Shown: positions 1-43,205 of the stretch, one piece after another
Numbering within the stretch: position 1 is the first letter of the stretch
How the letters are laid out: every line of letters begins with the position of its first letter
From: a virus
Lineage: Duplodnaviria; Caudoviricetes
Direction: 5' to 3' (one strand)
Virus record (IMG/VR): IMGVR_UViG_3300037424_000957
Location: 1 to 43,205 of that record
Length of the DNA stretch: 43,205 nt
The notes under the pieces: model-generated
The model's input: the letters and a program-made list of their open reading frames with translations, nothing else
Told to the model about the DNA's origin: nothing
The model's database searches: none
Made by a program: the position numbers and the translations under genes

Positions 1-109
1 TCTTTACAATTTTCTGTTCCTGCGTGGTCACATATTACTTTCATAAGTTACTCCTTTTTATCTGGTTGCTTAACTTCTTCCTTCTTTTTCCAAAACATTT
101 TACTTCTCC

Positions 110-349
110 TTATATCTCTATTCCGTATTTTTTAAGAAGTTTAATCACAACCTCTTTTGTTTCTTCTGGATCGGCATAACAATATAACATAACACCTTGG
201 GCAAACTCTTTCACTGCTTGTTCTATCATGGATTTTTCTTCCGACACTAAAATTGTTAAAAAATCTTGCTTACCATTGTTAATATATGCTTCTAAGGTAT
301 TATTCATTAAATCATCAATTCTTTCTTTTCTTTCCTCTTCGTTAAACAT
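110..349 (-). CDS. hypothetical phage protein (79 aa)
   Basis: ORF track; AAGGAGAAAGAAG leader before ATG. Confidence 0.75.
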   Translation of the reverse strand: MFNEEERKERIDDLMNNTLEAYINNGKQDFLTILVSEEKSMIEQAVKEFAQGVMLYCYADPEETKEVVIKLLKKYGIEI

Positions 350-485
350 CTTCTTTCTCCTTGTTATATTTTTCTAACTTTTTCGTATATTAAAACAATA
401 AAAGTTAATAATAAACCAAATAAAACAATATTCAGAATAGTACTAAAAATTATTATAAATTCCATTTTAGTCTCCTGTTAATATT

Positions 486-665
486 TTATAATGGATCGTA
501 CTTATCCATTAAATCACCCATAAAACACATTCCTTTTTTACCTTTTTTTATATTTGCACCACACGAACATTTGTCCGGATCGGAACCATTCCCGCCACGT
601 TCACATTCTGAACAATCAATATAAATTTTACCCTTTGAATCTTTACCTGAATATTTTGCTTTCAT
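486..665 (-). CDS. small Cys-rich protein (59 aa, MKAKYSGKDSKGKIYIDCSECERGGNG...)
   Basis: manually translated; AAGGAGA RBS; CxxC...CxC...C. Confidence 0.65.
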   Translation of the reverse strand: MKAKYSGKDSKGKIYIDCSECERGGNGSDPDKCSCGANIKKGKKGMCFMGDLMDKYDPL

Positions 666-678
666 TTTAATCTCCTTG

Positions 679-852
679 TTATATTTTTTCTACCATCTTT
701 CTAAATGCAGATAAATAATCTAACGGATTATCTAAATCATTATTTATATGATCTATATCTTGATGTAGATTTCCTACCCATAAACATTTTTCTATTACAA
801 GATGATTTGGTATCTTTTTGGCTAATAAATTAAGCTCTTCTTGTTCCGTCAT
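679..852 (-). CDS. hypothetical protein (57 aa, MTEQEELNLL...)
   Basis: manually translated; repeated AAGGAGAAAGAAGATG leader. Confidence 0.65.
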   Translation of the reverse strand: MTEQEELNLLAKKIPNHLVIEKCLWVGNLHQDIDHINNDLDNPLDYLSAFRKMVEKI

Positions 853-985
853 CTTCTTTCTCCTTGTTGTGTTTTATTTCTGAATAACTTAAGCATTTAC
901 AATTGGGTATAAAATCTGAACATTCTACAAAAGGTATGCCTGCACATACTCTACAGTATTTGTGTTTAAATTCGTCTATTGTCAT
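830..985 (-). CDS. small Cys-rich protein (51 aa, MTIDEFKHKYCRVC...)
   Basis: manually translated; variant of the repeated leader. Confidence 0.55.
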   Translation of the reverse strand: MTIDEFKHKYCRVCAGIPFVECSDFIPNCKCLSYSEIKHNKEKEDDGTRRA

Positions 986-1376
986 CTTCTTTCTCTTTAA
1001 ATCCAGCTAAATAATAAGATTTTCCTTTAATAACCCATTTTACTTTTTTATCGGGATTCCCGGTTTTTCTGTTTATAGAATATAATGCACAATCGGTTAA
1101 ATTATATAGCAATTTATATACTTCAAGTAGTTTTGTTGCAATTCCGGTTTTGTCACAAGTTACATGATAAAAAAATATTCCATTAAGATTAGTTGAAAGT
1201 TCACTATTCTCTAAATCCATAAAGATGCTTTGATTATCATCGATCTTTAGCGGTGGATCATAAGTAATCTTTTTCCAACCTCTATTAACAAAATCATAAA
1301 AGCCTGTTTCAGTTACTACCAAGGCTTCATTTGGTGTTGCTATAAATCCACAGTTTTTACCTAATATTAGAGACAT
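966..1376 (-). CDS. hypothetical protein (start moved to MSLILGKN...)
   Basis: ORF 966..1496 in track; ATG at 1376 carries the repeated leader and avoids a long overlap with 1357..1548. Confidence 0.7.
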   Translation of the reverse strand: MSLILGKNCGFIATPNEALVVTETGFYDFVNRGWKKITYDPPLKIDDNQSIFMDLENSELSTNLNGIFFYHVTCDKTGIATKLLEVYKLLYNLTDCALYSINRKTGNPDKKVKWVIKGKSYYLAGFKEKEDDNRRI

Positions 1377-1548
1377 CTTCTTTTTCCTGTTTAATTTTGA
1401 AATCATACAATTTTGCATTAAGTAATGTCCATCTACTCGGCCATACATATCTACCCATCTCGGCATCGCTACAATCTTTGCTTGAAACTTCATCAATACA
1501 TTCTTGTAAAATTTTCTGAATACGTTTGTTTATTTGTTCATTTGTCAT
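1357..1548 (-). CDS. hypothetical protein (63 aa)
   Basis: ORF track; repeated leader. Confidence 0.7.
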   Translation of the reverse strand: MTNEQINKRIQKILQECIDEVSSKDCSDAEMGRYVWPSRWTLLNAKLYDFKIKQEKEDVSNIR

Positions 1549-1559
1549 CTTCTTTCTCC

Positions 1560-1730
1560 TTATTCTAAAGCCATTATTGAATCATACAATTCTTGAGTAC
1601 GTTCGCCCTTTTCATACCGGCGTAATAAAGGGTCTATCGAAAGGAACAGTGCAAGTAACCCGGATGATCCTATTTCAGTATATTCCAGTCTAATTTCATT
1701 TAAATGGTTCTTTGCTTCTTCCCAATTCAT
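1560..1730 (-). CDS. hypothetical protein (56 aa, MNWEEAKNHL...)
   Basis: manually translated; AGGAGAAAGAAAATG leader. Confidence 0.65.
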   Translation of the reverse strand: MNWEEAKNHLNEIRLEYTEIGSSGLLALFLSIDPLLRRYEKGERTQELYDSIMALE

Positions 1731-1764
1731 TTTCTTTCTCCTGTTAATATTTTATAATACCATT

Positions 1765-1840
1765 TGGCAAGGGCAGGATTTGAACCTGCATCACGAAGTC
1801 CAGATTCATCTTGTCAATGGAAATCCTTCGCCACCCTGCC
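1765..1840 (-). ncRNA. tRNA-like element (acceptor stem + T arm, no canonical D/anticodon arms)
   Basis: GGCAGGG/CCTTGCC acceptor stem, discriminator A, GCAGG-TTCAAAT-CCTGC T arm; middle folds as a single GCGAAG/CTTCGT + TCCA/TGGA stem. Confidence 0.65.
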
Positions 1841-1844
1841 ATTT

Positions 1845-2110
1845 GTCGGCTTAGAAACTTACCAAACATATCCGACTACATATTGCTATGATGTTTATAA
1901 TGTGGTCTTATGTGATTTGTGCACCTCAGATCGTAGCCTCAAAATAGAGACTCCGTCCACTGCCTAATGTCTAATACAAGTTTATTACGTCCTTGCGTTT
2001 CCAGTCACCGAGGCTGAGCGTAATCTCACAATTCGGTGCTTAGACACTCTGAACAGCATTTGTACCGCTGACCTCGAAAGTCTACTTGCCATTCACAAGA
2101 CGGCACTAGC
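1845..2110 (-). ncRNA. candidate structured RNA upstream of the tRNA-like element
   Basis: GC-richer and ORF-free; minus-strand stems TGTCTAA/TTAGACA, CACCGA/TCGGTG, TGAG/CTCA, CAGC/GCTG; UUCG and GCAA tetraloops. Confidence 0.5.
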
Positions 2111-2185
2111 TTTTTAAACTCTAAGTCTTTCTTCATCAATCTTTATTTATTTACTAACTCCACAATCTGTGTGAGTATAAAACCG

Positions 2186-2368
2186 TTAATGATTTTTAAT
2201 CCAATCGCTAATAGGTAATTTATAATCATCTTCACACTTAGAATATCCTTCTTCGTATGCTTCTTTAATAACGTCATCGATTAGCAATTCTATTTCTAAC
2301 GGAAAATCAGCAGGACAATCTTGTTTCATTTTATTCCAATCATTAACAATTTCTTTTCCTGTTTTCAT
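2186..2368 (-). CDS. hypothetical protein
   Basis: ORF track; AAGGAGA RBS. Confidence 0.7.
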   Translation of the reverse strand: MKTGKEIVNDWNKMKQDCPADFPLEIELLIDDVIKEAYEEGYSKCEDDYKLPISDWIKNH

Positions 2369-2463
2369 AACATCTCCTTTATTTGACTAAATTCATGTTC
2401 TCTTTTCATGCCTTGATGTCTGTAAAATATGTATCCGGTCTTTTCAAAGACTATATCGTATTA

Positions 2464-2664
2464 TCACTTCCACCCGAATCCTATAATATCTGTAAGTTTA
2501 TCAAATTGAGGTGATGTAAGATCCTTACCTCTTTGCAAATACTCGGTACATATATTATCAATAAATCCTAATTCCCATTCGGTAAGTTCTCTGCTTTCAT
2601 TACAGCCATCTTCCATACAATCATGAATAGCATTAATCAAAACCCTTCTCTTATATTCTGTCAT
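2464..2664 (-). CDS. hypothetical phage protein (LTEWE..FI...LT..Q...L motif)
   Basis: ORF track; AAGGTG RBS; overlaps upstream stop. Confidence 0.75.
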   Translation of the reverse strand: MTEYKRRVLINAIHDCMEDGCNESRELTEWELGFIDNICTEYLQRGKDLTSPQFDKLTDIIGFGWK

Positions 2665-2939
2665 ATTATCACACCTTTTCCAGCAGTTAGTTTAACAATT
2701 TCACCCAACAAACTCTGATATCCTCTAAACGCGAGAGCTTTTAAAAAATCTATTTTAAGTTTGTCATTACCGGATTCTCTTGCTTTTCTTATTGTAAAAT
2801 CAAATAATGTGGCAGGATTATCCTCTATCGTCTTTATAATTTCTATTAAATTTGTACCGCTTTGGAATACGAATTCACGGCTTATATTAATAAAAAATTC
2901 CAACTGTTCCCTCGAAACTAAATATGTTTCATCTATCAT
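2661..2939 (-). CDS. hypothetical protein
   Basis: ORF track; coupled to neighbours. Confidence 0.7.
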   Translation of the reverse strand: MIDETYLVSREQLEFFINISREFVFQSGTNLIEIIKTIEDNPATLFDFTIRKARESGNDKLKIDFLKALAFRGYQSLLGEIVKLTAGKGVII

Positions 2940-3148
2940 TATTTAACCCTTCCTTTTCTGATGTCATCAAGAGTTATTATTTTACCCTTACGTTTCTCTT
3001 TCTCTCCGCGGCTATGATATTCCTCTAACAACGCCTTTACCTTATCGGCGTTGCCCTGGAGATCGGGGCAACGTTCTTCTCCGTATGGTAGAATACAAAA
3101 TCCTTCCGAGTCCTCATGTGGGCAATGCAAATTTAATTCTCTACACAT
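2939..3148 (-). CDS. hypothetical Cys-containing protein
   Basis: ORF track; AAGGA RBS. Confidence 0.65.
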   Translation of the reverse strand: MCRELNLHCPHEDSEGFCILPYGEERCPDLQGNADKVKALLEEYHSRGEKEKRKGKIITLDDIRKGRVK

Positions 3149-3161
3149 TATTTTTCTTCCT

Positions 3162-3350
3162 TTATAATAATTTCATATGTCTTATTTCATCATTTTCAAA
3201 ATATTCAACAACATGATAAGAGACACAGATTTTTTCATTTAAATATATATTTAAAACTTTAATATCCTCATCTGAAGGTTGTTCTTTAAAACATCTTACC
3301 ACAGTATTATTACCACAAGAAGCACAATCTTGTGCTATTAATATAAACAT
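3162..3350 (-). CDS. hypothetical protein (CxxC)
   Basis: ORF track; GGAG RBS. Confidence 0.65.
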   Translation of the reverse strand: MFILIAQDCASCGNNTVVRCFKEQPSDEDIKVLNIYLNEKICVSYHVVEYFENDEIRHMKLL

Positions 3351-3360
3351 ATTAATTCTC

Positions 3361-3546
3361 CTACAAATATAAGTTTTCCCATCCGTCTTTCCCTTTACGC
3401 AGCACTATCGGAACCGTAATCTTTTTAAATATCTTAATCCCGAATATAGTTACTATTTTAACCCGGCGAATATATTTAAACTCATCCTCGCTTCCAACAG
3501 TCCATATCGTATCAATCGTTTCCTCTACTTTAACCATTTTTTTCAC
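3361..3546 (-). CDS. hypothetical protein
   Basis: ORF track. Confidence 0.6.
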   Translation of the reverse strand: MKKMVKVEETIDTIWTVGSEDEFKYIRRVKIVTIFGIKIFKKITVPIVLRKGKDGWENLYL

Positions 3547-3557
3547 CTCTTGTTTAG

Positions 3558-3806
3558 TTATTTAGAATATCCATTTTCACCACAATCTATAATAATTCTC
3601 AATGCCATTGCTGCAATTTGGATGCACTCTTTATGTATTAAATCTTTTCTATATTCTCGCACAGTTTGCTTTTGTTTTACATGATCCCAGAGTTCATCAA
3701 CTTCTTCCAACAATACTGCATAACCCTCATGTAATGAATTAAATTTTGGAAATTTAGATATTGCAAATTTAATTTATTCATCGACTTGTGATAATAAAGT
3801 ACTCAT
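3558..3806 (-). pseudogene. MazG-like all-alpha NTP pyrophosphohydrolase-type gene with in-frame TAA at codon 11
   Basis: GAGGTG RBS; MSTLLSQVDE*IKFAISKFPKFNSLHEGYAVLLEEVDELWDHVK...KECIQIAAMALR; EExxE...ExxQ motif; stop at 3774-3776. Confidence 0.7.
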
Positions 3807-3827
3807 ACAACACCTCTATATATTTAA

Positions 3828-4076
3828 TTATTTGGATTTACTATATACTATCACCCACGGGAAAACAGAGTCAGCATATACTTTCCTGTAACAATAAACA
3901 CTATTATCATCTCCATAATGACTTACAAATTTAATTGCAGTGTTTCTTGAAACTTCTTTAGTATCTAATGAAATAGCATGCAGTCTATACCAACCATTTT
4001 CTGCCATATTCGCATCAATATTACTTGCATATTTTTTTAACTTATGTTTCAAATCTTTATAATTACATATATCCAT
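3828..4076 (-). CDS. hypothetical protein
   Basis: ORF track. Confidence 0.7.
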   Translation of the reverse strand: MDICNYKDLKHKLKKYASNIDANMAENGWYRLHAISLDTKEVSRNTAIKFVSHYGDDNSVYCYRKVYADSVFPWVIVYSKSK

Positions 4077-4095
4077 TTTTATACCTTTTATTTAG

Positions 4096-4293
4096 TTATT
4101 TGGTATTAGCTTTATAAATCATAGGTTCGTTACATACAGGACAAGGATATATATCTACTTTATCTGGTTTACGATCATCATTTATTCTTTTCTCGTAATT
4201 TTTAATATGTTTCAGATGGTCCTTCTTTAACATTACCGGGAAAGATCGTTTCATTTTATCAATTTTGTATTTTAATGTGTTTTTAATATTCAT
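4096..4293 (-). CDS. hypothetical protein (C-terminal CPVC)
   Basis: ORF track; GAGGA RBS. Confidence 0.65.
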   Translation of the reverse strand: MNIKNTLKYKIDKMKRSFPVMLKKDHLKHIKNYEKRINDDRKPDKVDIYPCPVCNEPMIYKANTK

Positions 4294-4320
4294 CTTATCC
4301 TCTTGCTTATTTTAAAACTT

Positions 4321-4551
4321 TTATGTCACTTCTCCACAGATTCTTATCCGTTCTTCTATTTTTTCATACCCATGTTTTAAATAATAACTTCCATATCTAA
4401 TAACATGAATATTTCTTCTTCCCCAAAGCTGTTTGTCATCATAAAGATATTCAAATTGATCTCTAACCGGACCCAAATTATGCTCATTTAGATAATATTC
4501 AAAATGTCTATGAGTTTCTGCTAAAACGTATATTGGTTGTTTTCTATCCAT
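4321..4551 (-). CDS. hypothetical protein
   Basis: ORF track. Confidence 0.65.
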   Translation of the reverse strand: MDRKQPIYVLAETHRHFEYYLNEHNLGPVRDQFEYLYDDKQLWGRRNIHVIRYGSYYLKHGYEKIEERIRICGEVT

Positions 4552-4556
4552 AACAT

Positions 4557-4850
4557 TTATACCAAATCATTATAAACTTGTAACGCTGCTCCCCGTACTA
4601 TTGACGGATACTCTTTTATATCAAAAGTTGAAGTCATCCCTTTTTCTATTGTTAATAATGAAAAATGCGGATGAGTAATATTATTTAATTCTTTTGCTAT
4701 CCTTTTCCCTAATTCATCGTATTGGCTGTCTAACATCAAATTCTTATCCTTTTTATAATACATATAGCTTGCCATTAAGAACCAGGAAACGCAGCAATTT
4801 ATATTCCCTATTATTATTTTTTGAAAAACTTCCTCTGATATAATTGCCAT
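4557..4850 (-). CDS. stand-alone NAD+-dependent DNA ligase domain Ia-like protein
   Basis: SYMYYKKDKNLMLDSQYDEL matches the LigA domain Ia YY..d.p.isD.eYD.L motif; no adenylation domain follows. Confidence 0.65.
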   Translation of the reverse strand: MAIISEEVFQKIIIGNINCCVSWFLMASYMYYKKDKNLMLDSQYDELGKRIAKELNNITHPHFSLLTIEKGMTSTFDIKEYPSIVRGAALQVYNDLV

Positions 4851-4852
4851 AC

Positions 4853-4892
4853 TATATATAACATATTTTTATCCTAAAAAAGTCAACAATTT
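4853..4892 (-). promoter_or_regulatory. putative phage-type promoter TTGACT-N18-GTTATATAT
   Basis: near-duplicate of the element at 6335-6408; directly precedes ATG at 4850. Confidence 0.55.
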
Positions 4893-5106
4893 TACCTTGG
4901 GTCTAAAAAAATTTGTGAAAAAAATTATCCATAAACTTTCCCTCGCAGTACATCATAATCCATTTTAATATTATTCCGGTTATTATAATCTATCTGTTCC
5001 TGCGGAGACATCGATAAATTAAGATTCGGGAGCCAATAAACATGATCATTCATTACTTTCCATATTCCTAAAGGTATTATTAGTTTGTCTGTCATTTAAA
5101 TATTCC

Positions 5107-5460
5107 TCATTTTGATGCCTGCCAATCCACACAATAATCTCCTCTCATTATAAAAATCACATTCTCATAATACGTAAACATTTCAAAACTTCTTGTTGCA
5201 GTGGATATAATTATAGGAGAATTTCTTTCGTTCCAATCTCTATTTAAACTATAATGCATAGATTTCCGATTATAAGACATTTGCCAATTTGTTTCCCCAT
5301 CCATATAAGAATTATGTGTCGGCAATCCCAATGTATTTTTTATATTAAGATAAGATACACCTATAAAAGAATCAAAAATCTTTTTATCATCATTTTCAGG
5401 AGTAATAACGCTACATCCGAAAAATAAAATAGTAATAAAAATAAATAATATCTTTTTCAT
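5107..5460 (-). CDS. putative lipoprotein
   Basis: MKKILFIFITILFFG-C signal peptide/lipobox. Confidence 0.75.
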   Translation of the reverse strand: MKKILFIFITILFFGCSVITPENDDKKIFDSFIGVSYLNIKNTLGLPTHNSYMDGETNWQMSYNRKSMHYSLNRDWNERNSPIIISTATRSFEMFTYYENVIFIMRGDYCVDWQASK

Positions 5461-5461
5461 G

Positions 5462-5890
5462 TTACGTTCCTATTATTAGAGTGTGTAATACTCTCCAAAA
5501 CTTCTTAGGTAAATATATATTATTTATATCTACAGCTTTCTCAAACAAAGGTGCTATATCTTTATAGTAATGCCCGGCCAGTCCGCAGCCAATCTCTGTG
5601 ACTAAAAAAATATAACCGGGATTAGAAACAGCAAATTCAACAAACTCATCTACATATCCTTGTATCTTGAATAATGATAACTTATTTGAAATAGAAGCAT
5701 TTACAGTAGGGATAGCATAAGTTCTACCTTGTAATCCCCGGGCCTGACCATATCTAGCACCCCATTTCATAGCTGTCTTTGCAGCACCCTTGCCGTGGCG
5801 CCCGGATTCGTTACTGCCAAAAACAAAGATCTCGTCTTCGTTCAGTTCAATGATAACGTCCGGGGTGATTCTGGTTAATTTATCATTCAT
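5462..5890 (-). CDS. Macro-domain-like phage protein (A1S_2505-type family)
   Basis: IFVFGSN..G.HG.GAA, YAIPT and FLVTEIGCGLAG motifs. Confidence 0.75.
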   Translation of the reverse strand: MNDKLTRITPDVIIELNEDEIFVFGSNESGRHGKGAAKTAMKWGARYGQARGLQGRTYAIPTVNASISNKLSLFKIQGYVDEFVEFAVSNPGYIFLVTEIGCGLAGHYYKDIAPLFEKAVDINNIYLPKKFWRVLHTLIIGT

Positions 5891-6066
5891 TTAATTAACT
5901 CCAGAATCAGGTTCCCCGTTAAAAGAATAATAGCAGCAATATTTATTGCTAAAGCAATACCATTAAATATTCTTAATTTATTGATAACATTTTTTGCTCC
6001 GAAGAAATTAAAAATAGCACAGGTTATATTACCAAATAATAAGACAATCATAAATTCTATATTCAT
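5887..6066 (-). CDS. small two-TM membrane protein (start moved to MNIEFM)
   Basis: GAGGTGG RBS; two hydrophobic stretches. Confidence 0.6.
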   Translation of the reverse strand: MNIEFMIVLLFGNITCAIFNFFGAKNVINKLRIFNGIALAINIAAIILLTGNLILELIK

Positions 6067-6186
6067 CTGCTCCACCTCTTTATGAATAAACTCATTATAA
6101 AAACTAATAGACCACATATAATAAGCATAATCCACATACCAAAGAATACATATATAGCTGTCATAAAGACTCCTTATATTTTAAAA

Positions 6187-6330
6187 TAATAGCAATATAG
6201 GTTATTTAATCCCGCAATTTCAAACATAAAAGCTATACTTTCTCTTATTGTAGACTAACTGGCTGTGGTATAAGTCCGGGCAATCACACAGACTGAATTA
6301 GCCTTGGCCCTTTCGGGTATATTGCTATTA
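6187..6330 (-). ncRNA. candidate ~145-nt structured RNA or leader
   Basis: 13-bp terminal inverted repeat TAATAGCAATATA/TATATTGCTATTA; CCC-GAAA-GGG hairpin; begins just after the promoter motif. Confidence 0.45.
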
Positions 6331-6334
6331 CGGT

Positions 6335-6372
6335 ATAATAACGGGGTTGGGACAAAGAAAAGTCAACAAATT
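6335..6372 (-). promoter_or_regulatory. putative phage-type promoter TTGACT-N18-GTTATTAT
   Basis: near-duplicate of the 4853-4928 element. Confidence 0.55.
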
Positions 6373-6409
6373 TTACCCTGGGCTTAAAAAAATTTGTAAA
6401 AAATTATAG

Positions 6410-7380
6410 AATTAAATGATCAAGGATAAGAATCTGGGATTGACGTCCGGATTTTAGGTCAGTGCAGGGTCAGCGTTAGCGTATATGTCAACGTCCGAGG
6501 GATAATTTATTTACCTTACCCCTAAAAAAATTGTTAGAATTATGTACGGGGTCCAAGACGCTTATAGTTCTGTTTTAACATGGTTTCTGCTTTTTCAGCT
6601 CTATATATAACATAATCTTTATTTTGTTATATCAATACGGATACTGTTATATATTTGTTTATTTGTTGCCTTGCCTGTCTTCCGGGTGGATGGGCAAGCG
6701 CTCAGCCTTTGACCTACCCCATCCCCCGACGCTAACAATGACTATAAACCCTTATATTATACTTATTTACTTAATACTATTCTATGTATTATACTGTATC
6801 ATATAATCCGGTTATTACTCTAATTAAAAGGGTCTATTATATATTACTGTCTATATATATCTTTATTATCCGGTATTGTTATTATATATGGGTTATTGTT
6901 TATTAATATCCTTTATATTTTTTAAAGAGTGGTCTTTAATCGGCTTGTATTCTTCATATTTGGGCTTATATGATATTTTAACAATATATATGATATATTG
7001 GACTATTGTATATTTAAAAGACTGTGTAGACTGTTATATGAGGTTATAGGGCATATAATGAGGGATGTCTCAATAATAATCAGTTTATATTAATTATATT
7101 CTTTATGGGATTATTATATTGATCGCTCTATTGTCTTTCTTGTTTATATCCGGTTATTGTTTTTTAAAACTATTTAAATTGTTGTTTTTAGGATTGTTTC
7201 CACTCAAATTTGTATATTGATTTAGCTGTTTTATAGCTATTATGTAGCTATTATTGACTATGTTTTCCAGGATTTTCATTGATCTGTGAGTTGCATATAC
7301 AAATTATTATACTTTTAGCTATAAAACAGCATTTTTTTATGATTTTATTAAAAAAAATTAAGTTTTTATTGTAAATAATA
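6410..7380. other. long non-coding divergence region (possible genome terminus or terminal-repeat boundary)
   Basis: ~1 kb without a credible ORF, T-rich + strand, strand switch of all genes, inverted repeats at 7207-7330. Confidence 0.45.
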
Positions 7381-7381
7381 C

Positions 7382-7410
7382 TTGACGTTTGACGATATTA
7401 TAATTATATT
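7382..7410 (+). promoter_or_regulatory. sigma70-type early promoter
   Basis: TTGACG-17nt-TATATT with upstream A/T tracts (UP-element-like). Confidence 0.7.
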
Positions 7411-7711
7411 ATGAGTATAAATAATCAATGATCTTTCAAAACGTCCGAGAGTTAAAAATTAAAACCCTGTTTACTCGATCAAGCACCGATAAAACGGCAA
7501 GTATAAATAATAAAGACTTTCAATCCAAAAAACCCTTTTTCATAATAAACCCTAACAATTCAATTAGTAATTATTATTGCCAGTATCCCCGCAAGGGTGA
7601 TTAAAGCAATAAATAATAATTACAGTCTAAAAATTGACACTTTAAACAAGTAATTTATTATTTGTTTAAAGCTGTGAGTTTTTAAAATACATTATCAAGG
7701 GAGTTTATATC

Positions 7712-7909
7712 ATGGATAAAAAACAAGTTACAAAATTAAACAACGCTTTATTTAATAACAATTTAGTTAAATCTGTAAACGCTATTACCAATATGTTTTT
7801 AAATAACGGAAAGATGGTTATTGTACTTAATAATCATATTACCGGAAAGTTAACAATGTTTTTTAATAATGTGTTCGGCGCTAATGGTTATGACGTGAAA
7901 TCTATTTAA
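7712..7909 (+). CDS. early hypothetical protein
   Basis: ORF track; AAGGGAG RBS. Confidence 0.75.
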   Translation: MDKKQVTKLNNALFNNNLVKSVNAITNMFLNNGKMVIVLNNHITGKLTMFFNNVFGANGYDVKSI

Positions 7910-7923
7910 AGGACGGTGCTTTT

Positions 7924-8103
7924 ATGAAAAACTTTAAAAAAGTAATAATAAATAACTGGTCATATTATTATAACGAAACAACTAAAAATTTAGTTGAAAA
8001 AGATACTAATAACGTTATAGACATGAACGGATTTACACAGCAAGAAAAAAACCAGTTACAAGATCAATTATTACATAATAGACCAATGATAACACATATT
8101 TAA
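7924..8103 (+). CDS. early hypothetical protein (59 aa, MKNFKKVIIN...)
   Basis: manually translated; AAAGGACGG RBS. Confidence 0.7.
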   Translation: MKNFKKVIINNWSYYYNETTKNLVEKDTNNVIDMNGFTQQEKNQLQDQLLHNRPMITHI

Positions 8104-8179
8104 AGTATCATAATTTATCCGGTTATTTCTTGCCGGATATTTTACAAGATTTTAAATTAAAAAAGGGAGATTAAATATT

Positions 8180-8323
8180 ATGAAATTAGTAAATATATCG
8201 AAATGGCAAAAAGCTATTGATTTACGCGGCAATATTATTTATGTCCGCACTATTACTGAACAAACTAAAAAAGGTAATATTTATTCCAGGCGTGAAGCGG
8301 TTAGACAAAAATTAAGTGCTTAA
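8180..8323 (+). CDS. early basic hypothetical protein (47 aa)
   Basis: manually translated; AAAAGGGAG RBS. Confidence 0.7.
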   Translation: MKLVNISKWQKAIDLRGNIIYVRTITEQTKKGNIYSRREAVRQKLSA

Positions 8324-8409
8324 AGTTGATTTACTCTTCTACTCTTTATTGAGTGGTTGAGTAAACTAATTTTTATTTAGTTTAAATCATAAGAAAAGGG
8401 GAAAATATT

Positions 8410-8850
8410 ATGAAAAAATTAACTATTCAAGAAAAAGCAAAAAAAATGTTGGATTGCTTCGAGCAGAAGAAAAGACAAGATGAATCAAAATTTTATTGCT
8501 TAAAAGATGATTGCAAAAATAGAGAAACATATCAAGAAATTTGTATGCAAGCACACGGCGATATGTTTCCCGATGATTATAAATATGAATTTATAGTTGA
8601 AGCATTGCAACAATTATCCGATATGACAGAAGACGCCGACCCGCAAGACACAATATTTGAAATTGAATCCGATATCTATACAAGTGATCTTACAAAGTGG
8701 CTTGATTCTGCTAACAGCCGAGTTTATTATTTAACCGAAGCGTTAGAAGAATATCCTATTACAGACGGTTTTCAAGCTCTGTCAAGCGCACAGTTAAAAG
8801 AAAAGCAAGAAGTCGCTTTTTCTATTCTTCAAAGTTTAGAAGAAATTTAA
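8410..8850 (+). CDS. acidic early protein, possibly Ocr-like DNA mimic
   Basis: D/E-rich; IFEIESDIYTSDLTKWL loosely recalls the T7 Ocr core (inference). Confidence 0.8.
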   Translation: MKKLTIQEKAKKMLDCFEQKKRQDESKFYCLKDDCKNRETYQEICMQAHGDMFPDDYKYEFIVEALQQLSDMTEDADPQDTIFEIESDIYTSDLTKWLDSANSRVYYLTEALEEYPITDGFQALSSAQLKEKQEVAFSILQSLEEI

Positions 8851-8939
8851 AAGTTTTTAGATTATATATCCGCTTTTATAGGGATATATTTTCTAATACC
8901 TTTTAACAGGTATTAAATTATAAGAAAAGGGGAAATATT

Positions 8940-9113
8940 ATGGATAATTACAAAAATTCTTTTGTACACTCAAGAATCGAAGAAGTAAACGAAAAAAGAC
9001 TAGATAAGGCTTTTATTCGTTGTGCTATTCTTTTTATCGCGCTTCTTTTTTGTGTTGCTTGTTGGTACTGGATTATCAACGGTATTCTTTATGTAATGTC
9101 GATATTATTTTAA
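8940..9113 (+). CDS. small membrane protein (57 aa)
   Basis: manually translated; hydrophobic C-terminal half; AAAAGGGGA RBS. Confidence 0.7.
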   Translation: MDNYKNSFVHSRIEEVNEKRLDKAFIRCAILFIALLFCVACWYWIINGILYVMSILF

Positions 9114-9126
9114 AGGACGGCTGAAC

Positions 9127-9267
9127 ATGTGGATACAAAAAGAATTTAAAACACAAAAAGCAATGAACGCTTTTATTGAAAGGAATAAGCACAAAATACA
9201 ATATCAAGAAATTTTTATCAATAATGGATATTGTATTGAATACCGCCTATTAAGAAAAATCTATTAA
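9127..9267 (+). CDS. hypothetical protein (46 aa, MWIQKEFKTQ...)
   Basis: manually translated; AAAGGACGG RBS. Confidence 0.65.
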   Translation: MWIQKEFKTQKAMNAFIERNKHKIQYQEIFINNGYCIEYRLLRKIY

Positions 9268-9280
9268 GAGGACAAAAGAA

Positions 9281-9394
9281 ATGAAATGGGACAAAAATAT
9301 TGACTGGTTTAAAAAAAATGGCAATCGCATCTTTGTATTAAGAAACCATGGTATTTATCGATTAAAATATAAAGACATATTGCATTATCTTTAA
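9281..9394 (+). CDS. hypothetical protein (37 aa)
   Basis: manually translated; GAGGA RBS; ends just before a hairpin element. Confidence 0.55.
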   Translation: MKWDKNIDWFKKNGNRIFVLRNHGIYRLKYKDILHYL

Positions 9395-9476
9395 ATATTT
9401 TATTCTTGCCTATCTTACCGGATAGGCTTGAATATCTTATTTAATAAGATAACAATTTATAAAAAGGGGAAATATT

Positions 9477-9725
9477 ATGATTCAATCAAAAATTATTTAT
9501 CAATTTGACAAAAAAGAATTTAATAATTTAAAGCAAATTGAAACGGAAATAGAGAATAAACTCGGTAAATACCTTGACAAGGCTTGTAATGACGGGATTT
9601 TTAACGCAAGGCATAGACTACAAATATTTGATTATATAATAAATAATCAAAGTGAACTATGTAATATACTTAATGATTTTTCCGATTTAAGAATTGAAAT
9701 TGAATCCGAAAAAGAAGACGATTAA
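9477..9725 (+). CDS. early hypothetical protein
   Basis: ORF track; strong RBS. Confidence 0.8.
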   Translation: MIQSKIIYQFDKKEFNNLKQIETEIENKLGKYLDKACNDGIFNARHRLQIFDYIINNQSELCNILNDFSDLRIEIESEKEDD

Positions 9726-9803
9726 AAGATTTATATTGACCGATTATGTCGGTCGATATAGCTTTTTTAATAAAGCTAAATTTAAGAAAAGGGGATTAAA
9801 ATC

Positions 9804-10112
9804 ATGAAAAAAGAAAAAATATTATTTGTTGTAAATGCTGTCCGCTGGTTCGACAAAGTGAACGGGAATACTTATCATTCGGTCAGAATTACGCGGACTA
9901 AAGACAAAAAAGTATTTTGCAGCGAAAAAGAAGTTTACGGATATGACGACCATTACAAACAAACAGCATTAAAAATTATGTTTGAAAATAAGCTATTACC
10001 GAAAAAATATGATAGCAAAAATTGTTATTTATATGAGCGAGAAAATAACTATCCCATTTTATGGGAATGTCAAAACGGATTAAAGCGCGATATGATTGCG
10101 AATGTAAAGTAA
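9804..10112 (+). CDS. early phage protein (WFDKVNGNTYHS...YGY motif)
   Basis: ORF track; strong RBS. Confidence 0.8.
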   Translation: MKKEKILFVVNAVRWFDKVNGNTYHSVRITRTKDKKVFCSEKEVYGYDDHYKQTALKIMFENKLLPKKYDSKNCYLYERENNYPILWECQNGLKRDMIANVK

Positions 10113-10202
10113 TTTGAAATTTAAGCACTTGCTATTTTATGAAGTGCTTTTATTTGAAGTTATTTATTTTAACTTCTGAATTTTAAGAAAAGGGGAAAGA
10201 TT

Positions 10203-10784
10203 ATGAGAATTATTGAACAAAAAGTATTTGCTTTCAGCGAGCTATCAAAAGAAGTGCAAGAAAAAGTCATTGCTAAATGGTACGAATTAGAAGATTATCC
10301 TTCTTTAACTGAAGATTTAACAGAATCTTTAAAAGCAATGAATAAACAATGCTTTTATGACGTTAAACTTTCTTATTCACTTTCATATTGTCAAGGCGAT
10401 GGACTTTCCTTTACTGGGACACTTGACTTTGAAAAATTCCTTGAGAATATTTATAGCAAACGCGAAAATTTAAAGCCGAGTGTAAAAAAGGCTTTATCAG
10501 AACTTGTTTTTTACATACGTTCAAAAGGGAATGCCGGAAGATATGCCTATTCTTCAAAAAGTGATATTGAATTTGAATATAATTCTAATGATACTTACAC
10601 ACATTTAGAAAATATGTTTGAATCTGATATTCTGCCAGAAATTCAAGACTATTATATGTCAATATGCAGAGATATAGAAACAGAAGGATATAATATCCTT
10701 GATTATAGAATGAGTATTGACGAATTTACAGAATTAGCGGAAAGTAATAGTTATGAATACTTTGAAGATGGAAAAATGTTTTAA
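10203..10784 (+). CDS. acidic early protein of the family often annotated 'antitoxin of toxin-antitoxin stability system'
   Basis: VFAFSELSKEVQEK, YCQGDGLSF and C-terminal YEYFEDG motifs, recalled from phage and plasmid leading-region proteins. Confidence 0.75.
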   Translation: MRIIEQKVFAFSELSKEVQEKVIAKWYELEDYPSLTEDLTESLKAMNKQCFYDVKLSYSLSYCQGDGLSFTGTLDFEKFLENIYSKRENLKPSVKKALSELVFYIRSKGNAGRYAYSSKSDIEFEYNSNDTYTHLENMFESDILPEIQDYYMSICRDIETEGYNILDYRMSIDEFTELAESNSYEYFEDGKMF

Positions 10785-10873
10785 AAGAATTAAGTTTATA
10801 CGCTATATTCAATTATAGCGTATTCTCTTAAATCCTTTATGGATTTACAAACTATAAGAAAAGGGGAAACATT

Positions 10874-11704
10874 ATGAAAAAATCAAATACCTATTTACCA
10901 GTATTTCCAGGTTTTTACGGCACATTATTTGAAGTTAACTATTCAATAATTGAAGAGGATTTAAAGGAACTGATCTTTGGATTTTCAAAAGATTATACCG
11001 AATATGATATTGACATCGAGCAAGAACTAAAGGATTTTTTCTGGCGCAATGAAGAGAACTACACAGACTATGCAGATTATCAGAATAGAATCGTCAATCA
11101 ATGCGTCAATGCAATAGAATCTCAATTAATCGGTCTCAAAATCATAAAAAGCATAAAACTTGAAAAATTAGTATCTCCACGCGAATACAACTTTTATAAT
11201 GACAGTATTAATGTTGAAATAACTTTTACGGAAAATAATATTTCTAATATTAAAAGAATTATAAAAGAGAATTTTGCGAAATGGTCAAAACTTTTGAAAA
11301 GTAGATATACTTCTTACAGTGGTTTTTTCTCAAGTTATGATAATTACCCGGAATCTGAGGAATGGCAGATTGACTTTGCTATTACAGAAAGTCATCAGTC
11401 AGGGGCAATTTTAGATTTTATCTTGTCTATAAATGAATATAATACAGAATCATTATATAACGACTGTGAAATTTATTTGTCTATGGATACAGAAAAATTT
11501 GAAAATGACTTTCAGAATTATCTTGACGAAAAGACTGGAGTAGTTGAGAACAAATATTCTCAATTCCTTAACATGATTAATGAGAATATAAAAGAAAATG
11601 CTGTTATTGTTGATAGAGAATTAAAAAGCCTGTCTATTCCAAAAATCAATTTTAAATGCACTGGTAAATTTGTTGAAAAATACATACAAGAAAATTGTAT
11701 TTAA
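10874..11704 (+). CDS. acidic early phage protein (PVFPGFYGT...SPREYNF motif)
   Basis: ORF track; strong RBS. Confidence 0.8.
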   Translation: MKKSNTYLPVFPGFYGTLFEVNYSIIEEDLKELIFGFSKDYTEYDIDIEQELKDFFWRNEENYTDYADYQNRIVNQCVNAIESQLIGLKIIKSIKLEKLVSPREYNFYNDSINVEITFTENNISNIKRIIKENFAKWSKLLKSRYTSYSGFFSSYDNYPESEEWQIDFAITESHQSGAILDFILSINEYNTESLYNDCEIYLSMDTEKFENDFQNYLDEKTGVVENKYSQFLNMINENIKENAVIVDRELKSLSIPKINFKCTGKFVEKYIQENCI

Positions 11705-11795
11705 AGAATCCTTTGATTTATACATCCGCTATTATAGGGATGTATTTTTCAAAGTGTTTTTATTACACTTTAAATATTATAAAAAGGGAGAATTT

Positions 11796-12002
11796 ATGGA
11801 AATCAATAAAGCTAAATACTGGATCAATGAAAATGGAGTAGAGCGAAAAGCTACTCAGAGCGAATTTAAAGAATGATATAAAAACTTCACTAATCATGTT
11901 ATAGACGATTTTGGAAATATTACCGATAAATCGCAAACTCCATTTATCCGGGTAAAAGGCTGTTATAATCCTCAAGGGATTATGATAGCTGGAAGAAATT
12001 AA
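11796..12002 (+). pseudogene. early gene with a single in-frame TGA (11874-11876)
   Basis: RBS+ATG 11796; frame stays open after TGA (EFKE*YKNFTNHV...AGRN) to TAA 12002, where the next hairpin element starts. Confidence 0.65.
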
Positions 12003-12079
12003 AAGATTTATGCTTGCCGTTAATTGACGGCTGGCATAGCTTTTTTAAAAGCTAAAATTTTATAAAAAGGGGATGTATT

Positions 12080-12529
12080 ATGGAACTACAAATTAATATC
12101 AATCTTGATAATGCAGCGTTCGGAGATAATCCACAAGATGAGGTCAAAAGAATTTTGACAAGATATTGCAATTCTATTGTAATGAACGCGGATAATCTCA
12201 ACGACAAATATTCTTTTATTGATTTTAACGGGAATCAGGTCGGCGAAGCTAAAATCATTGAAGAATTGCCGGTTGTTTCTGAATCTGAAGAAAGCGCAGA
12301 CATAGTTATCGGAATTGAAGGCGGTTTAATTCAATGGGTATTCACCAATTCAAAGAAGGAATTAAACGCTATAATTGTTGACTTTGATGTAGAAGGATCG
12401 GACAGCTATAAAGAAATTGAAGACTTTTCCGGCGACCCATGCAATGCAAATATCTATGCAGAATCAATCACAAAAGATATCGCTGTTATTGATCACTATT
12501 ATAATCAACTTATCAAGATTAAAGAGTAG
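12080..12529 (+). CDS. early phage protein (NAAF...E..RIL...D.NGN.VG N-terminal domain + acidic domain)
   Basis: ORF track; strong RBS. Confidence 0.8.
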   Translation: MELQININLDNAAFGDNPQDEVKRILTRYCNSIVMNADNLNDKYSFIDFNGNQVGEAKIIEELPVVSESEESADIVIGIEGGLIQWVFTNSKKELNAIIVDFDVEGSDSYKEIEDFSGDPCNANIYAESITKDIAVIDHYYNQLIKIKE

Positions 12530-12608
12530 TCTTTAAGTCTTGCCCGGAATCGTCCGGGCTTTTCTTAAGTCTATTTATGACTTACAAATTATAGAAAGGG
12601 GAAATACT

Positions 12609-12881
12609 ATGAGTTATTCAGCCTTACCAAAAAGAGTTTTTAAAAGTCCATTAATAGAATATGCTAATTTTAAAGACGGAAGTTTTGTAAATTTGATTCA
12701 TATTAAACCGCCATATAGCAACTGTATAGAGTGGGCAGTTTATGAAACTACAAAAAGTCCTTTTTGTTCAAACGGTTTATTCAGAACTTATGAACAAGCA
12801 AAAATAAAATTCGATTTAATGATTACAAATAATCAATTTGAATCCGAATTAATTAAACAAGGATTAACCGGAAATTCATAA
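12609..12881 (+). CDS. early hypothetical protein (start moved to MSYSAL)
   Basis: GAAAGGGGA RBS before ATG 12609. Confidence 0.75.
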   Translation: MSYSALPKRVFKSPLIEYANFKDGSFVNLIHIKPPYSNCIEWAVYETTKSPFCSNGLFRTYEQAKIKFDLMITNNQFESELIKQGLTGNS

Positions 12882-12972
12882 AAGTTGATTTACTGTTTAG
12901 CTTATATTTTTAAGCTATTCAGTAAACTAATTTTTAGTTAGTTTAAATTTAATATAAAAGAGGGTAAAAAAT

Positions 12973-13512
12973 ATGTATGAAGAACTGTATGAAAAAGTGA
13001 AGCCAATTATTAATGGAACCGTGTCAAAAGTCTATTCCTCAAATAAACATTTGGATATAGACGAACTAAAAAGTGAGGCCAATATGGTATTTATGTATTG
13101 CGCTGAAAAATACCCGCTAAAAACAGGGAAGTTTGAAAGTTTTTTAGCAAGTTCATTACATTGGCGCTTATTTGAATATGTTCAGGGCAGAGGGGAACAA
13201 TTGTCAGAACTTGTTTTAAATGAGAACTCCGGCGACATAAAAGAACAATATTGTAATATGAGTCCTATTCTTGACGCGACATTTCAGAATTTAAGCCGGG
13301 ATGTCAAACAACTTACTGATATTGTTTTTAATCCTCCACAAGCATTATTTAAAGTTCAGCCTTTTCCGGTTAAGGATAACAAAAGAATTTCAAAGTTAAT
13401 GCTATTCAGATATTTGCGTAAAAGTCTGAATTGGAAGCGGGATCGTATTTTAATGAGTTTCCAGGAGATGCAGAAATTTTTAAAACAGTCGCAAACAGTA
13501 GCTTTTAATTAG
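12973..13512 (+). CDS. phage sigma-70-like factor (region 2)
   Basis: DIDELKSEANMVFMYCAEKY...GKFESFL resembles sigma region 2.1-2.3. Confidence 0.65.
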   Translation: MYEELYEKVKPIINGTVSKVYSSNKHLDIDELKSEANMVFMYCAEKYPLKTGKFESFLASSLHWRLFEYVQGRGEQLSELVLNENSGDIKEQYCNMSPILDATFQNLSRDVKQLTDIVFNPPQALFKVQPFPVKDNKRISKLMLFRYLRKSLNWKRDRILMSFQEMQKFLKQSQTVAFN

Positions 13513-13526
13513 TGAGGAGAACTTTT

Positions 13527-13724
13527 ATGACAGATTTATTAGTCGGTTTAATTATCAGTTTTATCGTAATTGCAGGTTGCATTTTGATTGAATATATTTA
13601 TAAACTTTTTGTGTTTATAGATAAAAAAGTAATAGAATATCGTTATTTCAAACATATTGAAGATGATTCTTATCTAAGAAATCAAAAAGCAATCAACAGA
13701 ATACGAAAAGATTTAAGGATATGA
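13527..13724 (+). CDS. small membrane protein
   Basis: GAGGAG RBS before ATG 13527; N-terminal TM. Confidence 0.7.
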   Translation: MTDLLVGLIISFIVIAGCILIEYIYKLFVFIDKKVIEYRYFKHIEDDSYLRNQKAINRIRKDLRI

Positions 13725-13809
13725 ATTTACACTATCCCCGGATTTATACCGGGGACTGTGTAAGTCTATAATGACTTATATTTTAAATTTAAAAAAAGGG
13801 GTAAAGAGT

Positions 13810-13974
13810 ATGAAGAGACCTTCATTATTAAGCGTTTTAACAGTAATATTTTTAATCTTAATTTTCTTTTGTTTTTATCAATGTGGAAAATCTTTAAATA
13901 AGACATCAAAAGAAATAGAAAACAAAGGGTTAAAGAACATATTAACTGATATATGGGAAGGCAAAAAGAAATAA
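13810..13974 (+). CDS. small membrane protein or lipoprotein
   Basis: AAAAGGGG RBS before ATG 13810; hydrophobic N-terminus. Confidence 0.7.
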   Translation: MKRPSLLSVLTVIFLILIFFCFYQCGKSLNKTSKEIENKGLKNILTDIWEGKKK

Positions 13975-13991
13975 AATAATTTAACTTTTTT

Positions 13992-14022
13992 AAGCCAGCA
14001 ATAAAAATTGCTGGCTTTTTTT
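13992..14022 (+). terminator. intrinsic terminator ending the early operon
   Basis: AAGCCAGCAAT-AAAA-ATTGCTGGCTT followed by a T run. Confidence 0.85.
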
Positions 14023-14077
14023 ATGAAAAAAACCGTTATAATGATATAACCAATAATCTAAAATAACAAACTAAACT

Positions 14078-17000
14078 ATGGAAAATACAAAAGAATATCC
14101 TCAATTGAGGCACGCTGTAAGGGCATTATTAGTTGTATGTGATAACGCAAAAACGGATGATGGCAAAGGTTTCAACAAATTTGATGCCTCATTTATCCGG
14201 GACAAATATAAGAATATTAAGTGGACTTATAGAGACGCTAACGCAATATATAAAGTTATGCAGAAATACAAGGGACAACTGTCTCGATACGGAATTGATT
14301 ATAGTAAAATTCCTATTCCTATGGATGATTATAAACAGTATATTGTTAAAAAAACAACTTTAAAAGAGAACTATATCTACATAGAATTTAAGGCACCGGA
14401 GGGGGAATGGAAAAAGATACTGGGAGAAGTTAAAGCCTTTCCGGGGAGGGAATTTACCAGCGAGAAGATATGGCGAGCACCTTTAAATGCGTACACTGTG
14501 AATAAATTAAGACAGATGGGGTTTGAATTAGATCGGGGGATTTTGGATTGGGAGAAGGAGAATGCGAGAGAACTCCCGGAAGTGAAGATAGAGAACACAG
14601 AACTAAAACCGTTCCCTTATCAGGTAGAAGGTTTGAAGATGATTGAACGTCTGAATGGCCGGGTATTACTGGCGGACGAACCCGGATGTATTGATGGAGA
14701 AGCTATAATAAGTATCAATCGTGGGGGTATAACAAGGAAATATAAATTAAAAGATGCCTATATTAAATTTAATAATTTAGAAACAAGTAAACGACATAAC
14801 TGGAATAAAAATATTATTACCAATACTCGTTGTATGAAAGAAAATAGAATTGGTTTGAATCAAATTAAAAAAATTATTTATTCAGGTAAAAAAGAATGTT
14901 TAGAATTAAAAACAGAATCTAAAACATTACGTCTAACTCCAGATCATAAAATTTTTACCCCGAATGGGTATATAGAAATTCAAAAATTAAAACTAGGAGA
15001 TGCCGTTCTTATTAATGGGACTAATATTTGTCCAATTTGCGGGTCAGACAAAGATATAATTACTTATCCTTACGCTAAATTTAAAGGATATTGTAAATCA
15101 TGCATGTATAAGGAATTAAGATTTAATTTAAATCAATTCTCTCATAAAAGAACAAAAGGTAATGATGGGTATATTTATTTAACCGGAAGTGATTATCATA
15201 GTCATCCAAGATATTCTTCCAGTGGATTATTAGAACATATTTATATAATGGAAAAATATTTAGGTAGATATATAAATATAACAGAAGAAATACATCATAT
15301 TAATGGAATACGGGATGACAATAGATTAGAAAATTTACAATTATGTACTAAATCAGAGCATAAAAAAATACATAAAACAGAAAATCATTTTAAAAATTTT
15401 ATACATCATAGTGGATCTGAAGTGATAACTGTTCCAAAAGAAGAAAAAATAATATCTATTATACCTTATGGAATAATAGATACATACGATATAGTTATGG
15501 AAGACCCTTATAGAAATTTTATTGCTAATGGAGTAATTGTTCATAATTGTGGTAAAACACAGCAAGCAATCGCTTATTTAAAATTACACCCAGAATTACG
15601 TCCAGCAATTATAATCCCGCCCGCAACTTTAAAAATCACTTGGCTCCGCGAGGCCGAAAAATGGGGGTTAGAAGGTAAAATTAAAATAATTAAGGGAACT
15701 CAAGATATTATAAGGAATGAAGACATATTTATTATTAATTATGATGTATTAAGTTGTTATTTAGACGCACTAGTGGGTATAAATCCTAAAATTATTATTG
15801 CAGATGAATGTTTCCCTGAAGGGACATTAATTGATACTCCAACTGGTAAAAAAAATATAAAAGATTTAAAAACAGGAGATGCTGTTTATAATGCAACTGG
15901 AATCGGAATTATAAAAGATATATTTATAAAAGAAACTCAAGAATTGATTAAATTAAAATTATCAAATAAAAAAGAAATAATATGTACTCCTAACCATCCC
16001 TTTTTTACAACAGAAGGTTGGGTCTATGCAAATAATTGTACAAATAAAAATTTGTTGTCACGCTCTGATATTTTTAATATATTAGATATAGACAGTGATT
16101 TAAGAATATCAGAGCTTAAAGGACAAGATGATGAAGAATTCAATTTGCCAAGAATGTGGAAAAGGATTTCAAAGAAAAGTGACAAGAAAATTTTGTTGCA
16201 GAAAATGTGCGACTATAAATATCAACAAAAGAGAAGATGTCAAAAAGAAAATTTCTTTAAAATTAACAAAAATATTTCCCATAAAGATTTGCCAAGGTTG
16301 TGGGAAAGAATTCATAATACATACAACAAAAGATTTAAAAAACAGGCGATTTTGCGGGACATCTTGTTCAGCGAAATGGAGAATGAGTCAACCGGATATA
16401 ATATTAAAAATGAAGCAAAAATTACCGTCCGAAAGACGTTCTCAGATTATAAAAGATATGTACAAAAAACATCCAGAAGTGGCTTTAAAGACTTCAGAAC
16501 GTATGAAACGCATGGGGAAGAAAAATCCCATGTTACAACCAGAAGTTCGACAGAAATTAAAGGAGTATTGGGAGAAATATGGACACCCTTTAAAAAAGAT
16601 ACAACCCAAAGGAGGAAATGGCAGAGAGTTCCCTCTTCCACAACGCATTCTTTGGGTAGCTTTAGGAGAGCCATGGAAAATAGAATATATTTTTCCAACA
16701 AAAACAAAAAGAATCGAAGGTTATCCCAATCATTACAAATTAGATATTGCAAATCCTTTATTAAAAATATGGATAGAAGTAGACGGGAACAGTCATTTAG
16801 ACAAAACTATTCAAATAAAAGACAAGAAGAAAGAAATATTCATGAATCAATTAGGGTGGAAAGTATTGAGATTTACAAACAAAAAAGTAATGGGGAGCCT
16901 ACAAATTGTGTTACAGGAAATACAAGAGTATATAACCTCCATATAAGTAATCATCCTTCTTATTACGCAAACGGATTTTTAGTACATAATTGTACAGCAA

Positions 17001-17992
17001 TAAAAAATCCAAAAGCAAACCGGACAAGAGCAACTAAATATCTTACAAAAGGGGTTGATCATATTATAATGATAACTGGAAGTCCAATTTTATCGAGACC
17101 CCTGGAGCTATTTGTAGCTCTAAATTTACTTAATCCGCAAATGTTTCCAAACTATTACAGATTCGCTCAGGAATTTTGTGCCCCGGAGCATAACGGATTC
17201 GGATTTCAATATAAAGGTGCAAGTAATGTTGAAAAATTACATGAAATATTAATTTCATCATTCATGATAAGACGGCTTAAAAAAGATGTTATGGAAGATT
17301 TACCGGAAAAACTCTACACTATGATTCCATTTGAATTAGATAATAGAGATGAATACGATAGAGCAGAAAAAGATATTATTGACTATATACACGAAACAGA
17401 AGGCCCAGAAAATGCTCATAAGGCCACAATGGCAGAAACATTAGTAAAATTTGAGAAGTTAAAACAATTATCTGTTAAAGGGAAGATGAGGCAGGTTATT
17501 GAATGGGTTGAAGATTTTCTTGAAACAGATGAAAAATTGATTCTATTCGCTACTCATCATCAGACTATCGATACTCTTATGGATAAGTTTGGAACGGTCG
17601 GGGTAAAATTAGATGGCAGGGATAGTTTAAAACAAAAACAGGAAGCAGTAGATAAATTTCAAAATGATAAAACGATTAAGTTATTTTGCGGCAACATCGA
17701 GGCAGCGGGAATGGGATTAACTTTAACTGCCGCTTCACATGTCGGATTCATAGAGCAAAGTTGGGTCCCGGCTAAAATGGACCAAGCAATTGACCGCGCA
17801 CATAGGATTGGGCAAAAGGCTGATTGTGTTAATGTTTATTATCTTTTAGGATTAAACACAATTGATGAAACAATGGCAGAGATTATAGACCAAAAGAGAA
17901 AGGTTATCACTGCTATTATGGACGGTGGTTCCCCGGACAATGAAAGTTTATTAACATTGTTAATAGATAAATATAAAAATAAGGAGGTATGA
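14078..17992 (+). CDS. SNF2-family helicase with HARP-like N-terminal region, containing two inteins
   Basis: spliced motifs LLADEPG|CGKT and IIADE|CTAIKN, plus ITGSP, RRLKKDV, AAGMGLTLT, QAIDRAHRIGQ. Confidence 0.92.
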   Translation: MENTKEYPQLRHAVRALLVVCDNAKTDDGKGFNKFDASFIRDKYKNIKWTYRDANAIYKVMQKYKGQLSRYGIDYSKIPIPMDDYKQYIVKKTTLKENYIYIEFKAPEGEWKKILGEVKAFPGREFTSEKIWRAPLNAYTVNKLRQMGFELDRGILDWEKENARELPEVKIENTELKPFPYQVEGLKMIERLNGRVLLADEPGCIDGEAIISINRGGITRKYKLKDAYIKFNNLETSKRHNWNKNIITNTRCMKENRIGLNQIKKIIYSGKKECLELKTESKTLRLTPDHKIFTPNGYIEIQKLKLGDAVLINGTNICPICGSDKDIITYPYAKFKGYCKSCMYKELRFNLNQFSHKRTKGNDGYIYLTGSDYHSHPRYSSSGLLEHIYIMEKYLGRYINITEEIHHINGIRDDNRLENLQLCTKSEHKKIHKTENHFKNFIHHSGSEVITVPKEEKIISIIPYGIIDTYDIVMEDPYRNFIANGVIVHNCGKTQQAIAYLKLHPELRPAIIIPPATLKITWLREAEKWGLEGKIKIIKGTQDIIRNEDIFIINYDVLSCYLDALVGINPKIIIADECFPEGTLIDTPTGKKNIKDLKTGDAVYNATGIGIIKDIFIKETQELIKLKLSNKKEIICTPNHPFFTTEGWVYANNCTNKNLLSRSDIFNILDIDSDLRISELKGQDDEEFNLPRMWKRISKKSDKKILLQKMCDYKYQQKRRCQKENFFKINKNISHKDLPRLWERIHNTYNKRFKKQAILRDILFSEMENESTGYNIKNEAKITVRKTFSDYKRYVQKTSRSGFKDFRTYETHGEEKSHVTTRSSTEIKGVLGEIWTPFKKDTTQRRKWQRVPSSTTHSLGSFRRAMENRIYFSNKNKKNRRLSQSLQIRYCKSFIKNMDRSRREQSFRQNYSNKRQEERNIHESIRVESIEIYKQKSNGEPTNCVTGNTRVYNLHISNHPSYYANGFLVHNCTAIKNPKANRTRATKYLTKGVDHIIMITGSPILSRPLELFVALNLLNPQMFPNYYRFAQEFCAPEHNGFGFQYKGASNVEKLHEILISSFMIRRLKKDVMEDLPEKLYTMIPFELDNRDEYDRAEKDIIDYIHETEGPENAHKATMAETLVKFEKLKQLSVKGKMRQVIEWVEDFLETDEKLILFATHHQTIDTLMDKFGTVGVKLDGRDSLKQKQEAVDKFQNDKTIKLFCGNIEAAGMGLTLTAASHVGFIEQSWVPAKMDQAIDRAHRIGQKADCVNVYYLLGLNTIDETMAEIIDQKRKVITAIMDGGSPDNESLLTLLIDKYKNKEV
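14687..15547 (+). mobile_element. intein 1 in helicase Walker A, with in-frame HNH endonuclease (287 aa)
   Basis: CIDG start, LTPDH block B, IHHINGIRDDNRLENL HNH, VIVHN|C end. Confidence 0.92.
15809..16990 (+). mobile_element. intein 2 in helicase DExx box (394 aa)
   Basis: CFPEGT start, CTPNHPF block B, VYNL...FLVHN|C end. Confidence 0.92.
16128..16946 (+). CDS. Zn-finger/NUMOD-like + DUF559/Vsr-like endonuclease nested in the +1 frame of intein 2
   Basis: two CxxC...FC.xxC modules, KNPM, YKLDIA...IEVDGNSH...DKKKE...GWKVLRF; AAAGGA RBS before ATG 16128/16131. Confidence 0.85.
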   Translation: MMKNSICQECGKGFQRKVTRKFCCRKCATININKREDVKKKISLKLTKIFPIKICQGCGKEFIIHTTKDLKNRRFCGTSCSAKWRMSQPDIILKMKQKLPSERRSQIIKDMYKKHPEVALKTSERMKRMGKKNPMLQPEVRQKLKEYWEKYGHPLKKIQPKGGNGREFPLPQRILWVALGEPWKIEYIFPTKTKRIEGYPNHYKLDIANPLLKIWIEVDGNSHLDKTIQIKDKKKEIFMNQLGWKVLRFTNKKVMGSLQIVLQEIQEYITSI

Positions 17993-18174
17993 GTATGATT
18001 GATAATTATAACGAGAAAAAGCAAATTAAAGCAATTACTTTAGAAGAAGCTTATAAACAATACACAGAAAAACATAATGAACGATTTAGTAGAAGACCTA
18101 AATCTAAATCCGATTATAGGAATTTTTCATATTTTATCCTTTCACTAAATATGAAAGGTACTTCAATATTATAG
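17989..18174 (+). CDS. hypothetical protein
   Basis: AGGAGG RBS; ATGA overlap with helicase stop. Confidence 0.7.
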   Translation: MSMIDNYNEKKQIKAITLEEAYKQYTEKHNERFSRRPKSKSDYRNFSYFILSLNMKGTSIL

Positions 18175-18201
18175 AATTAAGGAATCAACAGGGATTAATA
18201 C

Positions 18202-18417
18202 ATGGCTAAATTTAATATAAGTTGGCATCGTAACTCTTTAAAGAATTCTATTGATTATTATAATAAAAGGTTCGAAGACTTACAAAATAGATTAAAACAA
18301 TTATCTGATGATAAACAATGGAATGATTTTTATAAATATCAAATCGAATCTGCTGAAAAAGAAGGAAAAGATAGTTTTGATAAAGAAAGATATAAAGTTA
18401 AAAAATTAAAGGACTAA
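18202..18417 (+). CDS. hypothetical coiled-coil protein
   Basis: ORF track. Confidence 0.7.
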   Translation: MAKFNISWHRNSLKNSIDYYNKRFEDLQNRLKQLSDDKQWNDFYKYQIESAEKEGKDSFDKERYKVKKLKD

Positions 18418-18421
18418 ACAT

Positions 18422-19375
18422 ATGAAACTTGAAGACATAGGATTTTATACATTATCAGATAAAAGAGCAGAAAATGTATCCTGGGAAAGCGATTTGCAAC
18501 GATGTGAATTAATACTAACCGATAGATGCAATTTCAAATGTAAATACTGCCGGGGAATTAAAAAAGAATTGCGTGGAGATATAACATTAGATCAAGCGAA
18601 GCATATTGTAAATCTATGGTCAAAAGCTAATTTGCATAATATTCGTTTTTCTGGTGGGGAGCCTACAATATGGCCAAATTTGATTGAATTAGTAAAATAT
18701 ACTAATGCTAAATGTGGAATAGAACACATTGCTTTATCAACAAACGGAAGCGCTTCTATTGAATATTATGATGAATTGTTTGAAGCCGGGGTAAATGACT
18801 TCTCTATATCGTTGGATGCTTGTTGTTCTTCTACTGCGGATAAAATGGCTGGTACTAATTCATCATTCGATCATATTTCAGAAGTTATAAAGTATTTGTC
18901 TAAAAAAACATATTGCACTGTTGGAGTTGTATTAGATGACAGAAATATAACCGAATTGAAATCCATAATTGATTACGCAACAAACTTAGGAGTTTCAGAT
19001 ATAAGGATAATTCCCTCGGCACAATATAATCAAAAATTAAATATTGATATTGAAACTAAATATCCTATATTAAATTACAGATTAAACAATATTAAGAATG
19101 GCCGCCATGTCCGGGGATTATCTCAAGAAGATTGCCATAAATGTCATTTAGTAAAAGATGATATGGTTATTTTAAGTAATTATCACTTCCCTTGCATTAT
19201 TTATATGAGAGAACAGGGAAACGCAATCGGAAGCATTGACAATAAATCAATTGAACAGATCAGGGCAGAAAGAAAAATCTGGTATCGATATCATGATTCT
19301 TATAGTGATATTGTTTGTAGAAATAATTGTTTGGATGTTTGTTTGTTATATAACAACAAAGTAATGGAGAATTAA
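18422..19375 (+). CDS. radical SAM enzyme
   Basis: CNFKCKYC, FSGGEP, STNGS, SISLD; Cys-rich C-terminus (Twitch/SPASM-like). Confidence 0.9.
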   Translation: MKLEDIGFYTLSDKRAENVSWESDLQRCELILTDRCNFKCKYCRGIKKELRGDITLDQAKHIVNLWSKANLHNIRFSGGEPTIWPNLIELVKYTNAKCGIEHIALSTNGSASIEYYDELFEAGVNDFSISLDACCSSTADKMAGTNSSFDHISEVIKYLSKKTYCTVGVVLDDRNITELKSIIDYATNLGVSDIRIIPSAQYNQKLNIDIETKYPILNYRLNNIKNGRHVRGLSQEDCHKCHLVKDDMVILSNYHFPCIIYMREQGNAIGSIDNKSIEQIRAERKIWYRYHDSYSDIVCRNNCLDVCLLYNNKVMEN

Positions 19376-19376
19376 T

Positions 19377-19562
19377 ATGAATATAAAAGATATACCACAA
19401 CCTTATTCTTACGAAAGAATAAGTTCATTCTGTAGTCTTGTTTATTATGAAGAAACAAAAATAAAAGTGTTTATTCTTGAAATTGACGCAAAGAATACAA
19501 CATTCTTATTAAATGCTGCTTTTAGAGAAGGGTATATAAAACATTCTCTTATAATGGATTAA
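19377..19562 (+). CDS. hypothetical protein
   Basis: ORF track; GGAG RBS. Confidence 0.65.
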   Translation: MNIKDIPQPYSYERISSFCSLVYYEETKIKVFILEIDAKNTTFLLNAAFREGYIKHSLIMD

Positions 19563-19565
19563 ATT

Positions 19566-19838
19566 ATGATTGAAAGATTAAATTCACAATTATTTGATTG
19601 GCTTACATGGCGCAATGGATCTATTTGGAATATATTTAAGGTTGCTCATAGAACAGTTGCATTATTAGAGAATAAAGTATTGTTAAGAAAATATGCAATT
19701 GGATATTGTAGAGCAGATCACATTCCGTGTAGACCGAAGCCAGGGCAATATGCAGTGATGTTTAATACCGGAGAACTATATAATTGGTGGACTCATTTAA
19801 GAAAAATAGAATTTGATGAAATATTTAAAAAGGACTAA
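19566..19838 (+). CDS. hypothetical phage protein
   Basis: ORF track. Confidence 0.7.
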   Translation: MIERLNSQLFDWLTWRNGSIWNIFKVAHRTVALLENKVLLRKYAIGYCRADHIPCRPKPGQYAVMFNTGELYNWWTHLRKIEFDEIFKKD

Positions 19839-19841
19839 TAT

Positions 19842-20084
19842 ATGGAATTAGATCAAACACTTTTAGATCAAATAACTCAATCTATTCTGGACATAGACAA
19901 TGGATATAAAAAATCAAATGAAAATAAAAAAGTATATTTGATAGAAATAAATCCGGAAAGCTACAAAATTCTTAAAAAGGATATTGAAGATATTATCAAT
20001 AAGCCTATGAAGAAATTAGAAAGATTGCTTGATTGTAAAATAGTATTAGTTAAAGATTTAGAAGTTAATTTTAAAATAATTTAA
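19842..20084 (+). CDS. hypothetical protein
   Basis: ORF track; AAGGA RBS. Confidence 0.65.
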   Translation: MELDQTLLDQITQSILDIDNGYKKSNENKKVYLIEINPESYKILKKDIEDIINKPMKKLERLLDCKIVLVKDLEVNFKII

Positions 20085-20283
20085 AGGAGAAAAGAAGATG
20101 ATAGAAACTGAAATTAAATTTATCCATATTCCGGAAAATAATTTTCAATGCTCTTATTGTGGGGAATCAATAATGCATAACGAAACAAAATATTTATTGC
20201 AGAATAATGATGGAACAACTGAAATACGTTATTTGGAATGTTTAGAAAAAAATTTAAAATAATATAAAGGAGGAGAAAAAATT

Positions 20284-21063
20284 ATGGGAAGAGAATTAAA
20301 AAGAGTTCTGTTAAATTTTTCTTGGCCGGAGCATCAAGTTTGGAAAGGATATTTAAATCCGTATTATTCGCAACATTGTAAATCTTGCAACGGATCTGGT
20401 TTAAATTCAGCAACAAATAAACTAAAGGATGAATGGTATTCTTTAGATAAAACAGAATGGACTAATCTAGGTAACGGGAAAAGGTATAACAATTTAGCAT
20501 GGCAATACCATTTAACGGAAATTGAAGTAAAAGCTTTATTAGATGCCGAAAGGTTATGGGATTTTACAAGAATCCCTATTAACGAGGAACAAAGAAAAAT
20601 TGTTCAACAGAAAATAAAAAATGGTGGAAATAGTTGGCTACCATATAATAATGGTTATATTCCTACTCCAGAAGAAGTGAATGAATGGGCAATAAACGGG
20701 TTCGGACATGACAGTTTGAATAGTTGGATATGTGTAAAAGCAAGGGCTAAACATCTAGGGATCTATGGAACATGTAAATATTGTAAAGGAGAGGGTGAGA
20801 TTTGGCAATCAGAAGAAATAAAAAAACTTCATGAGGAATGGAAAGAATTTGAACCACCTGAAGGTGACGGTTATCAATTATGGGAAACTACTACTGAAGG
20901 TAGCCCTATTTCCCCTGTCTTTCCAACATTAAAAGAATTATGTAATTGGTGCGAAAATAACGCGAGTACTTTTGGAAGTAATAAAACTACTTCCGAGAAA
21001 TGGTATGAAATGTTAAATGATGATTTTGTATGCCACAAAGAAAACGGGAATATATTTTTATAA
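20284..21063 (+). CDS. conserved phage protein with split CxxCxGxG zinc finger
   Basis: CKSCNGSG...CKYCKGEG; EPPEGDGYQLWETTTEGSPISPVF; AGGAGG RBS. Confidence 0.85.
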   Translation: MGRELKRVLLNFSWPEHQVWKGYLNPYYSQHCKSCNGSGLNSATNKLKDEWYSLDKTEWTNLGNGKRYNNLAWQYHLTEIEVKALLDAERLWDFTRIPINEEQRKIVQQKIKNGGNSWLPYNNGYIPTPEEVNEWAINGFGHDSLNSWICVKARAKHLGIYGTCKYCKGEGEIWQSEEIKKLHEEWKEFEPPEGDGYQLWETTTEGSPISPVFPTLKELCNWCENNASTFGSNKTTSEKWYEMLNDDFVCHKENGNIFL

Positions 21064-21076
21064 AGGAGAAATAATT

Positions 21077-21238
21077 ATGGACCTAGAAAGAATTAAAAGA
21101 ATCGCTACAGATGCAGTGCAATCAAATACTTTGCAAGCGAAACAAAATGCTATCTGGCAAATATTAGATGAATTTAATATTCATCCTGAAAATGTTACAA
21201 ATGCTGATCCGCCATCTTATTATGAACAGGAGAAATAA
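21077..21238 (+). CDS. hypothetical protein (start moved to MDLERI)
   Basis: AAGGAG RBS. Confidence 0.65.
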   Translation: MDLERIKRIATDAVQSNTLQAKQNAIWQILDEFNIHPENVTNADPPSYYEQEK

Positions 21239-21240
21239 TT

Positions 21241-21498
21241 ATGGGAATGAGAATCTATTTATTAGAACAAAACGATAATAATGGTTATGATACATACGAT
21301 AGCTGTATTGTATGCGCTGAGAATGAAGAAGAAGCTAAGAATATTTGCCCCGATGGAAAACCTTTTAAAGAAACAAAAAATGGAAATTATTTTAATACAT
21401 GGGCTAAAACAAAATCTTCAATCACATGCACAGAAATTGGGAAAGCAAATGTAAAACAAAGATACGGAATAATTTTAGCTTCTTTTAACGCAGGATAA
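21241..21498 (+). CDS. conserved small phage protein (YDTYDS.IV.AE...ILASFNAG)
   Basis: ORF track; AGGAG RBS. Confidence 0.8.
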   Translation: MGMRIYLLEQNDNNGYDTYDSCIVCAENEEEAKNICPDGKPFKETKNGNYFNTWAKTKSSITCTEIGKANVKQRYGIILASFNAG

Positions 21499-21501
21499 TC
21501 T

Positions 21502-22410
21502 ATGCCACCACAATACGATTATATACAACTATTCGAGGATTATAATATCCCTTATGACGCTAAGACAGCAGCAGGACGCAGCATGTTGTTGGTCCCATGC
21601 CCGAACTGCGAAGCCGGGGAGGATACGCATTTTCATGGCTCTATTCATTTAGAAAAGAACTTCTTCTCTTGCTGGAGATGTTCATATATACCTCTTGATG
21701 ATGTTATTTTTGCTTTAACCAAAGAGCAATGGTGGAAGATTAACCGTAAATATAAAAAGAACCCAGATGCAAGGGATATTTATCTTGAAAGAAGGATAGA
21801 AAAACCCAGGAATACACAATGTTTTTTACCAAAAGAAGCAATGGATCTTGGGGAACGACCAAAACAATATTTACGAAAGCGAGGGTTTGATCCAGACTAT
21901 CTTATTAAGAAATATGGGTTGAGGGCAACTGGGACTTCCGGAGCTTATAAATTTCGGATAATAATTCCTATTTATTTTAATAAAAAGCTGATAAGTTACC
22001 AAGGCAGAGATTATAGCGGCGGTAGTGAGCTCAGGTACAAATCCTGTGCTGAGGTTGATGAAGTTATTCATTATAAAGATATTGTCTATAATTACGATGC
22101 TACGGATAAGCGGCATGTGATCGTTACAGAGGGGATTACAGATGTTTGGGCTTTAGGTGATAGAGCTGTCGCCACGTTTGGAGTCGGTTTCACAGATAAA
22201 CAAGTATATTTATTAACAAATTTTAAGAAGGTGTCCGTGCTTTTCGACAGTGAATATTTAGCACAGAAACAAGCAGACAAGCTCGGAAATGCTCTCGCGG
22301 GACTTGGTGTAGAAGTTGAAATTCTATGTTTATCCGAGGAAGGAATAGACCCAGGGCAGTTGTCTATGAAAGAAGGTAAAGATTTAGTAAAAAAAATTAT
22401 AGGAGAATAA
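21502..22410 (+). CDS. DNA primase (Zn finger + TOPRIM)
   Basis: CPNC...CWRC, YQGR, TEGITDV, LFDSE, DPG. Confidence 0.88.
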   Translation: MPPQYDYIQLFEDYNIPYDAKTAAGRSMLLVPCPNCEAGEDTHFHGSIHLEKNFFSCWRCSYIPLDDVIFALTKEQWWKINRKYKKNPDARDIYLERRIEKPRNTQCFLPKEAMDLGERPKQYLRKRGFDPDYLIKKYGLRATGTSGAYKFRIIIPIYFNKKLISYQGRDYSGGSELRYKSCAEVDEVIHYKDIVYNYDATDKRHVIVTEGITDVWALGDRAVATFGVGFTDKQVYLLTNFKKVSVLFDSEYLAQKQADKLGNALAGLGVEVEILCLSEEGIDPGQLSMKEGKDLVKKIIGE

Positions 22411-22412
22411 AG

Positions 22413-22715
22413 ATGAAATGGACAGATAAATTCCCTAAACAAGAAGGCAAATATTGGTTTTATGGAGATCCTCATCTTGGTTCTATGGGTATGCATTATA
22501 AAGATGATTATAAAATAGAACCTGAAATGTATTTATTAGATGTAAAAAAAATATCTAATGGTTTGATAGGTGTTACAGAAGGTCAATTTGTACCAAGCAA
22601 TAAATTTGATAAAACCAAAACAAGAGAAGGATATTTAGGATATTTTGCAAAAGCCGAATTACCAGATATCCCTGAAGATACATTAAATCTATTTGTGGAG
22701 ATATCATGCAAGTAA
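22413..22715 (+). CDS. hypothetical protein
   Basis: ORF track; AGGAG RBS. Confidence 0.7.
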   Translation: MKWTDKFPKQEGKYWFYGDPHLGSMGMHYKDDYKIEPEMYLLDVKKISNGLIGVTEGQFVPSNKFDKTKTREGYLGYFAKAELPDIPEDTLNLFVEISCK

Positions 22716-22972
22716 AAGATATTTTAAATGATTTATATACAAAACGGATGAGTGATCCTTCAATTCAAAAGCTATTTGAAGATAATATTGTTCTCCATTC
22801 TTTTTACAATGTATTGATACATCAGGAACCGGAAACAGAATTAGATTTATTAAGTTTTTTAATTGATATAATAAAAATGAATCAGGTACTCCAGGAAGAA
22901 GTAATGGAATTGTTAAATAATAGGACTAAACCATCTAATATTATCGTTCCGGAAGGGTCTACAATAAATTAA
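22706..22972 (+). CDS. hypothetical protein
   Basis: ORF track; GGAG RBS. Confidence 0.7.
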   Translation: MQVKDILNDLYTKRMSDPSIQKLFEDNIVLHSFYNVLIHQEPETELDLLSFLIDIIKMNQVLQEEVMELLNNRTKPSNIIVPEGSTIN

Positions 22973-22985
22973 AGAGGAGAAAAAT

Positions 22986-24285
22986 ATGGAACTTTCAGTT
23001 CAAGAAAACATCAATTACAGCGCTCAAATAGTACAAATTAAAAATATTATACCATTAGAAAAATGTGATAATATCGTGGGGACATCTATAAATGGTTGCC
23101 ATGTAATTATCTCTAAAGATGTTAAAATAGGTGATATTGGTATTTTCTTCCCGGTAGAAAGTAAATTGTCCCCGGATTATTTAAGAGGAAATAATTTATA
23201 CCGGGATAAAACTTTAAATCTTGATCAAACAAAATCTAGCTTTTTCGAATTAAATGGCAGAATTCGGGCAATTAAACTCCGCGGAAATAAGAGCGAGGGT
23301 TTATTTATGCCGACCAGTAGTTTATATGCAATTCCTAACTTAATTCTTGATGAAGATATAAGAGATTTTATAGGACAATCTTTTGATCACATAAACGGTG
23401 TTAAAGTATGTGAAAAATATACCATACCTATAAGAACTCAGGGGCAGCACAACAAACAAGGTAAAAAAGCAAAAGTTTCTAAAATTGTTCCCGATCAATT
23501 TCGCTTCCACGCAGATACCGAACAATTAGGAAGAAATTTAGACAAATTTGATTTAGATACGCCTATTCAAATCTCAGTAAAGGTCCATGGTACATCAGCA
23601 ATCGCGAGCCATATCCTTTGTAATAAAAAGCTTAACATATTTCAAAAATTATTACTTAAATCCGGACTGAATTTACAAACCACTTACTATGATTATATTC
23701 ACGCATCCCGGAAAGTTATAAAAAATGATGATATAAATAAAACTCAGCATTATTATAACGAGGACATTTGGAAGAAAGGTGCCGACTCCTTAAAAGAATT
23801 TTTAGAAAAAGGCATGACTATTTATTTTGAAATAGTGGGTTATCTTAGTGATAATAGCTTTGTCCAGAAGGGCTATGATTATAATTGTGTACCAGGAAAA
23901 TTTGATATTTAGCGCAGACCAGCTTCAAATGTGGTGTAAACAAAGAGTATTAAAGCCGGTTATTGAATTATACAAAGGAACAATAGAAGAATTATTTGAA
24001 CTCTTTTATGAAGAGAAAAACGAAGATGATTATTGTGTTATTCATGAAGACTGGAGAGAATATTTTATTCAATTTTTACGAGATGAATTTAATATTGAAA
24101 GAGACTGCGATATTTGCAAAAATGCCGTGCCTTACGAGGGAATTGTTATCCGAAAATTAGATACCCTTGACTTTGAAGCTTACAAACTAAAGAGCTTTAA
24201 ATTTTTGCAACGAGAAACTGAAGAACTTGATAAAGGACAAGAAAATATCGAAGATAGTCAGGAGACAAAAAATGAACAAATATAA
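22986..24285 (+). pseudogene. Rnl2/DRB0094-type RNA ligase split by a frameshift at ~23910
   Basis: N-terminal OB-like domain, motif I KVHGTS and III FEIVG in frame 1; motif IV EGIVIR and V AYKLKS in the +1 frame; junction TTTGATATTTAGCGCA. Confidence 0.75.
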
Positions 24286-25531
24286 CTTAAACAAGAATGG
24301 GGTTATTAATAGTCTTGGATATGACAATAAAATAAAAGGTTATATAAGAAAAAATTTAATCTTTTTAACTGTATCCGGATCTCATGCATACGGTACAAAC
24401 ACCCCCACCTCAGATATGGATATAAGAGGTATATTTATTGGGGAGAAAAGAAACATTCTCGGTAATGATCATATAGAACAATTTGAAAATACGACTAATG
24501 ATACAGTTATATATGAACTATCAAAAGCAATAAATCTTATCGCAGAAAATAATCCTAATATGGCAGAATTAATGTTTTGTGATGAAGAAGATATTATTTT
24601 TGCAACAGAAGAATACTGGAATATCAGAAAAGATAATAAAAAATTCTTAGCCTCAATAGCAAGATTTAAATATTCCGGATATGCAATGTCTCAACTTAAA
24701 AGAGTCAAAGGACATTCTAAATGGTTATCAAGAGAATTAGTCGGTGAATTCAAAAACAAACCGGAAATGATTGATTATTGCAGGTTTATAAATTCTGAAA
24801 GTGGTTACACTACAAAAGAAAAATTTGTTATCGAATCAAAAAGTAAAGTGTTTTTTCTTACACACGAAACCAATACAATATTTAAAGTATGGAGAATAGG
24901 GGGTCTACAAAATGGGAAAGGTTGGTTTGATAACGATAATTGCACTTTCTATTTTAAAGAGGATATAAGTTTAAAAGCAGAATTCCAGGGACTATTATTT
25001 TTTGCTAAAGATGAATTTAATCAAGCTTTAGACCAATATAACAAATGGAAGAATTGGAAAGAGAATCGAAATGAAACTCGGCATGAATTAGAAAATAATT
25101 TTAACTATGACACGAAACATGCAATGCATTTAGTAAGGCTCCTCCGAATGGGAAAAGAAATCCTTATCGAAGGGAAAGTTAATATTAAAAGACCTGACGC
25201 CACTGAACTTCTTGACATAAGAAACGGAAAATGGTCTTATGACAAACTTCTTGAATATGCGGAAAATATGGATAAAGTGATATTAGAAAACGCATATAAA
25301 AATACATATTTACCTCATAGTGTCGATAAAGAATTCGTTAATAATATTCTTATAAATACTTATGAATCTTTTTGGAAAAAATCTGACTATCCGGATTATA
25401 CTAAATGTACAGATGAACGAAAAGAGGTCTATTGGAATATATGCAAATGCATCAAAAAGAATGATATAATGATTTGCGGATTAAATAATAAGCCATGCAT
25501 AGCGTGGAAGGAGTATAAGTATGGACAATAG
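24272..25531 (+). CDS. Pol-beta-superfamily nucleotidyltransferase (RlaP/YcgL-like)
   Basis: VSGSHAYGTNTPTSDMDIRG, NNPN, YDTKHAMHLVRLL; GGAG RBS before ATG 24272. Confidence 0.88.
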   Translation: MNKYNLNKNGVINSLGYDNKIKGYIRKNLIFLTVSGSHAYGTNTPTSDMDIRGIFIGEKRNILGNDHIEQFENTTNDTVIYELSKAINLIAENNPNMAELMFCDEEDIIFATEEYWNIRKDNKKFLASIARFKYSGYAMSQLKRVKGHSKWLSRELVGEFKNKPEMIDYCRFINSESGYTTKEKFVIESKSKVFFLTHETNTIFKVWRIGGLQNGKGWFDNDNCTFYFKEDISLKAEFQGLLFFAKDEFNQALDQYNKWKNWKENRNETRHELENNFNYDTKHAMHLVRLLRMGKEILIEGKVNIKRPDATELLDIRNGKWSYDKLLEYAENMDKVILENAYKNTYLPHSVDKEFVNNILINTYESFWKKSDYPDYTKCTDERKEVYWNICKCIKKNDIMICGLNNKPCIAWKEYKYGQ

Positions 25532-26465
25532 AAAAGTTACATTAACAATCGGAATAATTGCATCAGGGAAAAGTACCTGGAGTAAACAATATGTAAAGGA
25601 CCACAAAGATACTTATAGACTATCCCGTGACGATTTAAGATTTACAACAACTAGCTATAACTTCAATAAAACCAATGAAAAGATAGTAGACACTCTTTAC
25701 CGGCAGCAAATTGAGTATCTATTAAAGAACACAACTTTTAATATTATTTTAGATGAGCAAAATCTTAATGTCGAAAGAAGAGAAAAATTCATAGAGTGGA
25801 TATGGTCCGTATCTCCGGGCATAATCATTGAATACAAATATTTTCCTATAACTCTTGACCTGGCTATACAAAGAGATAAGCAAAGAGAATTTAAAATTGG
25901 TGAAAGAGTTATAAGGGATACATGGGAAAAGAATAAAGAACTTTTAGAGCAGATGCTTATAGATTATCCTATAAACAACACATCAGAACCCAAACCGGAA
26001 AGAGATTGCTATGATTTTACTTATGATCCAAATAAAATAAACGCTTTTTGTGTGGATTGTGATGGAACTCTTTCTCATAAACACAAAGATCGCGGGATCT
26101 TTGATTTAACTACCTCTATTAAAGATATTCCTATTATTCCTGTTATAACCATAGTGCAAGCTCTTTATAAGGCAGGATATCCCATAATCATATGTTCCGG
26201 GAGAGAGGAAAAGGATAGACAAGTGACTGAAGAATTCTTTAAGTTACATTCTGTGCTATTTACTGATCTTTTTATGAGGACTACCGGAGATTACAGAAAA
26301 GACTCTATAGTAAAAGAAGAAATTTATAGGAGTAAAATAGAACCTTATTACAATGTAATGGGGTGGATTGATGATAGGATCCAGGTACTTAATCATTTTC
26401 AAACTAAGCTCGGAATTTTCACAGTAGACGTTAGGCAGGACGCAAGAGGGAAAAATAATTTTTAA
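25521..26465 (+). CDS. pseT: polynucleotide 5'-kinase/3'-phosphatase (T4 PseT-like)
   Basis: GIIASGKST P-loop, SRDDLR, HAD DCDGT, SGR, DDR. Confidence 0.88.
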   Translation: MDNRKVTLTIGIIASGKSTWSKQYVKDHKDTYRLSRDDLRFTTTSYNFNKTNEKIVDTLYRQQIEYLLKNTTFNIILDEQNLNVERREKFIEWIWSVSPGIIIEYKYFPITLDLAIQRDKQREFKIGERVIRDTWEKNKELLEQMLIDYPINNTSEPKPERDCYDFTYDPNKINAFCVDCDGTLSHKHKDRGIFDLTTSIKDIPIIPVITIVQALYKAGYPIIICSGREEKDRQVTEEFFKLHSVLFTDLFMRTTGDYRKDSIVKEEIYRSKIEPYYNVMGWIDDRIQVLNHFQTKLGIFTVDVRQDARGKNNF

Positions 26466-26531
26466 TAAAATAAAAAAATATTAAGTTTCTTGTTAAAAAT
26501 TCACGTTATAATGATATAAAAGAAATTTTGC

Positions 26532-26559
26532 TTGACTTACAATGGCTTCATGTTAATAT
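26532..26559 (+). promoter_or_regulatory. sigma70-type promoter
   Basis: TTGACT-16nt-TAATAT with extended -10 TG. Confidence 0.5.
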
Positions 26560-26735
26560 TGGAGTAGAGTGATTAAACTCTTGGTGTAAATTGGTTTTTA
26601 CCAACAAAGGGTGCCCACTTTGAAAAAATCACCCCTTTTTTAAATTTAAAAACTCCGGGCACCCTTTTCCGAAAACAAATCGCATAAGCGATTTTAATAT
26701 AGATTAAAATTTAATACAGGAGGCAAGTTTAAAAG

Positions 26736-26801
26736 ATGGCCAAAAAAGCGGCAACGCCGAAGAAAGGCACAAAGAAGCCAGCACCCAAGAAGAGTTGCTA
26801 A
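26736..26801 (+). CDS. 21-aa Lys/Ala/Pro-rich basic peptide MAKKAATPKKGTKKPAPKKSC
   Basis: AGGAGG at 26718-26723; flanked by a structured leader and a 12-bp-closed hairpin. Confidence 0.6.
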   Translation: MAKKAATPKKGTKKPAPKKSC

Positions 26802-26822
26802 TTCTTTAATATTGCAGAATTG

Positions 26823-26895
26823 ACATCCCTCTCTGAAATTTTGACCGGCATATAGCAGGTCATAGCAATAGGATAAGGAAGAGAGGGATGTTTTT
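26823..26895 (+). terminator. long hairpin followed by a T run (terminator-like or small RNA)
   Basis: ACATCCCTCTCT/AGAGAGGGATGT 12-bp stem with inner TGACC/GGTCA stem, then TTTT. Confidence 0.5.
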
Positions 26896-26924
26896 AAAAA
26901 GATATTATAAATAACAATAAATTG

Positions 26925-27707
26925 TCGCTTCTTATCAGTGAAGGAAAATAAAAAGATAGGAGGTTCAACATGCGGTTCCTAGACCGAAGCCGGTAGCATA
27001 AGGAAAAGAACCTGTAAAACATAACACTATTAGATTAAATTTTATAATTATTAAATTTAAAGATTTACCGGACTTGGATTAAAGTTGGACTCCGATACAT
27101 GTCGGATGGCAGTGGCCTAAGACCGCCGGGATAGACCGGCAATTTATAACATTTTGTTTGCATTGTAACATTATATATGTTACAACTAGAAAGTAAGATC
27201 GCGGATTAGACTAGAAGCTCAGTCAGAAGCCTCATACGCTTCCTACAAGTGTGCAATTCACTTATCCGCTAATAAAATCTGACCGTATCCGTATTCGCGG
27301 CAACAGTAGGAAGTGAGCAGAACTTGACTGCTATTCAAGCCTTCCTGAATATTCGATTAAGATATACGAGAAGAACAAGCCTCAAAAGAGGGAAACTACT
27401 CTTCCTTAAAGATTTCTGAAAGATAATTCTAAAACGGTATTTGGTCCCGGGTGAATCCGAAATGGTTCCGGGAATAGATTTTCTACCGGGAGAGCGGGTC
27501 GCTTGCGTCCCAGTGTACACCTCTCCCGGTCTGGTATTATCCCACTGTTCATTTCGGTGACAGGTGCAACTGAAAAGTTTGCTTATCCTGCGATGCCTCT
27601 TAACAATGCACACTTCGGAGGATGTACGCAGAAAGGGCTAACCGAGTAAGCAGACGGAAAACTCAAGCGCAAGGTAATCCGACAACCGGTGGAAGTCCGG
27701 GCTGGTA
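26925..27707 (+). ncRNA. large structured ncRNA candidate (GOLLD/ROOL-like) enclosing or flanking tRNA-Met
   Basis: ORF-free and GC-richer; stems ACCGGGAGAG/CTCTCCCGGT, AGGAAG/CTTCCT, TCCCGG/CCGGGA, TTTGCTTA/TAAGCAGA, CTGCG/CGCAG, a UUCG loop, terminal CCGG-TGGAAGT-CCGG. Confidence 0.6.
27200..27271 (+). tRNA. tRNA-Met(CAT), no encoded CCA
   Basis: CGCGGAT/ATCCGCT acceptor, GACT/AGTC D stem, GAAGC-CTCATAC-GCTTC anticodon arm, AAGTG-TGCAATT-CACTT T arm. Confidence 0.85.
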
Positions 27708-27724
27708 TTATAAAAACAAATTAT

Positions 27725-28234
27725 ATGAATGAAAAACAAATCAAAAAATGTTCTGTAGAAGGCTGCGACAAAAAATATTATGCTAAAGGATATTGCCATT
27801 CTCATTATTATAGCAGAGTATTTATAGATTGCGGAGCTCTATACAAATGCAAGATTGAAGGTTGCAATAACAGTATTCATTCTAAAAGTATATATTGTTC
27901 TCAACATAAACGGAGAATAGATAACAAACTATCAACAGATTTAACCATAGATTTAAGAACGATCAATATGGTGGGTAATAAAAATCACAGATGGAATGGC
28001 GGGAACTCACAATATAAAAATCATTCCAAAATGAAAAGGAATAGAAAGATCCGTTTCGAACAGGTTGATTATATATGCGAAAAATGTGGGAACGATCAAG
28101 TCGCAAAAATATATCATAAAGACAGAGATAATACGAATCATGAGATAGATAATTTAATGGCAGTGTGCCAGGGTTGTTTCTGGGACATACACATGGAAGC
28201 AAGAAGATTAGGAATTAAATTAAAAATGAGGTAA
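27725..28234 (+). CDS. HNH endonuclease with N-terminal CxxxxC...CxxH repeats
   Basis: CSVEGC...YCHSHY, CKIEGC...YCSQH, RWNGG, CEKC...HKDRDNTNHEIDNL..VC..C. Confidence 0.8.
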   Translation: MNEKQIKKCSVEGCDKKYYAKGYCHSHYYSRVFIDCGALYKCKIEGCNNSIHSKSIYCSQHKRRIDNKLSTDLTIDLRTINMVGNKNHRWNGGNSQYKNHSKMKRNRKIRFEQVDYICEKCGNDQVAKIYHKDRDNTNHEIDNLMAVCQGCFWDIHMEARRLGIKLKMR

Positions 28235-28238
28235 AAAT

Positions 28239-29051
28239 ATGAAACGATTAAAAGTATTAAATACAGATTTAAGAAGTCCATTTCAAGATTTCCAATTTGA
28301 ATTAAATAAAAAATATCATTGTGATAATTTTGACGATAATCCAAATAATGATTGTTCGAATGGATTTTATGCAACGAAAATAGATGGATTACCATATTCA
28401 TTTAGACCAGACAGAAAAGTTTTCGAATGTGAAGTGTCAGGGAAAAAAGTTGAAATAAATCAATATAAATGTCGATACGAATATTTTGAACTTATCAAAG
28501 AAATTCCATTAAATATAATTAAACAAAAAGCAAAACATGTAGAAAATAAACTAGGATATAAATTATCTGAAATTTTATTCCCTATAAATCCATTTACTTT
28601 TGAACCTAAAAATTTATCAGAAAAAAAATTAATTAAATTGATAAAAGATTGGATTTCCGTGTGGGCTTCCGTGAGGGATTCCGTGAGGGATTCCGTGGGG
28701 GCTTCCGTGAGGGATTCCGTGTGGGCTTCCGTGAGGGATTCCGTGGGGACTTCCGTGGGGGCTTCCGTGTGGGCTTCCGTGTGGGCTTCCGTGTGGGATT
28801 CCGTGTGGGCTTCCGTGAGGGATTCCGTGAGGACTTCCGTGTGGGATTCCGTGGGGGCTTATATATCCTCGTTATTCCCTAATATTAAACAATGGCAATA
28901 TATCGACCATAAAAAAGAGAGTAACCCCTTTCAACCGGCAATTGATTTATGGAAATTCGGATATATAACATCTTTTGATGGTACTTCATATAGATTACAT
29001 GCTTATAAAGATGCAAGAATAGTATTAACTATAGATAAAAAAGATTTATAA
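28239..29051 (+). CDS. phage protein with 17 tetrapeptide SV(W/R/G)(A/D/T) repeats
   Basis: ORF track; GAGG RBS. Confidence 0.85.
   Translation: MKRLKVLNTDLRSPFQDFQFELNKKYHCDNFDDNPNNDCSNGFYATKIDGLPYSFRPDRKVFECEVSGKKVEINQYKCRYEYFELIKEIPLNIIKQKAKHVENKLGYKLSEILFPINPFTFEPKNLSEKKLIKLIKDWISVWASVRDSVRDSVGASVRDSVWASVRDSVGTSVGASVWASVWASVWDSVWASVRDSVRTSVWDSVGAYISSLFPNIKQWQYIDHKKESNPFQPAIDLWKFGYITSFDGTSYRLHAYKDARIVLTIDKKDL
28656..28859 (+). repeat. 17 x 12-bp coding tandem repeat TCCGTG-DGG-(GCT/GAT/ACT)
   Basis: direct reading. Confidence 0.95.
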
Positions 29052-29241
29052 AAAAACGAGGCGAGAGTATGAATGATATAGAAAAAGAAATTGAATTAAG
29101 ATCAAGATTAAGAGAAATTGATATAAATACTTTACAAAAAAGAATAGAAATAACACATAAATATAATCAGAAAAGGTTAGATTTAATGTTTGATGATAAT
29201 ACAAAAATATTAAATATTTTAAACAAAAATGAGGTAAAGAT

Positions 29242-29490
29242 ATGAATACAAAAGAACAGATTGAAGTAATGCAAGCATTTGTAGACGGGAAAGAAATAGA
29301 AATGAAAACCAAAATGAGCAACTACTGGAGTTTAATTATAGAACCACATTGGGATTGGGATCATGTTGATTATCGTGTGAAAGAAGAAAAAGAAATTGAA
29401 AAACTGTCAGAAAATGAATCTATTTCTGTAAAAGATTTTATTTTAAAATTAAATAAAGTGATAGAAGTGGTAAATAATTTAAAAAAATGA
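29242..29490 (+). CDS. hypothetical phage protein (P.WDW...DYRVK)
   Basis: ORF track; GAGG RBS. Confidence 0.8.
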   Translation: MNTKEQIEVMQAFVDGKEIEMKTKMSNYWSLIIEPHWDWDHVDYRVKEEKEIEKLSENESISVKDFILKLNKVIEVVNNLKK

Positions 29491-29519
29491 TTGCTTTTTA
29501 TTCTAGTAGTATATATATT
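29491..29519 (+). promoter_or_regulatory. sigma70-type promoter
   Basis: TTGCTT-17nt-TATATT. Confidence 0.55.
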
Positions 29520-29555
29520 GGTTGTGAAGTTGTTTCTTGCTATGTGCGAGATGAA

Positions 29556-29688
29556 TTTTTAGAACGATTGTGTAATATTAACAGGGTATAACACAAACGA
29601 TCTAAAAAATCGTTATAAAAACTCATAATATCAATGCTTTTCCCCTGTTAGAGGCTCACAAGGCTTCTTATTGATATTATGAGTTTTT
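29556..29688 (+). promoter_or_regulatory. two-hairpin leader with complementary loops
   Basis: stems 29556-29572/29592-29608 and perfect 19-bp 29617-29635/29670-29688; loops TAACAGGG and CCCTGTTA. Confidence 0.55.
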
Positions 29689-30092
29689 CTTTTTTAAAAA
29701 CAAAATCTATGCAAAATTATATTAAAGTCTATAAAGAATATTATGGAAATATTCCTAAAGGGTATCATGTCCACCATTTAGACCATAACCATAATAACAA
29801 TGAACCATGTAATTTAGTTGCAATTCCATCTAAAATTCATAGTCAATATCATTGGTATTTTAATGGATTAAAATATTTATTTAACGATCCAAAATATCTT
29901 TACATTCATACACATTCAGACGAAACAACTGATTCAATAGAATGTTTAAATAAATTTAAAGAATTATATTCAATCATTTCAGAAGAATTTATAAAAAATG
30001 ATAAAATATTATGTAATAAATATTACGAAGAATACACTAAAAATTGTAAATATAAAATATACGAACCTATATTAAACCAAGAGGTAATATAA
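29679..30092 (+). CDS. HNH-family protein (start may be ATG 29709)
   Basis: IPKGYHVHHLDHNHNNNEPCNLVAI...H..YH. Confidence 0.75.
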   Translation: MSFSFLKTKSMQNYIKVYKEYYGNIPKGYHVHHLDHNHNNNEPCNLVAIPSKIHSQYHWYFNGLKYLFNDPKYLYIHTHSDETTDSIECLNKFKELYSIISEEFIKNDKILCNKYYEEYTKNCKYKIYEPILNQEVI

Positions 30093-31654
30093 TGGATCAA
30101 AACTTTATTGAAAACGAATTAATAATATTATCAAAACAAACGCTTGATTTATTTTTAGAACAAAGTAATCCTACTGATTTAATTTCTCTTTATACTTTTT
30201 ATTATTATACAGCTAAATGGCAAAAAACAAATCAACCAAAATGTACTACAGAATACGCAGCCGCAGGATTAAAACGATCAGTTGATTGGGTTAGGTCTAA
30301 TAAAAAAATATTAATTGATTTAGGTTTAATTGAGGATATTAAATATAGAAATCCTCTAGGTCAACTTCACTATTATATTAAATTAAATTATATATTTAAA
30401 AAATCCACAGTAGAAAAGGTTATAACCAGTCTACCAAGTAATCGGGAGGGTGGATCAACCCAAGGGGAGGATTCCCAAAGGGGAAATGCTTCAAGTGTTG
30501 GTATTAATGCTTCAAGTGTTGGTATTAATGCTTCAAGTGCAGTATCTAAAGATACTGATACCGATCCAAAAAATGGATCGGATAAAATATCTTTCGGAAA
30601 AGAAAGCAAACAACTTCCCGAAAACAAAGATAACACCCCTTCCGAAAAAAAAGAATTTAAGTTAGATATGCCGTCCGCCGCCCCAGCCCCAAAATCTATG
30701 CAGACCCAGGCCCAAATTCCGTCTCAACAACAGCCTAAACCTAAAAAAACAAAAGAGAAGCAACCGGAATTACCCGAAAATAAATTCATTTCATACTGGA
30801 ACGCGCACGCAACCGGGGAAATGGCCGTACATAAAAGACGGGACACCGATACTTATTCTGATGCGGTAAAAATGTTTGAAGCGTTGGAGAAAGGAGTGTT
30901 TGCTAAAATAAACAGAACAAAAATAGATTGGCAAAAAGAATCCGGATTTGGTATAAATATTAATGATGTTTTAAACAGAAAATGGACGGAAGAAGAAATA
31001 TATAAGGCTATCGATAATTATGTTTACGACAATACTTTCGGAAGTTTTGCTCATAGTACCAATGGGAAACCTAAATCGTGTCGTGAATGGCTTTTAAATT
31101 CAAAATCCGGGCATAGTTGGGCTCTTGTTAATTTTACACATGACCCCAAGCCAGCAGAGCCCAGGATCCCTAAACCCCTCGACCCCGCTGTCCTCACCCA
31201 CTACCGCAAAGCCTTCTGCGGTGGCGATCTCAACCCTGTAGAGGAGGCGTATCTAGTGGCAGGAGTTAATTTTATAATCGGGAAACGAGATAAATTTCAT
31301 GAGAGTTCCGGTAAATATTTTACACCTAGTATGATTCAGGATATGGAATTTTTTAAACTCAATATTTTATGGCTGACGGAGAAGTTTTTTGACCGTGGGA
31401 ATTTCGAATTGACTATGTTGAAAGCCCCCGGAATGTGGGACAGATATGCTATCTGGCTGAAGACGACCCACAAAATCAATCTTGAGGTTTCTCCGTTAGC
31501 CATAGAGAGGTTGAGGCAGGACTACGAGAAGCGTGTGGAAGTAGCAGCGAAGCGTGAGAAAGAGAACGAGCAGGTGGAAGCCGAGGAGAAGGTTTGGAGG
31601 GAGTCTAGGGCAAAGAGTACGGGAAATAAATTCCAGATGGTGGGGGTAGCATGA
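30092..31654 (+). CDS. putative replication initiator (N-terminal wHTH, low-complexity linker)
   Basis: LYTFYYYTAKWQKTNQ...YAAAGLKRSVDWVR...LIDLGLIE HTH-like; Pro/Lys linker; FISYWN; upstream of DnaB. Confidence 0.65.
   Translation: MDQNFIENELIILSKQTLDLFLEQSNPTDLISLYTFYYYTAKWQKTNQPKCTTEYAAAGLKRSVDWVRSNKKILIDLGLIEDIKYRNPLGQLHYYIKLNYIFKKSTVEKVITSLPSNREGGSTQGEDSQRGNASSVGINASSVGINASSAVSKDTDTDPKNGSDKISFGKESKQLPENKDNTPSEKKEFKLDMPSAAPAPKSMQTQAQIPSQQQPKPKKTKEKQPELPENKFISYWNAHATGEMAVHKRRDTDTYSDAVKMFEALEKGVFAKINRTKIDWQKESGFGININDVLNRKWTEEEIYKAIDNYVYDNTFGSFAHSTNGKPKSCREWLLNSKSGHSWALVNFTHDPKPAEPRIPKPLDPAVLTHYRKAFCGGDLNPVEEAYLVAGVNFIIGKRDKFHESSGKYFTPSMIQDMEFFKLNILWLTEKFFDRGNFELTMLKAPGMWDRYAIWLKTTHKINLEVSPLAIERLRQDYEKRVEVAAKREKENEQVEAEEKVWRESRAKSTGNKFQMVGVA
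30485..30539 (+). repeat. 2.6 x 21-bp tandem repeat AATGCTTCAAGTGTTGGTATT (iteron candidate)
   Basis: direct reading; lies in the initiator linker. Confidence 0.85.
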
Positions 31655-31887
31655 AACTAAAATTTAAAAATAATCGTATTAGCTATGGCCAGGATTTTAA
31701 TACTTTTTGTGGAGTCCCTACCGGTATACCATTTCGTGTATCAAGAATTGTTAATGACAAGGTGCAACTGATTGCTGATGGATATGGAGATTTTAAAACT
31801 AATTATGGCAACGGTGCAATATATGTGTCGCTTAATAATCTGCCTGAAAAGGTTACAAATAAAATATTAAAAGAGTTTGGAGAATAA
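31651..31887 (+). CDS. hypothetical protein
   Basis: ATGA overlap. Confidence 0.7.
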   Translation: MKLKFKNNRISYGQDFNTFCGVPTGIPFRVSRIVNDKVQLIADGYGDFKTNYGNGAIYVSLNNLPEKVTNKILKEFGE

Positions 31888-32062
31888 AATAATGGAAATT
31901 ACAAATGAATTACGCATGGAATATTATATTATATGTTCCGCCGGATTCCGCGGAACAATAGAAGAATATATTGTTTACAAAGAAAATTACGATAAAAATA
32001 ATAAAACAAAAAAAGAACTTTACAAAAATATTGCAATAAATCATGATGATGAAAATGTTTAA
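31877..32062 (+). CDS. hypothetical protein
   Basis: ORF track. Confidence 0.5.
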   Translation: MENKIMEITNELRMEYYIICSAGFRGTIEEYIVYKENYDKNNKTKKELYKNIAINHDDENV

Positions 32063-32085
32063 TTTTAATAAGAGGAGAGTTTGAG

Positions 32086-32307
32086 ATGCATAAGACATGG
32101 ATTTTAGCGGAGACAGACAAGGGGGAGCGAACTTTTGCGTTGCTGATGTTTGAGTTTAAAAAATGTGAAAGTGCTTTATTTTATTATTATAAATTTATTT
32201 ATGATAATAAAGTACACGAAAGTTTTGACATTTTTTATCTTGATATCCTTAGGATTAAATTCTGGGATGCAGTGAATTGGATACTGGGGAAGTTAGGGAT
32301 AAAATAA
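32086..32307 (+). CDS. hypothetical protein
   Basis: GAGGAG RBS. Confidence 0.6.
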   Translation: MHKTWILAETDKGERTFALLMFEFKKCESALFYYYKFIYDNKVHESFDIFYLDILRIKFWDAVNWILGKLGIK

Positions 32308-32324
32308 TTTTTTGTGGGGGGGTA

Positions 32325-32492
32325 ATGAAAATAAGAAATTGGATAATGTTAATATTAGCTAAATGTTTTTATCATAAATTCGGTTATTGTAATTATTATG
32401 ATGTCCCTATGAAAAGATTAAATGGATGTGGTATATGCTCTGTTTGTAATTGGAGATGGAAATGCACACATTGGTCATTTAGGAGAAGATAA
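32325..32492 (+). CDS. small Cys-rich protein
   Basis: GGGGG RBS before ATG 32325. Confidence 0.55.
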   Translation: MKIRNWIMLILAKCFYHKFGYCNYYDVPMKRLNGCGICSVCNWRWKCTHWSFRRR

Positions 32493-32493
32493 T

Positions 32494-32829
32494 ATGAAAA
32501 AGATAAAAGATTTTTATGAAGCGTGGTGGTATTTATATGGTCATTCGGCATTCACTTATATCCATCCTGAATATAAAGTAGAATGGGGAAGTTTTCAGGA
32601 ATGTTTGGATATAGATGTTCAAAAGGTCAACCCGAAAACAAATCGAATTGAGAACGATGAAGATTTAAATACTAAAACTGTAGTATGGCTTGAATGTGGA
32701 GAATATATTTATGATGAGCATATAAAAGATTTTACACCATGCCATGATATTAGGTTAGATTGTGGTGGTGACACATTTGAGGAAGCAATTATTAAATTAG
32801 CGAATTTGGTTAAAAAACATTATAAATAA
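32494..32829 (+). CDS. conserved phage protein (VNP.T..I...N...VWLE.G...HD..LDCGG.TFEEAI)
   Basis: AGGAG RBS before ATG 32494. Confidence 0.8.
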   Translation: MKKIKDFYEAWWYLYGHSAFTYIHPEYKVEWGSFQECLDIDVQKVNPKTNRIENDEDLNTKTVVWLECGEYIYDEHIKDFTPCHDIRLDCGGDTFEEAIIKLANLVKKHYK

Positions 32830-32915
32830 ATGGTTAAATTTGTACGCGTTTTATGTTATATAATTTTATCAATGTATTTTTTAATCGGATTATTAATTCT
32901 TATATTGAGGTATAT

Positions 32916-33110
32916 ATGAAAAAAGTGCATTGTAAAAATTGTAGATATATAATTCATTTTCATAATGAATGTAGTAGTTCTTATGATTTTTGTAAAGCTT
33001 TCATGTTTTATGATAACAATACTTTTGTAATAAATGAAACTTCTTTATATAATGAATCAGGTGATTGTTTGGTTTATAAGCGTAAATGGTGGAAGATATG
33101 GAGTAAATAA
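32916..33110 (+). CDS. small Cys-rich protein
   Basis: GAGG RBS before ATG 32916. Confidence 0.65.
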   Translation: MKKVHCKNCRYIIHFHNECSSSYDFCKAFMFYDNNTFVINETSLYNESGDCLVYKRKWWKIWSK

Positions 33111-33111
33111 C

Positions 33112-33315
33112 ATGACCGCAATAAATACATATTTGAACGGTTTAACAAAATGTAAAAATCAAGATTGTACTGTTAAAATTTCCTGTCTTAGGTATTCTAT
33201 AACAGCTCCGGGAAGATATAAGATTAGAAATAATAAATGCGATTATTATTTTAAAGAGGTAGAAACTGGTGATGCTGCTATAAAGCAATTGAAAGATATG
33301 TTTGGTATGAAATAA
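33112..33315 (+). CDS. small Cys-rich protein
   Basis: GGAG RBS before ATG 33112. Confidence 0.65.
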   Translation: MTAINTYLNGLTKCKNQDCTVKISCLRYSITAPGRYKIRNNKCDYYFKEVETGDAAIKQLKDMFGMK

Positions 33316-33396
33316 AAATATAGTCAAAAAATAAAATATGTCACCGACATCCTTGCCGGCCAGTTCATTTCAAATCTGAATTAAAAGGATAACTAC

Positions 33397-36072
33397 TTGG
33401 ACTTCGAACGCAAAGTAATTGTAAAAGATCAGGAAAGAGATATATTAATAGGGTTAATCATTTCCGGAGATTATCTCAAACAAATAAAAAAATTCTTTGA
33501 CCCCAATCTTTTGTCTCTTCCCTACGCGAGAACTGTTTCAAAATGGTGCATGGAATATTTTGACCAATATCAAAAAGCTCCATACACTGATATTAAATCA
33601 ATATTTGAAACCAGAAAAAGTGAAGTAATTGGGGGCGAGGAAAAGATACAGATAATAGAAACTTTTCTCGAAAGTATTAGTGATAAATTTGAAGCGGAGG
33701 AAGGTCATTATAATGTTGAATATAATTTAGATATTGCGGAAAAGTATTTTAAAGATGCAGCGCTTGAAAAATTAGAACTTCAGATAAAAGGATTCCGGTT
33801 AAAAAAAGATTACGACTCCGCTGACGCAGTAGTAGCTAAATACAAGAGGGTGGAGAAAAACATCTGTGAAGGCATAGATGTGTGGGGACCCGAGGCGAGA
33901 GATACAGCGATAGAAACAGTCCGGTCTTTTGGAGAAGAGGATATACTATTCCGATATCCTGGGGATTTGGGACGGATAATACGTCCTTTCCGGAGAGGAG
34001 ATTTTGTAATATTCACGGCGCCAGCAAAAAGAGGAAAGTGCATCGTGGGTTCTACTCAATTATTGTTGTCTGATGGTTCTATTTCTACAATCAAAGAAAT
34101 CGTAGAAAATAAAAAGAAAGTAAATGTTGTTACTTATAATGAAAAATCTCATAAAATAGAAACAAAGAGAGTGCTAAATTTTTATAACAATGGAATAAAA
34201 AAAGTTTTTGTTTTACAAACAAGATCTGGAAGAAATATAGAATTAACTGAAAATCATCCTCTTTTAACTTTAAATGGGTGGAAAGAGTTAAAATATTTAA
34301 ATATAAAGGAAAGAATAGCCGTTCCTAGGAACTTAGAATTTTTTGGAGAGAAAGAGATAGATACTCCGTTTCTTCGAGTATTGGCTTATTTAATTGCGGA
34401 TGGAGGATTATCTGCAAGTGACATCACTTTTACAAAAAAATCAGATGAAATAATGGATGATTTTATTTTTAATGTTGCTAAACTTGGGGATAAATGTCGT
34501 AGAAGGTCTGATTATATTACTGTTGGAATTTCTAATATGAACATCAGAAAGAGATTAAAAGAAATTGATTATAAGTTTGGAAAATCAATCATTAAAGAAA
34601 TACCGAAGATAATATTTGAATTAAAAAAGGAACAAATAAAAGAGTTCCTTCAAGTTCTGTTTACTTGTGATGGAGGTATTCATATTGTAAATAATAAATA
34701 TAAAAGCATAGAAATAGAATATAGTACCGGAAGTAAAGTAATGATCTATCAAATTCAAAATCTTCTTTTACGATTTGGAATTATCGGTAAAATAAAATCA
34801 ATGTCTGCTATGGGTAAAACCTATTATGCTTTTTCAATAAGACAAAAGAATATGGTAGAAAAATTTAATACAAATATAGGATTTTTATTTCATAAAAAAG
34901 ATGTGTTTAAAGACAATAAAGAGATTAGTCTTTCTAAAAGAGACGGACTTGGGGAGTTAGATTCTTTCCCTTACGAAATAAAAAAAATAATTAAAGATGA
35001 AATTTACAAATGGAAAGATAAAAACAATTGGACCTACACAGATATATGTAAAGATATAATAATAGAAAATTTTTTACATGAATATTATTCAAAACAGAAA
35101 ATAAGCCGTCATAATATAGAAAACATTAATAATGTAATTAAAAGTCCTCTTTTACAATTATATTTAAAATCAGATATTTTTTGGGATGAAATAGTTTCTA
35201 TTGATTATAAGGGTAAAGAAATTGTATATGATATTGAAGTAAAAGATAATCATAATTTCATAGCTAATGATATTGTTATTCATAATAGTTGGTTCTTAAT
35301 CGAGACAGCACTCCTTGCCTCTTTTAGTAGACTTAATGTATTATTTTTAAGCTTTGAGATGCCACAAAAAGATATTTTAATGCGTATTTATCAAAGACTT
35401 ACCGGGCAATTAGTTCTTTACAATAATGAATCTGAAGGTGATGTTAAAATAGATATGCCGTATTTTGATAAAAATTATGATATGAATGGAATTGTGCACC
35501 AAAGAGAAGTTTTAAAACAAGGGTTAAAAGTTTCTACATTATTAAAAAAAATAAAAGGGATACCAACAATTGTAAAAGGGAAAAGATTTAAAATATTAAC
35601 TGCCCCGGCTGGGTCTTGGAGAATTGATACTATAAAAACTCATTTAGATAATTTAGAATATTATGATGACTTTATTCCAGACATGATTGTTTGTGATTAT
35701 GTTGATATAATTGCTCCGGCAAGTAAACAAGAGAAACGACACCAGTTAGATGAAGTATGGCAAGGATGTAGAGCTATAGGACAAGAAAAAAATATTATAT
35801 TTTTGTCTGCCTCACATAGCAATAAGTCAACTTTTTCAAGAAATCAAACTGCTTCAGATATTACAGAAGATTCAAGAAAAAATAATCACATAACCATGTC
35901 GATATCCATCGATCAATTAGAGAAAGAAAAGGAACAGAATTTAGTTCGGTTACATACACTATTAGATCGTGCTGGTGGAGCTTTTGTAGGGAAAGAATGT
36001 GCAGTACTTCAATGTTTATCATGTGGGCAGACAATAGTTGATTCAAGAATAGTTGTAAGGAAAGAAGACTAA
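33397..36072 (+). CDS. dnaB: DnaB-like replicative helicase with intein
   Basis: spliced Walker A APAKRGK|SW, LSFEM, VCDYVD. Confidence 0.88.
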   Translation: MDFERKVIVKDQERDILIGLIISGDYLKQIKKFFDPNLLSLPYARTVSKWCMEYFDQYQKAPYTDIKSIFETRKSEVIGGEEKIQIIETFLESISDKFEAEEGHYNVEYNLDIAEKYFKDAALEKLELQIKGFRLKKDYDSADAVVAKYKRVEKNICEGIDVWGPEARDTAIETVRSFGEEDILFRYPGDLGRIIRPFRRGDFVIFTAPAKRGKCIVGSTQLLLSDGSISTIKEIVENKKKVNVVTYNEKSHKIETKRVLNFYNNGIKKVFVLQTRSGRNIELTENHPLLTLNGWKELKYLNIKERIAVPRNLEFFGEKEIDTPFLRVLAYLIADGGLSASDITFTKKSDEIMDDFIFNVAKLGDKCRRRSDYITVGISNMNIRKRLKEIDYKFGKSIIKEIPKIIFELKKEQIKEFLQVLFTCDGGIHIVNNKYKSIEIEYSTGSKVMIYQIQNLLLRFGIIGKIKSMSAMGKTYYAFSIRQKNMVEKFNTNIGFLFHKKDVFKDNKEISLSKRDGLGELDSFPYEIKKIIKDEIYKWKDKNNWTYTDICKDIIIENFLHEYYSKQKISRHNIENINNVIKSPLLQLYLKSDIFWDEIVSIDYKGKEIVYDIEVKDNHNFIANDIVIHNSWFLIETALLASFSRLNVLFLSFEMPQKDILMRIYQRLTGQLVLYNNESEGDVKIDMPYFDKNYDMNGIVHQREVLKQGLKVSTLLKKIKGIPTIVKGKRFKILTAPAGSWRIDTIKTHLDNLEYYDDFIPDMIVCDYVDIIAPASKQEKRHQLDEVWQGCRAIGQEKNIIFLSASHSNKSTFSRNQTASDITEDSRKNNHITMSISIDQLEKEKEQNLVRLHTLLDRAGGAFVGKECAVLQCLSCGQTIVDSRIVVRKED
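34039..35286 (+). mobile_element. intein with LAGLIDADG homing endonuclease (416 aa)
   Basis: CIVG start, TENHP, LAYLIADGG and LFTCDGG motifs, IVIHN|S end. Confidence 0.93.
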
Positions 36073-36303
36073 ATGAAAAAAGTCCATGACCCCTCAAAGA
36101 ACCCGATATGGAATCATGAAAAGCTAAAAGAGACTACTAAGGTTTTAAAAACTGCAAAATCTTTCCCGGACGCTGCCAGAACGCTCAAGGAAGATAGAGA
36201 ACTGTTACAAACTATAACTTATAAATATAAGATTCCACATCCATGTATGAAATGGGGCGGAGACAGGCGAAGTAAAAATTTTAAGAAAGAAAATAAAGAT
36301 TGA
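36073..36303 (+). CDS. hypothetical protein (HTH-like, GGDRRS)
   Basis: ORF track. Confidence 0.7.
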   Translation: MKKVHDPSKNPIWNHEKLKETTKVLKTAKSFPDAARTLKEDRELLQTITYKYKIPHPCMKWGGDRRSKNFKKENKD

Positions 36304-36333
36304 TTTTTTTAATCAAAAAAGGTGTTATATAAT

Positions 36334-36714
36334 ATGAAACTAAAGAAAGTAGGGACATATAATGCTGGGAATATAAAGTTCACTGTATTTTTATGTCCTG
36401 GTATTGATGGCGAGGGAAAAATAGACCCAACTATTGTAAAAGTTCATCATGAGTTATGGCTTGGAGCAGATGTAGATAATTGGCATGAAATGGTTGATAC
36501 ACTTTTGCATGAAGTTGGGGAGTGTCTTCGAGCTATTTTTAGGTATCGTTATGTTTTAGATAGTGATTATGCTAATCTTAAAAGGGATTGTACTTTTATT
36601 TTAAATCATAATCAATATTCTGATTTATGTGCAAGAGAAGGAATGTTTTTAGCAGAATGTCTTCCGGATCTTGCTGACGCATGGAAACTATGGAAAAAAG
36701 ATAAGAAGAAATAA
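36334..36714 (+). CDS. hypothetical protein with HExxE metallopeptidase-like motif
   Basis: DTLLHEVGE; ATG 36334 follows the promoter motif. Confidence 0.65.
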   Translation: MKLKKVGTYNAGNIKFTVFLCPGIDGEGKIDPTIVKVHHELWLGADVDNWHEMVDTLLHEVGECLRAIFRYRYVLDSDYANLKRDCTFILNHNQYSDLCAREGMFLAECLPDLADAWKLWKKDKKK

Positions 36715-36945
36715 ATGTCGAGAAGAAAACCATATACAGAAGCGGGAATAGCAAGAATTCCTTGTTTTAGATGTGAGAAGCCTTCTTTCTTTCAATGGCA
36801 GGTGTGCAGTGATAATAATGTTTACAGAGGTATATGTAAATCTTGTGATTTAAAATTAAATAAATTAGTTTTAAAATTTATGAAATTCCCAGACTGGAAA
36901 GAAAAATTTGAAAATTATAAAAAAGAAGTGCTCTCGTTGCGGTGA
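36715..36945 (+). CDS. zinc-finger protein
   Basis: CFRC...C...CKSC. Confidence 0.7.
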   Translation: MSRRKPYTEAGIARIPCFRCEKPSFFQWQVCSDNNVYRGICKSCDLKLNKLVLKFMKFPDWKEKFENYKKEVLSLR

Positions 36946-37135
36946 AAAAGCTATAAGAAGATGGGATATGCCTTATAATAAAGGCGAGTATTTTGTATGC
37001 CAAGATTGTTTATTGCTTTTGCTGGAATTAAATTTACGATGGTTAAAAGAAAAATATTGGCATAATAAAATATTAGAATATGAAACTAAATTCGATAAAA
37101 AAGTTTACACAACAAACGGGAGTAAAAAGAAATGA
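36908..37135 (+). CDS. zinc-finger protein
   Basis: CSRC...CQDC; resembles the preceding gene. Confidence 0.6.
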   Translation: MKIIKKKCSRCGEKAIRRWDMPYNKGEYFVCQDCLLLLLELNLRWLKEKYWHNKILEYETKFDKKVYTTNGSKKK

Positions 37136-37398
37136 TTGAATCATATACAGTAGTAATAGCTCAATGTGATAATGAGTCCCCGACAAAAGAATGCTGGGGA
37201 GAATTAATTATTAAATTGGAAGAGGGCGAAACCGTTGAGCAGGCGATAATGTTTCTGCAAACGCAGCAATGGGATGTAAAATTGGATGTTGATGAGAATG
37301 ATGAGACTGTAGTATCCGGATGCTATTGCCCTTATTGTGCCTTTAAAGTTAAAAAAAACAAACCAAAATTAAAGTTGGTGAAAGGAGGTAAACAATGA
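37132..37398 (+). CDS. hypothetical Zn-binding protein
   Basis: CD...C...W...CPYC. Confidence 0.7.
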   Translation: MIESYTVVIAQCDNESPTKECWGELIIKLEEGETVEQAIMFLQTQQWDVKLDVDENDETVVSGCYCPYCAFKVKKNKPKLKLVKGGKQ

Positions 37399-37604
37399 GT
37401 AAGGGCTCTGAGCTATTAGAAGCAAAGGAAGTCGATTTAGAGGCCATTCCTAAAGCCTGTGAGCCGATAAAGGCAACTTTATCAACTTGTAAATGTACAA
37501 TCTGTGGTAAAAAATATGATAAAATACATGAATATAAAGACTGCACAGTATATTATCACGCAAAAGATTGTGAAACAGTTTTAACTGTACCGAAGGAGAA
37601 ATAA
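37395..37604 (+). CDS. hypothetical protein
   Basis: AGGAGG RBS. Confidence 0.7.
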   Translation: MSKGSELLEAKEVDLEAIPKACEPIKATLSTCKCTICGKKYDKIHEYKDCTVYYHAKDCETVLTVPKEK

Positions 37605-37785
37605 AATGTCTTGTAATATTCCAACTAAAAATGAAATTAATAAGGATGCACTTAAATCGAAACAAACTGTTAAACATATTTTTCGCTGGATAATAATAAG
37701 TCTTATCTTCTGGTTATTATTTTTTTACTGCTGTAATAAAATTATTATAATAATTTTTAATTAAAAAAACAAAGGAGAAATAAAA

Positions 37786-38055
37786 ATGTCAGAACACAAC
37801 AGAATCTATGATTTAGGATTGCATCAATCTTTAAAAACAACAGGTAATGGAATTGATATTGAAATTACCCGCGTTCCGGGAGGGTGGATATATAATTTTC
37901 TTACGTTAAAGAAGGATTCAGAGAAGAAGGATTCAGAGAAGAAGGATTCAGAGAAGAAACAGTGGGAAACAAATCTAATATTTGTTCCTTACCATGGTGA
38001 ATTCGAGCAAATGGGTTCCAGTTCTCCGAGTCCTACCCCGAGTTCGGAGGAGTAA
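37786..38055 (+). CDS. hypothetical phage protein (RVPGGWIY...FVP)
   Basis: AAGGAG RBS. Confidence 0.75.
   Translation: MSEHNRIYDLGLHQSLKTTGNGIDIEITRVPGGWIYNFLTLKKDSEKKDSEKKDSEKKQWETNLIFVPYHGEFEQMGSSSPSPTPSSEE
37909..37958 (+). repeat. 3 x 15-bp tandem repeat AAGAAGGATTCAGAG (KKDSE)
   Basis: direct reading. Confidence 0.9.
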
Positions 38056-38224
38056 ATATGAATTGTCCACTATCTTTTAATCATATTGAACTGCCATGCC
38101 GTAAAGAAAATTGCGGTTGGTGGAATAAAAAAGGAGATGAATGTTCAGTTGCAACTATTGCAAAAAATGGAATGGAAAAGCCTAAATTTACTGGTATACA
38201 ATATAAAACAAAGAAGGATAAGAT

Positions 38225-41200
38225 ATGAGTCAATCTTTTATTCATATCCACAATCACGATTTTTTATCACTTTTGGACGGATTTGGTAAAACAGAAGATT
38301 ATGTAAAAACAGCTGCAAAAATGGGATTTACGCATCTTGCAATCAGTAATCACGGTAATATTGATTCTGTAATTAAATTCCAAAACGCTTGCGAAAAATA
38401 TAAGATTACTCCAATTTTCGCGATGGAAGCATACATGGTCCCGGACGTTACCATTCGAGAAAAGGGCGAGAAACGAGCTCATATAGTCTTATATGCAAGA
38501 AATCAAACCGGTTGGGAAAACATTCTTAAATTAGTAACTAAATCCTATTTAGAAGGGTTCTACTACAAGCCTCGTATTTCTCCATCATGGCTTTATGAGC
38601 ATATAGACGGACTTTTGATTACAACGGCTTGTTCATCATCTTTTCTTGTATTTGATTGGGGGGAAGAAGTTTTACAAAATTTAATTAAACTAAATAAAGA
38701 AAACATCTTCTTAGAAATAATGCCTCATCAATTTCCGGAGCAAATTGAATTAAATAAAAAATGCTTATCCTTATCAAAAAAATATGATTTAAAGATGGTA
38801 GTAAGTAATGACGCGCACGTAGTTAATCAAGAAGATTCAATTTGTCAGGAAGTATTACTTGCGGTTCAAACTAAGAAATTATGGTCAGATCCTAACAGAT
38901 GGAAGTTCCAGGACTCCGGCAGCTACTACTTAAAAGATAAAATGGAGATGGCTCAGGGATTCCGAAAACAAGGAGTCCTGGAATGGGAAGATTATAACGG
39001 AGCCTTTAAAAACACTTTGGAGATAGCTGAGAAATGCTCTGGATTCACTCACATTGATAAAAAAAGAATAAGTTTACCTGTGGTTCCGGAATTAGCATGG
39101 GAAGATGATGTTGTAGCTTTGAAAAAACTTTGTCTTGAAGGATTTGCAAAATTAAAAATAAATGTGAGAGACAGAGAAACATATCAAAAGCGTCTTGATG
39201 AAGAATTGAAACTTATTATTGCAAAGGACTTCACGAGATACTTTTTAATTGTCTGGGAAGTTGTGAAGTGGTGTAAAGAAAATGATGTGATGACTGGTTT
39301 TAACAGAGGTTCAGCCGGGAGCTCTCTTGTTTGTTATTGTTTAGGGATTACAAAAATAGACCCTATTAAATATAATTTATTATTTGCCAGGTTCATATCG
39401 AGTGATAGAATTGATTATCCGGATTGCGACCTTGATATAGAAGATATTAAAAGACATCTCGTTAAAGAACATATAGAACAAATTTATGGAAAACATAATG
39501 TCGCAGGTTTAAGTACTTTTTCTATAATGAAAGGGAAAGGAGCTATTAGAGATGTGAGCCGGGTATTTAGTATTCCTCTTATAGATGTGAACATAGTATG
39601 TAAGGCGCTTGAATCAAAGCTAAAGGGTGATGAAGGATATAATCATACTGTTTCTGATACGTTTAACGACACTGAGGAAGGTAAGAGGTTTACAAAAAAA
39701 TATCCGGAAATTGCAGAAATAGCTATAAAGATGGAAGGAACTGTTAGGAATTGTGTTGATGGTAGAGCTTATGTTTATATGTTAAATAGTAAGAATAAAA
39801 TAAAAAGAAAAATGGTCCAGAATCTTTATAATGATGATTATAAAGATATAAAAATAAGAGCTTATGATTTTAAAAATGATCGTTTATTTTTTGATAATAT
39901 TGAAGAAATTTTATATAAAGGAGAACAAGAAACTATTGAATTTCATGTTGGGAAGAATAAGGTTTCGATTACAAAAGATCATAAAATTCTTACTAAATCT
40001 GGTTGGAAAGAAGCAAAAGACATCGTTGTTGATGAATATATAGCTTTTAATGGGATTAAAAAAAACAACATTCCTTGGAATAAGGGATTGAAAAATGTAC
40101 AAACACCATGGAATAAAGGATTAAGGGGGGTGATGAAAGCATGGAATAAGGGACTAACAAAAGAAACCAATGAAATAGCCAGAAGGTCTTCTGAAAGAAT
40201 GAAAAAAAATAATCCTATGTTTAATAAGGAATCCAGGGAAAAACAGGGAAATAAAATAAGAAAGCACGGATTTTATTCTAAAGATTTTAAATATTATTTA
40301 AAAAACAAAGCAATTTGTAACAGATGTGGTTCTAATAAAAAACTAGATGTTCATCATAGAGATAGAGATCATAAAAATAACAATATCGGTAATTGGGAAA
40401 TATTGTGTAAAAAATGCCACGCTAAAGAACATAATCATAAAATGGAAATAAACCCAGAAATGACAATTAAATATAGAAAAGTCAAAAGAATTAATTCTTC
40501 TGGTAAAAAATATGTTTATGATATAGTTATGAAAAGTGAAAATCATAACTTTGTGTGTGAAAAGTTTATTTTACATAATTGTGGAACTCATGCTTCCGCT
40601 ATTATTATAGCGAATGAAGATCTTCGTAATGGCAAACAATGTGCACTTCGATTAGGCAAAGACAAGGAACCTATTATCAATTGGGATAAAGATGATGCCG
40701 AATATATGGGCCTTATGAAAATAGATTTTTTAGGGCTCAGTATGCTTTCTATTCTTAAAGAGGCTAAAAATTTAATTAAAGAAAATCATGATATTGATAT
40801 AGATTATGATAATATTTCTCTCGATGATAAAAGAGTTTATTATCAATTTAGTAAAGGCAATAATATTGGTTGCTTCCAGGTTGGCAGCCCGGGTCTTATA
40901 GAGTATTGTCAAAAATTAGAGATAGAAAGCTTTGATATGCTTGTTCATGCAGTTGCTTTGTATAGACCTGGAACTTTAAAAAACGGGGAAAGTGAGGTCT
41001 TCATACAGAGGAAAAGAGGGGATAGACAAGTTCCTAAGCAGCATCCTCTTGTAGATAAAATAACAAAAGATACATATGGGATATTATTATACCAAGAACA
41101 AATTATGCAATTAGCAAATGAAGTCGCAGGACTTGATTGGGCAGTTGCGGAAAAAATAAGGAAAATTATTGCAAAGTCAAAGGGACAGGAAGCACTAAGA

Positions 41201-41782
41201 CAATATGCAGATCAATTCATAAACGGATGCGTTAAAAACAAAACTTTAGACGAAGAAGAAGCAACTAATTTATGGGAACAAATTGTAACATGTGGAGATT
41301 ATATATTTAATTTAAGCCACGCATGTGGTTACAGCATAATTACTTACTTTTGTCAATGGCTCAAAGTCTATTACCCCACAGAGTTCATCTGTGCACTGCT
41401 CACTTTCGGTAGCGAAGACGAAGACAAAAAACAGGAATACATAGAAGAAGCATTCCGACTTGGCATAGAGGTTCGTCCCCCAAAATTGGGTATAAGCGAT
41501 TCCTATCTCTGGGCTATTAAAAATGATATCCTTTATACTCCCTTTATTGAAATCAAAGGAATAGGAGATAAAACTGCTGTTGCGTTTACTCAAAGTGAAA
41601 GTAATGTAGGCTTTTATAAAAAAGATGGTAAGGATAAAAAAATTTCCTCTAAATTTATGAAGATTTTAGATGAGATAAAAGCGAAAGAGGATATTCCGGT
41701 AGATAAGGAACAAATCGAGAAATTAACTCCCTTTTTTAAGTTCTCTTTTGAAAATAAAGGCAAAAAATGGTATAAGGATTAA
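38225..41782 (+). CDS. dnaE: DNA polymerase III alpha subunit with intein
   Basis: PHP HIHNH...SLLDG, RGSAGSSL, YPDCDLD, G.HAS, KIDFLGL, LYQEQIM, FNLSHA. Confidence 0.93.
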   Translation: MSQSFIHIHNHDFLSLLDGFGKTEDYVKTAAKMGFTHLAISNHGNIDSVIKFQNACEKYKITPIFAMEAYMVPDVTIREKGEKRAHIVLYARNQTGWENILKLVTKSYLEGFYYKPRISPSWLYEHIDGLLITTACSSSFLVFDWGEEVLQNLIKLNKENIFLEIMPHQFPEQIELNKKCLSLSKKYDLKMVVSNDAHVVNQEDSICQEVLLAVQTKKLWSDPNRWKFQDSGSYYLKDKMEMAQGFRKQGVLEWEDYNGAFKNTLEIAEKCSGFTHIDKKRISLPVVPELAWEDDVVALKKLCLEGFAKLKINVRDRETYQKRLDEELKLIIAKDFTRYFLIVWEVVKWCKENDVMTGFNRGSAGSSLVCYCLGITKIDPIKYNLLFARFISSDRIDYPDCDLDIEDIKRHLVKEHIEQIYGKHNVAGLSTFSIMKGKGAIRDVSRVFSIPLIDVNIVCKALESKLKGDEGYNHTVSDTFNDTEEGKRFTKKYPEIAEIAIKMEGTVRNCVDGRAYVYMLNSKNKIKRKMVQNLYNDDYKDIKIRAYDFKNDRLFFDNIEEILYKGEQETIEFHVGKNKVSITKDHKILTKSGWKEAKDIVVDEYIAFNGIKKNNIPWNKGLKNVQTPWNKGLRGVMKAWNKGLTKETNEIARRSSERMKKNNPMFNKESREKQGNKIRKHGFYSKDFKYYLKNKAICNRCGSNKKLDVHHRDRDHKNNNIGNWEILCKKCHAKEHNHKMEINPEMTIKYRKVKRINSSGKKYVYDIVMKSENHNFVCEKFILHNCGTHASAIIIANEDLRNGKQCALRLGKDKEPIINWDKDDAEYMGLMKIDFLGLSMLSILKEAKNLIKENHDIDIDYDNISLDDKRVYYQFSKGNNIGCFQVGSPGLIEYCQKLEIESFDMLVHAVALYRPGTLKNGESEVFIQRKRGDRQVPKQHPLVDKITKDTYGILLYQEQIMQLANEVAGLDWAVAEKIRKIIAKSKGQEALRQYADQFINGCVKNKTLDEEEATNLWEQIVTCGDYIFNLSHACGYSIITYFCQWLKVYYPTEFICALLTFGSEDEDKKQEYIEEAFRLGIEVRPPKLGISDSYLWAIKNDILYTPFIEIKGIGDKTAVAFTQSESNVGFYKKDGKDKKISSKFMKILDEIKAKEDIPVDKEQIEKLTPFFKFSFENKGKKWYKD
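39752..40579 (+). mobile_element. intein with NUMOD3-like WNKG repeats and HNH endonuclease (276 aa)
   Basis: CVDG start, TKDH, 3x WNKG, CNRC...VHHRDRD..NN...N...C..CH, FILHN|C end. Confidence 0.92.
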
Positions 41783-41847
41783 AAATTGTTAATCTTTCAC
41801 TGTTTAAAACCTGTTATATATGTATAAAACAAATTATAGGAGGAAGT

Positions 41848-42204
41848 ATGGAAGATTTAGAAAAAGTTGTTGAGGAAAAGTATGAAGGTGCTTTTGTGTC
41901 TTCTTTAAAGCGCAATAATGCTAAGATAAGAGCAGACCGCGCACAGGCAATCGAAGAAGATGCACAGGTAAAGTATCAGAGAATGGTTCAGGATATTGAG
42001 TTGAAAATAAAGCAGCTTAAGAGAGATCAGGAAAACATGCTTGATCTTAGTCCGGACAATGCGATGAGCCTTAAACTTGCCAGTGAATTTGATGCCAATG
42101 AATATGTTACAAAAGATTTGGATATCGGCGTTAAAATTCGCAATGAAGAAATCCGGCTTGAAATTGCACAAAGAAGATACGCTTATCTTTTTGGAGGTAA
42201 ATAA
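41848..42204 (+). CDS. coiled-coil hypothetical protein
   Basis: AGGAGG RBS; coupled to the vWA gene. Confidence 0.85.
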   Translation: MEDLEKVVEEKYEGAFVSSLKRNNAKIRADRAQAIEEDAQVKYQRMVQDIELKIKQLKRDQENMLDLSPDNAMSLKLASEFDANEYVTKDLDIGVKIRNEEIRLEIAQRRYAYLFGGK

Positions 42205-43094
42205 TGGGCGGTGGAAGCTATTCGATAAACAGTTCAACTGGTGCATATGATAGGTCTATAAGAGAAGCACATGTTACAGCTTATGCTGGTATTGATTATA
42301 AAACAAAAAGCCGGGAAGAGTTATTTACTCAAAGAAATATCAATAATGCAATGAGCCCTTATGGAGTAAAAGTACGCGAATCCAGGGACTCCGCTGAACA
42401 TCCAAATTCATTAGCAATTATTATTGCCCTTGATGAGACTGGTTCTATGGGTTCGGTTCCTCATTATCTTGTAAAAGAAGGATTTCCGGATATTATGGGA
42501 AATATAATCCAGAAAGGTGAAAAAGATCCTCAGGTTATGTTTCTCGGAATAGGGGATCATGAATGTGATGAAGCTCCTCTTCAGGTAAGTCAATTTGAAT
42601 CAAGCGATGAACTCCTTGATAAATGGCTTACGACAGTTTATTTGGAAGGTGGAGGTGGTGGAAACAACGGAGAGAGTTATTCCCTTGCATGGTATTTTGC
42701 GGCGCAGCATACTTCTATTGACTGTTTTGAAAAAAGAGGACGTAAGGGCTTTCTATTCACAATAGGTGATGAACCAGTATTAAAAATTATCCCAGCACAT
42801 ATCTTGAAGAAACTCATGGGTGAAGGTCAATATGAAAATTATACTGCTGAAAAACTTTATGATATGGCAAGAGAAAAATATAATGTTTTTCATGTCCATA
42901 TTAAAGAAACAAGTTCCGGCAGCAGACAACGGGTTATAGATGGTTGGAAACAGCTTTTAACAGATAATCTTATCGTAGCGGAAAGACATGAAGATGTAGC
43001 GAAGTTAATCGCGGATAAGATCAATGAAGTAAAGTCTAAACCTTTTATTGGACTTGATCCTGGGAAGAAAGCAGAGACAGAAGAGATACTATAA
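42204..43094 (+). CDS. vWA-domain protein
   Basis: MIDAS-like LDETGSMG, GGGG..ESY, IGDE; MGGGSYS N-terminus. Confidence 0.85.
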   Translation: MGGGSYSINSSTGAYDRSIREAHVTAYAGIDYKTKSREELFTQRNINNAMSPYGVKVRESRDSAEHPNSLAIIIALDETGSMGSVPHYLVKEGFPDIMGNIIQKGEKDPQVMFLGIGDHECDEAPLQVSQFESSDELLDKWLTTVYLEGGGGGNNGESYSLAWYFAAQHTSIDCFEKRGRKGFLFTIGDEPVLKIIPAHILKKLMGEGQYENYTAEKLYDMAREKYNVFHVHIKETSSGSRQRVIDGWKQLLTDNLIVAERHEDVAKLIADKINEVKSKPFIGLDPGKKAETEEIL

Positions 43095-43096
43095 TT

Positions 43097-43205
43097 ATGA
43101 ATAATCATATTGCAGTAATCGATGCCGGATACGGCGATGCTGGAAAAGGGTCTGTAGTTAATTACCTTTGCCAGCATGAACCGTATCCTATGGTTGTACG
43201 ATTTT
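43097..43205 (+). CDS. purA: adenylosuccinate synthetase-like protein, 5' part (truncated by window)
   Basis: MNNHIAVIDAGYGDAGKGSVVNYL...VVRF matches the PurA P-loop GDxGKG and VVRF. Confidence 0.75.
   Translation, partial: MNNHIAVIDAGYGDAGKGSVVNYLCQHEPYPMVVRF

Follow-up and report, generated by a model that had tools for sequence, protein, structure and literature searches.

The closest described counterparts of the locus reported here are the RNA antitoxins of the AbiF type III toxin-antitoxin systems. Reviews report that abiF RNA acts by blocking the active site of the HEPN protein, that conservation is higher in the upstream RNA than in the toxin genes (PMC13064643), and that AbiF processes its own RNA (PMC12737573). 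The C. difficile RNA RCd22, as described in the accessible part of its report, contains two abiF motifs, binds AbiF, neutralizes it in cis as well as in trans, and represses abiF in cis (10.1101/2025.04.15.648962). An abiF RNA has also been reported in phage S-CREM1, its role being left open in the available parts of both papers (PMC9964418; PMC12197685), and phage PhiTE is reported, in the accessible account, to escape ToxIN by expressing antitoxin mimics, or pseudo-ToxI (PMC3475682). Two other sources, PMC12283969 and PMC10690425, add nothing on orphan abiF RNAs in their available parts. Further points of comparison, again from partial sources, are the large phage RNA GOLLD, one transcript of 400 to 800 nt that forms cages and whose linker can contain tRNAs (PMC12286853), and the phage tRNAs and ligases that counter anticodon nucleases (PMC10264068).

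The window is an entire linear virus record of 43,205 bases (~31% GC, 38% complete), which encodes a DnaE polymerase, a DnaB helicase, a primase, inteins, and HNH genes; coordinates below are on the + strand unless stated otherwise. Contigs from other sequencing runs agree with its sequence wherever they cover it, the parts left uncovered in low-depth runs being uninformative, and contigs of one run (X1) break at 27509 to 27531, which points to a branching assembly graph in that sample. Positions 26925 to 27707 had been described in a first-pass annotation as one candidate large noncoding RNA of ~780 nt, dense in stems, wrapped around a tRNA, and either GOLLD-like or of a new class. Every sequence string named there is in place on a direct sequence check, and the stretch indeed lacks a credible ORF: three internal ORFs have codon scores of -0.23, -0.58, and -0.42, while two real genes score +0.22 and +0.24. 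The density in stems is borne out in part. There are 9 perfect helices of at least 8 bp, against 3.9 ± 1.9 in shuffled sequences, and 5 special-loop hairpins with stems of at least 4 bp, against 0.8 (p 0.001, the loop classes having been picked after looking), but the fold of the whole stretch is modest (z -2.0, with 1 of 20 shuffles equally good) and that of the 3' part (27275 to 27712, 438 nt) is no better than chance (z -0.05).

We ran Rfam on the whole window and three subregions up to an E value of 10, together with single-model searches. The context is of the GOLLD type, a viral genome with a tRNA nearby, and the ORF-free length is comparable to that of GOLLD (RF02032) and ROOL (RF03087), which also adjoin tRNAs in phages according to the available parts of PMC12286853 and PMC5737381. 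Unlike those RNAs, the window gives no match at E ≤ 10 to the ROOL model or to the GOLLD model with its conserved 3' domain, its parts occur independently, and no conserved large domain was found. The ROOL model scored 231 bits on a positive control (locus L187), and the RNase P bacterial A model (RF00010), also without a match in the window, exceeded its cutoff in 8 of 14 controls; model sensitivity is thereby shown for these two, but not for GOLLD, whose controls matched only below the cutoff, or for manA (RF01745), which gave no match in the window. The stretch is a member of neither GOLLD nor ROOL, and the GOLLD-like assignment falls with this result. HEARO, group I and II introns, and tmRNA had no Rfam match at E ≤ 10 except for a 9.4-bit group-II-D1D4-4 fragment (E 7.8), ARAGORN found no tmRNA, and twister-sister (RF02681) matched only a T-loop-like hairpin (10.1 bits, E 1.3). 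A tmRNA, a permuted tRNA, a theta ribozyme, an RNase P fragment, and a ribozyme had also been considered by eye and were dropped, there being no model match. When the region and its parts were compared by BLASTN with annotated phages and plasmids, only chance-level matches resulted. What Rfam returned in place of GOLLD, ROOL, HEARO, RNase P, or a group I intron was a subthreshold match to abiF, which the first-pass annotation had overlooked.

This best match, to RF03085, covers 27587 to 27622 and scores 23.5 bits against a gathering threshold of 37, with an E value of 0.0016 for the genome alone and of 0.21 and 0.042 over all families; two clear viral copies elsewhere (L171 and L180) also stay under the threshold, at 32 to 33 bits. 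The motif occupies 27585 to 27623, with its core at 27595 to 27609, inside a 156-nt GC-rich block (27547 to 27702), and occurs once, 323 nt downstream of the tRNA. It keeps the core, with an 11-nt loop and a 3-bp inner stem, a U-A closing pair, and the common linker, and it is identical at 25 of 25 nucleotides to a copy in another virus (G021). The same 15-nt core lies 161 to 162 nt upstream of Abi_2 matches at two loci (L292 and L293), which ties the window variant to true AbiF loci. On these sequence features, the window likely carries a member of the known abiF motif. Its outer stem forms 5 of 6 pairs (7 of 8) around a G-G mismatch, a level that random 18-mers of the region equal in 10% of cases. 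In the fold of lowest energy, the first four bases of the loop are buried; exposing them takes 4.1 kcal/mol, a cost that 93 of 109 viral copies stay below. The nested stems reported earlier are present (TTTGCTTA at 27578 with TAAGCAGA at 27647, 8 pairs including one G-U, and CTGCG at 27588 with CGCAG at 27627), and they reach into the abiF loop as a competing fold. No Abi_2 domain (PF07751) was found in the assembled genome, where the downstream gene encodes an HNH protein; at 38% completeness, a toxin gene may be missing from the assembly.

Viral copies of abiF are common, linked to tRNAs, and nearly always free of the toxin. A scan for the 15-nt core returned 120 loci, and counts from 11 of 64 parts give an estimated ~700 viral stretches, compared with ~140 for a control 15-mer that is GC-rich and mostly coding; the core pattern was taken from the window, and the records include related phages rather than independent lineages. 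At least 5 of the 6 outer pairs form in 99 of 110 distinct copies and all 6 in 80 of them; with shuffled partners the shares are 46% and 11%. When 93 stem-bearing copies were aligned with the window (A1; 6 of the 99 were omitted as coding-looking or truncated), the core-closing pair, which was not used for selection, formed in 73 of 91 distinct rows and showed 38 double changes. Seventy of 80 copies lie outside ORFs. A same-strand tRNA is found within 300 nt of 23 of 80 copies (controls, 2 of 80; opposite strand, 1 of 80), and a tRNA starts 33 to 41 nt after the core start at 10 of 120 viral loci. None of the 105 ORFs downstream of viral copies (67 of 80 loci had one) encodes Abi_2. When the whole records of 99 of the 120 loci were searched, Abi_2 exceeded the cutoff in 2 of 99, the two in which the core precedes the Abi_2 match by 161 to 162 nt, and in none of 23 near-complete ones, where there was one weak interrupted match; since Abi_2 was the sole profile used, remote HEPN partners could be missed. 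The genes downstream of viral copies are mutually unrelated, and some encode capsid, terminase, or lysin. At individual loci, an ORF with a thiol-activated cytolysin domain follows the core by 45 nt (L131, 1546 to 3015, + strand), and a ROOL RNA lies ~300 nt downstream of the core in a tRNA array (L187, 503 to 1196, - strand). The motif sits within larger hairpin-rich stretches in L136, L150, L162, L167, and L227; in the four of these that were scanned (not L162), only tRNAs reach the Rfam gathering level.

Set against the described systems, the window motif shares an inner stem of 3 bp, a loop of 11 nt, and the linker with the RF03085, AbiFr, and RCd22 antitoxins, along with a putative outer stem. 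The differences are that no Abi_2 is found in the assembly, that there is one copy where RCd22 has two, that the score stays below the Rfam cutoff, and that the motif sits inside a longer GC-rich block in which another fold competes. Like pseudo-ToxI in the accessible account (PMC3475682), it is a phage-borne look-alike of a type III antitoxin without the toxin, and its action is proposed by that analogy; unlike pseudo-ToxI, it would concern the HEPN protein AbiF rather than ToxN, it shows no repeat expansion, and it apparently occurs in hundreds of viral records. In the S-CREM1 abiF/manA/wcaG cluster, too, the abiF RNA of a phage is accompanied by other small RNAs (PMC9964418), but the window gives no manA match, and the accessible parts of the S-CREM1 papers (PMC9964418, PMC12197685) contain no mention of a decoy. 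A literature search that covered neither the original AbiF/Cas13 paper nor the supplement of PMC5737381, where it may have been stated, did not find the decoy reading.

Base composition divides the stretch into GC-rich blocks (54, 47, 47, 58, and 51%) separated by AT-rich spacers (10, 21, and 32%). At its 5' end, a predicted hairpin (26925 to 26996), with no homolog among the loci compared, covers an AGGAGG site at 26958 ahead of an 8-codon ORF (26970 to 26996). A spacer of 10% GC (27016 to 27064) follows, with a promoter-like site at 27021 to 27048 (TATAAT at 27043; 10 of 12 in a consensus scan). The block at 27065 to 27142 (54% GC) is separated from the tRNA (47%) by a 21% GC spacer that contains an AT-rich 7-bp hairpin (27164 to 27184). 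Downstream of the tRNA, GC content is 47% and then 32% up to 27440, 58% at 27441 to 27531, 51% at 27547 to 27702, and 12% thereafter. Between the last two blocks lies TGGTATTAT (27532 to 27540), an extended -10-like sequence that is repeated at 27703 and, on the - strand, at 1762 after the genome's other tRNA; it is a candidate extended -10 promoter or processing signal. In this genome it was seen directly 3' of structured RNAs on three occasions, and L136 has one further case (reverse complement, 1564).

The first of these GC-rich blocks, which we call RNA B (27065 to 27142), is a 78-nt sequence with a homolog in one other virus record (G001, locus L272), identical at 71 of 78 positions (E 1.3e-25), with sharp edges and unlike flanks. 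That virus is unrelated, the locus has no tRNA, and RNA B is the only match of a 1,265-nt intergenic query in the 65-kb record. Both copies are predicted to adopt an identical four-hairpin fold (z -2.5 and -3.7). Of their seven differences, five fall on loop bases and the other two make up a double change from A-U to C-G in the first hairpin; this compensatory event is a single one between two sequences, and 265 of 500 shuffles reach as much. In long context the first hairpin has a pairing probability of 0.1 to 0.2. Neither copy matches Rfam, GTDB holds no match for RNA B or for the tRNA, and a single metagenome scan returned the same contig only. RNA B patterns hit eight viral stretches, the known homolog and seven that look coding, and thus no third copy. 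A two-sequence model (R1) recovered only the last hairpin in other RNA-rich phage stretches (L001, L055, L171) and gave two weak matches in 50 records, one of them in a coding-looking stretch; the last hairpin does recur in RNA-rich stretches of other viruses. Six supplementary files of Fremin et al. (PMC10690425) gave no hit for abiF or RNA B strings. On sequence, RNA B is a candidate for a small uncatalogued family present in two viruses. Two observations lie to the side of this: a hairpin with a GAWAGA/GAGAGA loop, in many cases after UGAC, recurs in phage noncoding stretches (L001, L055, L102, L162, L171), with no Rfam match where scanned, and the minus strand of L272 ~250 nt upstream of the RNA B homolog also looks noncoding and hairpin-rich, with no Rfam match.

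The tRNA (27199/27200 to 27272) is called by ARAGORN as an atypical tRNA-Met with a CAU anticodon (cloverleaf z -2.7), and Rfam does not call it even at E ≤ 10. Bacterial initiator tRNAs have a 1×72 mismatch, G2:C71, C3:G70, a purine11:pyrimidine24 pair, A73, and three consecutive G-C pairs in the anticodon stem. The window tRNA has a C1×U72 mismatch, G2:C71, C3:G70, A11:U24, and A73, with no encoded CCA; its anticodon stem is without the three G-C pairs (A, G, and C at positions 29 to 31), its D loop is without GG, and its T loop reads UGCAAUU. By sequence, its acceptor and D stem are of the initiator type, and what it lacks is the anticodon-stem G-C triplet, GG in the D loop, and a T loop of normal sequence. 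A contig from another study (run X6) contains the tRNA with 81 of 82 nucleotides identical and unlike flanks.

The proposal of one ~780-nt RNA is therefore not supported, since the 5' part, the tRNA, and the abiF hairpin are each found elsewhere without the rest. The alternation of GC-rich blocks and AT-rich spacers, together with the independent recurrence of these three blocks, makes it quite probable that the stretch is modular, whatever abiF does. For the fuller reading, a counter-defense island of separately made small RNAs (tRNA, 78-nt RNA, and abiF) in which the orphan abiF would act by analogy as a decoy antitoxin, we see an even chance. Transcription would start from the promoter-like sites at 27021 to 27048 and 27532, and host processing would cut the transcript and release the small RNA modules. 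The abiF hairpin with its 11-nt loop would then bind host AbiF and prevent this RNase from aborting infection, the Pnk, ligase, and RlaP enzymes encoded upstream could repair cut RNA in a purpose shared with the island, and the tRNA may serve as a spare or nuclease-resistant Met tRNA. The weakest role assigned is that of RNA B, which at a guess might be a folded scaffold or decoy ending in a hairpin common in phage RNA islands. The main result against a decoy is the predicted opening cost of 4.1 kcal/mol, which could reflect decay or a switch, or could be overcome by processing or protein binding. More tentatively still, and at somewhat less than even odds, toxin-free abiF RNAs may be a widespread phage anti-defense against AbiF/Abi_2 HEPN nucleases, the proposed Cas13 ancestors, carried in tRNA arrays by hundreds of viruses as a near-universal antitoxin that tRNA processing would release; here it would be a switchable decoy in an island with an initiator-like tRNA and a new 78-nt family, beside repair enzymes. 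If true, the decoy would supply a testable job for a phage RNA motif seen without explanation in S-CREM1, extend the mimicry of RNA antitoxins beyond one phage (PhiTE) to hundreds of viral records, and predict which phages escape AbiF-type abortive infection.

The two mutually exclusive abiF folds, 4.1 kcal/mol apart, would also suit a hairpin that acts in cis within the modular island, where bound AbiF or another host factor would switch transcript folding, termination, or processing upstream of the HNH gene. The cis repression by RCd22 (10.1101/2025.04.15.648962) and the processing by AbiF of its own RNA (PMC12737573), both as given in the accessible texts, point the same way, as do the tRNAs that start 33 to 41 nt after the core and the copies that precede capsid, terminase, or lysin genes. 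Against this, the genes downstream of viral copies are unrelated to one another, and the promoter-like site at 27703 would uncouple the HNH gene; we consider the cis switch unlikely, though the best of the alternatives.

Slightly less likely is that 27273 to 27702 (~430 nt) forms one large uncatalogued RNA into which abiF is inserted as a domain and which an 8-bp helix may connect to the 5' block. The segment is continuously ORF-poor and raised in GC, and its 3 special-loop hairpins exceed the 0.5 of shuffled sequences (p 0.018); the GOLLD linker offers a precedent for included tRNAs in the available part of PMC12286853. Its first block (27273 to 27440) folds no better than shuffles (z -0.15 and +0.82 for the 47% and 32% GC parts), and the next (27441 to 27531) contains two GC-rich hairpins, including the 10-bp stem 27485/27521 reported earlier, which is present with a z of -3.4; neither block has a homolog in the comparisons run. 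A T-loop-like hairpin (27686 to 27700), also correctly reported, closes the GC-rich block, and a few other viruses have the identical 15-mer in stretches that lack ORFs and are rich in hairpins, for example L055 near tRNAs. With abiF and this one hairpin excepted, ~390 nt of 27273 to 27702 are without a homolog. Combined patterns for the 3' block gave no true match (one had no hits, the 31 hits of another were abiF followed by ordinary tRNAs, and a third had 1 hit by chance), and three short BLAST matches to unassigned blocks were rejected as chance. The segment-wide folding z of -0.05, the internal 32% GC spacer and -10-like site, and the independent travel of RNA B and the tRNA likewise argue against a single large RNA.

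The strings of the long-range pair once suggested to span the tRNA, CCGGACTT at 27068 with AAGTCCGG at 27693, are present, and such an end-to-end 8-bp match has a p of ~0.02, but the helix has a pairing probability of 0.30 or 0.01 depending on the ends folded, and the complement to AAGTCCGG is lost in the only homolog of the 5' block. The double-changed A of RNA B lies in the CCGGACTT strand and is compensated locally, so the only comparative evidence, a single event, favors local pairing. The suggestion of a new class may hold for one block, RNA B, which is absent from Rfam, but not for the stretch as one RNA, and a larger new RNA would have to be restricted to 27273 to 27702. Separately, a ~45-nt conserved element that ends in the T-loop-like hairpin is common to L002, L009, L056, L089, L107, and L111, some of which adjoin tRNAs.

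The subthreshold score, the outer-stem mismatch, and the buried loop, in an incomplete genome and next to a mobile HNH gene, could instead mark the abiF copy as a decayed passenger, or as what remains of a lost abiF gene, that has no function at present, selection then acting on the tRNA and RNA B alone. Its core, closing pair, and linker are intact, with 25 of 25 nucleotides shared with another viral copy, and paired stems are kept in hundreds of toxin-free viral copies, so that we regard decay as improbable. A boxA-like site recruiting NusB/NusE for antitermination through phage tRNA arrays, suggested by the strong same-strand tRNA link and by the resemblance of the loop to the consensus GYTCTTTAANA given in the available part of 10.1101/091223, is the least probable reading, as the ungapped match is 8 of 11 with the critical C4 mismatched, the window motif is 323 nt downstream of the tRNA, and the motif is enclosed in a stem and has a demonstrated protein partner, AbiF, in the accessible reports (10.1101/2025.04.15.648962; PMC13064643).

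Returning to the proposed island of small RNAs, its genomic neighborhood includes RNA-repair genes. An RNA ligase is encoded in two overlapping frames (22986 to 23912 and 23848 to 24285; phrog_968, E 3.6e-52, profile positions 3 to 254 of 398), with a frame break near 23850 to 23910. The second ORF has no family match in profile searches (phrog and NCBIfam included), and from motif-like residues we take it to be the ligase C terminus. An RlaP-family nucleotidyltransferase (24227 to 25531; PF10127, E 7e-19) and a polynucleotide kinase-phosphatase, Pnk (25521 to 26465; PF25109, PF13671, phrog_505), follow; a Pnk-based search found no relatives among viral contigs, and the best protein relative is 48% identical. 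As with T4-type repair by Pnk and RNA ligase and with phage tRNAs that escape anticodon nucleases (PMC10264068), Pnk and ligase genes here lie near an altered tRNA. Unlike the T4-type case, the ligase belongs to a different family and runs in two frames.

The earlier placement of the stretch directly after an RNA-repair operon is right in that Pnk lies upstream, but loose, as a promoter-like site, a small ORF, and an inverted repeat intervene after the end of Pnk at 26465. The promoter-like site (26532 to 26559) has a TG extension and scores 9 of 12 in a consensus scan, which does not in itself show function. The leader at 26600 to 26720 folds strongly (z ~-5), with an 8-bp GGGTGCCC/GGGCACCC stem ahead of the small ORF. 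This 21-codon ORF (26736 to 26801), which sits between the promoter-like site and the repeat, is rich in Lys, Ala, and Pro, has a strong ribosome-binding site (AGGAGG at 26718), and has no NCBIfam match; its basic composition is presumably histone H1-like. The 12-bp perfect inverted repeat (26823 to 26891) has a 45-nt loop followed by a T run and is terminator-like (local z ~-4.8). Far from the stretch, a second ORF-poor, GC-richer segment of ~300 nt (1845 to 2150, - strand; z -0.4) lies upstream of a tRNA-like gene (1765 to 1840) and has no Rfam match at the gathering level. On the downstream side, the HNH endonuclease gene (27725 to 28234; phrog_5351, E 2.7e-15) is followed by a 270-amino-acid ORF in which tandem 12-nt repeats (28649 to 28800) encode units of the SVRD/SVWA type.
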